From IMG/VR virus record IMGVR_UViG_3300042691_023046, positions 1-64,000 of that record: 64,000 nucleotides of DNA. The stretch is one strand, 5' to 3'. The stretch is from a virus. The stretch's first letter is position 1. Every line of letters begins with the position of its first letter. Shown here one piece after another: positions 1-64,000 of the stretch. A model generated the notes under the pieces. The model saw nothing but the letters and a program-made list of their open reading frames with translations, did not search any database and was not told the DNA's origin. The translations under genes and the position numbers were made by a program.

Positions 1-3000
1 CAACAATTTTGTGATAAATTAGGTATTAATGTTAATATAGTTGATGCTGTTGATAGAGATGGAAATCTATTAGATTATAATGCTGTAGCTAAATTTACAC
101 AATCTAATATGAAAGCTGTTATTGATTTAGTTAAAGGTAAATTAGGTTATGATACTTTTACAGAAGAAACAGTACATTTTTTAACTTGGATGATGCGTGG
201 AACACCTTTATATAAATCTATGTTTAATGATATTGTAAATCAACCTATTTATAATACAGTAAAAGAAAATTATGCTCATAAATATACTACTGAAACTCAA
301 TTTAGAGAAGAAGCTATAACTCAAATGATAGTACAAACTTTATTAAAACAATATAAAGAAGGTACTAAATTAACAGAAAATCAATATAATGAAATAACTA
401 ATGATGTTAATAGAGTAAGTAGATGGTGGAATAAAGTTTTAGCTTATTTAAAAAATTTATTTAATAAAATAGAAGTTAATGAATATGATTTAGCTGCTAT
501 GAAATTATTATTTGGTGATACTAATGATTTAAATTTAAGTAATATTAATAGTAATGAAGAAATGTTACAATTAGCTGATAAACCTATTCAAGAACAAATT
601 GATGCTTATTATGAAGCTATTAAAAGTAGAAATATAGTATTAGAAGAATCAACTCATAAATATACAGAAGAAGGTGTGGAATTTAAAGAAAGTTTAACTG
701 AAAGTATTTCTAAAAATGAACAGTTTCCAGATAGAACAACTAAAGAAAAAATAAGAGATAACTTTTTAAAAGAAAATGGTACAAAAGCACATAAAGATTT
801 TCAAAATTCTTTTATTAGACAAGTAGAACAATTAAACGGTGAAATAAAGACAGCTAGAGAATTATTTACAGATGAAGATACTAGATATGAAATAAATAAA
901 TATGTTAAAAATTTAATTAATAGTTATCCTAAAGGTACTAAATTTATAATAGAAACTCCTATTGGAACAAAAGATAAAAAATTAGCTGGCACACCAGACG
1001 TTGTTATAATTTATGATGAAAATGGTAAAGTTAAAATAGATATATTAGATTATAAATTTGTTGAATTTACTAAAGTTAATGGTGTTGTAATTGATGAAGA
1101 AATAAAACCTTACAAAAAGAAAAAATACACTAAACAATTACAAGGTATTAAAACTATTTTACAAGAAGAATATGGTATAAATGTACCTATAAACGGATAT
1201 ATATTACCTATGAGTGTTAATGTAGGTTTTGATAAAGCTAGTCAAAATTACACTATAGCTAGTATTGAAGTTGGTAATTTAAATTATGATAAAGATAAAT
1301 TATATTTAAATAGAATACCACTAGAAACTAATAAAACAGATGATAAAACAGTAAATTCTATACTAGATGGTTTATTGGCTACTAAAGAGAGAATAAGGAA
1401 AAGACAAACTTCTGGTGATTCAAAAGCTGATTTAAACAAACAAGCTAGACTTAAAGATATTAATGAAGCTATTAAAAAAATAATTCTTACTAAACAATTA
1501 GATAGTTTTTTTGATGAAGCTATTAGTGAAATAGATTTAGCAATAGAAAATATATCTGATGAAAATATATCAGAAATAGGTGATTTATTAGCTTTTTATA
1601 AAAACTTAAATTTTAGTGATTATAAAAATAAAAACACAGATAAAGAAAATATTGATAGTAAAATTAGTGATTTTAAACATAAAGTAGATGATTTAGAAAG
1701 TGCTTATTTAGTAGAATTAAATAAAAGTGCTGAAAAAATAGCTGAACTTACAGGTGTGGAAGATGTTAATATTCCTCAAAAAGATATTAGTTGGTGGAAT
1801 AAAACTTTAAGTTATTTTTCAACAATTGATAATCCTTATATAAAAGCTTTATATAAATTAGTAATAAAAGCTAAAGATGATTCAAAAGTAAAATATGAAG
1901 AAGCTTTAACAAAAATAAGTAAATTATCAAATGGTGTTTTAGAATACGCTAAATCTAATGGTATAGACCCTAATAAAGCTTTTGAAATTTTTATTAAACG
2001 AGATAAATATAATAATATTGTATTATTAGATATGTTTAGTAAAGCTAGTAGAGATAAAATTCAAAAAGCAAGAGAAGATAAAGATTATATTACATTGCGT
2101 AAAAATTTAATATTTGATGAACTTAAATATAATGAAAGAGTTGCTAATGATAAAGCTTTTTATACAGAAAAATATAAAAATTATGCTGATAGTGATAAAA
2201 AAATTCAACAATTGTTAGATACATTAGAAAAACAATTTGATGTAAGAAAATCAGAATATGCTTTAATAAATAAAAATAATAGGTATCTTAAATTAAATGA
2301 TAAAACTTTAGAATTAAATGAAGATTATAAAAAAATACAATCTAATCCAGATTTAAAAGCTTTTTATGATTATTTTATTGAAACTGTACAAGAAAGTAGA
2401 AAAAAACTAGGATTAGATTATGATGCTAAATTTATACCACAAGTAGTGCAATCAATGTTTGAAGCAGTAAAAGATAATAATTATAATTTTACAGATAAAT
2501 TTTGGAATGAAGTATCAACTTCACAACAAGGTAGTTATGGTGAATTAAATTCATTAACAGGAAATCCAGATTATAAAATAGCAGTTCCTTATAATAATAA
2601 AATAGGTAAAGAAGCTTCAACTGATTTAGGTAAAGTATTAGCTTTATGGACTAAAGCAGCTTTAGATGCAGAACATTTAGGAGAAATAGAAGATTCAGTA
2701 CATATTTTAAAACAGGCTTTACAACAGCAGAAATTTTTTAGAACAAGTGCTTTAGGAAAGAAAATGTTCAATAATGAAAAAGGAGAATTTGAAATAATAA
2801 AAGCAGATGATACTAAAACATTAGCAGCTTTTATAGGTTTTATGAACCAAGCTTTATATAATATACAAATTACTGATGATGTAGCATTTAAAAAAACTAG
2901 AACTAAAAAATTATTTAATGAAGATGGTACACCTAAAATGAAAGATGGTAAACAAGAAACAGAAGAATATGAAATGAATGTTAGTTTAGCTAAGTTTATT

Positions 3001-4299
3001 CAAAAAATTCAATCTTATTTATCTGCTAAATCTTTAGGTTTAAATGTTATTTCAGCTACAGCTAATATTGGTGGTGGTTATTTAAATGGATTATATGAAG
3101 GAGAAAAAGGTATTCATTATAATAAAAAACAATTTTTAAAAGCTTCTAAATTATTTACAGCAGGAAAACTTGGTGATGTTAAAGTTATGACTGCTATAAG
3201 ATATTTTGATATATTAGGAGATATGGAAGGTTTTAATAAAGCAAATGCTTTATCTGTTAATGCTATGGATAGATTTTTTACTTATGATAAAATATACGCT
3301 TTACAAAAAGGAGGTGATACTTTAATTCATAATACAGTTCTTATATCTTTAATGCAATCACATGGTATAAATATTGATGGTAAAATTAAAAATTTAAGAT
3401 TATTACCAGAAGGAACTAAATCTATACTAGATAGTATGGAGTTAAATGGTGATAATTTAGTAATTAAAGGTATAACTGATAATAAAGATAATACTGAATA
3501 TTTAAATTTTAGAAGAAAAGCTTTATCAGTTAGTCAAAAAATAATAGGTGCTTCACCAATGTATGATATTAGATTAGTAAATCAATCTATATTAGGTAGA
3601 ATATTAATGCAGTTCAGAGGTTGGATGCCTAGAATGATAGAAGAAAGAGGAGGAACATTAAAATATAATAATAATTTAGAAGAATTTGAAAAAGGTAAGT
3701 TTATATCATTTGGACAATTTTTAATTGATAATATAGCTAAAAATTCATTTGAACTCTTAAAACAATTTGGTGATATTGGTAATAATATTGAAGAAATATT
3801 AGGTAATAAATGGGAATTATTAGATGAAGAAGTTAAACAAAAATATCTTAAAAACAGTGCTAATGAAGCAGAAGCTAAAATAAGATATATAGCTTTAGAA
3901 AAAGGTAATATAAAAGCTACTTTGTTAGAATTAAAAACTATATTAGGAGTTTTAGGTTTAATAATGTTAATGAATGGTGGAGATGATGATGATAAAAAAA
4001 CAGGTTTTAATAAATTTGCAAATAAAGTAGCAGATAGAATGTATAATGAATTATCATTTTTTATAGTACCTAGTTCAATTAATACAATTATTAATAAACC
4101 AGCACCTATTATGTCAGTATTAACAGATGGTGTTAAATTAGGAAATGATTTTATAGGTCAATCAATAGGTGTTTTAACAAATTCAGAAGAAATGATGAAA
4201 AAAAATAAACCTATAAAACAATTAGGTAAAATGTTTCCTGTAGGAAATGAAATAGTAAAAGATTTATCAATTGTATTTGATGATAAATATTGGGAGTAA
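1..4299 (+). CDS. Giant crAss-like virion/ejected cargo protein, 5'-truncated
   Basis: Frame is open from base 1 (QQFCDKLGINV...), upstream of the ATG at 109. Has a zincin-like EETVH motif, a PD-(D/E)XK-like GTPD...ILDYK motif and a hydrophobic C-terminal segment before GGDDDDKK. It is the last + strand gene before the convergent terminator. Confidence 0.7.
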   Translation, partial: QQFCDKLGINVNIVDAVDRDGNLLDYNAVAKFTQSNMKAVIDLVKGKLGYDTFTEETVHFLTWMMRGTPLYKSMFNDIVNQPIYNTVKENYAHKYTTETQFREEAITQMIVQTLLKQYKEGTKLTENQYNEITNDVNRVSRWWNKVLAYLKNLFNKIEVNEYDLAAMKLLFGDTNDLNLSNINSNEEMLQLADKPIQEQIDAYYEAIKSRNIVLEESTHKYTEEGVEFKESLTESISKNEQFPDRTTKEKIRDNFLKENGTKAHKDFQNSFIRQVEQLNGEIKTARELFTDEDTRYEINKYVKNLINSYPKGTKFIIETPIGTKDKKLAGTPDVVIIYDENGKVKIDILDYKFVEFTKVNGVVIDEEIKPYKKKKYTKQLQGIKTILQEEYGINVPINGYILPMSVNVGFDKASQNYTIASIEVGNLNYDKDKLYLNRIPLETNKTDDKTVNSILDGLLATKERIRKRQTSGDSKADLNKQARLKDINEAIKKIILTKQLDSFFDEAISEIDLAIENISDENISEIGDLLAFYKNLNFSDYKNKNTDKENIDSKISDFKHKVDDLESAYLVELNKSAEKIAELTGVEDVNIPQKDISWWNKTLSYFSTIDNPYIKALYKLVIKAKDDSKVKYEEALTKISKLSNGVLEYAKSNGIDPNKAFEIFIKRDKYNNIVLLDMFSKASRDKIQKAREDKDYITLRKNLIFDELKYNERVANDKAFYTEKYKNYADSDKKIQQLLDTLEKQFDVRKSEYALINKNNRYLKLNDKTLELNEDYKKIQSNPDLKAFYDYFIETVQESRKKLGLDYDAKFIPQVVQSMFEAVKDNNYNFTDKFWNEVSTSQQGSYGELNSLTGNPDYKIAVPYNNKIGKEASTDLGKVLALWTKAALDAEHLGEIEDSVHILKQALQQQKFFRTSALGKKMFNNEKGEFEIIKADDTKTLAAFIGFMNQALYNIQITDDVAFKKTRTKKLFNEDGTPKMKDGKQETEEYEMNVSLAKFIQKIQSYLSAKSLGLNVISATANIGGGYLNGLYEGEKGIHYNKKQFLKASKLFTAGKLGDVKVMTAIRYFDILGDMEGFNKANALSVNAMDRFFTYDKIYALQKGGDTLIHNTVLISLMQSHGINIDGKIKNLRLLPEGTKSILDSMELNGDNLVIKGITDNKDNTEYLNFRRKALSVSQKIIGASPMYDIRLVNQSILGRILMQFRGWMPRMIEERGGTLKYNNNLEEFEKGKFISFGQFLIDNIAKNSFELLKQFGDIGNNIEEILGNKWELLDEEVKQKYLKNSANEAEAKIRYIALEKGNIKATLLELKTILGVLGLIMLMNGGDDDDKKTGFNKFANKVADRMYNELSFFIVPSSINTIINKPAPIMSVLTDGVKLGNDFIGQSIGVLTNSEEMMKKNKPIKQLGKMFPVGNEIVKDLSIVFDDKYWE

Positions 4300-4306
4300 A
4301 AATGAT

Positions 4307-4344
4307 AAAAAACAGCTAATCAATTAAGATTAGCTGTTTTTTTT
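4307..4344. terminator. Bidirectional intrinsic terminator
   Basis: AAAAAACAGCTAATC-aattaa-GATTAGCTGTTTTTT between convergent genes. Confidence 0.9.
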
Positions 4345-4555
4345 ATTGTGTTAATTTTACTTCTCCTGTAAAATCTTGAAAATCATTCATATTCCACATT
4401 TCTTCATAATAACCAAAATTGTGGTCTGGTCTTTTACTTATAACCATCCCTCTTTGTGGTTCTATAAATAAAACAATAAGATTGTCCATCGTTTTATTTA
4501 CCATCATTTTTGGAAATTTGTTGTTAGAATCATTTATAATAGTATCTATTTTCAT
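4343..4555 (-). CDS. Hypothetical protein
   Basis: 70 aa ORF in operon orientation. Confidence 0.6.
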   Translation of the reverse strand: MKIDTIINDSNNKFPKMMVNKTMDNLIVLFIEPQRGMVISKRPDHNFGYYEEMWNMNDFQDFTGEVKLTQ

Positions 4556-4567
4556 GTTATTTTTTTT

Positions 4568-5461
4568 TTAAAATATATACCTTATAGGTATATTTAAATC
4601 TGATTTTACTAAATTAGTAAATTCATTAACTAATTTGTATTTTAAATTGTATTTGTATCTAACATTGTTACCACCATATAAACTTACTTTAGTTTCTTGT
4701 ATATTAGGTGTCCAAAGTAATAATTCTGGTTGTTCTATATTTTTACTTAAATTAATATTATGTAGATTTTCATTATGTGTTAAAAATATACATTCTAATC
4801 CACATTGTTTTTTAAAATCATCTGATACTTCATTATTAATTATTTTAAACAACTCTTTGTAATCTTCTATCCAATTAGGTTGATATATAATAGGACTAAA
4901 GTTTATATGTGTTGAATATCCAGCTTTATATAATTTTTCTAAAAACTTAATTCTATTAATAATTGGGCTTGTACCTTTTTCTAAAATTTGTCTTATAATT
5001 TCTGGCATTAAACTCATTCTAACTCTAATTTTATTATTAGGTTCGTAATCTAGTAATTTGTTATTTACCCATTTAGTTGCAAATGTAGCAGCTAATTTAG
5101 GATGATTTTTAAAATAATTAAATACATAAAACCAATTATAATGTTTCCACATATAGTTTATATCTGTATCACATGAAATATCTACATAATAATAAGTATC
5201 ATCTATTTGATTTGGTTTTTTAGGAAAAATTTCATCTTTTATAGCTAAATCACATTGATTTAATATTTCATCTGTATTTGTGTTAATATAAATTAATTTT
5301 CTACCAAATCTAGCAACATAACAATAACTACAAGGATTATCATATTCATTTGATTGTGTATTAGCACAACCTAATATAAAATTAGCTGATGTATAATCTG
5401 CACTTCTACCATTTTCTTTACATATAATTGTTTTAGTTTTTTGATATTTTATTATTTTCAT
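4568..5461 (-). CDS. Spore photoproduct lyase-like radical SAM protein
   Basis: NGRSADY, GC-x11-CSYCY, DISCDTD, TFATK, RVRMSL and HINFSPII motifs of the SplB family. Confidence 0.8.
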   Translation of the reverse strand: MKIIKYQKTKTIICKENGRSADYTSANFILGCANTQSNEYDNPCSYCYVARFGRKLIYINTNTDEILNQCDLAIKDEIFPKKPNQIDDTYYYVDISCDTDINYMWKHYNWFYVFNYFKNHPKLAATFATKWVNNKLLDYEPNNKIRVRMSLMPEIIRQILEKGTSPIINRIKFLEKLYKAGYSTHINFSPIIYQPNWIEDYKELFKIINNEVSDDFKKQCGLECIFLTHNENLHNINLSKNIEQPELLLWTPNIQETKVSLYGGNNVRYKYNLKYKLVNEFTNLVKSDLNIPIRYIF

Positions 5462-5571
5462 TAACTAATTCTTTTTTATCAATACATTTTTGACATTGTA
5501 AAAGTAAATGTAATTCATTTTTTTTACATATAATACTTCATTACAATTATTATTTATACATTTTTTTGGTA

Positions 5572-6369
5572 TCATATTATTTTTTCTTTAATAAGTATAA
5601 CTTTAACTTTTTCTATTAATTCTTCAATAGTACCATTATTATCAATTATATAATTAAATTCAGCATTATCTAAAGCTGTTTCACTAGGATGTAATTCTAC
5701 ATAAGGTCTATTACCTTCTGATAAAAGCCTATTAACTCTAATGCTAATTCCACCTCTACTTTTAATTGCTTCTAATTCGTTTTCAAATCTAGTATCGGTT
5801 ATAATCCAATTAGGATAAGTTTCACTATTAGGAACTCTTTCTTCAGGACTACATTCTCTATCCATTGGATTAACAAGTCTGTACTTGTAAGTAACTTTAT
5901 ACTCATTCATTAAACTATTAACCCAAACATTTTCATTAAGTATATTTCTCATACAATCTGTACCAACTAATTGTAACATTTTTCTTACAGTTAATAGTTC
6001 AGTATCTTCTACAATAATATATTCTCTGTTTTTATATTTTAATCTTTCTTCAAACTCTTTATTCCAAACATAAGTATAAATTCCATTTTTAACTTTTAGT
6101 TGAATATATTTTTGTTTCCATTCTTTTCCTAATTTACTATTTTTAAAATCATTATCTTCTAATTGTTCTCTAGTACAACCAATTAATAAACAAACTATGT
6201 CTTTTAAAGTATCTGCAAATTTTTTTATTTGAAAAGTTTTAGTTGTATTTAAATTAAAATACTGCTCAAATGAATAATCAATATAAACATAATCTCTTGT
6301 TAAATACTGTATAATTTTACCTACAGTATCTTTACCACTTCCTATTTTACCGCTAATTGCTATTATCAT
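5572..6369 (-). CDS. Deoxynucleoside monophosphate kinase
   Basis: GKIGSGKDT P-loop, FADTLK, R..LQLVGTD, ITDTRFENE, HPSE. Confidence 0.9.
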   Translation of the reverse strand: MIIAISGKIGSGKDTVGKIIQYLTRDYVYIDYSFEQYFNLNTTKTFQIKKFADTLKDIVCLLIGCTREQLEDNDFKNSKLGKEWKQKYIQLKVKNGIYTYVWNKEFEERLKYKNREYIIVEDTELLTVRKMLQLVGTDCMRNILNENVWVNSLMNEYKVTYKYRLVNPMDRECSPEERVPNSETYPNWIITDTRFENELEAIKSRGGISIRVNRLLSEGNRPYVELHPSETALDNAEFNYIIDNNGTIEELIEKVKVILIKEKII

Positions 6370-7169
6370 TATATTTTTTTATTTTTAAATGTAATTTGTC
6401 CTTGCCCTTCTAACATTTCTATTTTAGCATCTGCAAATATAGCAGGATATTTATCTTTAACTAAATAATATATTTGATTAAATATAACTCTAATTTCCCA
6501 TTCAGCATGAATTGATGTTCTAGCTTCAATAGTTTGTCTTAATGTTCTTAAATTAACACTAAAACCTATTTCATTAGATTGACCATTAGGCATAATTCTT
6601 CTCATCGCAGATGTATATTTTTTCTTTTTAGAAAAATCAGTCATGCTATCTAATCCTAGTTTTTCTTCAATGATTTTATATTGATTTTCAATAGATTTTC
6701 TTATTTCTTCTATTTCATCATAAACTGGTTCTAATATAGGGTCAACTACTAATTTTAATACATCATTTCTAACATATCTACCACTTGTTTGACTAAATGC
6801 AGTTCCTACCCTATGTCTTACTAATTCATGTGTAAACACTCTACTACAATCAGTTACTACAAAATTTAAATTACAATGTTCAAAAACACTTCCATGTTGT
6901 GAATCAATTGTACTAATAATATTATCATGTATAGCTCTAACTTTACTAATATTTTTATTTTTCTTATTAGTTAAACTAGCATAACATAATTTAGCATAAA
7001 AAGAACAAAGTATTTCTCCTTCATTTAAACCTTCTTTTATACTTTGATTAATTTCATCAACAAATTCAAATTGGTCAGTATCAGTTAAATATTGTATTAA
7101 ATTATCTATATTTAATGATGTTGCTCCTATAAAATAGGTTTTTGGTATTACAAAATTTTTATTTTTCAT
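6369..7169 (-). CDS. thyX: Flavin-dependent thymidylate synthase
   Basis: HGSVFEH and ELVRHR-x5-SQTSGRY signature. Confidence 0.95.
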   Translation of the reverse strand: MKNKNFVIPKTYFIGATSLNIDNLIQYLTDTDQFEFVDEINQSIKEGLNEGEILCSFYAKLCYASLTNKKNKNISKVRAIHDNIISTIDSQHGSVFEHCNLNFVVTDCSRVFTHELVRHRVGTAFSQTSGRYVRNDVLKLVVDPILEPVYDEIEEIRKSIENQYKIIEEKLGLDSMTDFSKKKKYTSAMRRIMPNGQSNEIGFSVNLRTLRQTIEARTSIHAEWEIRVIFNQIYYLVKDKYPAIFADAKIEMLEGQGQITFKNKKI

Positions 7170-7173
7170 TTTT

Positions 7174-7524
7174 TTAACTTTTTACAAATTCTATTATTTG
7201 TATAGATAATTGTTCTATCAATTCATCTATACCGCTTTCAGTAATATTTTTATTAATTTTTATATTAAGATTTAATTTACCATCGTTTGTTGCTACAAAT
7301 GAATTAGTAACATATTCTTTATTATTATAAAAACTTAATACTTTTTCTCCTAAATTATCACTCCAATTTTCATCTATCCATTCTTTAGATTCTTTTAAAC
7401 CTATAGAATTTAACATATAAAAATTTTTTACAGCTTCTAATTTAATATTTTCTTTTTGGTATCTATTAAATTCAGAAATTAAATGTTCTTCTGATTGATA
7501 CCATATTTTTTTATTTCCTATCAT
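7174..7524 (-). CDS. Protein with ribosomal L7/L12 C-terminal-like motif
   Basis: KLEAVK...IGLKESKEWID resembles the L7/L12 KI.AIK..R...GLKEAK..V motif. Confidence 0.45.
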   Translation of the reverse strand: MIGNKKIWYQSEEHLISEFNRYQKENIKLEAVKNFYMLNSIGLKESKEWIDENWSDNLGEKVLSFYNNKEYVTNSFVATNDGKLNLNIKINKNITESGIDELIEQLSIQIIEFVKS

Positions 7525-7540
7525 TTTATTATTTTATTTG

Positions 7541-8053
7541 TTATAACATATAATTATTTACAATAATATTGTAATTATCAGTAACTCTTTTTGAAAAAAT
7601 ATCATTAATAGTTTCAAAATAGTTATTTATTTTTGTATTACCATTATAAACTAAAGTTCTATTAATAGAATATTTTTTACTTTTAAATAAATTTACTATT
7701 TCAGATGGTTGATAAGCATTTCTTGTTGTTAATATGTGCATTATTGTATATCTAGCTGATACTGTATGAGTTTCTCTTAATTTACCAAATAATTGATTTA
7801 TTTCAATACCCCAAACTTTACAAGTTTCTACTATTAATTTTTCAAAAATACGTTGTTTTTCATTATTATTAGAAGTAAATTTACCTGTTATTTTTACATT
7901 TTTATTAACAATTCTATTTAATATTTCTAATTCAAGTATTCTTCTTTCTAATGTCAACATATATTCTGATTGACTTTGTTGAAGTTGTAATAATTCTTTA
8001 TATCTATGATAATTCTTTTCACGAACAGATTTTTTTTCAACTTTATCTACCAT
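7541..8053 (-). CDS. DnaA C-terminal (domain IV)-like HTH protein
   Basis: ETCKVWGIEINQLFGKLR...SARYTIMHIL...SEIVNLF...NRTLVY pattern. Confidence 0.6.
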   Translation of the reverse strand: MVDKVEKKSVREKNYHRYKELLQLQQSQSEYMLTLERRILELEILNRIVNKNVKITGKFTSNNNEKQRIFEKLIVETCKVWGIEINQLFGKLRETHTVSARYTIMHILTTRNAYQPSEIVNLFKSKKYSINRTLVYNGNTKINNYFETINDIFSKRVTDNYNIIVNNYML

Positions 8054-8712
8054 TTTATTTCTTTTTGATTTGTTTCTAATAATATTTTGTTTATTTGATT
8101 AAAACAATCGTTGTATATCCATTTTCTTTTTTCATAAAATGTTATACTAGGGTGTTCTAATTCAATAATTATTGCTTTTTTTGAATTAATATACTGTTTA
8201 AGATTTACCACTTCTTTTCCTAGAAGTAAATAAATAACAGTATTTTCTTTTGCTTCTAAAGATAAAAGAAGGGCTTGAATAAACTTTTCCCAACCAATAG
8301 ACTTATGACTACCAGATTTGTTTTTTTCAACACTCAAAGACTTATTAAGCAGTAAAACTCCTTGTTCAGCTAGTCTAGTTAAATCCCAATCTTGTAATCT
8401 AAAACCATCATAAACACTTTCTTCAATAGCATTTAATATATTTAATGTAGTTAAAGGTACTGATAAATTTTCTTCATTACAACTAATAGCTAATCCATCA
8501 GCTTGTCCTGTAATATGTGGTTCTTTATCAATTATAACTACTTTAATATCTTTCCATTCTGTTAATTTTAATGCTTTAAAATAATCTTTATTTACTGGTT
8601 CTATTTTACAACCACGTTCTCTTTCTTTATATAAATGAGTACCTATATTTTTAAAATAGGTACTCACAAATTCATTTTTTAGGATTTTATCCCATTGTTC
8701 TGATATTACCAT
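8047..8712 (-). CDS. Uracil-DNA glycosylase family protein with degenerate motif
   Basis: KVVII, ADGLA, LAEQGVLLLN, SH..IGW and HPS are present. GQDPY is replaced by DKEPH. Confidence 0.8.
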   Translation of the reverse strand: MVISEQWDKILKNEFVSTYFKNIGTHLYKERERGCKIEPVNKDYFKALKLTEWKDIKVVIIDKEPHITGQADGLAISCNEENLSVPLTTLNILNAIEESVYDGFRLQDWDLTRLAEQGVLLLNKSLSVEKNKSGSHKSIGWEKFIQALLLSLEAKENTVIYLLLGKEVVNLKQYINSKKAIIIELEHPSITFYEKRKWIYNDCFNQINKILLETNQKEIKW

Positions 8713-8933
8713 TCTTCATCATCTTCATCATCAATATCATCAAAATCTATAAAATCAATACTATCAGAACCATCAAATAAATCTTCATCTTTAAAATCTA
8801 AACTATTATCTTCACTTTCAAAGTCCAATTTATCATTTTGTTGTGAATCATCATATTTATCAAGTTCTTCAATTTCACAACATTCATCAGCTATACACTC
8901 TTTTGGTGTTTTACAATTTAAACATGTTTTCAT
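8706..8933 (-). CDS. Small Cys-rich, acidic protein
   Basis: CxxC...C...CC followed by a D/E-rich tail. Confidence 0.55.
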   Translation of the reverse strand: MKTCLNCKTPKECIADECCEIEELDKYDDSQQNDKLDFESEDNSLDFKDEDLFDGSDSIDFIDFDDIDDEDDEEW

Positions 8934-8937
8934 AATT

Positions 8938-9309
8938 TTAAGCTCCCCATTTTTTTAATAATTTTTCTATTTCTTCAAAGTTTCCTACTGCTAACAAACC
9001 TTTTATATTTGTAGCTAAATCTTTTTTAATATTAGTTTTATCTTTATAACCTATAGTTTCTTCAAATTGATTTATTTGAATAGTTTGTTTATTTAATTTT
9101 TCTTTTAAAGCTATTATTTCATAATGTAAATCTTCATTTTCTAATACTAATTTTTTATTTTCTAAATGAATATTTAAATTAGGATATTGCATTAAACCTG
9201 CAATATATAAACCATAAGCTGTTTTATAACCTTTAGCAAAATCACCTTTTTTATCAACTATTGTTTTTTCAAATGTTTCTAATATATTTTTTATTTGGTC
9301 TAATATCAT
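8938..9309 (-). CDS. Hypothetical protein
   Basis: Tightly packed ORF. Confidence 0.6.
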   Translation of the reverse strand: MILDQIKNILETFEKTIVDKKGDFAKGYKTAYGLYIAGLMQYPNLNIHLENKKLVLENEDLHYEIIALKEKLNKQTIQINQFEETIGYKDKTNIKKDLATNIKGLLAVGNFEEIEKLLKKWGA

Positions 9310-10034
9310 TTAATTTCCTCCAATTCTTCTAATTTTAAACTTAAATGGTCAAATATATGTTCGTAATCACTACCATAAAAACCCCAACAACTATCAATTT
9401 CTTCTAATTCAATGTTTTTTGTACTTTCTGCTATTAATTCACTTTTATTTATAAAATTATTTTCAGAACTGATATTATCTAAATTTTCTTTTGTTATAGT
9501 ATAAGTTTCAACTTGTTCAAATACTTTAAACCCATAAACTTCTCCTGATAAATATTGATTCCAAGTTTTAATTAAATTTTCTACATAATTAGTTCTAGCT
9601 TCTTCTTCTGTTAAATTTTCTTCATTTTTAGAACTACCTTTTAATAAATCTTTTTTAATTAAAATAAATCCTGTACTACTTGTGTCCCATCTATCTCCAT
9701 TGTGATTTAAACTTAAACTAACTCCTCCATGAATATGAGCATATACAGTAAAAATATGATATTCTGAATAATTAACACCTTTATTGTATTCCCATTTTTC
9801 TATAACTTCTTTGTAATTAAATTTATTTTTATCTTCAATAGATTCTAAATAATTTAAATAATTATAAATTTCTTTACAAATAAAACCATCTCTATTAATT
9901 GTAAAATCTTTATGTTTATATACTAAAAATATTTCATCATTTTCCCAATCATCAGGACTTTCTGGATTACTATCTTGAAAAATATGTAATTCTTGATTTT
10001 TATCTTTTATTTTGTATTTAATTACTGCTATCAT
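9306..10034 (-). CDS. Conserved phage hypothetical protein
   Basis: HGG..S...WD...G, YLSGEVYG and DSCWGFYG motifs. Confidence 0.65.
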   Translation of the reverse strand: MIAVIKYKIKDKNQELHIFQDSNPESPDDWENDEIFLVYKHKDFTINRDGFICKEIYNYLNYLESIEDKNKFNYKEVIEKWEYNKGVNYSEYHIFTVYAHIHGGVSLSLNHNGDRWDTSSTGFILIKKDLLKGSSKNEENLTEEEARTNYVENLIKTWNQYLSGEVYGFKVFEQVETYTITKENLDNISSENNFINKSELIAESTKNIELEEIDSCWGFYGSDYEHIFDHLSLKLEELEEIK

Positions 10035-10044
10035 TTTTATTTAA

Positions 10045-10287
10045 TTAGTATTTTCTATAAAAAAAATCTACAAATTCTTTAAATCTTATATCTTGTAATT
10101 TAAATAAATCTGCTGCTATTTTATCATGATTTTCATCTTCATTATGTAAACAAATAGTTTCATAATGTGAATCTACATAAGTTAAAATATGTTTTTCACT
10201 TTGATTACACCATACAAGTATTATTGTATTTGGATTTATTTTTTCTTCTTCATTAAAACTCTTATCTTTTATATTGTATTGTAACAT
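10045..10287 (-). CDS. Hypothetical protein
   Basis: ORF in operon. Confidence 0.55.
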   Translation of the reverse strand: MLQYNIKDKSFNEEEKINPNTIILVWCNQSEKHILTYVDSHYETICLHNEDENHDKIAADLFKLQDIRFKEFVDFFYRKY

Positions 10288-10291
10288 AATT

Positions 10292-10501
10292 TTATACTCC
10301 TATTATTATTTCACCTATTTGTACATCTCTACTTAATATTACTGCCATACCTAAATATTCTCCTAAATCTAAATTTTTAGCTAATTCTTCATTTATAAAA
10401 ATATTTCTTTCTGTTACTGGATTTAAAATAACATATTCAGCTTTAAAACCTTTAAGTTGAATATTAAATTTTTTATTATTTATTTGTTCTATTATTGTCA
10501 T
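10292..10501 (-). CDS. Hypothetical protein
   Basis: ORF in operon. Confidence 0.55.
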   Translation of the reverse strand: MTIIEQINNKKFNIQLKGFKAEYVILNPVTERNIFINEELAKNLDLGEYLGMAVILSRDVQIGEIIIGV

Positions 10502-10502
10502 T

Positions 10503-10724
10503 TTATTCTATTTTTATAAATTTTAAATTTGTTTTAGTTTTTCCATGAGTATAATAACCTTTTTTACTTCTACTATTTCTAACAATAGTATTACTTTTAA
10601 TACCTAACATATTAGCTATTTTTGTTAAAAATTCTTTTTCATGAATAACTTCTTTTGTATCAAAATTTATAACTTTATAATAAGTTCTGTTAAAATATTC
10701 ACTATCTTCTATATTTTGTATCAT
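10503..10724 (-). CDS. Small putative DNA-binding (NUMOD1/HTH-like) protein
   Basis: KIANMLGIKSNTI HTH-like segment. Confidence 0.4.
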   Translation of the reverse strand: MIQNIEDSEYFNRTYYKVINFDTKEVIHEKEFLTKIANMLGIKSNTIVRNSRSKKGYYTHGKTKTNLKFIKIE

Positions 10725-12745
10725 AATAATTGTATTTGTTTTGATTCAAATTCATTTTGTATTTCTCTACATTTTATTATATAATAATCATAATTTATAT
10801 CATAATATCTTAAAAGTTCTGATTGTTCTGTTAAATCTACTTCACCATCTTCTGTATTATAAATTTGAAAATTTCTTAAATCTTCATATTTATTAAATAT
10901 TTTAACAGCAAAACCTTTTAACATATTTTCTGGTTCTTTACTTGAAGGTTTTTCTTTATATAAATATGCTCCTTTGTTTGAAACATAAAACCTGTTTAAC
11001 CTTTGTTGTCTGAAACCATTCCAGAATACTTTATAAGATTTATCTACTTTATAACAAGCACAAAAATCATATATATCTGTATGATTTTTAATAGTTGTTT
11101 CAAACGGTATATTATTAATAAAATATTCTCTTAAAGCTATTGATATAATTGTAAAATCATGTGAACGTGATAATTCCATAAATACATCATCTAAAGGTTT
11201 ACTTATAAAATAACCTTTTTCTTTATATTTACCTTTATCATCTACTGCTAAATAATTATTAATATTGTTTCTAATTACTTTTTTGTAAATAACAGATTCC
11301 ATTTCCATTTTACTAATAGTTTCCCACTCTTTAATTATTTGTTTAACTTGTTCTTTAAGTTCTTGTTTATATTTAATAGTAACACCATCAGTGTTACACA
11401 TATCTATTATAACACCTATATTAGCAAGTTTTTCACATAACATTAAAAGAAATAATTGTCCATTAATAGTTATCATTAAAGTTTTTGACCAGTCGTACAT
11501 ACAAGTGTATTCAGAATTTAAATTCCCAAAAAATCCTCCATTTAACGCTAATTTTAATAAGTTTGCTTCTGCTGATTTACCTAAACCTTCACGTTTAAGT
11601 TTTAATCTTTCATTTTTTATATTATTTAATTCTTCTGCAAATTCATTACCTAAATGTTTAGGAACAACTTTCCATTCAGCACCTAAACTTGGGTAGTAGC
11701 TACTGACATCAACGTCCTCATATATAAATCCTTCTTCTTGTTCAACAATTTCTGCTTTATGATAACTGTGTAATCCACCGCTCTTGATATCATATCTTAA
11801 ACCTTTAAACATAACTTCAAATGATAATTCATTTGTACTTGTTACTGATAAAGTTTTTAAATGTTCTAATAAAGCATAAAAATTCTTATATTGTGAATGT
11901 TGTTTACTTTTTAAAGTATAAGTATAAAGTTTTAAATCTAAATCATTTTTTGGTTTATCAAATTTTATAACATCAAAAATAATATCTTTTAAATGAACTA
12001 TTGAATTATGTGTTCTTAAATCTTTAACTACTGATTCTTCTAAACCTGTTCTATCACAATATCTTTTAACTAATACATTTAAACCTAATTTAACAGAATC
12101 CCAACTATAACAATGAAAACCATATTTTCTATGTGCTGCTAATCTTAAATTTATTTCTCCAACCATTAAATTAGCTAATATTTTAGTAATCTTCATATTT
12201 CTAGTTCCATGATTGAATATTATATCCATTTCATCAAAATCTAAATATTTATCTACATCTATTGGTTGTTCAGTTATATCAGGATAATTAATGTTACAAG
12301 CTAAAGTATTTAATGATAACTTTTTAGAAATTCTAAGCATTTTACTCCAATAAAGAAATAAATCAATACTTATAGGTGGAAAACCATATTTATATTTTTT
12401 ATAAAAATCAAAATTTTTCTTAAAACCATATTTCATTTCAGTATCACTATCTTCTGTCATTTTATCATTTAAAGTTTTTAATTCTTTATTGATAGTATTT
12501 GTTGAAGCGTTAGAAAATCTATTATAGTTTTTTATTAAATAATTAATTATTATATCATCATAGTTTATATTGTTAAAACCTATTACATAATGAGTGTCTT
12601 TACTTTTAAATAATTCTACTATTTCTTTTAAATCATTTCTTCTATAAGATATTTCAAATAATCTTTGTTCATTAGTACTAAAATCTTCAATACTGGCTGA
12701 AAAAAAGTTAGAGTAAACCTCAATATTATATATAAACCTATTCAT
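10721..12745 (-). CDS. Family B DNA polymerase (crAss-type)
   Basis: GGLHS, DVSSYYPS, LKLALNG.FG and NTDG polymerase motifs, plus an N-terminal exonuclease-like domain (GFNNINYD). Confidence 0.92.
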   Translation of the reverse strand: MNRFIYNIEVYSNFFSASIEDFSTNEQRLFEISYRRNDLKEIVELFKSKDTHYVIGFNNINYDDIIINYLIKNYNRFSNASTNTINKELKTLNDKMTEDSDTEMKYGFKKNFDFYKKYKYGFPPISIDLFLYWSKMLRISKKLSLNTLACNINYPDITEQPIDVDKYLDFDEMDIIFNHGTRNMKITKILANLMVGEINLRLAAHRKYGFHCYSWDSVKLGLNVLVKRYCDRTGLEESVVKDLRTHNSIVHLKDIIFDVIKFDKPKNDLDLKLYTYTLKSKQHSQYKNFYALLEHLKTLSVTSTNELSFEVMFKGLRYDIKSGGLHSYHKAEIVEQEEGFIYEDVDVSSYYPSLGAEWKVVPKHLGNEFAEELNNIKNERLKLKREGLGKSAEANLLKLALNGGFFGNLNSEYTCMYDWSKTLMITINGQLFLLMLCEKLANIGVIIDMCNTDGVTIKYKQELKEQVKQIIKEWETISKMEMESVIYKKVIRNNINNYLAVDDKGKYKEKGYFISKPLDDVFMELSRSHDFTIISIALREYFINNIPFETTIKNHTDIYDFCACYKVDKSYKVFWNGFRQQRLNRFYVSNKGAYLYKEKPSSKEPENMLKGFAVKIFNKYEDLRNFQIYNTEDGEVDLTEQSELLRYYDINYDYYIIKCREIQNEFESKQIQLL

Positions 12746-12749
12746 TAAT

Positions 12750-13328
12750 TTATTTAATACTTAAACTAAATTTTTCATTTATTCTAGCACCTTCAATTAA
12801 CTCACCAGCTTGTAACAGCTCTTTAATTGGAGTTTTTAATACTTCTACTTTAGTTTCAAATACTTTTCCTGTAGCTTCTACTATTTTAGCTAATTCTTCA
12901 TAAGAAACTCTATCTTTAATAGTTAAAGATTTATATTTCTTATCAATAATTTCTTCATCAATTTCTACTGGTGTAGATTTAGTAGTACCTAATTTAAATG
13001 TACCTGCTGTACTTCTCCAAATATCTTTTTTAGGGTCTTTTTCACCAAATAATCTTAAACCACCTAATAAAGAATCTTTAAATCTTTTAATCATTAATTC
13101 TTTAGATGTTTTAACTTTATTTATTCTTTCCATTTCTGTATCACAAAATGCAACATCAGCTTCTAATGTTTTAATAATTTTACAAAATTGTTCTGATTTT
13201 GTAGCCCATTCTTCTGTTGTAAAATTTAATAAAGCATTTTGTTCATCTGTTAAAACACCTTCTTGACTTTCTGCTTCACTCATTAAATTTAAGTAAAGGT
13301 TTTCTATTTTATATAAACTACTATTCAT
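12750..13328 (-). CDS. Siphovirus Gp157 family protein
   Basis: SLY.I, coiled coil, C-terminal K..IKELLQAGELIEGARI...SLSIK. Confidence 0.85.
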   Translation of the reverse strand: MNSSLYKIENLYLNLMSEAESQEGVLTDEQNALLNFTTEEWATKSEQFCKIIKTLEADVAFCDTEMERINKVKTSKELMIKRFKDSLLGGLRLFGEKDPKKDIWRSTAGTFKLGTTKSTPVEIDEEIIDKKYKSLTIKDRVSYEELAKIVEATGKVFETKVEVLKTPIKELLQAGELIEGARINEKFSLSIK

Positions 13329-13652
13329 TTGTTTGTTGTTTCTTTAAATTTTTGTTTTTCCAATAATGTTTAATATTTTCACTTTGAGTTGTCCATTCTA
13401 AATTATCTTTTGTAAAATCTTTTTTATTTAAATTTTTATGATTTATAATTTTACAATTATTAGGATTAGGTATAAAATGAACACCTATCATTACATGAAT
13501 TAATAATGTTTTAGATTTACCATTATATCTACTTTATAAGCTGGATAATTTCTACTATTATCTATTTTTAAAATTTTATTTTTATTTATATGTTTTAACT
13601 GTCCTAATTCATTAATCAGATAATTAGGAGCTTTTTGACATACTGTCCACAT
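13321..13652 (-). pseudogene. NUMOD4/HNH homing endonuclease with a single frameshift
   Basis: Not in the ORF track. MWTVCQKAPNYLINELGQL...YKVDI, then after a frameshift near 13524, NGKSKTLLIHVMIGVHFIPNPNNCKIINHKNLNKKDFTKDNLEWTTQSENIKH. Confidence 0.8.
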
Positions 13653-13654
13653 AT

Positions 13655-13939
13655 TTAATTTTGTTTATTTAATCCTATTAAATTTTTTTCATATACACAA
13701 TAACAACTATGAGGTGTACTCCATAATTCTCCTGTATTATTACCTAATTTTTTATATTTACCTGCCCAATAACCTAAATTATTACCATAACTATGTGCTA
13801 CAATATCTCCATCTACAATAGGTTTATTTTGATTTATTTTATAAATTTCTTCATAATATTCAACTAAATTTTTATTATGTTTTAAAGTTATAAATTGTAA
13901 CCATTCATTAAATGTTTGTGTTATTTCTGTTTTACACAT
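13655..13939 (-). CDS. Hypothetical protein
   Basis: ORF in operon. Confidence 0.5.
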   Translation of the reverse strand: MCKTEITQTFNEWLQFITLKHNKNLVEYYEEIYKINQNKPIVDGDIVAHSYGNNLGYWAGKYKKLGNNTGELWSTPHSCYCVYEKNLIGLNKQN

Positions 13940-13966
13940 ATTCTTCTAATGTTTTTTTTTGTATTT

Positions 13967-14383
13967 TTATATACTTAATTTAAATTTGATTCTACCTGTA
14001 TTTTGAGTTGTATATAATTTAGTTATAAAAGCTTTATAAATTTGACTATCATTATGTATAATTCCTAATTTTTCTAAACAATCAGTAATTGCTTTAGCTG
14101 TATTATCATAATCAGGTTTTTTCCTCATAGGAAAATTATCAATAAGATGTTTTTTTGGTGTTGAACTTGGATAAGGAAAATAAACAATTAATTCTAAAAT
14201 ACCAAAATCTTGAGGTAAAATATTATGTTTTTTCATTTCATATATCATACAATCTTGATAGGCTTTATATTTCGCTGGCATGTAAGCCCCAAATTTACCT
14301 AATCTTGGTCTTGGTGATGTTTGAGGTGTTAAATCTAATTCATACCAACCTTCATCATTTTCTTCTTTACTGTCTATTCCCAT
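13967..14383 (-). CDS. RusA-like Holliday junction resolvase
   Basis: PRPR, KKPDYDN..K...D and NDSQI motifs. Confidence 0.9.
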   Translation of the reverse strand: MGIDSKEENDEGWYELDLTPQTSPRPRLGKFGAYMPAKYKAYQDCMIYEMKKHNILPQDFGILELIVYFPYPSSTPKKHLIDNFPMRKKPDYDNTAKAITDCLEKLGIIHNDSQIYKAFITKLYTTQNTGRIKFKLSI

Positions 14384-14384
14384 T

Positions 14385-14654
14385 TTATATTTTTACTCTA
14401 ATTAAATTATTTTTTAAAAAATAAGATATACTATAAGGACAATTTAAAAGTTCATCAAAAATATTATCATAAATATATTCTTTTTCTACCCATTCTTTAA
14501 CTAAAGGTTGTCTATTAGCATCTAATTGTTCTTGAATAGTTTCTTTAGTATCTTCTATTGATGTAAAAAACCAACTTTCTCCTCCTGATGTTAATAATAT
14601 TTCATATTTAAAACTTTTTACAAATTCATCTCTTTTTGGTATTCTATATTCCAT
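14385..14654 (-). CDS. Hypothetical protein
   Basis: ORF in operon. Confidence 0.55.
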   Translation of the reverse strand: MEYRIPKRDEFVKSFKYEILLTSGGESWFFTSIEDTKETIQEQLDANRQPLVKEWVEKEYIYDNIFDELLNCPYSISYFLKNNLIRVKI

Positions 14655-14937
14655 TTCCTTTTTGTTTCATTGTGAATAACCAAGCGTTAAATGTTTTTTC
14701 TGCTTTTTTTTCTTCATTTTGTTTAAAAATAAAATATTCTTTATTAGTCATATTATTAGGTTTATATTTAAAAAAATTATTACTACAATAAAATACTTCT
14801 TGACTATCTTTTAAATCATTTATAAATATATTATTATTTTCTAATATAATTCTATATTCATCAGCTAATTGATAATTTTTATTATTTCTAGCTTCTTGTC
14901 TTTTATAGATTATTTCATCTAAGTTTAAATTACCCAT
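14644..14937 (-). CDS. Stand-alone CysRS C-terminal (anticodon-binding)-like domain
   Basis: RQEARNNKNYQLADEYRIILENNNIFIND matches the CysRS R..AR..K.W..AD.IR..L...GI...D motif. Confidence 0.7.
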   Translation of the reverse strand: MGNLNLDEIIYKRQEARNNKNYQLADEYRIILENNNIFINDLKDSQEVFYCSNNFFKYKPNNMTNKEYFIFKQNEEKKAEKTFNAWLFTMKQKGNGI

Positions 14938-15934
14938 ATATTAAATTGTGTGTTACTTCTATTGCTTTTTCATAATTAATTTCTTTTACTATATCTGATA
15001 TATCTTTAGGTAAATCTAAATCATGTACTATATAATCAACTCCTAAATCTTTTGATTGTTGTTTCATAGCTTCAATTCCAGCTTTATCATTATTGTACCA
15101 TAAAATTATATTTTTGTATTTAGTTTTAAGAAATTCTATTTTCTTTTTTGTTGGTTTAATTGTTTCACTCATTGTAGCTGCTACTTCAAAACCAAAAGTA
15201 TATTCTTTTTCTATTTTTCTTAAAACTTTTACATCTTTATAACTTGATTGTAAAATCAATAAATCTTGATTATATTGTAATTCATGTTCTCCTTGTAATA
15301 TTTCAGAATTATTATGTAAAAACTTTAACTCTCCTTTGTCTTTAGATGCAAAAGGAATATAGATTTTATAATTATAATCTCCAAAATGATACGCAAACAT
15401 AATTTTATCACTTTGAAACTTCATATCATTATACCAATAACATTTAATAGGATGAATATTAGCTAAATCATCTTTAGTAGTTAAATTAAATTGTTTCCAA
15501 AAATCATAATGTTTTTTAGTCCATTCTGTTCTTTTAATCTTTATATCTAATTTTGACTTTTCTTGTGTTAATTTGATTAACTGTTCTTTTGATAAAATGT
15601 ATTGATATTCAGTAAATTCATTACCATCTAAAAGAGAGAAATGTTTGGCTATAATTTGCAATACTTGATTAAAGTTACAATCTGGTGTAATTGATTGAAT
15701 TAAACCAAAACAATCATAACCTTTTGTTTGCGCCCAATCTCTAAACCATAATTTACCATCAGGAAATATTTTAATAGTACATGTAGGATTAGGGTCATTT
15801 CTTAATATATTACAAAACATTTTGTTTGTACCTATATAAGTATAGTCTATATTTAAATATTTACAAAATATATCTGCTTCTGTAATATTATCTAATATGA
15901 ATTTTTTATTGATTCTTTGGTCTATTGGTATCAT
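14930..15934 (-). CDS. DNA primase (crAss-type)
   Basis: LRND.NPTC...F.DW zinc-binding-like region, Toprim SYKDV...NNDKAG, PKDISD. Start placed at ATG 15934 because the track start lies inside a terminator. Confidence 0.8.
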   Translation of the reverse strand: MIPIDQRINKKFILDNITEADIFCKYLNIDYTYIGTNKMFCNILRNDPNPTCTIKIFPDGKLWFRDWAQTKGYDCFGLIQSITPDCNFNQVLQIIAKHFSLLDGNEFTEYQYILSKEQLIKLTQEKSKLDIKIKRTEWTKKHYDFWKQFNLTTKDDLANIHPIKCYWYNDMKFQSDKIMFAYHFGDYNYKIYIPFASKDKGELKFLHNNSEILQGEHELQYNQDLLILQSSYKDVKVLRKIEKEYTFGFEVAATMSETIKPTKKKIEFLKTKYKNIILWYNNDKAGIEAMKQQSKDLGVDYIVHDLDLPKDISDIVKEINYEKAIEVTHNLIYG

Positions 15935-15956
15935 ATTTTCAAATTTAAGTAAAAAC

Positions 15957-15989
15957 AAAAAAAGCATACTGTATTTAAACAGTATGCTT
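15957..15989 (-). terminator. Intrinsic terminator
   Basis: AAGCATACTG/CAGTATGCTT stem with T-run on the minus strand. Confidence 0.85.
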
Positions 15990-16003
15990 ATATTAATTAT
16001 TTA

Positions 16004-16852
16004 CTATAAATTTGAATTAAAATCTGATTGTATAGTTTCGTTGTCAGGAGTATCAATTTGTGTTGTAGGATTATAAACTCTAAGTTTTAAATCTTTATTG
16101 TATTCTGCTTTAAATTCACCATTATCTTCATTAAGTGCTTTAATAAAAGCATTTTTTGAATTTTTCATTGTAGCTCTTGTAAATTTCTTAGTATAAACAT
16201 TTTGATAGTATTTACCATTTTTTTCTTTTACACCTAATAAACAAGTTACTTCATTAGTTGCTACAGCTTTAACATAATTTCTTAATTCTGTAACATCACC
16301 TTTCATAATAGCTTCTCTATTTTTAAAACCTGCTTTTTCATCATAACCAATATATAAAAAAGCTTTAAAGAAATCTAATAAAGCAGCTTCTCCTACATAA
16401 GCTTGTACAATAGGTTCTTCTTTATAAAACCATTCCATTTTAGGATTGTTTGTGATAGTTTCTAAAGATTTACTATATGAAGCATTACCTAAACCATTAA
16501 TAAATTGTGAATTTCCTTTACTACTTAAACCAAAAGTAGGACTAACTAAAAATTCTAATTTAGCCGATACTTTTTTAGTACCTTTATTTAAATTATCTGT
16601 TTTAGTATCTAATTCTTCTACTAAACAATTATTTGATAAATAAATTACTATTTTATTTTGTATTTTATCATTACCTTCTTCATCTTTACCTAAAGAAATA
16701 CCTACATATTGAGGTTCTTTTTCTATACTTGAGCCTTGTAAAGCATTTAATTCTTCTAAAGTTGGATTGATTGCTACTATTCTTAAATCGGCTAATCCTG
16801 TAAAATTGGTTATTGTTGATTCTACAAATTCTTCTTGTTTTTTACCTTGCAT
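16004..16852 (-). CDS. Conserved crAss replication-module protein (possible ssDNA-binding)
   Basis: FTG...IVAINPT.EEL, A..GE..L..F, LLGV...YQ.VY. Lies next to primase and has an acidic tail. Confidence 0.55.
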   Translation of the reverse strand: MQGKKQEEFVESTITNFTGLADLRIVAINPTLEELNALQGSSIEKEPQYVGISLGKDEEGNDKIQNKIVIYLSNNCLVEELDTKTDNLNKGTKKVSAKLEFLVSPTFGLSSKGNSQFINGLGNASYSKSLETITNNPKMEWFYKEEPIVQAYVGEAALLDFFKAFLYIGYDEKAGFKNREAIMKGDVTELRNYVKAVATNEVTCLLGVKEKNGKYYQNVYTKKFTRATMKNSKNAFIKALNEDNGEFKAEYNKDLKLRVYNPTTQIDTPDNETIQSDFNSNL

Positions 16853-16887
16853 GTTATTTTATTTTAATTTTTGTAATTTTTTAAGAC

Positions 16888-16915
16888 AAAAAAAGCAGTA
16901 TTTCTACTGCTTTTT
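16888..16915 (-). terminator. Intrinsic terminator
   Basis: AAAAAGCAGTA-GAAA-TACTGCTTTTTTT on the minus strand. Confidence 0.85.
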
Positions 16916-16938
16916 AATTTTTATAATCAAATTGCTAA

Positions 16939-17613
16939 TTAAGCACTTTGATTATCTTCAAAGTTTGCTGTTACATCATTAGATTCTACTGGTCGATTTG
17001 TAGGTTCTACTACTGTATTAGCTTTTTTAGCTGCTAATGTAACTGCTCTTGCTGCCATAATAGCATCAATTCTTTCTTGAGGAATTTCTCTAGTTTTTTC
17101 TAAAACTGATGGAATTTCTGATGCTACTACTTTATAAGCTTTTATAATACCTTGTTCAATTTCTTCTTCTGTACGTTCAACTTCTACTAAATTTAAATGT
17201 TGACTGTAGCTATAACCTTCTACAAAACCTTTAATAGCAATAGTTCCATCTGCATTTTTTGGAGCAACTATTAATTCTGCTGCTAATAACACATTTGCTA
17301 AATTATCACTTTTATATGACCTTGATTTTTTGTTATTAGATTTACTAGTTAATTTAAATGCAGATGCTCTTTTATCTGTATGTGGTAATGTAGATACTTG
17401 TACAAAAGTTTCATCATCACTTAAACCAGTAAGGATAGCATTGTTATCTAAATTTAATTTTTTCCATGAACCGTTGAAAAAGAAATTTGTTAATACTTCT
17501 CCTTTACGAAAAATAGATTTTACTACTATATCTGATGATTCTGTAGTTGATGTGTTTACATTTGATAGTGATTGAACACCTAATTTTCCATTGTTACTTC
17601 CTAAAATTTTCAT
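16939..17613 (-). CDS. Hypothetical protein (own transcription unit)
   Basis: 224 aa ORF flanked by a promoter and a terminator. Confidence 0.75.
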   Translation of the reverse strand: MKILGSNNGKLGVQSLSNVNTSTTESSDIVVKSIFRKGEVLTNFFFNGSWKKLNLDNNAILTGLSDDETFVQVSTLPHTDKRASAFKLTSKSNNKKSRSYKSDNLANVLLAAELIVAPKNADGTIAIKGFVEGYSYSQHLNLVEVERTEEEIEQGIIKAYKVVASEIPSVLEKTREIPQERIDAIMAARAVTLAAKKANTVVEPTNRPVESNDVTANFEDNQSA

Positions 17614-17656
17614 ACTGTTTGTTTGTTGTTTTTTAATTTATTGTTATTTATTGATA

Positions 17657-17688
17657 CAAATGTAACTCTTTTTTGTATTCTTGTCAAG
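17657..17688 (-). promoter_or_regulatory. Bacteroidota sigma-type promoter
   Basis: TTG-N20-TACATTTG (-33/-7 consensus TTTG/TAnnTTTG). Confidence 0.7.
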
Positions 17689-17797
17689 TAATTTCTTTTA
17701 TATTTTTTGTTTTTTACTAAATATTTTTTATATGTATAGTTTTATAAACACTTTTGTACTTGCAAATACAAAAGAAAATTACTTATTTGAATTATTT

Positions 17798-18505
17798 TTA
17801 TTGTCCATTATAATCTTTTAATATAGCATCTACTATTAACTGTAGATTATTAGGTATATATTCAGTTTCAAACATTCCCATAGGACTTCTAGCAGTATCA
17901 TTCATTGATAAAGTTCTTAATTTATATCTTTCTGGGTCAGTAGCTTTTTTATCTTCATCTATATGAGTATAATAAGTATGTGATAAAGCACCTTCTATAT
18001 TATATTTGGTAGCCATTTTACCTAATACTTTTAATCTTTGTCTATCTGTACCTTTCGATTTATAATCTTCAATATGCCCCATCATAAAAATTATTAAAGG
18101 GTCTTTACTATTAGCGTGAATAGCAGCTATAGTTTTTTTACATTCTTTATACCCTGTTATAATTTTATAATTTTTCTTTTCTCTTGAATATTTTTGTCTA
18201 GCTCCTATAAATGTAAGCGGTTTTTTATCAATATTTAACCAATATGTTTCATCAGGATTAAGAAAACTTCCTCCTACTGTTTTACCACTACCTTCAAAAC
18301 CTAAAATAGCTACTGGAATAGTGTTTGGTAAAGATTTTATATAATTATATAAATCTAATAACTCTACTCCAAAATCTCTCCATTCATCATAAGTAGCACC
18401 TCTATTCTTTTTTTCCATTAAATCTAAATGTACATCAGATTGTAACTGATTAATAGTATCTATGATAGCTACTCTATATTTTTTTTCTACTACTATTTCT
18501 CCCAT
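17798..18505 (-). CDS. AAA_24/Sak4-like P-loop ATPase with permuted segments
   Basis: VAIID (Walker B, aa12-16) precedes GFEGSGKT (Walker A, aa69-76). Also GH.E, K.LGKM, IEG and ARSPMGMF. Confidence 0.85.
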   Translation of the reverse strand: MGEIVVEKKYRVAIIDTINQLQSDVHLDLMEKKNRGATYDEWRDFGVELLDLYNYIKSLPNTIPVAILGFEGSGKTVGGSFLNPDETYWLNIDKKPLTFIGARQKYSREKKNYKIITGYKECKKTIAAIHANSKDPLIIFMMGHIEDYKSKGTDRQRLKVLGKMATKYNIEGALSHTYYTHIDEDKKATDPERYKLRTLSMNDTARSPMGMFETEYIPNNLQLIVDAILKDYNGQ

Positions 18506-18723
18506 TTGTATTCTTTAAATGTTTTACTTGTTAAAATTAAATTACTTGGTATTTCTATTTCATATATACCTTCAAAGCATACATTATCTTTAAGTCTTTG
18601 AATTACAAGACTTCTTCTTTCTTTGTTTTTAAACGAATCTACTAATTCATTATCTACCATAATAAAAGTTTCATGTTCTCCTTTTAAAATAGCTTCTATT
18701 GTTTGATTTGTTAATGCTAACAT
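18493..18723 (-). CDS. Hypothetical protein
   Basis: ORF overlapping its neighbours. Confidence 0.55.
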   Translation of the reverse strand: MLALTNQTIEAILKGEHETFIMVDNELVDSFKNKERRSLVIQRLKDNVCFEGIYEIEIPSNLILTSKTFKEYKWEK

Positions 18724-19865
18724 TATTTTTTTGTTTTTGTTTTAATTAATTCTAAAAAAGGTTTACTAAAATCTTTTATTTTTTTATACCATTGAGGATT
18801 TTCATTAAATTCTTTTGCTATTGGTATTTCTTCAAAATAACCACATATACCTAAAAATCTAAATGCTAATTTAACTCCATCTCTACCTCCTCTATTTTTA
18901 ATTATAAAGCCCATTCTAAAATTATCAGTTATATCATAATCTATTCCTTTTAAAACATAATCTTGATAATTATCTAAATTATGTCTTTTAGGGTGCATTA
19001 ATGCTAATACAACATTAGCATCTTCTTGTGAATTACCTGTTTCTTTAAAATCAGTTAATTGTGGAGTAAGTTCTTTAAATTTTTGTCTTTGTATATCTCC
19101 CAACTCTCTATTAAATTGTGAAACTACTACAGGACTTATTTTATATTTATTTCTTAATTCTATTAAATAACTACAAAGTTTATCCATACTTAATTTTTTA
19201 TTTAATTTTATACCTTTTTCACTTTCAGATTTAATTAAAGAATAATGGTCAATTATAACTATTACATATTCATTAGGTTTATTAGGTTTATATGTTGGAA
19301 TTTTTTTTACTATACCTTCTACTTTTTTATCATATTCTGGCATTGTACCGTTATCAATACAATATTTTTCAACTTGTTTTTTAATACCTGTTGGATTTAA
19401 AGCTATATCTTCAAATTCTATATGTGAAAACAATTTTTCAAAATATTCTTCATAACTAGCAACTAAATTGTAATGTTCATCAGATAATCTATTTTCTACA
19501 TCATTATCATGTTGCATATCCATACCTACAATATGTTCTGGGTCTATCTCTATTTTATGGTCTTGAAATATTTGATATGATACCCATTTAGCTAATTTAG
19601 ATTCTAAATCTATTTCAAACGAATAATAAAAAATTTTTAAAGTTTCTTTTACATTATTTTCTGTAATATGTTTGTAAGGATTTAATATAAAAGCTTCATC
19701 AGCAAAACCTGTTTTACCACAACCTGTTTCTGCCCCAATTAAATAAAATTTCTTTTTTTGTATCCCTCTTAAATATTTATCTAATCTAGGAAAACCCATA
19801 GGTATTCCTTTATTTAAACCTTCTCTACCATCTCTCACATACTTTAAAAAATTTTGATACATCAT
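18723..19865 (-). CDS. DnaB-like replicative helicase
   Basis: GAETGCGKT, SFE, IIDH, SQFNR, DAN.V and KNR motifs. Confidence 0.9.
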   Translation of the reverse strand: MMYQNFLKYVRDGREGLNKGIPMGFPRLDKYLRGIQKKKFYLIGAETGCGKTGFADEAFILNPYKHITENNVKETLKIFYYSFEIDLESKLAKWVSYQIFQDHKIEIDPEHIVGMDMQHDNDVENRLSDEHYNLVASYEEYFEKLFSHIEFEDIALNPTGIKKQVEKYCIDNGTMPEYDKKVEGIVKKIPTYKPNKPNEYVIVIIDHYSLIKSESEKGIKLNKKLSMDKLCSYLIELRNKYKISPVVVSQFNRELGDIQRQKFKELTPQLTDFKETGNSQEDANVVLALMHPKRHNLDNYQDYVLKGIDYDITDNFRMGFIIKNRGGRDGVKLAFRFLGICGYFEEIPIAKEFNENPQWYKKIKDFSKPFLELIKTKTKK

Positions 19866-19869
19866 AATT

Positions 19870-20523
19870 TTAAATATCTCCTATATTGTCTTTATTAACT
19901 CCTTCTAATTCTACTTCTTCTTGTATAGCTAACCATAATTTAGATTCTAAAGCTTTTCTAATACCCATACCATTAAATTTACCTTCATTTACATATTTTC
20001 TATATTTAGAAAACATTTCTACTATAAGTTTATGTTTAATAATATCACCATTTGTTATAGTATTATAATATTCATAAAATTCATTTCTATCAGGTATAAT
20101 TTTAATAGCTTGTCTTTTACCATCAATTGTAATCCATGAAGGATAAGCTAATAACATTTCTTCTGCTGCTTCTTCTTTATCAATGTATAGTTTATCTCTA
20201 AATGTAGGTGTAACCATGTACATTTCTAAATATTTAGCATCAGAAAATACTGTTTTTCTTACTACTTTTTTTTCTTGTACAGGTATTGTTAGTAAAGTTG
20301 CTTTACCTTCTTTATTTTTACCATAATTAAAAATATAATCTTTTTCTTCTAATCCATCTATTTCTTCATAACTAAATCCTCCATAAGCTTTTGTATAATG
20401 TTCTAATAATTGTTGTTTTTCTTCAAATGTTGAAGCCATTAATATTACACAAAAATATAATTGATTTGGTGTAATATCTAATTCTTTCATAATTGAATGA
20501 AATCTTTTAGCGTCATATATCAA
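19870..20523 (-). CDS. Hypothetical protein (possible helicase loader)
   Basis: Directly upstream of DnaB. Function inferred from position only. Confidence 0.5.
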   Translation of the reverse strand: MIYDAKRFHSIMKELDITPNQLYFCVILMASTFEEKQQLLEHYTKAYGGFSYEEIDGLEEKDYIFNYGKNKEGKATLLTIPVQEKKVVRKTVFSDAKYLEMYMVTPTFRDKLYIDKEEAAEEMLLAYPSWITIDGKRQAIKIIPDRNEFYEYYNTITNGDIIKHKLIVEMFSKYRKYVNEGKFNGMGIRKALESKLWLAIQEEVELEGVNKDNIGDI

Positions 20524-20554
20524 AATTTTCCTCTCTTTCTTATTTTATACATAT

Positions 20555-21157
20555 TTATTCTATTAATTGTTTATTTTCTGCATTAAATTTTAATCCATGT
20601 AAAGGACATTCAATAATTTTTTGCCATTTTCCACCTTTATTATTACGACCTAATTTTTTAAATACAACAGGTTCTTGTGATAAATTATATCCTCTATGAG
20701 GACATTTATTGTTTTTAATACATTTATTTTTTAATTTATCTATTTTAACTTGTCCTGCAATACCATAATTATTTAATCTAATACATTTTAATTCTTTGTA
20801 TTCTATTTTATAATGTTGTTCAAAATCTATATTTAATTTAGGTTCTAAATCATATCGTATATTAGGTGCAAATTCATGATTACTGTGAAGTTTTAAAGGG
20901 TTATTATATTTACCTGTTTCTATAAATCTAAAATCTACATGATAATGTTTATAATTTTGTCCATTTTCTTTGTCTGAATGTAGATGATTTATTATAGGAT
21001 AAATATGAAGTCTAATAGATTTACGTAATTTTAATTTATTTTTACTATTTATATACCAATTTTCATTATTTAAATAATATTTTTTAATAATACAAGGTAC
21101 TAAATACATTTGTCCTATAATAGGTTGAGTTTTTAATTCATCTATTTTTTGTAACAT
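20555..21157 (-). CDS. Protein with C-terminal Rieske [2Fe-2S] motifs
   Basis: CPHRG...IECPLHGLKF, plus N-terminal HLHSD and HYHVDFRF. Confidence 0.75.
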   Translation of the reverse strand: MLQKIDELKTQPIIGQMYLVPCIIKKYYLNNENWYINSKNKLKLRKSIRLHIYPIINHLHSDKENGQNYKHYHVDFRFIETGKYNNPLKLHSNHEFAPNIRYDLEPKLNIDFEQHYKIEYKELKCIRLNNYGIAGQVKIDKLKNKCIKNNKCPHRGYNLSQEPVVFKKLGRNNKGGKWQKIIECPLHGLKFNAENKQLIE

Positions 21158-21159
21158 AT

Positions 21160-21366
21160 TTATTTTATATTATCTAATGGGTAAGATTCTTTGTGAAATT
21201 TTTCAACATCAAGTGTTTCTGAACCTTCATCACCTTTTAAAAAATAAGTATAATCTTCTGCTATATTCCTTTTACATTCTTCTACATGTAGTTTAGCAAA
21301 TTCAATTAACATATCTGTAGTATTATTAAAATTACCTTTATCTAAAAATTCTGCTGCTGTTATCAT
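21160..21366 (-). CDS. Hypothetical protein
   Basis: TAAEFL...MLIEFAKLHV...YPLDNIK, a small phage protein. Confidence 0.6.
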   Translation of the reverse strand: MITAAEFLDKGNFNNTTDMLIEFAKLHVEECKRNIAEDYTYFLKGDEGSETLDVEKFHKESYPLDNIK

Positions 21367-22550
21367 TTTATTTCTTCTATTGTTTTAATCCATTTTACGT
21401 TAAAAATCTTTTGTTGTCGTTTTTTTAACCATCCTATTTCTACAGTATTTTTTATAAATAAATTTATAAATATAGCTTCTTTACCTTTTACAAATCTAAT
21501 TGTACGACCTAAACTTTGCAGAGCATCTATTCCTGTTGAAGTATAAGCTGCTGCAATACCTACATCTACATTTTCTACATCTAAACCTTCATTTAAAGAT
21601 TTAACTGATACTAAATGCTGAACATCATTATTTACATAATCTTGTAAAATAGCTGCTTTTTCATGTTCATTTTTAATACCAGAATGATATACTTTTGAAC
21701 TTGGTAATATTTTTTGTACAGCATCAGCATATTTTTTAGTTTGACTAAATATTAAAGCCTTCTTTTCTTTTCCTAGATGGTCAAGAATTAATGGTATAAT
21801 ATCAACTTTTGCTTTAGCTCCATATACTATAGATTTTCTTGTAGTAGTAGCACCATTATGTCTAACAATTCTCATTTGTATATCTTTATAATTAAAATCA
21901 TTTTCTTCACAAAAGTTTTTTAAATACTGTTTGTCTTTTAAAGCTGTAAATGGATTTAATCCTTCTAAATATGGTGAATGAGCTTTTATTAAATTAGTTG
22001 CTTTATCATATTTCTCCTGTTCTTCTGGTGTAAATTCTAGTTCTAAATTGTAAACTTGAAAAGAAGAAACCCATCCTTTAGTTAGAGCTTCTTCTAATGT
22101 TACTTCTCCACAACAATAAATACCTTTAGCGTGTAAAAATGCTATTTTTTGTTTATCTAATGTAGCTGTTACTAAAAATCTATAATCACAAACAGTATTA
22201 TTTAATAAACTACTAAAATAAAACGCTGCTTCATTTGTAGCACGATGTACTTCATCTATTATTAATAAATCACATTTTTGTGGTGTTGCTACATAACTAT
22301 TAATTACAAATACTTTAGCGTTTAATACATTATTATCTATTAATAATTGATTCCATTGTGATTGTAATACTATTGTAGGTACTACTATATGTACTACTTT
22401 TTCTGGATTAAATCTTTTAATCGCTAATATACATAAATAAGATTTACCAAAACCTGTAACTGCTGTAATGTATCCATTTGCTTTAAATTTACTTATCCAT
22501 GTATCTATTATTTCATTTTGTCTTTTAAGTTTAGATTCATTAATTAACAT
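21363..22550 (-). CDS. Superfamily II DEXH helicase
   Basis: TGFGKS, DEVH, TAT, NEGLDV and QSLGRTIR motifs. Confidence 0.92.
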   Translation of the reverse strand: MLINESKLKRQNEIIDTWISKFKANGYITAVTGFGKSYLCILAIKRFNPEKVVHIVVPTIVLQSQWNQLLIDNNVLNAKVFVINSYVATPQKCDLLIIDEVHRATNEAAFYFSSLLNNTVCDYRFLVTATLDKQKIAFLHAKGIYCCGEVTLEEALTKGWVSSFQVYNLELEFTPEEQEKYDKATNLIKAHSPYLEGLNPFTALKDKQYLKNFCEENDFNYKDIQMRIVRHNGATTTRKSIVYGAKAKVDIIPLILDHLGKEKKALIFSQTKKYADAVQKILPSSKVYHSGIKNEHEKAAILQDYVNNDVQHLVSVKSLNEGLDVENVDVGIAAAYTSTGIDALQSLGRTIRFVKGKEAIFINLFIKNTVEIGWLKKRQQKIFNVKWIKTIEEIK

Positions 22551-23043
22551 GGCGGATTATTACATTTTTAAATTTACCACCTATTTCTTTACCTATTAAT
22601 ATATCAATAGTTCTTACTAATCTTTTATTTCCAAAATCAGCTATTGTATAATAACCGCTAAATTTACCACAATTAATTAATTGTACTTTTTCTCCACAAT
22701 AAAATTCTGCTGCTAAATCTCTTGATAATCCTATATATCTATGTTTATATGGATTTTTTAAATCAATTTTATTATTACAAGCTGTTCTATCTGGTGAACT
22801 ATCACATTGATGTATTGTAGGATTATAAGTTGTAGCTGTTACTAAATAAGCTTCTTTTTCATTACTATCTATAATAGAATAATACATATCTTTATATAAA
22901 CTGTCATTATATTTATTAATTTTAGTTTGTTTTACAATATGATTTTCTAATCTAAATATACCTATTATTGTACATATAAATATAAGAACATTTAAAGTTA
23001 TGTATATTTTTCTATTACTTAGTACTTCTTCTTCTTCTACCAT
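22540..23043 (-). CDS. 3D-domain (lytic transglycosylase-like) membrane-anchored protein
   Basis: N-terminal TM segment, VTATTYNP..QCD..P..TA, LSRD, AD.GN.R...IDIL. Confidence 0.75.
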   Translation of the reverse strand: MVEEEEVLSNRKIYITLNVLIFICTIIGIFRLENHIVKQTKINKYNDSLYKDMYYSIIDSNEKEAYLVTATTYNPTIHQCDSSPDRTACNNKIDLKNPYKHRYIGLSRDLAAEFYCGEKVQLINCGKFSGYYTIADFGNKRLVRTIDILIGKEIGGKFKNVIIRHVN

Positions 23044-23798
23044 TTTATTATTTTATTATTTATTATTTCTTGATTTTGATTTATTATTTCTAATTCATCA
23101 AAAAAGTTTAATTCTTGCAATTGTTTTTGCAACTGTTTAAGTTTATAATCATTAGGTACAATATTTCTAATTTGTTTACATAAATCAGAACATTGCATTA
23201 ATCTTTTAATTATAATATTATAATCAAAAGTAGGTTCTCCTATTCTTACTTCTAAAGTACCTAAATCATTAAAATACCACCAATTAGCAGTTTTACTATA
23301 ATCAAAAGCAGTTTCCCATTCTTTTAAAGATTCAGTAATATAATCATAACCTTTTGGTTGTTGTCTATAACCACTTACATTTATTTCACTCCAAATATCA
23401 GTTAAATCTGTATGATAATGTGTGCTTGATTCAGTATTATTAATAGACATATCTTTCATTAAATTGCAAATATCATATAAACAAACCATACCTTTTAATC
23501 CTGATGGTATTCTATATCTTTGTTCATAACTATCAACTTTTACCTCCATTATATTAGGTATTTTTTTAAATGATTCTTCATCATAATTACTCTGTTGAGA
23601 ACATTCAAATTCCATACCATGACTGTAAGGTAAATAACTATCAATAATATCTATAATATATTGATTTTTAATATTTAATAAAGGTGTTGGATTATTATAA
23701 ATACAATCTTCCAACACCTTTAAATGATTATCTGTACCCTTCTCCTCTACTACCTTGTTTAGATTGTGCTGGTTTAACAGGTTCTTGTTTCGCTTCAT
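23037..23798 (-). CDS. Putative amidoligase (COOH-NH2 ligase family)
   Basis: GMEFE, EQR, STHYH and TLEVR motifs. Start uncertain. Confidence 0.6.
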   Translation of the reverse strand: MKRNKNLLNQHNLNKVVEEKGTDNHLKVLEDCIYNNPTPLLNIKNQYIIDIIDSYLPYSHGMEFECSQQSNYDEESFKKIPNIMEVKVDSYEQRYRIPSGLKGMVCLYDICNLMKDMSINNTESSTHYHTDLTDIWSEINVSGYRQQPKGYDYITESLKEWETAFDYSKTANWWYFNDLGTLEVRIGEPTFDYNIIIKRLMQCSDLCKQIRNIVPNDYKLKQLQKQLQELNFFDELEIINQNQEIINNKIIKW

Positions 23799-24339
23799 CT
23801 ATTTTAGGTTTTATTTCTTCTACAACTTTTTTAACTTCTTCTACTTTAACTTTAGGTTTTTCAGTAGCACTTTTTTCAATTAAAGCTTTTTTTTCAATTT
23901 TTATTTGAGTTTTGATATTTTCCTTAACTTTAGCTTTAGCTACTACTTTAGGTATCATTAAAGTTTCAATTTGTTCTTCTAACTTTTTACCTGTAGGTGT
24001 AGAAACATTAGTTAATTTATTATATTTTTCAATAAGACTTAATGTTTCATTATAATGTTTTTCTGAATAATCAACAGTCATAACAACTTTATTCATAATA
24101 ACATTAGTTTTACTACCTACTCTTTTAATTTTAATAGCTATTGGTTTAACAATAGGTGTTTCAACTTTAGGAGCAACTGTTTTAGTTGCAACTTTTTTAA
24201 CAGGAACTACTTTTTTAACTGGTGTTACTTTTTTTGCAACTGTTTTTTTAGCTACAATTGGTTGAGCAGATTTAACTACTTTTTTAGCTGCTACCTTTTT
24301 AGGTGCTACTTTTTTTACTACTTTTTTAGGTGTTGCCAT
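23728..24339 (-). CDS. Lys/Ala/Val-rich histone H1-like protein
   Basis: KKVVKKVAPKKVAAKK low-complexity N-terminus. Confidence 0.65.
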   Translation of the reverse strand: MATPKKVVKKVAPKKVAAKKVVKSAQPIVAKKTVAKKVTPVKKVVPVKKVATKTVAPKVETPIVKPIAIKIKRVGSKTNVIMNKVVMTVDYSEKHYNETLSLIEKYNKLTNVSTPTGKKLEEQIETLMIPKVVAKAKVKENIKTQIKIEKKALIEKSATEKPKVKVEEVKKVVEEIKPKIDEAKQEPVKPAQSKQGSRGEGYR

Positions 24340-24340
24340 T

Positions 24341-24844
24341 TTATTTGTTTGTTATAATTGAAATTGAAAATTCTGTTATTGCTTTTTCTTCATCTTGTTC
24401 TATAATTTTAGATTCTACAAAATATGTTAAAGTATCTAAAAGTTCTAATTTACTTTCATTATCCCATTGTTCATTTATTTCTATATGTGATTCTTCTGGA
24501 TATTCTTCAATATCTTCTAATGTACGAGTTTTTTGAATAGAAATAATTTTTGTATTTTCTAATAAATTATTATAATTAGTAACTAATTCATTATAATTAT
24601 TAGTTAATTCATTATAATTATTAACAATTTCTTCATTAACTTTAACTAAAGCGTTATATTCATCAGTTAATTTAGATATTTCTTCATTTTTAACTTCTAA
24701 TTTTTCTTGTGAATTAGTATAATTTTCAATTAACTGGTTATTATTTTTTTCAGTTATTTTATACTGTTCTTTAGATTTTTCTATTAATAAATTTAATTCA
24801 TTAATTTTTTCATTAGCTTTTCTTAAATTGTTTATGTTAAACAT
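24341..24844 (-). CDS. Coiled-coil protein
   Basis: NNYNEL heptad repeats. Confidence 0.6.
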   Translation of the reverse strand: MFNINNLRKANEKINELNLLIEKSKEQYKITEKNNNQLIENYTNSQEKLEVKNEEISKLTDEYNALVKVNEEIVNNYNELTNNYNELVTNYNNLLENTKIISIQKTRTLEDIEEYPEESHIEINEQWDNESKLELLDTLTYFVESKIIEQDEEKAITEFSISIITNK

Positions 24845-27495
24845 ACTTCTGTTTCCTCATTTTTTATTTGTGTTGGTGAGTTTAATAATTTAATTGGTTT
24901 TGGTGTCCATGTAATTTCTCCATGTCTAACACTATAATTAGTTAATGGTATTTCTGTTTCTACTAATTCAAAACTATCTAATACAGGAATTACTTTTTCT
25001 TTACCTATATTTATATCTGGTTTATGATAAAAATTAATATTAACTTTTTTACCTTTTTCTTTTAAATAATTTACTACATGAGGTAAACTATCTTCATTAA
25101 TTTTTACATATCTAACTAATTCAGCATTTTTAAAATAATTATCAATATAATCAATTTTTTCTTTGATTATAGGATTTATTTCTATTTTTAATATTTCTGT
25201 ATTAGATTTGTATAAACTAATAAGTTCTCTAAGAGTTTTTTCTATACTACTAGGATATTGTTCTTTAAATTTATATATTTCTTCATAAACTGTTGAAAGA
25301 TAATAATTAAATTCTTTTATTTCATCTGCTTCTAAATTAAAAGCATGGTTATTTTTTATTTCTACACTTGTGAAGAAATTTTGTATTACTTTTAAGTCCA
25401 TAATTTGTGATACATGATAAATGTTTTTAGTTTTTGTTTTAAGTAATGATTTTAAATTGTTTTTAGCTATTTGATAAACTCTAATAATTTGATGATTTAC
25501 ATTAATACATCTATATGCAGTTCTATCATACCAATCTTTATATTTTTCTTTTTTATAAGGTTCATATTCTTTTATTATTTCTGTAAATAATTCTAAACCT
25601 TTTCTATCTTCTTGAAAACCATAAACTATAATACCATCAAATTTATCTGTTAATTTTGTTTTATCTTTTAACTGATGTTTAGAAGTATAAGGTACAAAAT
25701 GTAAATCATATCTATCATTTAATATCATATCTTTAACAGAAATAACTCTTTCTAATCTAGTTGATTTATTAGCTATATAAGCTTCTTTAGCAATAGCTTT
25801 TTGTTCATCTAACCATGTTTGAGGAATTTCAAATGTTTCAAAATCTTTAACATTTAATGTTTTAAATAATTCTTCTGTAATAATACGTTTGTATTCATAA
25901 ACAACTTTAGCTGTACCTAATGGGTAAGATTCATAAATATTATGTCTTTTTTCTACTGTATCACTATATGATTGTTTTTTCCAATATCTAGTTTCATCAT
26001 TAAAAACAATTGAATTATCTGTTATTTTATGTATTCCTAAATTATTGCAAAAGTTTTCATATAATATAGTATTATATTGGTGTTTAGTTTTATCTTCATT
26101 AGATTTTTTATGTATAAAACCTTTATAATCATCTTGCAAAAATACAGCATTTTTTACATATTTTTTAAAATCAAGTGTTAATTCTTTATTTTTATTTTTA
26201 AAAAATTGAAATTCATTTTTATTAATTTTTAAAATACTAGCTTCTGATTGTTTTTCTCTACAATCTTCTAATCTTATTCTTCTAGGAGTAATAAACCAAA
26301 AAGGATTTACTCCCTTTTTTAATTTAATTGGTAAATGAGCAATAGGTTTATAAGTAATAGGATTTAAATGATATTTTTGTTTATCATTTATTAAAATACT
26401 TGTTAAAGCAGTTATATTTAAATTTTCAAAATTTGGTAATTTTAAATAATGATAAGGACTATCTTCAAATTTCTTTTTTTTATCAGTATATTCAAATAAA
26501 TCTTCTATTGGTTGTTGTTGCTCATTATATTTATCTACTAATTCTTGTAAAGCTAAATCAATTCTTTCATTAATTAATTTTTTAGCATCATCTGAATATT
26601 CAATAAATTCTCTAGTCATACCAACCATTAATTCACCTATTTCAAATTTAATACCAATTGGTATATTAATAGGTTCTCTACCTATTATTCTCCAATCAAC
26701 TGTATAACAAACTTTTCCAAGTATTAAATGTATATCTTCTGCATATTGTTTATTTGTTTTATATTTAAAATAAGTTCCTTCTATAATTTTTGAATTATTA
26801 AAACTTGCAGCATGATTTCTACTATTATAAGTTTTAAAATCAAATACAACATTATCAAAAAAACATAATTCACTTAAAGCTGTTTTAGCTATTAAATCAT
26901 CTTCTTCAATATATCTTTTACTCCAACCAGAATAATTAGCATTTTCTACTTTTTCAGTTTTTAAATATATTTTAACTGTAGTACCAGAATGTTCATCAAT
27001 TGGTTCATTTATAATAACAGGTGATATAACAGGTAATTCTGATGTTTCACAATAAATAAGATAATCATTTAATAAACCATCTTTTACTGTTCTTAACTGC
27101 ATTTGTTTTTGATAACCTAGTCCACTTTTACTTCCTATACCAAATCCTCCTATAGCATCATTCGTTTGTTCTTTTGTACTATCTAATAAACTACTAAATA
27201 TTTTCTTCACAAACTCATAAGACATTCCTACACCTTTATCAATAAAAGCTATAAATATTCCTCCATCATCTTCATCAATTTGAACTATAACTGGTTCTGT
27301 TGAATTTATCTCTTTATGAGCATCCCAAGCATTACTTGTATATTCCCTAATAAACGAACTTCTTATTGATTTATAACTTCCTAATAATAAACTAAATAAT
27401 TTACTTGTATTTTTAGTGTTTACAGTCATTTTTATTTCATCATCTGCTGAAATATTACCTGCTGTTTCTAATAAAACTTCTGTTTTTATTATCAT
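24832..27495 (-). CDS. rIIA-like GHKL ATPase protein
   Basis: IREYTSNAWDAH, D.GVGMS, STK, IGGFGIGSKS, GT.V, and the later RE.IEY motif. Confidence 0.85.
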   Translation of the reverse strand: MIIKTEVLLETAGNISADDEIKMTVNTKNTSKLFSLLLGSYKSIRSSFIREYTSNAWDAHKEINSTEPVIVQIDEDDGGIFIAFIDKGVGMSYEFVKKIFSSLLDSTKEQTNDAIGGFGIGSKSGLGYQKQMQLRTVKDGLLNDYLIYCETSELPVISPVIINEPIDEHSGTTVKIYLKTEKVENANYSGWSKRYIEEDDLIAKTALSELCFFDNVVFDFKTYNSRNHAASFNNSKIIEGTYFKYKTNKQYAEDIHLILGKVCYTVDWRIIGREPINIPIGIKFEIGELMVGMTREFIEYSDDAKKLINERIDLALQELVDKYNEQQQPIEDLFEYTDKKKKFEDSPYHYLKLPNFENLNITALTSILINDKQKYHLNPITYKPIAHLPIKLKKGVNPFWFITPRRIRLEDCREKQSEASILKINKNEFQFFKNKNKELTLDFKKYVKNAVFLQDDYKGFIHKKSNEDKTKHQYNTILYENFCNNLGIHKITDNSIVFNDETRYWKKQSYSDTVEKRHNIYESYPLGTAKVVYEYKRIITEELFKTLNVKDFETFEIPQTWLDEQKAIAKEAYIANKSTRLERVISVKDMILNDRYDLHFVPYTSKHQLKDKTKLTDKFDGIIVYGFQEDRKGLELFTEIIKEYEPYKKEKYKDWYDRTAYRCINVNHQIIRVYQIAKNNLKSLLKTKTKNIYHVSQIMDLKVIQNFFTSVEIKNNHAFNLEADEIKEFNYYLSTVYEEIYKFKEQYPSSIEKTLRELISLYKSNTEILKIEINPIIKEKIDYIDNYFKNAELVRYVKINEDSLPHVVNYLKEKGKKVNINFYHKPDINIGKEKVIPVLDSFELVETEIPLTNYSVRHGEITWTPKPIKLLNSPTQIKNEETEVCLT

Positions 27496-27794
27496 TCTAT
27501 TTCTCCTAATTCTTTAAGTAATTTTTTAGTATCTTTTGCGTGTATGTTTATACTAACATCTAAATCATCTAATTCAATAAACATTTTTAAAGCTTCTACT
27601 AATTTTTCATAATTATTACAAGCATGTACTATAAATTCAATATCTTGTCTTGTGTGGTCAATTAAATCTTCATCAGTATAATCTTCAACTACAGTTATAT
27701 TTTTTGTATTATCAATAATTTGAAATAATAACGGTGTTTCATCTGTATTATTTACCCAATCAAACGGTAATTCACTTTTTGGTCTAATTTTCAT
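27492..27794 (-). CDS. Hypothetical protein
   Basis: FIVHACNNYEKLVEAL, a common phage motif. Confidence 0.65.
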   Translation of the reverse strand: MKIRPKSELPFDWVNNTDETPLLFQIIDNTKNITVVEDYTDEDLIDHTRQDIEFIVHACNNYEKLVEALKMFIELDDLDVSINIHAKDTKKLLKELGEIE

Positions 27795-27820
27795 AATAGC
27801 TATATTTTTTAATTTTAAAT

Positions 27821-27858
27821 AAAAAAAACTCTATTAATATTGCTATTAATAGAGTTTT
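27821..27858 (-). terminator. Intrinsic terminator
   Basis: AAAACTCTATTAATA stem with T8 on the minus strand. Confidence 0.85.
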
Positions 27859-27881
27859 ACTAATCAACATTTATTTATTTA

Positions 27882-28322
27882 TTATGAAATAGCTTCTATT
27901 TTTTGTTTTAAATTAGAAATAATTTCTTCAACATTTCTAGTTTCACTATCAATAGTAGTTAAATATAATTTTTTATTTTCTTCTAATTTTTTAATTGTTT
28001 GTTGACAATTATCAATATTATCCCAATAAATATCAGAAAAATTATTCATAGCATCATTAGTTTCTACATCTTTTAAAGTTACTTTTGCATAAGCATCTTC
28101 TAATGCTTGTTCAGCATCTTCAATTTGCTCGTCTAAAGTTTCTATATTATCTCTAATTTCTGCTACAAACTTTTCTAAATTTTTAGTATTAGTTATAATT
28201 GATTTTTGTAACATTTTTACTTGTTTTTCTAAAAAACTTTCTATTTTACCTGCTTCATCTAATTTTAAAATAGATAAAATTTTATCTTTTAAACTTCTAA
28301 TTGTTATTGCTGTATTTTTCAT
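27882..28322 (-). CDS. Coiled-coil hypothetical protein
   Basis: ORF with heptad pattern. Confidence 0.65.
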   Translation of the reverse strand: MKNTAITIRSLKDKILSILKLDEAGKIESFLEKQVKMLQKSIITNTKNLEKFVAEIRDNIETLDEQIEDAEQALEDAYAKVTLKDVETNDAMNNFSDIYWDNIDNCQQTIKKLEENKKLYLTTIDSETRNVEEIISNLKQKIEAIS

Positions 28323-28599
28323 TTCTTTGTTGTTTAATCATTTTTAATTGATAAGCTTGTTCAGCATCATTTATCATTCTATTTACAAGACTATTATGTA
28401 TTTCATAATCTTTAATATAATGATTTAAGTTTATGTTTATAATAAAACATTTATGATATGTTTCTACATTAATTGTTTCACCAAAAAAGATATATTTTTT
28501 CTTTTGTGTAATAATTTTGTCATAAAATATAGTTAAATTATGAATTAAATCTACACTATAATAGTACTTATTGTTTTTTATAAATAAAGGTGTTTTCAT
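28297..28599 (-). CDS. Hypothetical protein
   Basis: ORF in operon. Confidence 0.5.
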   Translation of the reverse strand: MKTPLFIKNNKYYYSVDLIHNLTIFYDKIITQKKKYIFFGETINVETYHKCFIININLNHYIKDYEIHNSLVNRMINDAEQAYQLKMIKQQRNEKYSNNN

Positions 28600-29099
28600 T
28601 ATTCACTTGAATTATATAATTGTTCAACTTCTTTTAAAGTATTGTATAATCTACTTTCTTCATCCATAAAAGGAGCAAGTTTATTTTTTGCAGTAGTTAA
28701 TTTACTAATCATAGAAGAATGTGTAATAACTTTAATTCTTAATTTTAAATCAACAATTATATCTCTTATTAATATATTTTGATTGTTTTTAAGTTCTATA
28801 AAACCTGTTTTAAACATTAATTGACTATTATGTAATACATTATTATAAATATTTTCATAATGTGCTAATGCTCTATATAACCAAGATATATCAGTACAAA
28901 CACTAATATTAACAGTATTTTGTGTTGTTTCAAAATTTGTTATAGCACTACAAATATATTTTATTTCTGGTGGTAAACCTAAAGATGCTAATTTTTCATC
29001 TATTTTTTCTATTTCTAATTTAATAGCATTTTGCATTTGTTTTTTACTACTAGACTTTTTAATAGATATTTTACTTTCTTTTTTTACAATGTTTGTCAT
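28599..29099 (-). CDS. Hypothetical protein
   Basis: ORF in operon. Confidence 0.6.
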   Translation of the reverse strand: MTNIVKKESKISIKKSSSKKQMQNAIKLEIEKIDEKLASLGLPPEIKYICSAITNFETTQNTVNISVCTDISWLYRALAHYENIYNNVLHNSQLMFKTGFIELKNNQNILIRDIIVDLKLRIKVITHSSMISKLTTAKNKLAPFMDEESRLYNTLKEVEQLYNSSE

Positions 29100-29443
29100 A
29101 ATTTTTATTGTTTATTGTGATGATTATACCATGCTTTAAGTATTAAGTTTTTAACTATTTCGTAAATAATTATTGTTAGTATTATTATTTTTATCATAAT
29201 TTAATTTTTTTTTGAAAATATACCAAAATAATAAGCTTCTACTCTAGGTTTATAAATTTTTCTTTTACTATATAAATGTCTTTGATACCAATATTGTTTA
29301 CATTGTATTAATCTAATTGTTTGATTTCTATTTAAATTCATGATTTTGTTTATTTATTTTTTAAAAAGAGTATCTGTATCTACTCTTTATTCACAATTTA
29401 CTCAATACAGTGAGATTAAAACAATTAAGTACCACCTTAATTT

Positions 29444-29550
29444 TGAAAAGATTATAGGATTCGAACCTATGGACATAAATATATTGAATATCTAGTTTCA
29501 TATTTATATCTATTCTAGTTTAACATTTAACCATTCTGCCAAATCTTTTC
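29444..29550 (-). tRNA. Degenerate class II tRNA-like element
   Basis: Acceptor GAAAAGAT/ATCTTTTC, D-arm TGGCAGAATGGTTAAATG, long variable hairpin and T-arm ATAGG-TTCGAAT-CCTAT. No convincing anticodon stem. Confidence 0.6.
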
Positions 29551-29553
29551 TTT

Positions 29554-29732
29554 TATTAATTAATAAAGAATCAATGAATAGGAAAAGTCTATTAACCCAT
29601 TGCTGCTATTCAATATATTTGCAGTTCTATCTTTATTAAATTAATATTTTAAATAACAAGCATTAATGTACTACGTTTAACATTTAAGTTTACTTCTTCC
29701 ATATATTTACTACTTTATCTCTTATTATTTAA
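29554..29732 (-). ncRNA. Two adjacent structured RNA modules
   Basis: Closing stems 29554-69/29630-46 and 29649-60/29721-32. ORF-free. Confidence 0.45.
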
Positions 29733-29739
29733 TTTTTTA

Positions 29740-39655: not shown

Positions 39656-39952
39656 ATGCAAGACATAGATATAATTTTACACTTTCAAGAAACATTAAAT
39701 TTTTTAACTCCTCATAATATACTAAAAATAGATATTATATCAATAGATATAAAAGTTAAAAATAATATAGGTACAATAGATATATTAGCACATAAAAATG
39801 TAGATGAAAATTTAGAAGAAGTTGGTAAATTTAATTATAAAGGTAAATATTCAAGTGATAAAACACAACTAATGAGATATTTAACATCTTGGTGTGAAAA
39901 ATATAAAGTAGAATATTATATTAATTTATCAGATAGTAGAGAATATAAATAA
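39656..39952 (+). CDS. Hypothetical protein
   Basis: Start reassigned to the ATG after the promoter. Confidence 0.55.
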   Translation: MQDIDIILHFQETLNFLTPHNILKIDIISIDIKVKNNIGTIDILAHKNVDENLEEVGKFNYKGKYSSDKTQLMRYLTSWCEKYKVEYYINLSDSREYK

Positions 39953-40110
39953 AATGACAGCACAAAACATAATAGATTATTTAAATAAATTAACTTCATT
40001 TGATAAAGAACAGGAGTTAAGTATTTTTGTTTCTAATGAAAATGGAACATTTAATTATAAAAAGATAAAAGATTTATTTATATCAGCAGAAAACATATTA
40101 GTAATTACAA

Positions 40111-40647
40111 ATGAGTAAACATATACCAGATTCTCTTAAAGGAGTTAAATCACCATTTATAGATAATTTAGTTATACCTATATTTACTAGATACAACACA
40201 GAAGATGTATCTAATCCTTCTAAATCTGTAATAAAAAATGATATAATAGTAGCAACAGGAGAAACACATAAAATATCAAGAAGTTATACCTTAGAAAAAG
40301 ATAGAAAAGTTGATTTATATTATGAAAATAATGGAGAAGATTTAAAACCTTATTATACAGCTTTATCAAAAGAAGGTAGAATGTTATTAGATTATATTTT
40401 ATTTTATTGTTTAAGAGAAAATAAGTTGTTGTGTTATATAGATACAAAAGATTTTATGGATAAATATATGATAAAATCTAGGACAACTCTTTGGAATAGT
40501 AAAAAGAATTTAATAAATTTGACTTTTATTACAGCTACTTCTTGTCAGAATTGGTATTGGATAAACCCTAAGTTTATGTTTAAAGGTTATAGAAGTAAAG
40601 TAATAGAACTAAAAGATAATTTAAAATACACAACTAAAGAAGATTAG
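40111..40647 (+). CDS. RepL-like winged-helix protein
   Basis: LS..G..LL.YI...L, SRTT......L....FI, YWINP.FMF.G. Confidence 0.7.
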   Translation: MSKHIPDSLKGVKSPFIDNLVIPIFTRYNTEDVSNPSKSVIKNDIIVATGETHKISRSYTLEKDRKVDLYYENNGEDLKPYYTALSKEGRMLLDYILFYCLRENKLLCYIDTKDFMDKYMIKSRTTLWNSKKNLINLTFITATSCQNWYWINPKFMFKGYRSKVIELKDNLKYTTKED

Positions 40648-40648
40648 T

Positions 40649-40867
40649 ATGTCAATTCAAAAAGAAACAAATAGTTTTAATGGTAGTAGCTTTTCTATAA
40701 GTCATATTATAGAAATGTTAGAATTTTCATCAAAAACTACAATAACTAAACAATATAATAAATGTAAAAATGAATTAAATTCTAAAATAAAAGGAACAAT
40801 TTTATTTTATGGTACACCAGGAAAAATAAACAATAATAATTTTGAAGAATTATGGAAGAAACTATAA
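40649..40867 (+). CDS. Hypothetical protein
   Basis: ORF ending in a terminase-like GTILFYGTPG segment. Confidence 0.55.
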   Translation: MSIQKETNSFNGSSFSISHIIEMLEFSSKTTITKQYNKCKNELNSKIKGTILFYGTPGKINNNNFEELWKKL

Positions 40868-41127
40868 TAGAAAAAAGTATAATAGAACAAATAAAAGATG
40901 TTAATTCTTACTCTGAATTAACTTTAGAAACTTTTAATAAATTTATAAAAGATTTAGAAGGAAGTGCTAAACAACAATCTAAACCAGAATTTAAACTACC
41001 TTCAAAAGAAGAATTATTAAAATTAGATGATAATAAAAGTTATATGTTTGAAGGTAGTATATTTAATGGTAAATTTTTAAAAGAATTAGATAGTTATCTT
41101 ACAGAACAATTTAATAAAGTTAAATAA
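40852..41127 (+). CDS. Hypothetical protein
   Basis: ORF in operon. Confidence 0.55.
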   Translation: MEETIIEKSIIEQIKDVNSYSELTLETFNKFIKDLEGSAKQQSKPEFKLPSKEELLKLDDNKSYMFEGSIFNGKFLKELDSYLTEQFNKVK

Positions 41128-41129
41128 AT

Positions 41130-41381
41130 ATGTTTCCATTTATACAATCAACTTTAATATTACCACCTTTATTTGATGAAGAAGGTAATGAAATTAAAAA
41201 ACAAGAAAATGTAAAATCTTTAATTAACTTAGAAGATATACACACAATGTGTAATTATCCTTGTGAAATAGGTACAGCTTTATCTATAATATATAAAACT
41301 ATAGATGGTAATTTTTTATATCAAGATAATTTTTTAAGAATACATCAAGAGTTATTAAAATTTCATAATTGGAAAAAATAA
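41130..41381 (+). CDS. Hypothetical protein
   Basis: ORF in operon. Confidence 0.55.
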   Translation: MFPFIQSTLILPPLFDEEGNEIKKQENVKSLINLEDIHTMCNYPCEIGTALSIIYKTIDGNFLYQDNFLRIHQELLKFHNWKK

Positions 41382-41565
41382 ACAAAATTTTATAATAACA
41401 AATAATTAATATGCCAAAAGATAAAGTATTTACAATAGAAGAAATTAGAAATTGGTTATCAGAAGAAACAGGAATGTACGTTACTGATTTAAATAATAAA
41501 AAAAATTAATGTTCAAGAAAAGTTTGATAAATTATTAAAAACAATTAAAAACAATTAAATATACA

Positions 41566-41850
41566 ATGACAAATTATTTTAAACCTAAGTATGATTTAAA
41601 TACATCTTTATATATTATATTAACAAATGATATTAATATAACAGAAGTATTTATTAGTAGAATAGAAGTTTCAAAAGGATTTACTAAAGATAGTAATAAA
41701 ATAAATTATGAATACTATTATAGTATTCCTCATTATCCAGAATATTTTAAAATAAATATAGATAGTGAAGATAAATTATCAAATAGTAGAAATATAAGAT
41801 TATATGAATCTGTAGAAGAATTAAAAAATAATATAATAGTTAAACAATAA
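41566..41850 (+). CDS. Hypothetical protein
   Basis: ORF in operon. Confidence 0.55.
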   Translation: MTNYFKPKYDLNTSLYIILTNDINITEVFISRIEVSKGFTKDSNKINYEYYYSIPHYPEYFKINIDSEDKLSNSRNIRLYESVEELKNNIIVKQ

Positions 41851-41854
41851 AATT

Positions 41855-42367
41855 ATGCAAGAACAAATTAAAAAATTAAGAGTACAAATTGATGGATACT
41901 ATCAATTAACTAAAGAATTAAAACCTATTGATAGAAAGCCAGAACCATTAACTATTGAAATGGTAAATTCTAAAGAAGTAAATGATGCTGCATATTCATT
42001 ACTATACTCTAAAGCATGGTTAGGTAAAGTATTAGAAGCATTAGGTACAGAAAATCCTTATGGTAACGGTTATAAAACTAAAGAGGATATTGTACCTACA
42101 CAAGATGTTTCTAATGGACAAGGATTATTTAAAGATAACTTTGAATTATTGTGGTGGAAAAATGAATTAAACCACATAGAAAAGGTAGATTGGTTAAGGT
42201 GTTCTATCGAAGATACTATTAAAAATTTATTATTAATAGAAAGTTTATTTACAGGACATAAAACAAGAGAGTTTTCTATAGCTAGAACAAATTGTTATAA
42301 TCATTTGTGCGAGGCTAAATTTGCTTTAGGGTTTGAATTAGCTAGAGTAAGAGAGGAGAATGTATGA
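41855..42367 (+). CDS. Helical hairpin protein (weak Tad1/Acb2-like motif)
   Basis: TREFSIART....L.EA and SKEV..A...L..SKAWLG. Confidence 0.45.
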   Translation: MQEQIKKLRVQIDGYYQLTKELKPIDRKPEPLTIEMVNSKEVNDAAYSLLYSKAWLGKVLEALGTENPYGNGYKTKEDIVPTQDVSNGQGLFKDNFELLWWKNELNHIEKVDWLRCSIEDTIKNLLLIESLFTGHKTREFSIARTNCYNHLCEAKFALGFELARVREENV

Positions 42368-42585
42368 ACAATAAAGAGATAGAAGAATATATTAAATGTA
42401 AAGAAAACCCTTATTACTTTATGACAAATTATATGTATGTAACAAATTTTCATACTAATAAAAAAGAATTGTTTACAACACATTTAAATGAAAAAGAGTT
42501 TAATGAATTGTTTAAAGTTAAGATAGACAATGTAATAACAGATAAGTTAAATAAAGTAAAAGAATTAAATCATGAAAAACTTTAA
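42364..42585 (+). CDS. Small protein resembling the N-terminus of a T4-type terminase
   Basis: EEYIKCKENPYYFMTNY. Confidence 0.5.
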   Translation: MNNKEIEEYIKCKENPYYFMTNYMYVTNFHTNKKELFTTHLNEKEFNELFKVKIDNVITDKLNKVKELNHEKL

Positions 42586-42649
42586 CTTCTTTCTCTTTAG
42601 AAGGAAATAAAAAATAAAACAAATCAATAAATTTTAAATAAAATAAATT

Positions 42650-42949
42650 ATGAGTAAAACAACAAAAGAAGTTTCTAAAGAAGAAACATCACCTATTGTA
42701 GAAACAATAGAAGCAACTACAGAAGTAGTTGAAACAGTAGAAAATCCTATAACAGAAAGATTAACAGGTGAAAAAGGTGCTGATGGTGTAATGGGTACTG
42801 ATGGTATATCAGAAGATTTACAAGAAAAACAACCAGAAGTTATAGTTCCAGAAACTATAGAAGAATTACAAAAAGAAAGTGAAGTAGAAGAAGCAGAAAT
42901 ACCAACTGCTCCTACAGCAAATTATTCACCAGAAAATCATCATTATTAA
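42650..42949 (+). CDS. Acidic disordered protein
   Basis: E/T/P-rich. Confidence 0.6.
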   Translation: MSKTTKEVSKEETSPIVETIEATTEVVETVENPITERLTGEKGADGVMGTDGISEDLQEKQPEVIVPETIEELQKESEVEEAEIPTAPTANYSPENHHY

Positions 42950-42953
42950 AATT

Positions 42954-43409
42954 ATGCTAGAATTTAAAAATTATATTGGTACAAAAAAGCTTAAAGCTAC
43001 ACCAATGAACAAAGAAGAATACTGTCAATATAGAAATTGGATAGTACCAGAAAATGAAGTACCTACAGAAGATGGATATTTAGTAGAATATCAAGATGGT
43101 GGAAAACCTAATGATGAAAGACATGAAGGTTATATTTCATGGTCGCCTAAAGATGTTTTTGAAAAATCTTATATAGAAATAGTAGAAGAATCTTTTTTAG
43201 ATAGAGTAATTAAAGAAGAATACGAATTAGGAGTTAAAATAACTGCTTTATCTAACTTTTTAAATAAAGATTATGTAAATAAAATAACAGGTGATTTACA
43301 ATTTTCTTATTTAAATTTACAAAGAAGTGCTATGATAGCATACAGACAAATATTAATTATTAGAATAGAAGATTTAAAAAGTAAAGAAGAAAGTAAAGAA
43401 CAAAAATAA
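42954..43409 (+). CDS. Two-domain phage protein (DUF2829-associated N-domain plus crAss001_48-like helical domain)
   Basis: YIGTK...A.PM...GYLVEY.DG...YISWSPKDVFE, then SFLDRV..E..EL...Q..AM..Y..IL..RI. Confidence 0.7.
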   Translation: MLEFKNYIGTKKLKATPMNKEEYCQYRNWIVPENEVPTEDGYLVEYQDGGKPNDERHEGYISWSPKDVFEKSYIEIVEESFLDRVIKEEYELGVKITALSNFLNKDYVNKITGDLQFSYLNLQRSAMIAYRQILIIRIEDLKSKEESKEQK

Positions 43410-43933
43410 TGGAAAACAAATATTTATTTGACACAAATTTAGAACCATCAGAATATGATGTTTTAATAAATCCAATACCTTTAAAGAAAACAGGTATTAT
43501 ATTAATGGATAAATCTTTAAACAAAGATGAAATATTACCTTATGTGATATTAGAGGTAGGTAGTGAAGTAAAAAATTATAAACAAGGAGATTTTGTTTAT
43601 GTTTTAGGGGATATAGTAGGTTATCCTCATTTAGTAAATGATGAAGGTTTACATGTAGGTCAAGTTAATGTAGGTTTTATAAAATCAAAAATAAAAAATA
43701 ATAATGAATTTATAAAACTTTATAATGAAAGAATTGATGCTTTAGTAGCTGAACAAAAAGCTATTAATGAAAGATTATTAGTACCTAAAGAACAAGGAGA
43801 TATATTTTTAAATGATACTCAAAGAAGGGAATATTATAAAAAAACTAAAAAAGAACAAGAGGAAATTGATAATGATATTAAATTAAATCAATTATATTTC
43901 AAACCTAAAAATAAAAATCAAATAACCAACTAG
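43409..43933 (+). CDS. GroES-like co-chaperonin
   Basis: LEP..YDVLI...TGIIL...ILEVG.EV...K.GD.V. Confidence 0.65.
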   Translation: MENKYLFDTNLEPSEYDVLINPIPLKKTGIILMDKSLNKDEILPYVILEVGSEVKNYKQGDFVYVLGDIVGYPHLVNDEGLHVGQVNVGFIKSKIKNNNEFIKLYNERIDALVAEQKAINERLLVPKEQGDIFLNDTQRREYYKKTKKEQEEIDNDIKLNQLYFKPKNKNQITN

Positions 43934-43948
43934 TTAAGAAAAAAATAT

Positions 43949-43979
43949 AAAAGTGCTATACTATGTATGGCACTTTTTT
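43949..43979 (+). terminator. Intrinsic terminator
   Basis: AAAAGTGCTATAC-tat-GTATGGCACTTTTTT. Confidence 0.8.
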
Positions 43980-44013
43980 ATTACTTTTGTTTGATTAATA
44001 ATATTATTTTTGT

Positions 44014-44280
44014 ATGAAACATGATAAAACTATAACAGATATTGTAGAACAATTAGCTACAGAATATAATTTATTACCTAGTGATGTATTTGAATTAATT
44101 AAATTCCAAGAAACACAAACAGTAAAAATTATAGAAAACTCAATTGATAAATTACATAATATAAGAGTTGATGTTACAGGAAATTATAATAAAATAAAAA
44201 TAATACATTTAATTAAACTAGAAATAGATGAAACAAAAATTAAGAAAATTAATGATTGGATTACTGCCAATCAGAGTTAA
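44014..44280 (+). CDS. Small HU/IHF-like or hypothetical protein
   Basis: IVEQLA.EYNL....V..LI..Q helix pattern, upstream of terminase. Confidence 0.45.
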   Translation: MKHDKTITDIVEQLATEYNLLPSDVFELIKFQETQTVKIIENSIDKLHNIRVDVTGNYNKIKIIHLIKLEIDETKIKKINDWITANQS

Positions 44281-44426
44281 TATTAAAATTATACCTGATT
44301 TATGGGTATTAAGACCATATAAAGAAAAAATATTTTATACCATAGATAAAGAAAACTACACACCAATAAGTTACAGAATATTGTGCTTTTCTATTGTTTA
44401 TGTTACATATAAAGATATAACAAACA

Positions 44427-45020
44427 ATGATAAAACTAATAATATTAGAAGATAATAAACCAGTATTTAATCCAGAAATAAGAATGTTTAAGCCTTTTAA
44501 AAGGCTACTAGAAAGAGATAAAAGTTCAAAGGGTGATGCAGATGGTAGAAAAAAACTAATAAGTACAAAAGAATTAGCTTTTATTTATTGGTTTATAGAC
44601 CCTAGAAGTAATTATGTAGATGTTTATCCTGATGAAAAAATAAGAACAGAAAGAATAAAAAAGCATTTAGATTTACCAGAAGAATGGAAAATAGATGTTG
44701 ATATAAAAGAAGCTATTGATTTTTATAAAGAACAAATAAATATTGATTTTGATATGATGTATTTAGAAAGTAATATATCAGCAGCAAGTAAAACTAGAGA
44801 TTGGTTAATGAGTGTTGATTATAGTTTAAGAGATAGTAAAGGTAAAATGTTTTATGACCCATTACATGTAGCAAAAATAAACAAAGAAGCTGGTGGAGTT
44901 ATAGAAGGATTGAAAATGTTAAAAAATAAAGCATTAAAACCAGAATCTTTAAGTACAAAAATTAGAGGTGGTGGTGAAAAATCTTTATTTGAAGATGCTG
45001 ATACGGAGGATGATGAATAA
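44427..45020 (+). CDS. Probable terminase small subunit (crAss-type)
   Basis: RDKS...KELAFIYW..DPRS.Y...W..D..I.EA...Y and C-terminal IRGG. Directly before TerL. Confidence 0.65.
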   Translation: MIKLIILEDNKPVFNPEIRMFKPFKRLLERDKSSKGDADGRKKLISTKELAFIYWFIDPRSNYVDVYPDEKIRTERIKKHLDLPEEWKIDVDIKEAIDFYKEQINIDFDMMYLESNISAASKTRDWLMSVDYSLRDSKGKMFYDPLHVAKINKEAGGVIEGLKMLKNKALKPESLSTKIRGGGEKSLFEDADTEDDE

Positions 45021-47158
45021 TGGAACATGTATTATCCCAACCTAAAATAAAAGATTTAACAAAATTAATTGATTTTGGTTTTGATACTAAATTGTTTAGT
45101 CCTGTAGCAGAGTTATTTGAAAAAAATGGTAAATATCCAGATAAAAACCAAGTAGATTGGTGGAAAGAACAAAAAAAGATATTAAAAAAAGGATATACTG
45201 TTAATGGTTGGAAAATAACAGGAGAACATTATGGTTATTTAAATTTTAATAAAATAAAACTTACCGAAGATAAAGATTTATTAGGTGGTAAAGTTAGTAA
45301 AAGAAGAAGTGTAATAGAAAAGAAAACTGTATTTCCTAAATTTTGGGATGGTGATTATGTCTTTTATTGGTGTAAAGAAATAGCCAAAAAAGGAATGGAT
45401 GAAGATGAATATCTGAAACTAAAATTACCAATTAAAATAAGAGTAGAAACAGATATAGATGGTACAAGATATGTAGGTGGAGGTAAAAACTTATGTGTTG
45501 GTAAAAAAAGAAGGTTTGGGGCAAGTTATAAATTAGCTTATAATGCAGCACATAATTATGAAACTAAACCTACTTCAATGACTATATTAGCAGCTTATGA
45601 TATGAAATATCTTACAAAAGATGGTATCATGAGTAAAACAAAAAGAGCTATAGATTTTTTTGATGTTAATTGTGAACCATTTAGAAAGAGAAGATTAAAG
45701 AATGACACCGAAGATATTATGTCTGGTTACAAACAGAATGTTGGTGGTGTTGAAACAGATGCAGGTTATAGAAGTAGAGTAGCAGCAATATCTTTTGGAT
45801 TAAGTGCAGATGCAGTCAGAGGACAAGATGTTACAGATATATTTGTAGAAGAAAGTGGTAAAGCACCTAATCTTATAGCTATGACAAATGCTACAATAGA
45901 TTCATTGAGTGATGGAGCATCAAAAAGTGGAACTATTATATGGTTTGGTACAGGAGGAGGAAAAGATAATAACTGGGCAGGATTTAAAGAAATTTTTTAT
46001 AATCCTACAAGTTATGGAGCATTAGAAATAGAAAACGAATGGGATGAAAATGCTTTAGGTACTTATTGTGGTTTATTTATTCCTGATTATTGGAATGTAG
46101 TAGGTTACATGAGTGAATATGGAGAAAGTTATATTAATGAAGCAAGAAAAGTAGAAGAAGCACATCAAATAGAAGTATATTTAAATAAAAATGATGCTAG
46201 AGGTTTAACAGCTAGAAAGATGGAACATCCATTTTGTCCTGCTGATGCTTTTAATGTTACAAGTAAAAATATATTTGATATACACGCTATAAGAACTTGG
46301 AAAAACTATTTAAAATATAGTGGTTTAAATAAAGATTTAGCTACTGTAGGAAGATTAGAAAGAAAACAAGATGGTGAGTTAAAATTTGAAATAGATAATA
46401 AAATGTTACCTATTTATGAATATCCACCACCAAAAGGAGTAACAAAAGGAGCAGTTGTTGTATGGGATTTTCCTAAAAAGTTTAATGGTTTAATACCTGC
46501 AAACTTATATATAATAGATGTGGATGGTTATAGACATGACCAAACATCAGGAGATTCAGTAGGAGCAATATATGTTAGTATGAATACTAATAATTTAATT
46601 TCTAAAAATTTAGGAGATAGATTAGTAGCAAGTTATGTAGCAAGACCACAAAGTCAAGATGATTTTAATAAAGTGTTGTATGATTTAGCAGAATTTTATA
46701 ATGCTAAAATAGCTTTTGAAAATGATGAACCAGCAGGGATAGTAGATTACGGTAAAAGATTTAAAAAATTAGATAGAGTAGAAAGTCAATTTGAATTAGC
46801 TTATGATGAAAAACTAAAAACAGGTAACACAATGAAACGTGGTTTTGGTATGCACATGGGTAGTGGTAAAAATAATGAAAGAATATTAACAGGTGATGGT
46901 TATATAAAAGATTGGTTAGAAACAACTAGATATACAGATGAAGATGGTAAAGAAACATTAAATCTTCACACTATATATGATATAGGTTTACTAGAAGAAC
47001 TTGAAAGATATAATCCAGAAACAGGAAATTTTGATAGAGTAGCAGCATTTAGAATAAGAATGTATCATACTAAAGAAATGATATATAAAAATAGACAAGC
47101 ACAAGTAAAAGCAAAAAGTAATAAGGTGAGTTTTTTTCACCATAATCATTTTCAATAA
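45020..47158 (+). CDS. terL: Terminase large subunit
   Basis: ITGEHY.YLNF, KKRRFGASY, FVEESG, GTGG, D.D.Y nuclease motif, GNFDRV. Confidence 0.92.
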   Translation: MEHVLSQPKIKDLTKLIDFGFDTKLFSPVAELFEKNGKYPDKNQVDWWKEQKKILKKGYTVNGWKITGEHYGYLNFNKIKLTEDKDLLGGKVSKRRSVIEKKTVFPKFWDGDYVFYWCKEIAKKGMDEDEYLKLKLPIKIRVETDIDGTRYVGGGKNLCVGKKRRFGASYKLAYNAAHNYETKPTSMTILAAYDMKYLTKDGIMSKTKRAIDFFDVNCEPFRKRRLKNDTEDIMSGYKQNVGGVETDAGYRSRVAAISFGLSADAVRGQDVTDIFVEESGKAPNLIAMTNATIDSLSDGASKSGTIIWFGTGGGKDNNWAGFKEIFYNPTSYGALEIENEWDENALGTYCGLFIPDYWNVVGYMSEYGESYINEARKVEEAHQIEVYLNKNDARGLTARKMEHPFCPADAFNVTSKNIFDIHAIRTWKNYLKYSGLNKDLATVGRLERKQDGELKFEIDNKMLPIYEYPPPKGVTKGAVVVWDFPKKFNGLIPANLYIIDVDGYRHDQTSGDSVGAIYVSMNTNNLISKNLGDRLVASYVARPQSQDDFNKVLYDLAEFYNAKIAFENDEPAGIVDYGKRFKKLDRVESQFELAYDEKLKTGNTMKRGFGMHMGSGKNNERILTGDGYIKDWLETTRYTDEDGKETLNLHTIYDIGLLEELERYNPETGNFDRVAAFRIRMYHTKEMIYKNRQAQVKAKSNKVSFFHHNHFQ

Positions 47159-47169
47159 AAGATATATAA

Positions 47170-49539
47170 ATGGATGAAGTTTTAATAAGACCCAAACAAA
47201 AAGTTTTACAAGGAGTAAAAAATACAAAAGATTGGAAACATAACAATATTAGATATTGGGGAAGTAAATGTAATGCCACATTCTTTAATTTTAAAGATAT
47301 GCTTGTTTTATTTAAAACAGCAGCAGGAATATTAGATGAATCTGATTATACTTATATTACTAATCCTTTAAATACTACTGACCCTAAGTTAAAAGGTTAT
47401 CCTGCAAAAATGAGAAATTTAGATATTGTTTCTCCTAACATTATGATGTTAATGGGGGAATTAATAGATAGATTTTTTAATCCTGTAGTAGTTATATTAA
47501 ATAGTGATGTTAAAAATCAAAAACTTGAAAAAGATTATGAAATTATAAAAAACTATTTAAAACAAGAATTTATTAACGGTTTAGTTTCAGATGGTTTATT
47601 ACCACAAGAACAAGCAGTAGAACAATCACAACAAAAATTAGAAAAAGAATTAAGTAAAGATTATAAAAATGAATTAGCTATTATAGGGCAAAATGCTTTA
47701 GAATATATAATGTCGTTTAATGAAGTACTTAGAATAAGAAGAAAAACATTTTATGATTTTATAGTATGTAGTAGGTTTTTTACATATAGAGATATATGTA
47801 ATGAAGATTTAGATTATGAGTACGTTTCACCTTTTGAATTATCTTATTTAGCATCACCTAATGTTGATTTTGTAGAAGATGCACAAGCTGTAAGAAAAAG
47901 GGTAAAAATGACAATTAATCAAATTATTGATAAATTTAGAGAGCATCCTGATTTTACAAAAGAGATTATAGATGATTTAGAATTAAATATTAGTTCAATA
48001 GGAGGAGCAGGTTTTAGTTTAAATGCACCAGATTTAACACAACAATTTAATAGTGTATTTTTAACTAATAATTTACATTCTAGTACAGATGGTACAGGAG
48101 TAGAACATATTCAATGGACTAGTATGAAACTAATGAAAAAAGTAGAAGGTACTAATATTGATGGTTCAAAATACATTGAAGAATATGATGAATCTTACAT
48201 TCCTTTAGAAGGAGAAAAAGTAACTGATATATGGGTAAATTCTAAACATGAAGGTTATATTATAAATGATAAATGGGTATTAGGTGGAGAAGCTTTAGAA
48301 TATCAAAGAGGTAATATTAATAATCCTAGTAAATGTAAAAATTCATATAATGGTAGAATTTTTGGTAATAATTATGTAATTCCACAATCTATTGTACAAA
48401 AAGGTTTAATTTATCAAATTAAATATAATACTGTGCATTATTTAATGGAAAAAACATTAGCTAAAAATAAAGATAAGATAACAATCTTTCCTATGGGTTT
48501 AGTTCCAGAAAAAGAAGGTTTTGATATGTTTACTACAATGTATTATGCTGATGCACATGGATTTTTATTTATAGATGAAACTTCTGAAAAAGCTATAGCA
48601 GCTTTACAATATATGAAGGTATTAGATATGTCTTTAGGTAATTACATACAACAGTCATATCAAATACTACAGCAAATTAAACAAGATTGGGATGATAGTG
48701 TAGGAGTTAATAGACAAAGAAAAGGAGCTATGTTAGCTTCTGATGGTAAAGGAGTATCTGAACAAGCAGAGTATAGAAGTGCTGTAATGAGTGAAGAATT
48801 TTTTATGCAGCATGAAGAAGCCATTATTAAAGATATACAATGTTTAGTTGATTTAAGTAAAGTAGCTTGGCAACATGGTAAAAAAGCATCTTTTTTAAAT
48901 AGTAATAGTAAAGAAGTAATGTTAGAAATAGACCCTACAGTATATAGTGGTTTAGATTTAGGAGTATTTGTTAAAAATAGTAAAAAAGAACAACAAAAAA
49001 TACAAGCTTTTCAAAGTCAAGTTGGTACAATTGCTCAACAAACACAAAATTTTAGTATGTTAGGTAAAATATTAGATAGTACTAATATGGCTGAACTTAT
49101 TAAAGATATGGAAGAACTTGAAAATAAATTAAATGAACAACAACAAGCGCAACAAGAAACAGAAAATAAACTTGAAGCAGCTAGATTAGAAAGTGAAGAA
49201 AAAGATAGACAATTAAAAGTTTATGAAATTGATGAAAATAATGAACGTGCAAGAGATACAGCTTTAATATCTGCTCAAGCATCTTTATTAGGTAGTCAAG
49301 AAGGTGTAGAAGGAGTAGATGATGCTATGTTATTAGAAGATATGAATCATAAAAGATTAGAATTAGCTTCTAAAATAGGGATTGAAAGAGAAAAAATATT
49401 AGAATCTAAAAATAAAAGAATAGATGATAATAAAAATAAAGCAGAAGATAGAAAAATTGATATAAAAAATATGGCTAATGACTTAGCTATTGCAAAACAA
49501 AACAAAATCGGCAGAAACAAACCAACAAGTAAAAAATAA
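47170..49539 (+). CDS. Portal protein
   Basis: 789 aa gene after TerL, with NLDIV.P....L.GE, GVNRQR.G and a coiled-coil C-terminus. Confidence 0.88.
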   Translation: MDEVLIRPKQKVLQGVKNTKDWKHNNIRYWGSKCNATFFNFKDMLVLFKTAAGILDESDYTYITNPLNTTDPKLKGYPAKMRNLDIVSPNIMMLMGELIDRFFNPVVVILNSDVKNQKLEKDYEIIKNYLKQEFINGLVSDGLLPQEQAVEQSQQKLEKELSKDYKNELAIIGQNALEYIMSFNEVLRIRRKTFYDFIVCSRFFTYRDICNEDLDYEYVSPFELSYLASPNVDFVEDAQAVRKRVKMTINQIIDKFREHPDFTKEIIDDLELNISSIGGAGFSLNAPDLTQQFNSVFLTNNLHSSTDGTGVEHIQWTSMKLMKKVEGTNIDGSKYIEEYDESYIPLEGEKVTDIWVNSKHEGYIINDKWVLGGEALEYQRGNINNPSKCKNSYNGRIFGNNYVIPQSIVQKGLIYQIKYNTVHYLMEKTLAKNKDKITIFPMGLVPEKEGFDMFTTMYYADAHGFLFIDETSEKAIAALQYMKVLDMSLGNYIQQSYQILQQIKQDWDDSVGVNRQRKGAMLASDGKGVSEQAEYRSAVMSEEFFMQHEEAIIKDIQCLVDLSKVAWQHGKKASFLNSNSKEVMLEIDPTVYSGLDLGVFVKNSKKEQQKIQAFQSQVGTIAQQTQNFSMLGKILDSTNMAELIKDMEELENKLNEQQQAQQETENKLEAARLESEEKDRQLKVYEIDENNERARDTALISAQASLLGSQEGVEGVDDAMLLEDMNHKRLELASKIGIEREKILESKNKRIDDNKNKAEDRKIDIKNMANDLAIAKQNKIGRNKPTSKK

Positions 49540-49577
49540 AAATAAAAGTGTTATATCAAGTAAGGGATATTTTACAC

Positions 49578-49608
49578 TTGCACAGAAATATTAACTAAAT
49601 TAAATTTG
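49578..49608 (+). promoter_or_regulatory. Bacteroidota sigma-type promoter
   Basis: TTG-N20-TAAATTTG before the scaffold/MCP genes. Confidence 0.65.
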
Positions 49609-49622
49609 TAACAGAAATCAAA

Positions 49623-50711
49623 ATGGAAACAGACAACAATCAACAATTCCAAGTAGCAGCTTCTCAATTAAAAGGTGTACAATTAGATAAACCAGTAGAA
49701 GTACCAATTATTACACCAGAACCAGTATTAGGTGAAGATGGAAAACCAATAGCAGTAATACCAGAAGTAATAGAACCAGATTTACCTGATTTTATTAAAA
49801 CTTTAATAGGTAAACAACCAGAAACAGTAGCAAATAATAATGATGGAAAAACAAAAGGTGATGAACCCCATCCAAATTTTTCAGCTATTGAAAATCTTTT
49901 AAATGATTGGGGAATTAAACCCGATGAAATAGAAGGAGTAGATATTAAATCAAATGATTTAGATGATATAAAAAAAGTATTTTCTAAACGTGAAGAACTA
50001 ATAAGAAAAGAAGCAGTTACAACATTAAGACCAGAAGTACAAGCTTTACATGACCATTTAGAAAGTGGAAAAGGTTTGGATTCTTGGAATAAAAAACAAG
50101 AAAGTATTAATTGGGAAAATGTTAAACAAAATTTAAAACAAGATGATATTGCTACTTTAGAACAAATAGTAAGAAATGGTTTAGTAAGTTCTGGTTTAAA
50201 AGATACAGTTATTAAATCTGCAATTGAAAGTTTAAAAGATGAAGATGCTTTATATACCACAGCACTTGATTTTGTTAATAAATTTGATGCAGCAGATAAA
50301 GCAGCTATAAAAGAAATAGAAGATGCGGAAATTGCTATGAATTTAGCTAATAAATCTGATATTGAAAAAGTTGTTAATACTGTAAGTGATATAGTTAAAT
50401 CAGGTACTTTTAAATTATCAGATAATCATAGTTTTAATATACCAGAAGTAGAAAGAAAAGAATTTTTAGAAACAGTTCTTGACCCTAGTAAAAAAACAGC
50501 TTTATATGAAAGTTTAGATTATAATCAATCTTTAGCAGTAGATTATATAGTGAGTAAAATTAAAGCAGGTAAAATAGCAGATATAAAATTTGGCACAGTA
50601 GTTAAACCAACTATTGTTGTAAAAGGAAGTAATCCTGTTAAAGTTAATGGTAATGAAGTAGAAGGAGGAGAGTTGTCATTAGAAAAAATGAGAGAACGAA
50701 TGAGAAACTAA
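49623..50711 (+). CDS. Putative capsid scaffold/assembly protein
   Basis: Acidic helical protein between portal and MCP. Confidence 0.6.
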   Translation: METDNNQQFQVAASQLKGVQLDKPVEVPIITPEPVLGEDGKPIAVIPEVIEPDLPDFIKTLIGKQPETVANNNDGKTKGDEPHPNFSAIENLLNDWGIKPDEIEGVDIKSNDLDDIKKVFSKREELIRKEAVTTLRPEVQALHDHLESGKGLDSWNKKQESINWENVKQNLKQDDIATLEQIVRNGLVSSGLKDTVIKSAIESLKDEDALYTTALDFVNKFDAADKAAIKEIEDAEIAMNLANKSDIEKVVNTVSDIVKSGTFKLSDNHSFNIPEVERKEFLETVLDPSKKTALYESLDYNQSLAVDYIVSKIKAGKIADIKFGTVVKPTIVVKGSNPVKVNGNEVEGGELSLEKMRERMRN

Positions 50712-50741
50712 TAAATATAAAAATTTTAATAATAAAATAAA

Positions 50742-52244
50742 ATGAACGGAAAAATAGCAAATGAACTAGTCTTAACACAAGACACTTATAAAGATAGTGC
50801 TTATTCAAGCATTACTGAATTAAGTAAAGCTTTACAGACTGATGCAGAATGGTTATCACCTATAGTAACTTTTTTATCTTATACAGATACTAAATACTAT
50901 ATGAAGAAAAACTACCCTTTTTTATACCAAACAGAAGGTAATAAAAATGTAGAAAGTTTAACTAAATTAGGTAATGCTAATTTTGAATACAAATATCCTA
51001 TTATAGGTAGATTAAAAACTACTAACCAAGTAGCAGTTACTTCTTTTTCATCTACAGACCAAGTAGGTAAAAATGGTATGCCTTTCCAAATGATATTTGC
51101 AGATAGACAGTTTTCAATAGGACAAACAGTTTATCCTTATGGTGTAAGTTCTAAATTACAATGTAGAGTATTAGTAGCACCAGAAAAAGTAAGTAATGGA
51201 TATAAATATACATTTAAAATATTTAATTCAAGTCCTACTTTGTTTTTACCTTTTCAAAGTTTAATAGCAGGAGCAGTTTGGAGTGCAGGTTTAAGAAAAG
51301 TTGCATTTGAAGGTTCAAAAGGAGGAGAATCACGTTCTCAATTACCTAGTACAGCAACTAATATGGTAACTTTAACTCGTAATACTTACAAGTTTAAAGG
51401 TAACGTAGATAAAAAAGTAATGAAATTTTCTATTCCTATAGATGGACAGAAATTTACTACTTATATGGATTGGGAATTGTTTTTAAGTAAAATTTATTTT
51501 AAAGAAGAACAAGAAGAAGATTTATTATGGTCGCAATATGGTAAAACTGCTAGTGGAGATTTCTCTAACTATGATGATGATGCTCCTATTACATCAGGAG
51601 CAGGTATTGAGCAGCAAATTCCTAGTAGTAATTCAGATACTTATAGTTTTTTAACTTTAAATAAGTGGAAAAATATTGTACGTGAGGTAACTTATGGTAT
51701 TAATGATGATATTACAGATTTACATGTTTACACAGGTAGAGGTGGTATGGAAGAATTTGATAATGCAGTTAAATCTGGATTTGTTAATTTCTTATCTAGT
51801 TCTAATGTATTAGCTAATAGTGATAAATTTATACAAGGTGCAAATTCTTGGGATATGACATTTGGTTCATATTTTAATAAATATCGTGTAGTTGATGGAC
51901 AAGTAATAACAGTACATTATCACCCATTATTAGATTTTGGTCGTAGAGCAAAAGCAGCAGTTAAGCATCCTGTTACTGGTTTTCCAATGACATCACATAA
52001 TTTCTACTTTATAGACCAATCACAAGTTGATGGTAAACCAAACTTACAATATGTAAGTGAAGATGGTAGAGAAAAAATGAAGATTGTACAAGGTATGACA
52101 GGTATGCCAGTAGGATTTACAGATAGTGTAAATGTTTCAACAGATAAAGATGAAACATCTATAGAATGGATGAAATCACATGGTATTTTAATTCGCAGAC
52201 CTTCTAGTTGTTTCAAATTAGAATGTACATTAAGCGGATTTTAG
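50742..52244 (+). CDS. Major capsid protein (crAss-type HK97 fold)
   Basis: 500 aa, with G.GI..QI, VYTG.GG..EFD, FG.YF..Y...DG..ITV.YHPL.D. Position fits. Confidence 0.9.
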   Translation: MNGKIANELVLTQDTYKDSAYSSITELSKALQTDAEWLSPIVTFLSYTDTKYYMKKNYPFLYQTEGNKNVESLTKLGNANFEYKYPIIGRLKTTNQVAVTSFSSTDQVGKNGMPFQMIFADRQFSIGQTVYPYGVSSKLQCRVLVAPEKVSNGYKYTFKIFNSSPTLFLPFQSLIAGAVWSAGLRKVAFEGSKGGESRSQLPSTATNMVTLTRNTYKFKGNVDKKVMKFSIPIDGQKFTTYMDWELFLSKIYFKEEQEEDLLWSQYGKTASGDFSNYDDDAPITSGAGIEQQIPSSNSDTYSFLTLNKWKNIVREVTYGINDDITDLHVYTGRGGMEEFDNAVKSGFVNFLSSSNVLANSDKFIQGANSWDMTFGSYFNKYRVVDGQVITVHYHPLLDFGRRAKAAVKHPVTGFPMTSHNFYFIDQSQVDGKPNLQYVSEDGREKMKIVQGMTGMPVGFTDSVNVSTDKDETSIEWMKSHGILIRRPSSCFKLECTLSGF

Positions 52245-52307
52245 TTTATAGTATTAAAGATAGAAATATCTGGTAATATATGGAGGTTCGATACCTCCAT
52301 AAACTAC
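52242..52307 (+). ncRNA. Mini tRNA-like element after MCP
   Basis: TAGTTTAT/ATAAACTA acceptor-like stem, GAAA-capped hairpin, T-arm GGAGG-TTCGATA-CCTCC. Confidence 0.6.
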
Positions 52308-52414
52308 ATTATTACATGTATGAGAAAAAAAAGATTTAAAGCAAGAGAGTAGTTATATTTTCTCCTTCATACAAGGTAACAAAAACATTATACAAATAAT
52401 AAAACAACCAAACA

Positions 52415-53509
52415 ATGACACAAACAACAACACCAGAAGAAAAACCAAGTTTATTAAAAAATAAAGCAGAAGTAAAACCAGAAATTTTAGTAGATGCTTT
52501 AGAAAATTTTACACCTGTAGCAGAATTAGGTATTAAACCAAAAGTAGATATACCATCAGAAGCAATTCCAGTAATAACTACAACAGATAAAGAAAAAAGA
52601 GTTATTAGAAAAGTAATCTTAAAAGTAAATAGAATGGAAAATGAACATTCTGTTATGCCTAAAGATTTAAGAGAATATAGACAAAGAATTAGTTCTGAAA
52701 TTAAAATGTTAGGAGGAATACCTACAACAGATTGTATTAAAGGTTTAACAAAAGACCAAGAAGAATACTTATTACCACAAACTTTAGGTATGCGCCCACA
52801 TGAAAATGGTTGGCAAGCTAGAGTAAGAGATTTTTGGTTAGATAGAAGTTTTATTATAGAAGGTGAAAAAACTTTAAATGCTAGTGCAACTATTAGAACA
52901 ATTACTAATTCATTAGGTCAATCAGTAGAAATAGAAGTTCCTGATAATTTAGATGAATATATTAATTGGGGTATGGCTATGGAAAGTTCAAAAGTAGCTA
53001 AAACAAAAATGGAAAAAGATAACAGTTCGTTATATGCTGTTATAATGGATGATACAGCAGAAATCGAAAGAAAACAAATAGAAGATTTAAGTATATTAGA
53101 TGCAGCAGATTTAGCTTATGTAAATTTAATAAGAGATAGTTCAACCGAAGCTACATCTAATAAAATAGATTGGATTTTAGCTAAAATTAAACAACCTAGT
53201 GAAAATTATTATTCAGCTTCACCAGAAATTAAAAAATTAAGAATTAGACGATTTAAAGATGAAAATCCTACTTCTTTTATAGAAGAATTAAAAAATCCAA
53301 ATTTAGAAGCAGAAGCTTTAATTAACACAGGATTAAATGAAGGAGTTATTTCATTAGATGGAACAACTTATTTCTTTGGATTAGAAAATTTAGGTACTTA
53401 CGCAGAAGCAGTACATTATGTAGGAAATGCTAATACACCAGAAAAAACAATGATATTGCAAAAATTAAAAAGCACTTTAAAAGTAGCTACTGGAAAAAAA
53501 ATTAAATAA
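52415..53509 (+). CDS. Conserved crAss structural-module protein
   Basis: Follows MCP. GLT..QE..LLP..LG......W...V..FW motif. Confidence 0.65.
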   Translation: MTQTTTPEEKPSLLKNKAEVKPEILVDALENFTPVAELGIKPKVDIPSEAIPVITTTDKEKRVIRKVILKVNRMENEHSVMPKDLREYRQRISSEIKMLGGIPTTDCIKGLTKDQEEYLLPQTLGMRPHENGWQARVRDFWLDRSFIIEGEKTLNASATIRTITNSLGQSVEIEVPDNLDEYINWGMAMESSKVAKTKMEKDNSSLYAVIMDDTAEIERKQIEDLSILDAADLAYVNLIRDSSTEATSNKIDWILAKIKQPSENYYSASPEIKKLRIRRFKDENPTSFIEELKNPNLEAEALINTGLNEGVISLDGTTYFFGLENLGTYAEAVHYVGNANTPEKTMILQKLKSTLKVATGKKIK

Positions 53510-53533
53510 AAATTTTAAATAAAATAAATAAAA

Positions 53534-55153
53534 ATGAATAAATTACTAATTTTAAGTGGTACAACAAACCAAACTTATGGTAGAAGTGCAGCTTCTACTA
53601 CTAAAAATACAGGTTTAACAACTGATATATTAAATGCAGGTTGTGTTGGTATATATGGTTTAGTAGGTACTGATGCTACTACAGCAGCTAATAACGGTAA
53701 AAACTGTTTAGTAGGTGATGTAGCAGGTACAGGAGTTATTACTGGTGCTGCATTTTTAGCAGGAGGTGGAGATTTTGTACAAGTAGTACAAGGTGTTAAT
53801 CCATTAACAGGTACACCTATATCAACACATATTATAAACCCTCGTAGAGTAACTAGAATTACTAAACAAGTTTATACTAGCCCTATTAATGAAGTTTCAT
53901 TTTTAGGTTGGAATGGAACAAGTGGTAGTTTAAATTTACCTACTATTACACAAGGTTCACAAGGTACTTTGTTATCAGTAGGAGTAGAACAAAATGCAAA
54001 TTTGCAAATCAGAAATCAAGAAGATTATGATACAGGAGTTTTATTAACAACTGATACAGGATACACTATATCTTCAAAACTTGTAGTACAAATGAATAGT
54101 GCTAATGGTTATTTAACTCAAAGAGGTTTTGTAACTGGTAATGGTACTCAAGCAGATTTTACAGGTACAGCTACAGCTATTCTTTATACTAAAGATTCTA
54201 CTACAGCTTCTTTTGTAATTCAAGATGCTACAAATGGTTGGGTAGCTAGTACAGGTACAGTAGCAGCAGGTGATACAATAGGTATTGCTCATGCTAATAT
54301 GAAATCAGTAACTTTTACAGCTACACTATTAGGTACAGGAGCAGGTAGAACAATCGTAACAATTGGTTCAACAATATATAATATAGCAGATGCAGGTACA
54401 GCAGCTCAAAATGCTACAGCTATTGCAGCAGCTATTAATGCAGGTTCTCAAGCAACAGCCACAGTATCTACAGCAGATGTAACTATAGTATTAAATCCTA
54501 GTTCATTAGGTGCTAAAATATTAGTACAATTAACTGCTGATGATGCAGCTTGGACTACACCTACTTTAACAGTAAATTCAACTACTGGTGATACAACAAA
54601 TGTTTTACATAGAGCATTAGCAACAGTTTCAGCAGCAGCTACTTTTGAATTAGATAGACCATATAGAGGTGAAACAGGTTATTTCTTAGGATTAACTTCT
54701 ACATCTTTAGGTACAGGTATTGTAACAGGTACAACTGAATGGGGTGTTAAAATGTTAATTTTAACAGCAGGAGATAAATATGAATATGCTAAACAAGGTG
54801 TTTTACAATATGCTACTTTAACTCAAAGAGAAATAACAGGAGCAGTAAATCCTTCTTATGGTTTTGGTACTGGTCAATCTGTAGCAGATATGGAAAAATT
54901 AACTGTAGTTTATCGTGGTCAAATTGACACAATAGATTTAAGAATGAAACAGTTACCTAGATATGCTAATTTAGCAACTAATTATGATTTTTATACTATT
55001 CAATACAGCACATTAAATGATAGAGATGCTTTAGAACAAAGTGTTGTAAATTTAGTAGATGTAGGTTTAGCAGTTCCAGTAGGACATGCAGGACAAGCAG
55101 TATTAGAAACAGTAATGAAAGCTTTATTTAGTTCTGCTGTAGTTAATTTCTAG
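53534..55153 (+). CDS. Probable auxiliary capsid/decoration protein
   Basis: T/A/G-rich, C-terminal G.G.G..VA.ME...Y...TI.Y. Followed by a terminator. Confidence 0.6.
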   Translation: MNKLLILSGTTNQTYGRSAASTTKNTGLTTDILNAGCVGIYGLVGTDATTAANNGKNCLVGDVAGTGVITGAAFLAGGGDFVQVVQGVNPLTGTPISTHIINPRRVTRITKQVYTSPINEVSFLGWNGTSGSLNLPTITQGSQGTLLSVGVEQNANLQIRNQEDYDTGVLLTTDTGYTISSKLVVQMNSANGYLTQRGFVTGNGTQADFTGTATAILYTKDSTTASFVIQDATNGWVASTGTVAAGDTIGIAHANMKSVTFTATLLGTGAGRTIVTIGSTIYNIADAGTAAQNATAIAAAINAGSQATATVSTADVTIVLNPSSLGAKILVQLTADDAAWTTPTLTVNSTTGDTTNVLHRALATVSAAATFELDRPYRGETGYFLGLTSTSLGTGIVTGTTEWGVKMLILTAGDKYEYAKQGVLQYATLTQREITGAVNPSYGFGTGQSVADMEKLTVVYRGQIDTIDLRMKQLPRYANLATNYDFYTIQYSTLNDRDALEQSVVNLVDVGLAVPVGHAGQAVLETVMKALFSSAVVNF

Positions 55154-55162
55154 TAAATTAAT

Positions 55163-55849
55163 ATGACAGTCAAAGAAGCATATATATATATTCAACAAGG
55201 GCTGCAAAATATTGCAGCCTTTGTTTATTCTGATGTGTTATTACCAGAATTAGATGTGTTTTGGAATGAAGGTACAAACAAATTAATAGAATTAGCTTTT
55301 CCTGATGAAAGTAACGATAATCAAAATAAAAAATATCAATCAGTACAAGCTAGTTTAGATGATTTAAGAGTATTAGAAATTTTAAATCATAGTCCTACTA
55401 TAACATCAGAAGCATTAGGTAGTTATACTACTAGTTATATAACATTACCTAGTAATTATAGACATTTGTTAAATGATACTACTACAGTTAAAAAAATAGG
55501 TTGTGAAACTTATGTACAAGCACCTAACAGATTAACTAAAAGTGAAGATATATATAATTTATTAGAAACATCAGTTTTTAAAACAAGTGTTAAAAGTCCT
55601 ATTTCAAGATTAACAGGAAATAGATTATATGTTTATCAAACATATAAAGGAATAAAACAATTTGATATAGGTGCTATACTTATAGATTATATTAAAAAAC
55701 CTGATGTTGTTGCTTATGGTAGTACTGGTAATACAGTATTACAATTTCCAGACCAAGTTTGTTTTAAAATAATAGATATAGTATTAATTTATATAGCTAT
55801 TGTAGCAGAACAAAACCCAAATAAAATTCAATTTTTAAGTAAAGTATAA
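55163..55849 (+). CDS. Tail ring (neck) protein
   Basis: MTV.E....I, E.D...N, DDLR.L, LP.NY..L, I.YIK.P pattern. Confidence 0.65.
   Translation: MTVKEAYIYIQQGLQNIAAFVYSDVLLPELDVFWNEGTNKLIELAFPDESNDNQNKKYQSVQASLDDLRVLEILNHSPTITSEALGSYTTSYITLPSNYRHLLNDTTTVKKIGCETYVQAPNRLTKSEDIYNLLETSVFKTSVKSPISRLTGNRLYVYQTYKGIKQFDIGAILIDYIKKPDVVAYGSTGNTVLQFPDQVCFKIIDIVLIYIAIVAEQNPNKIQFLSKV
55195..55226 (+). terminator. Terminator-like hairpin inside a CDS
   Basis: ACAAGGGCTGCAA-aata-TTGCAGCCTTTGTTT. Confidence 0.55.
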
Positions 55850-56721
55850 TGGTATTAAAAATAGTACAAACAGCAGAACTTAATCAAAAAGGTAATATAA
55901 TTACTTTAAAAGATATAACAGGAGCAGATAATATATTAGATAGTACTAAATATGCTACAGGAAGTACTAATTTAAATAGAAATATACAAAACTCTATTAG
56001 TGAAGTAATAATAACTACACCTACTAATACTGTTTACAGTATTGTTGATAATTTAGCTATGACAACATCAAATGCTAATATTATAGCTAAAGGTACTGTG
56101 TTTCCTAATGAAAGTACAACTAAACTTATTGCACCTACAGATATAGGATTAACTTCAAATTCTTTGTTTCCTGATGGTATTTATAAAATAGAAGTTTATC
56201 AACATTATTTGATAGATAATATAGAAGATGGAACAGGTTATAGAATAAGTGATTTATCTTTAACTTTAGGAGGATATACTAATACAATTAAATTAGGGTA
56301 TGTAGATACTTTATTGGGTAAATTTGTAGCCAATAATGATGGAGGAACACCTGCTTTATTAGCTTCTTATACACAATTTAATAATAATGTTTTAAGTGTT
56401 ACAGGTGATACAATGTTATGTGATAAACCTTTATTTACAAGTGTATTAGGTTATACATGTTTTGCTACATATAAAACAACATTATATGTAAAAAACACAA
56501 CTAATTTATTAAATTGTTTTCAACCTAAAATAGCTAAAATAAGTATATCTGAAAAATCATGTTGTGCTAGTTGTAAAGATACACCACAAAAAGCAATAGA
56601 AGATATTTTTTATGGTTTGTTTATAATAGATGCACAATTTGCAGATGGTTTATATGATGAAGCTAATAAAGGTATTTTAACATTAAATAAAATATGTAAT
56701 AATGAAGGGTGTAATTGCTAA
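55849..56721 (+). CDS. Putative tail hub protein
   Basis: DITG, PDGIY.I, Cys-rich C-terminus (CCASC...CNC). Confidence 0.5.
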   Translation: MVLKIVQTAELNQKGNIITLKDITGADNILDSTKYATGSTNLNRNIQNSISEVIITTPTNTVYSIVDNLAMTTSNANIIAKGTVFPNESTTKLIAPTDIGLTSNSLFPDGIYKIEVYQHYLIDNIEDGTGYRISDLSLTLGGYTNTIKLGYVDTLLGKFVANNDGGTPALLASYTQFNNNVLSVTGDTMLCDKPLFTSVLGYTCFATYKTTLYVKNTTNLLNCFQPKIAKISISEKSCCASCKDTPQKAIEDIFYGLFIIDAQFADGLYDEANKGILTLNKICNNEGCNC

Positions 56722-56993
56722 TGATAACTACAGAAGAATTAAATACTTTAAAATCAAGAACAACAGAATATTTTGCTCAATTAGGTAAAAATAATTTTAA
56801 TAGTTTAAGATTTGGTACAGAATTATGTACTACTAAATTTACTATTTTAAAAGAAGTATTAATGTATCAATGGGTTTTAAGTACATGGCAACAATACTTA
56901 GATGGTACAATAGTACCTGATGTTAATTATATAACACAATCAGATTTAGATATTATAGTAAATAGGTTAAATTATATAATAGATGGGATTTAA
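56715..56993 (+). CDS. Putative tail hub partner protein
   Basis: Small, overlapping ORF. Call based on position. Confidence 0.45.
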   Translation: MLMITTEELNTLKSRTTEYFAQLGKNNFNSLRFGTELCTTKFTILKEVLMYQWVLSTWQQYLDGTIVPDVNYITQSDLDIIVNRLNYIIDGI

Positions 56994-57717
56994 TATATTT
57001 TCTAAAGCTACACATGAATCAGAAGTAGGAAATACTTCATTTGATAAATTATTTGATTTAAACAAATCAAATGATTGTGGTTGTAAAGATGGTAAAGATG
57101 GGCAGTCCATAACTGTAGTTTCTTCTTCTTTAGATGAAAGTGGAAATACTATTGTATTATTTAGTGATGGTTCAACTGTTACAATTAATAAAGGTAATAA
57201 TGGGGCAGATGGTTCTAATGGCTCTAATGGAATAAATGGTACAGATGGAACAGATGGTACTAATGGTAAAAGTATTTCAGTTTTAAGTCAAACAATAGAT
57301 AGTAATGGTAATACAATTATTACACTTACTGATGGAGTTACTAATTGGAATATACTTGTTAATAAAGGGACTAATGGAACAAATGGAGTAGATGGAACTA
57401 ATGGTACAAACGGGGTTGATGGTATAGATGGAATAAATGGTACAGATGGAACAGATGGTAAAAGTGCTTATGAAATAGCTGTATTAAATGGTTTTGTAGG
57501 AACAGAAGCAGCATGGCTTCTTAGTTTAAAAGGTTTAAATGGAACTAACGGTACTAATGGAACTGATGGTACAGATATATCTACATTACCTTATTACAAT
57601 GAAGCAGGGACTTTAATATCACCTTCACCTAATCCTTGTTCAACTGGTAAAACTTATATTTTAACACATGGTTGTAAAAGTGGTGTGCCAACTTTTTATT
57701 GGCAAGAACAACCTTAA
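56983..57717 (+). CDS. Collagen-like fibre protein
   Basis: GxD/GxN triplet runs and GKSAYEIAV.NGF.GTE..WL.SLKG. Confidence 0.85.
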   Translation: MGFNIFSKATHESEVGNTSFDKLFDLNKSNDCGCKDGKDGQSITVVSSSLDESGNTIVLFSDGSTVTINKGNNGADGSNGSNGINGTDGTDGTNGKSISVLSQTIDSNGNTIITLTDGVTNWNILVNKGTNGTNGVDGTNGTNGVDGIDGINGTDGTDGKSAYEIAVLNGFVGTEAAWLLSLKGLNGTNGTNGTDGTDISTLPYYNEAGTLISPSPNPCSTGKTYILTHGCKSGVPTFYWQEQP

Positions 57718-57765
57718 TACTTTTTTAATTTTTAATTATCAAACAATTTAATTATATTTGCAATT

Positions 57766-58068
57766 ATGTGGGAATTTATAGAAAAATTAATAACAGATAT
57801 TACTGTATGTACAGCAGTAACAGTAAATAGTACAACAAAAACAGAAGCTTTATTAAATACTAGTAAAAGTTATAAATGTAAAATTATTGAAGTAAGAAAT
57901 ACTTCAAGTACTGATAATATAAGAGTATATACTAATAATTCAACAGAATATTTTACAATGTTACCACTTGAACGTAGAGTAGTTATGGTAAAAAATTTAA
58001 GCGATTTAGCATTTAGTTTAGCTGTAGGTACTACATCTACAAGAATAGAGTTAGTAATAGAAAATTAA
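57766..58068 (+). CDS. Hypothetical structural protein
   Basis: Beta-rich ORF in the tail region. Confidence 0.55.
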   Translation: MWEFIEKLITDITVCTAVTVNSTTKTEALLNTSKSYKCKIIEVRNTSSTDNIRVYTNNSTEYFTMLPLERRVVMVKNLSDLAFSLAVGTTSTRIELVIEN

Positions 58069-58081
58069 TAAATAAATTATT

Positions 58082-58783
58082 ATGACTAGACAAACAGCAA
58101 GAAGTTCATTAGGTAGTGGAGGAAGTTCATTAGTAAATGGAATACTACAAATAGCAGGAGGAGTTGGTTTAGACACTACTTTAAGAAATATAACTGACCG
58201 ACTAGGAACATTAAGTCCTTTAAATTTAAGTACAGCACAAGTAAATATAGGTGGTGGTACTTCATTAGGAAGATTAGTTATAAGAGGTGATGGTACAAAT
58301 CCAATTAATAGATTTGAAGATAGTACAGGAACTTTATTTTGGAGTTTAAATGCAGCAGCTACTATTCAACGAATAGGAGGTACAACTTCAAGTTTTCCAG
58401 CTATAAAAAGAAATGGTTCAGCAATTGATTTTAGATTAGCTGACGATAGTGCTTATTGTGCAATTAGTGCTTATGATGTTCAAGTATTTAACAGTAGGTA
58501 TTTTTTATTAGGTTCAAATTCGTCAGGTACAGCAGGAGTATTAATGTCGGGCTTAGGGCAAGGAATACTTAGTTTAACAGATGCAGGAGCAACGAATGGT
58601 ATTACACAATTAAGATTTGGTAGAGGTTCAGATATTGGTATTTTTAATGGAACAGGTAGTCCAGAAGGAGTAGTTACAGCACCAGCAGGTTCAATTTATT
58701 TAAATAAATTAGGAGGTGTTTTTACTAGTGTATTTGTTAAACAAACAGGAACAGGTAACACAAATTGGGTAGGTATAGGATAA
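58082..58783 (+). CDS. Tail fibre/spike-like protein
   Basis: G/T/S-rich, C-terminal GTGSPEGVVTAPAGSIY...K.TGTGNT.W. Confidence 0.7.
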   Translation: MTRQTARSSLGSGGSSLVNGILQIAGGVGLDTTLRNITDRLGTLSPLNLSTAQVNIGGGTSLGRLVIRGDGTNPINRFEDSTGTLFWSLNAAATIQRIGGTTSSFPAIKRNGSAIDFRLADDSAYCAISAYDVQVFNSRYFLLGSNSSGTAGVLMSGLGQGILSLTDAGATNGITQLRFGRGSDIGIFNGTGSPEGVVTAPAGSIYLNKLGGVFTSVFVKQTGTGNTNWVGIG

Positions 58784-58802
58784 TATATTAAATAATAAAA
58801 AT

Positions 58803-59111
58803 ATGATAGTATTAAATGAAATAAGTGTAATAGAAACAGGTGCAGAAGTAAGCTACAAAGCTAAAGAACTTACAATTAAGTATGAAGCTGATTTAGAAAC
58901 TGAATTAATTGATGGAGTTCTTACAAAAGTAGGAAAAATTAAAAGTTGGATATTTAATGAAACTGGTAACAATATAATGAGTGTTCAAAGAATTGATAAT
59001 GACAAAGATTTTATTGGTAAAGATATTTTAGGAGAATTACATAAAATATATATTATACAATTAAAATCATTAAATCCTAATTTAACTTTTATAGATACTT
59101 ATAATAAATAA
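58803..59111 (+). CDS. Hypothetical protein
   Basis: ORF. Confidence 0.55.
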   Translation: MIVLNEISVIETGAEVSYKAKELTIKYEADLETELIDGVLTKVGKIKSWIFNETGNNIMSVQRIDNDKDFIGKDILGELHKIYIIQLKSLNPNLTFIDTYNK

Positions 59112-59113
59112 TT

Positions 59114-59275
59114 ATGTTAAAAATTGAAATATCAGAACAAGAAGCTCAATTAATACTAAATGGGTTAGGAGAATTAAAAGCTAAAGAAAGTATTGAATTT
59201 ATTTTAAAATTTAGACTAGTTTGTGAACAACAAATAGAAGTTAATCGAAATAAACAAATAAATAAAAAAAAATAA
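59114..59275 (+). CDS. Small protein (53 aa), possible fibre chaperone
   Basis: MLKIEISEQEAQLILNGLGELKAKES..., below the track length cutoff. Confidence 0.55.
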   Translation: MLKIEISEQEAQLILNGLGELKAKESIEFILKFRLVCEQQIEVNRNKQINKKK

Positions 59276-59301
59276 AAGTTAAATAAAATTAATAAAAAAA
59301 A

Positions 59302-59622
59302 ATGACTACATTAGAAATGGCAATAATTGTGATAGGGGTTTTGTGGGGAATACTAGGAATACTAGTAGGTATAATTTGGAATGATAATAAAGCTAAAATA
59401 AAAGCTTTAGAACTAATAACAACTAATTTAGATTCAAGAGTTCAAAAAGTAGAAGATATTCAAGGTACAGCTATAAAAAATTTAGAAAAAAAGTTTGAAA
59501 AACTAGAAGATAAATTTGATATACTTACAACAAAAGTAAATGATTTAAGTAATTATATTACAACTTCTACAAAAACTGAATTAAGAATATTAGAAACTTT
59601 AGAAAACTTTAATAAAAAATAA
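59302..59622 (+). CDS. TM plus coiled-coil protein (holin-like)
   Basis: N-terminal TM segment, in the lysis cluster. Confidence 0.55.
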   Translation: MTTLEMAIIVIGVLWGILGILVGIIWNDNKAKIKALELITTNLDSRVQKVEDIQGTAIKNLEKKFEKLEDKFDILTTKVNDLSNYITTSTKTELRILETLENFNKK

Positions 59623-59623
59623 T

Positions 59624-59845
59624 ATGAAAACAAATGTATCATTTAAAGATAATCCTATTACTACAACAATAGGTATAATACTTATTATGGTAAGTGTAAT
59701 ATTACTTATTTTACCTTATTTTATAGTATTAAATGAAAGTGTACAGTGGTATATACCTGCTGTATTAGGAGGTATAGGTATATTATTTTTGTTAGCACCA
59801 GATAAATTAGTTTCAATTGTAGTTTCAAAATCAGATAAAATATAA
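59624..59845 (+). CDS. Putative holin
   Basis: 73 aa, two TM segments. Confidence 0.6.
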   Translation: MKTNVSFKDNPITTTIGIILIMVSVILLILPYFIVLNESVQWYIPAVLGGIGILFLLAPDKLVSIVVSKSDKI

Positions 59846-59847
59846 CT

Positions 59848-60102
59848 ATGAAAGAATTATTAGCAAAACTATGGGTTAGTATAAACCAATCAGATAGTAA
59901 AGATATTAGTATTTTTAATATTTTAAAAAGATTAAGTGAATCAAGTGAAGTTGAGAAAATTGTTATACCTAGTAAAACAAATGAAGAAATATACGCTATA
60001 GTATCTCCTAGTACAGGATTAATGTTTATTGATAAAGATATAAATAAAATAGTTTTTTATAATGGAACAGGTTGGGAAACTATAGTATCAGAAGTACAAT
60101 AA
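59848..60102 (+). CDS. Hypothetical structural protein
   Basis: T.EE..AI.SP..GL...D.D....FYNGTGW motif. Confidence 0.55.
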   Translation: MKELLAKLWVSINQSDSKDISIFNILKRLSESSEVEKIVIPSKTNEEIYAIVSPSTGLMFIDKDINKIVFYNGTGWETIVSEVQ

Positions 60103-60113
60103 AATTATAAATT

Positions 60114-60545
60114 ATGGAATTAGAAGTAAATATATTTAAAAAAGCTGATACTTATAGAGCAGGAAAATTATCTATTAATGGTAAATTTTTTTGTTATACT
60201 CTTGAAGATAAAGATAGAGGATTATTACAATCAATGTCTATTGAAGAAATAGCTAAAATAAAAGTACCTAAACAAACAGGAATACCTTTAGGAAAATATG
60301 AAGTAACAATTACTATTAGTAATAGGTTTAAAAAACCTATGATTCAATTAATGAATGTAAAAGGTTATGAAGGAGTTAGAATACATGCAGGAAATACATC
60401 AGCAGATGTGGAAGGTTGTCTTGCAGTAGCTTATGAAGATTCATCTGATGGATTTGCAAGTAATAGTAAAGCTTGTGCTGATAAATTATTTAAAGATATT
60501 GAATTAGCAATTAAAAAAGAAAAAATATGGATAACAATAAAATAA
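60114..60545 (+). CDS. DUF5675 family protein (putative L,D-peptidase-type lysin)
   Basis: GKL.ING.FFCYTLED, IP.G.Y.V, G.RIH.GN...D.EGC. Confidence 0.8.
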   Translation: MELEVNIFKKADTYRAGKLSINGKFFCYTLEDKDRGLLQSMSIEEIAKIKVPKQTGIPLGKYEVTITISNRFKKPMIQLMNVKGYEGVRIHAGNTSADVEGCLAVAYEDSSDGFASNSKACADKLFKDIELAIKKEKIWITIK

Positions 60546-60880
60546 CTAAAACATTATTTTTATTATTATTGTTATTTATAGTATTATTTAGTATAGTAAT
60601 TTATAAATATATTAATTTATCAAATACAAAAGATATACAATATGACAATTATGAAATAGAATTACAATTAAAACAAGATAGTTTTAATAATTTACAGAAA
60701 CATTCTGATAGTATAGAAATTTTATTTAATTCTAAACAAGCTACAATAATAAACAATACTTATATATATGAACAACAAAATAAAAAAATTGGTAGTGCTA
60801 ATGTTACTTTTACTGACAGTTTGTTTAAAGCAAACTTACAGTCAGATTATAAAAAGTATGGACACCTTATCACAAACTGA
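60527..60880 (+). CDS. Putative inner spanin-like protein
   Basis: N-terminal TM segment and coiled coil. Overlaps the next gene. Confidence 0.5.
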   Translation: MDNNKITKTLFLLLLLFIVLFSIVIYKYINLSNTKDIQYDNYEIELQLKQDSFNNLQKHSDSIEILFNSKQATIINNTYIYEQQNKKIGSANVTFTDSLFKANLQSDYKKYGHLITN

Positions 60881-61166
60881 TAAAAAATTAATTAATATTG
60901 TACATAATATAGTTGTACAACAAGATTCAACTATTAAAAATTTAGATACATTAATTGTTTTTCAAAAACTTATGTTAGTAGATAAAAACAAACAAATAAT
61001 AGTTTTAAAAGAAATTAATAAAATTAAAGATAAACAATTAGGACAAACTACTAATCAAATTATAAATTTATCTAAAGAAAATAAAAAATTAAAAGTATAT
61101 AAACAAATAGTATTTGTTGTAATACCTATAGTTATAATAGAAACTTTAATAATTATATTTAAATGA
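60768..61166 (+). CDS. Putative spanin-like membrane protein
   Basis: Signal peptide, coiled coil and C-terminal TM segment. Confidence 0.5.
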   Translation: MNNKIKKLVVLMLLLLTVCLKQTYSQIIKSMDTLSQTDKKLINIVHNIVVQQDSTIKNLDTLIVFQKLMLVDKNKQIIVLKEINKIKDKQLGQTTNQIINLSKENKKLKVYKQIVFVVIPIVIIETLIIIFK

Positions 61167-61792
61167 AATTTTCAACTTTTGTAGATATATTAGCTGTAGA
61201 ATTAAAAAAACCTTTTGATGCTGTTACTAAAGCTATAGTAACAGAATTAATTATCTCTAGTAGAGAACAATTAATTAGACAGCAGTATGAAAGAGATAAA
61301 TCATTACCTATTAATGCTATTGTATCTACATGTTTTACACTAGAATTAAAACCTAGTATGGATTGTTGTGAATTAGATTTAGGTTGTCAATTTTTAAGAA
61401 CAGTTGATAAAATACCATTACCAATAGATATTAAAGATAATACTTTATTTAACTATGTTGGTGGTATGACAGGAATGGTAGGTTTTACTTATTTAAAACC
61501 TGATGAAATAGGAAAAGTTAGATATAGGAAATTTAGTAGAAATAATATATTTTATACTTGGATAAATCAAAGAATAGTTATTATAAATAGTGTAACACTA
61601 GAAGAAGTTAAAGTAAGATATGCTCCTGCAAATCCTTTAGAATTAGCAGAAATATCTAATTGTAGTGGTAAACCTTGTTATAATTTAGAAGATGAATTAT
61701 TTATAGAAGGACATTGGGAAGATGCTATTACTAAAATGATATTACCTAAATTAATGAATGTACCAGAAGAACAAATAGTAGTAGATAAATAA
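61163..61792 (+). CDS. Tail ring protein
   Basis: R..LI.Q...D, C..L......CC....C..LRT..KIP.P pattern. Confidence 0.65.
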   Translation: MKFSTFVDILAVELKKPFDAVTKAIVTELIISSREQLIRQQYERDKSLPINAIVSTCFTLELKPSMDCCELDLGCQFLRTVDKIPLPIDIKDNTLFNYVGGMTGMVGFTYLKPDEIGKVRYRKFSRNNIFYTWINQRIVIINSVTLEEVKVRYAPANPLELAEISNCSGKPCYNLEDELFIEGHWEDAITKMILPKLMNVPEEQIVVDK

Positions 61793-62451
61793 TGAAAACA
61801 TACGGATTACCTCAATTATATATAGATTATATAAATACTCCACAACATACAAAATTAGTAGAAAATGTAAAAAGATTATCAGTTAATCCAAATAAACTAA
61901 TATCTGAACATAGAGTTAGAAAAGAAAAAATAGAAACAATAACAACTTTAAATCAAGATGTACACGCTGCTATTATAAAAAAATTTAATTTAGCTATTAG
62001 AGAAAAAATATTAAAAGGTTATTATTATAATTTTGGTAAATTAGGAGGTATTTGTATGGGTAGATTTGAAAGAACTCATACTAAAACAGCAGTAGATTGG
62101 AAAAAATCTAATGATTATAAAAAACAATTAATAGCAGAAGGTAAAGAACCTGCTAAAAAGATAAGTAAAGATGAAGATGGTAATCTTATAATGACTAATG
62201 ATAATTATTGGTTATTTTTTAGAACAGATGAATATTATGTAGCTTTAACTACAAAAAAATATTATTATCCTCCTAAAGAAAAAGGAGGAAAAGTTAATTA
62301 CTACAATTGTTTAGTAAAAAATAATTATTACTGGAAATATACAGTATTAAGATTATTTACAGCTAGAATGAATGAGTTATTAAACAATGGAATTATAAAT
62401 CCAAATTTTGTAAGAACATATAAGAAAAAACCAAAAGTTAATGGAAACTAA
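61792..62451 (+). CDS. HU/IHF-like protein (crAss-type)
   Basis: IIK.FN..I...IL.G..Y.F..LG.I...VDW..S. Confidence 0.55.
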   Translation: MKTYGLPQLYIDYINTPQHTKLVENVKRLSVNPNKLISEHRVRKEKIETITTLNQDVHAAIIKKFNLAIREKILKGYYYNFGKLGGICMGRFERTHTKTAVDWKKSNDYKKQLIAEGKEPAKKISKDEDGNLIMTNDNYWLFFRTDEYYVALTTKKYYYPPKEKGGKVNYYNCLVKNNYYWKYTVLRLFTARMNELLNNGIINPNFVRTYKKKPKVNGN

Positions 62452-63343
62452 AACAATCAGCAGTTACTATATATTACAAAGATTATCAGCTAATCATTCA
62501 TTTAATTTAAGTGCAGAAGAAGCAAACATGATTGATTGGATAGGGCAAGCTATGAGATTTATAGGTAAACATGTTGGTTTTACTACTAATATATGTAGTA
62601 ATGTTTATGTAGAAAATTATAAAGTGTGTTATCCTTCTGATTTAGAAGGACTTTTAGCAATTTTATATAATGGGGTTTTATTACCTTTAGGTTCAGATAT
62701 ATCAGGAATAGGTTTTAGTAGAGCTATACCACAAGAATCTATTAATATAGTGTCTAACAATGAATATATATTAGAATTAAATGGTTATAAACAACAACAA
62801 AAAGAATTAGTTAGTATGTATGCTTCTGCTCCATTACAATCTACAGCAGATTTAATAAATGAAGTATCAGCTAAAATAAATAGTATTGAAACTTATATAT
62901 CAGGTATAAATCAATCATTAGCTAAAAATGTAAATCAAACAGGACAATTTTATAATACTAAATTAAATTTTATAGAAACTTCATTTGAAACAGGTTATAT
63001 AGATATTATTTATGTGGGTTTTCCTATTGATAATAACGGTTATCCTTTAGTAATAGATAATGAATTTTATATACAAGCTATAGAATGGTATATTATTTTA
63101 ATGATGATACAAAAAGGATATAAACACCCTATTTTTGATTATAAATATGCTAAAGAAGAATTTTGGGGAAATCCTACACAAAGAACAGTAGGTTGGAGAG
63201 CAAAAGCTTCAAATAACGCAGCTTTTCCATCTATACAAGATAATGAAAGATTTGCTAGAATGTGGACACAATTTAAATTTAGACGTGAGTTACCACTACA
63301 ATTATTTAATAGAACAGAACAACCTTATGGAACAATATATTAA
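62441..63343 (+). CDS. Tail ring/tubular protein
   Basis: IDWIG.A..FIG, I.TSF.TG...I.Y...P.D..GYP...DN.....A..WY. Confidence 0.7.
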   Translation: METKTISSYYILQRLSANHSFNLSAEEANMIDWIGQAMRFIGKHVGFTTNICSNVYVENYKVCYPSDLEGLLAILYNGVLLPLGSDISGIGFSRAIPQESINIVSNNEYILELNGYKQQQKELVSMYASAPLQSTADLINEVSAKINSIETYISGINQSLAKNVNQTGQFYNTKLNFIETSFETGYIDIIYVGFPIDNNGYPLVIDNEFYIQAIEWYIILMMIQKGYKHPIFDYKYAKEEFWGNPTQRTVGWRAKASNNAAFPSIQDNERFARMWTQFKFRRELPLQLFNRTEQPYGTIY

Positions 63344-64000
63344 TGAAACACATTGGATTAGAAAGAGATTTAAGTAATGAAGATATACCAGTTAATCATA
63401 GTATTGATGCTAAAAATGGTGTAAACTCTAAAATAAAAGGAGCTTCTATTAATGAAGGAGGTTTTAAAATTTATCAAAAAGCAGGAACAGCACAATCGTA
63501 TAAATATAATTTACCTGTTACATTAAGTTCTGTAGTATATAAAAGAAAACCTATAGGAGAAATACTTATAGATGATGATACTTTTGTTATATTCAGTTTA
63601 GGTTATACATCTACTGTAAGTAGTACTGGTTTATTTAGTTTTAGTGAAATAGGGTTATTACAAAAAAATGGTAATTATATAGCTTTAATAAATGATTATA
63701 GTAATACTGAAAAATTTAGTTTTAATCCTAGTTTTCCTTATACAGGAGAATTTACAAGAAATTATTTAAATGAAATATTAATAGTAGCTACAGATAATAA
63801 TTTTACTCCTTTATATATTAATATAACTAAATTATTAAATAATGCTATTTTAACAGGTTCACCTTTAATATCATTTGTGTTAAATGATTATATAATGTTT
63901 CCTACTGTAAATATTATAAATACAAGTATAAAAATTAATGATACAGGAGGAACATTAGAAAACGGTGTTTATTATTTAAGTTATATTTATGAAAATGAAG
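63343..64000 (+). CDS. Tail muzzle/stabilisation protein, 3'-truncated
   Basis: MKHIGLERDLS...DAKN...INEGG...SEIG; reads as an open frame towards the window end. Confidence 0.65.
   Translation, partial: MKHIGLERDLSNEDIPVNHSIDAKNGVNSKIKGASINEGGFKIYQKAGTAQSYKYNLPVTLSSVVYKRKPIGEILIDDDTFVIFSLGYTSTVSSTGLFSFSEIGLLQKNGNYIALINDYSNTEKFSFNPSFPYTGEFTRNYLNEILIVATDNNFTPLYINITKLLNNAILTGSPLISFVLNDYIMFPTVNIINTSIKINDTGGTLENGVYYLSYIYENE

Follow-up and report, generated by a model that had tools for sequence, protein, structure and literature searches.

The window analysed in the present work is a stretch of 64,000 nucleotides, positions 1 to 64,000 of the virus record IMGVR_UViG_3300042691_023046. At 17798..18505 on its minus strand it contains an uninterrupted open reading frame of 235 codons and a stop, which encodes a 235-residue Sak4-like ATPase (called the window protein below) with two of its segments apparently exchanged. 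An original prediction, made from the DNA alone, had placed the motifs of a P-loop ATPase on this frame in an unusual order, and their positions agree with the list of reading frames and with the translation.

Three segments can be distinguished. The N-terminal segment B (aa 1–61; 18323..18505, minus strand), which is delimited by hhalign, by the Pfam match and by the structural model, consists of the Walker B strand and two helices. The strand with its aspartate (aa 10–17; 18455..18478, minus strand) ends in D16-T17, as assigned from conservation and from the alignment with canonical proteins, and the motifs at aa 10–58 are the hydrophobic stretch V12-A-I-I-D16-T and a helix with Y39-D-E-W42. 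Segment A (aa 62–136; 18098..18322, minus strand; hhalign and model) comprises strand 1, the P-loop, a helix, strand 2 and a connecting helix. Its Walker A motif G69-x-x-G-x-G74-K75-T76 (18278..18301, minus strand) and the end of strand 2, N91-x-D93-x-K95 (18221..18235, minus strand), were both assigned by conservation, the latter matching the canonical invariants N31-x-D33-x-K35. Segment C (aa 137–235; 17801..18097, minus strand; hhalign) starts with strand 4, ending in G143-H144-x-E146, and is followed by the remainder of the C-terminal half. The Walker A sequence, G69-F-E-G-S-G-K-T76, conforms to the GxxGxGK[ST] consensus, and V-A-I-I-D16-T is a hydrophobic strand ending in Asp, as a Walker B strand should be, located at the N-terminus.

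The full virus record is 83,728 bases long, carries direct terminal repeats and is estimated to be 100% complete, and among its products is a major capsid protein of the Crass type (E 5.5e-56). No second AAA_24 match is present in this genome. The surroundings of the ATPase gene include a DnaB-like helicase (18723-19865), a second helicase (21363-22550), a RusA-like resolvase (13967-14383) and a Gam-like protein (12750-13328), all of them on the minus strand like the ATPase gene itself, and also a Toprim primase (14930-15967). The gene belongs to the replication and recombination module of a crAss-like phage. A single-stranded DNA-binding protein (SSB) was looked for beside it, but the open reading frames at 16939-17613 and 16004-16852 match neither a Pfam family (E <= 0.01) nor a PHROG (E <= 0.001). 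An Atlas search with the 282-residue neighbour gave DUF669 as a lead only (score 0.89, TM 0.38/0.57), and for the 224-residue neighbour it returned only rows at chance level.

As to the function, the work on the Sak4 of phage HK620 reports that the protein binds ssDNA and that its annealing activity on this DNA depends on ATP and is stimulated by its SSB (PMC5928155), and that on the Sak4 of phage 52A describes Rad51-like filaments (PMC11846896). By analogy with these studied cases, we infer that the window protein would support replication through annealing and recombination.

Segment Order

We consider first the families that the sequence matches on its own. Pfam AAA_24 (PF13479) matches the window protein at 17.1 bits and E 0.005, which is below the 27-bit gathering cut-off, and the match is confined to aa 7–63, corresponding to profile positions 62–124 of 195. 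This low score can be understood from the fact that a colinear model cannot score swapped segments together. Among the 27 aligned members of the family, AAA_24 is found in 16 at E <= 0.01, the best value being 1.2e-6. A much clearer assignment comes from PHROG 2872, 'Sak4-like ssDNA annealing protein', which matches in three stretches with E 4.9e-30, and the sole sequence match in the PDB, using phmmer, is the Sak4 of S. aureus phage 52A (8RC5), with E 1.9e-5. When aa 62–136, 137–235 and 62–235 were scanned separately against Pfam as single sequences, no match was obtained at E <= 10, and profile-profile comparison was needed.

The canonical reference was the protein g034 of the crAss-like Cellulophaga phage phi14:2 (YP_008242258.1, 224 aa), in which the P-loop strand comes first, followed by the N-x-D-x-K strand, the D-T strand with its helices, and finally the His-strand. 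This is the order (Walker A, Walker B, His-strand) that the original prediction had given for the family. For the window protein, an alignment of 27 relatives (A1) was cut at the two junctions proposed there, and the resulting segment profiles were compared by hhalign with an alignment of 24 relatives of phi14:2 g034 (A2). Segment B, aa 6–58, corresponds to canonical positions 71–122 (probability 93.3%, E 2.8e-7), segment A, aa 63–133, to positions 3–73 (98.9%, E 1.1e-17), and segment C, aa 137–233, to positions 128–224 (99.2%, E 6e-20). The matches are accordingly out of order, just as had been predicted for a comparison of the separate segments.

The same result is obtained in several other ways. 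With segments A and C taken jointly, hhalign gives E 1.8e-32 and skips the canonical B block. BLASTP against phi14:2 g034 aligns residues 65–233 with 5–224 at 27% identity (E 5e-20), with 55 gapped columns that lie mostly at the canonical Walker B block. Conversely, a hidden Markov model of the N-terminal segment matches the canonical proteins at about residues 72–126, with E values down to 2e-13. In the alignment, D16 and T17 correspond to the invariant D81 and T82 of the canonical proteins, and W42 corresponds to the nearly invariant W106.

Homology to bona fide Sak4/AAA_24 members extends over the whole chain, as seen from the segment comparisons, from PHROG 2872 and from the tree described below. 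The chain order is, however, B-A-C. A circular permutant, which has a single cut, would be B-C-A or C-A-B, whereas segment C here stays C-terminal, and the mapping therefore bears out the earlier claim that the rearrangement is of the non-circular kind. On the sequence evidence, a block of about 55 residues with the Walker B strand precedes the Walker A block instead of following it, in what is almost certainly a genuine permutation; in the canonical proteins this block is found between the region of strand 2 and the His-strand. Because the order Walker A, Walker B, His-strand is not the one found, we file the window protein, by its descent, in a permuted and derived subfamily, and not as a standard member of the family.

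The conservation of the catalytic positions could be followed in 113 proteins having the B-A-C order. In the moved block, D16 is kept in 108 of them (the other five being four gaps and one Cys), T17 in 104 and W42 in 109. In segment A, G69, G74, K75 and D93 are each found in all 113, position 76 is always T or S, and K95 is kept in 112. In segment C, the counts are 112 for H144, 113 for both G162 and N219, and 111 for R206. Judged by these counts, the moved block is constrained like the P-loop.

Predicted Structure

We now turn to the question of how the exchanged segments are accommodated in the fold. AlphaFold2 models of comparable confidence were obtained with A1 for the permuted protein (pLDDT 90.3, pTM 0.89) and with A2 for the canonical one (pLDDT 90.9, pTM 0.90). 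In the permuted model, the B module consists of a strand at 10–16 and helices at 18–33 and 39–58; the A module has strands at 62–69, 87–91 and 113–115 and helices at 75–81, 102–105 and 119–131; and the C module begins with a strand at 133–150. In the canonical model, the A module has strands at 3–8, 27–31 and 53–55 and helices at 42–45 and 59–70, the B module has a strand at 77–81 and helices at 83–92, 94–97 and 102–123, and the C module begins with a strand at 129–134. The secondary-structure modules of the two models are thus identical, with their order exchanged.

VIA-align, which is a sequential aligner and cannot place the N-terminal module, behaves as one would expect with a non-sequential relative. 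Against 8RC5, the canonical model reaches a Z of 17.2, its 189 aligned residues lying within 1..223, while the permuted model gives a Z of 9.0 (rmsd 3.3 Å) with 141 residues aligned, residues 60..231 falling on 26..258. The 48 residues that are lost correspond to the size of the B module. At Z >= 8, the canonical model matches 60 chains and the permuted model one. Residues 61..219 of the latter can be aligned with RecA (3CMU) at Z 7.7, and nearly all of its RecA-family rows begin at residue 60 or 61. A Foldseek search of the PDB with the canonical model gives at least 500 matches at E <= 0.001, the best at 1.2e-7 and 8RC5 at 7e-7, whereas with the permuted model there is no match at this threshold, the best E being 4.9e-3. 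The TM values by query are about 0.5 (0.39–0.56) for the canonical model and, over the first 15 rows, 0.18–0.39 for the permuted one. Such a weak Foldseek result is expected for a non-sequential fold, but a fold that differs in part would explain it as well. Read together with the canonical-model control, these weak rows are not taken to indicate a new fold.

In the sheet of ASCE/RecA proteins, the strand order is 5-1-4-3-2, with strand 4 lying between strands 3 and 1. If the modules were exchanged in such a sheet, the end of the B module would have to reach strand 1 instead of the neighbouring strand 4, and the end of the A module would have to reach strand 4 instead of the neighbouring strand 3. 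Each of the new connections would then span one strand more, in the same direction, and for this reason the connecting helices may be able to keep their face of the sheet. The same three-dimensional core, with an ATP site formed by K75/T76, D16, D93 and H144, could in this way be rebuilt with a new wiring. The argument that both junctions shift by only one strand was already part of the original prediction; it agrees with the established order of the sheet and with the swapped modules of the AlphaFold models. The moved module would occupy its canonical place in space, and we consider it likely that the permuted protein regains the canonical fold and ATP site.

The main alternative is that the sequence is indeed permuted but that the core is not rebuilt, such that the fold is changed or the ATP site is dead, and that the protein might be an ATP-independent annealing or scaffolding protein. 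The Foldseek search described above could be taken to speak for this alternative. Furthermore, the study by Lopes et al. 2010 (PMC2896510) reports that a Walker A mutant of Sak4 retained recombination activity in vivo, which implies that ATPase activity may not be essential to the function of the family. On the other hand, D16, T17 and W42 are conserved in the same way as the canonical D81, T82 and W106, and the P-loop lysine, D93 and H144 are each present in at least 112 of the 113 proteins. The model is also compact, as its pTM indicates, with a pLDDT of 96 at residues 11–20, and DSSP assigns a strand to residues 10–16, which means that these are paired with another strand. Finally, the loss of aligned residues relative to 8RC5 amounts to the B module and no more. 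In view of these points we regard the alternative as unlikely.

Another option considered was a colinear reading, in which the N-terminal Walker B block is followed directly by the His-strand and GFEGSGKT is a P-loop-like motif that arose by chance; the protein would then be a partial tandem duplication without a true P-loop segment. The phmmer alignment lends itself to this interpretation, since it pairs aa 8–87 with residues 117–200 of 8RC5 and places VAILGFEG over LAISGHEG. However, segment A has its hhalign match at the N-terminal part of the canonical proteins, the BLASTP alignment likewise sets residue 65 against residue 5 of phi14:2 g034, and the P-loop residues at positions 69, 74, 75 and 76 are kept throughout the 113 proteins. 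In addition, a separate His-strand, G143-H144-x-E146, is found at the expected place, and the VIA-align match to 8RC5 starts at the P-loop strand. The colinear reading can hence be regarded as highly improbable.

Of the explanations considered, the one that we favor is that the window protein is a core-only RecA/Rad51-like P-loop ATPase of the Sak4 type, encoded by a crAss-like phage, with its B module moved to the N-terminus. Taken as a whole, this explanation is held with good confidence.

Distribution and Origin

It is important to establish that the order of the segments is a property of the gene and not of one assembly. For this purpose we used Logan contigs, and not raw reads, which stem from independent runs on different samples in different studies. 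Record 1 of run X2 bridges both junctions, covering 17660-18448 with no difference, and so does record 6 of run X4, covering 17968-18610, also with no difference. In run X6 the junctions are covered by a pair of records (17939-18307 and 18288-18716). For the contigs of these three runs, no joints were reported at the junctions near 18322 and 18097. A misassembly at the junctions had been named in the original prediction as something to be checked, and none is seen in these three assemblies.

A search for homologs with the B-A-C order had also been proposed, and these are numerous. The first homology search gave 79 of them, most being 214–275 aa long with 94% or more of the query covered, and several are located on contigs of 85–92 kb. 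All 27 aligned members of A1 begin a few residues ahead of the Walker B strand. Among 346 proteins collected altogether, the order is A-B-C in 186, B-A-C in 113, A-C in 39 and something else in 8, and the 113 include gp58 of the Flavobacterium phage FpV4. Two copies of any segment within one protein are not found among the 346 (domain E <= 0.1). In two of the proteins, P0240 and P0278, there are inserts of 85–100 aa between segments A and C, which are not B-like. At the Fpv1 locus, no Rfam intron family is found at E <= 0.01.

A misjoined or chimeric contig, with the actual gene being canonical, has a practically negligible probability: although the window comes from a metagenome-derived virus record and the bridging evidence consists of contigs, both junctions are spanned in three other runs, the same order recurs in the 79 homologs from many assemblies, mostly over nearly their full length, and the cultured phage FpV4, with its complete genome, has the B-A-C order too, so that an assembly artefact can be dismissed.

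A profile search was made of 1.84 billion cluster representatives, giving 1602 matches at E <= 0.001, of which 758 have E <= 1e-10 and 49 have E <= 1e-30. The best 150 of the 1602, which represent clusters at 50% identity, were classed by means of six segment HMMs. There are 41 with B-A-C order among these 150, 68 with A-B-C, 34 with A-C, 3 with BA, 2 with C only, 1 with BC and 1 with AB. As to the 34 A-C cases among the best 150, in 27 the stretch separating A from C is long enough to hold a B that escaped detection, and the other 7 are short fragments. At 50% identity, the permuted clade of crAss-like phages comprises no fewer than 41 clusters.

A tree was calculated from the columns of segments A and C alone, the moved block being omitted, for 138 rows, of which 43 are B-A-C and 95 are labelled A-B-C. 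A quick IQ-TREE search with the LG+C20 model was used, and fifteen short representatives had been removed beforehand. On this tree the order changes once, and the B-A-C proteins make up one side of a branch with an SH-aLRT of 99. With FastTree, there is one change on A and C together, and two each on A alone and on C alone. The sister of the permuted clade is a canonical group of four proteins, in the tree as rooted on phi14:2 for drawing. A single origin of the B-A-C order is thus most likely from the combined columns, and the shorter A-only and C-only data sets do not display it. To our knowledge, all other proteins of the RecA superfamily have the canonical order, and it is for this reason taken to be the ancestral one.

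A possible route to the new order would be a tandem duplication of the A-B part, giving A-B-A-B-C, from which the first A and the second B would then have been lost. This scenario is plausible, but it has no direct support, since there is no B-A-B-C intermediate among the 346 proteins. Independently of the route, we judge it likely that one ancient rewiring took place, after which the strands are arranged as 3-1-2-4-5 along the chain, that the fold and the ATP site survived it, and that the protein has persisted as an active recombinase.

Concerning what was known before, the Sak4-like assignment is already contained in the RefSeq name of FpV4 gp58, while the permutation does not seem to have been described. 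In the literature searched, with supplements and subscription journals being outside the search, there is neither a permuted Sak4 nor a RecA-like ATPase whose Walker B precedes its Walker A.

Natural non-circular permutations are rare, and the present one would be such a case in a P-loop core whose unpermuted relatives are close. Between the permuted and the unpermuted proteins the identity is about 27–30%; both occur in the same kind of phage, and both have confident models. They offer a clean natural case for asking whether a P-loop/RecA core can fold and hydrolyse ATP when its Walker B strand is made first. The same case bears on how such a rearrangement arises and on how far the chain order constrains an ancient fold. 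If the rewiring is as proposed, it amounts to a ready-made experiment on the role of chain order in folding and catalysis, with the cultured FpV4 as a test system.

There is also a practical consequence. Colinear profile models miss the permuted family: among the relatives listed, AAA_24 is recorded for only 7 out of 79 in the case of the window protein, compared to 106 out of 120 in that of phi14:2 g034. As a result, most members of the permuted family are labelled 'hypothetical protein', and surveys of recombinases in crAss-like phages will undercount them.

Comparison with Known Systems

The cpGTPases (such as YlqF/YjeQ) are circularly permuted P-loop proteins, in which the nucleotide-binding motifs also come in a non-standard order. 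The window protein is different from these in that only segments A and B have traded places, with C left as it is, and no single cut can give B-A-C. The best structural match is the Sak4 of S. aureus phage 52A (8RC5), a core-only ATPase of the RecA/Rad51 type; both this protein and the Sak4 of HK620 have the canonical order, unlike the window protein.

The closest comparison with the unpermuted form is provided by the canonical crAss-like Sak4, phi14:2 g034. All three segments are homologous to those of the window protein, with the same conserved positions and a similar overall size, and this gene is also part of a replication module, beside a primase, in a phage that likewise has a Crass capsid. 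The two proteins differ in the chain order, which is A-B-C for g034 and B-A-C for the window protein.

Flavobacterium phage FpV4, finally, has the same order as the window protein. Its gp58 (YP_009594114.1) is also B-A-C and is colinear with the window protein over aa 7–233 at 33% identity, which makes it a distant member of the permuted clade. It is annotated as 'Sak4-like ssDNA annealing protein', with no indication of the permutation. The genome of FpV4 is complete and its capsid is of the Crass type, and since the phage is in culture, it constitutes a practical experimental system for the permuted clade.

Colinear profile models are blind to the permuted Sak4 family, in which the Walker B block precedes the Walker A block and the His-strand segment comes last, and the permutation itself is the cause. 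Pfam AAA_24 is on record for 7 of the 79 permuted relatives of the window protein, as against 106 of the 120 canonical relatives among those listed. Where the source gives a name for the permuted proteins, it is almost always 'hypothetical protein'.

The permuted clade also contains longer members. Two representatives of the profile-search set, P0240 (275 aa) and P0278 (298 aa), both have the B-A-C order and carry 85-100 additional residues that separate segments A and C. These residues gave no match to any of the segment HMMs.

An interruption was observed in the Flavobacterium phage Fpv1 (NC_031914.1), where the permuted Sak4 gene is broken after codon 36, within the Walker B block. The insertion is 826 bp long (669-1494 of the Fpv1 locus sequence, L002) and bears an ORF of 195 aa (888-1475) that by eye appears GIY-YIG-like. 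The flanks correspond to aa 1-36 and 37-226, each being 100% identical to gp58, the permuted Sak4-like protein of the cultured phage FpV4. A comparison of the locus with Rfam found no intron family. The insertion may be an unrecognised intron, or the Sak4 gene may be split or disabled. In 22 phage records, the homology match begins at aa 50, with nothing earlier.

We now turn to the genome that encodes the window protein. A Crass-type major capsid protein is found at 50742-52244 on the plus strand (PF23898, E = 5.5e-56), and the whole virus record has 83,728 bases and ends in direct terminal repeats; the window therefore comes from a complete crAss-like phage genome. Near-identical DNA is also found in runs labelled as fungus, freshwater and aquatic metagenomes.

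The Sak4-like gene belongs to a single replication and recombination module, together with genes on the minus strand for a Gam-like end-protection protein (12750-13328), a RusA-like resolvase (13967-14383), a Toprim primase (14930-15967), a DnaB-like helicase (18723-19865) and a second helicase (21363-22550). Sak4 proteins usually have an SSB-like partner encoded nearby, and a 282-aa ORF two genes downstream (16004-16852, minus strand) could be a candidate for this role, as a lead only. Pfam and PHROG scans found no family for it, and the protein Atlas returned only a DUF669 lead (feature score 0.89, structure TM 0.38/0.57).

Finally, the AlphaFold model of the permuted window protein (m77d6a7ec05ab) was compared with known structures. 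The only full-length matches (residues 8-235) are Rossmann-like three-layer proteins, for example CoaBC, with a Z of 6.3 for 5INT_B, or GT-B glycosyltransferases, at Z 4.6-5.4. This result suggests that to a sequential aligner the modelled permuted connectivity appears Rossmann-like.
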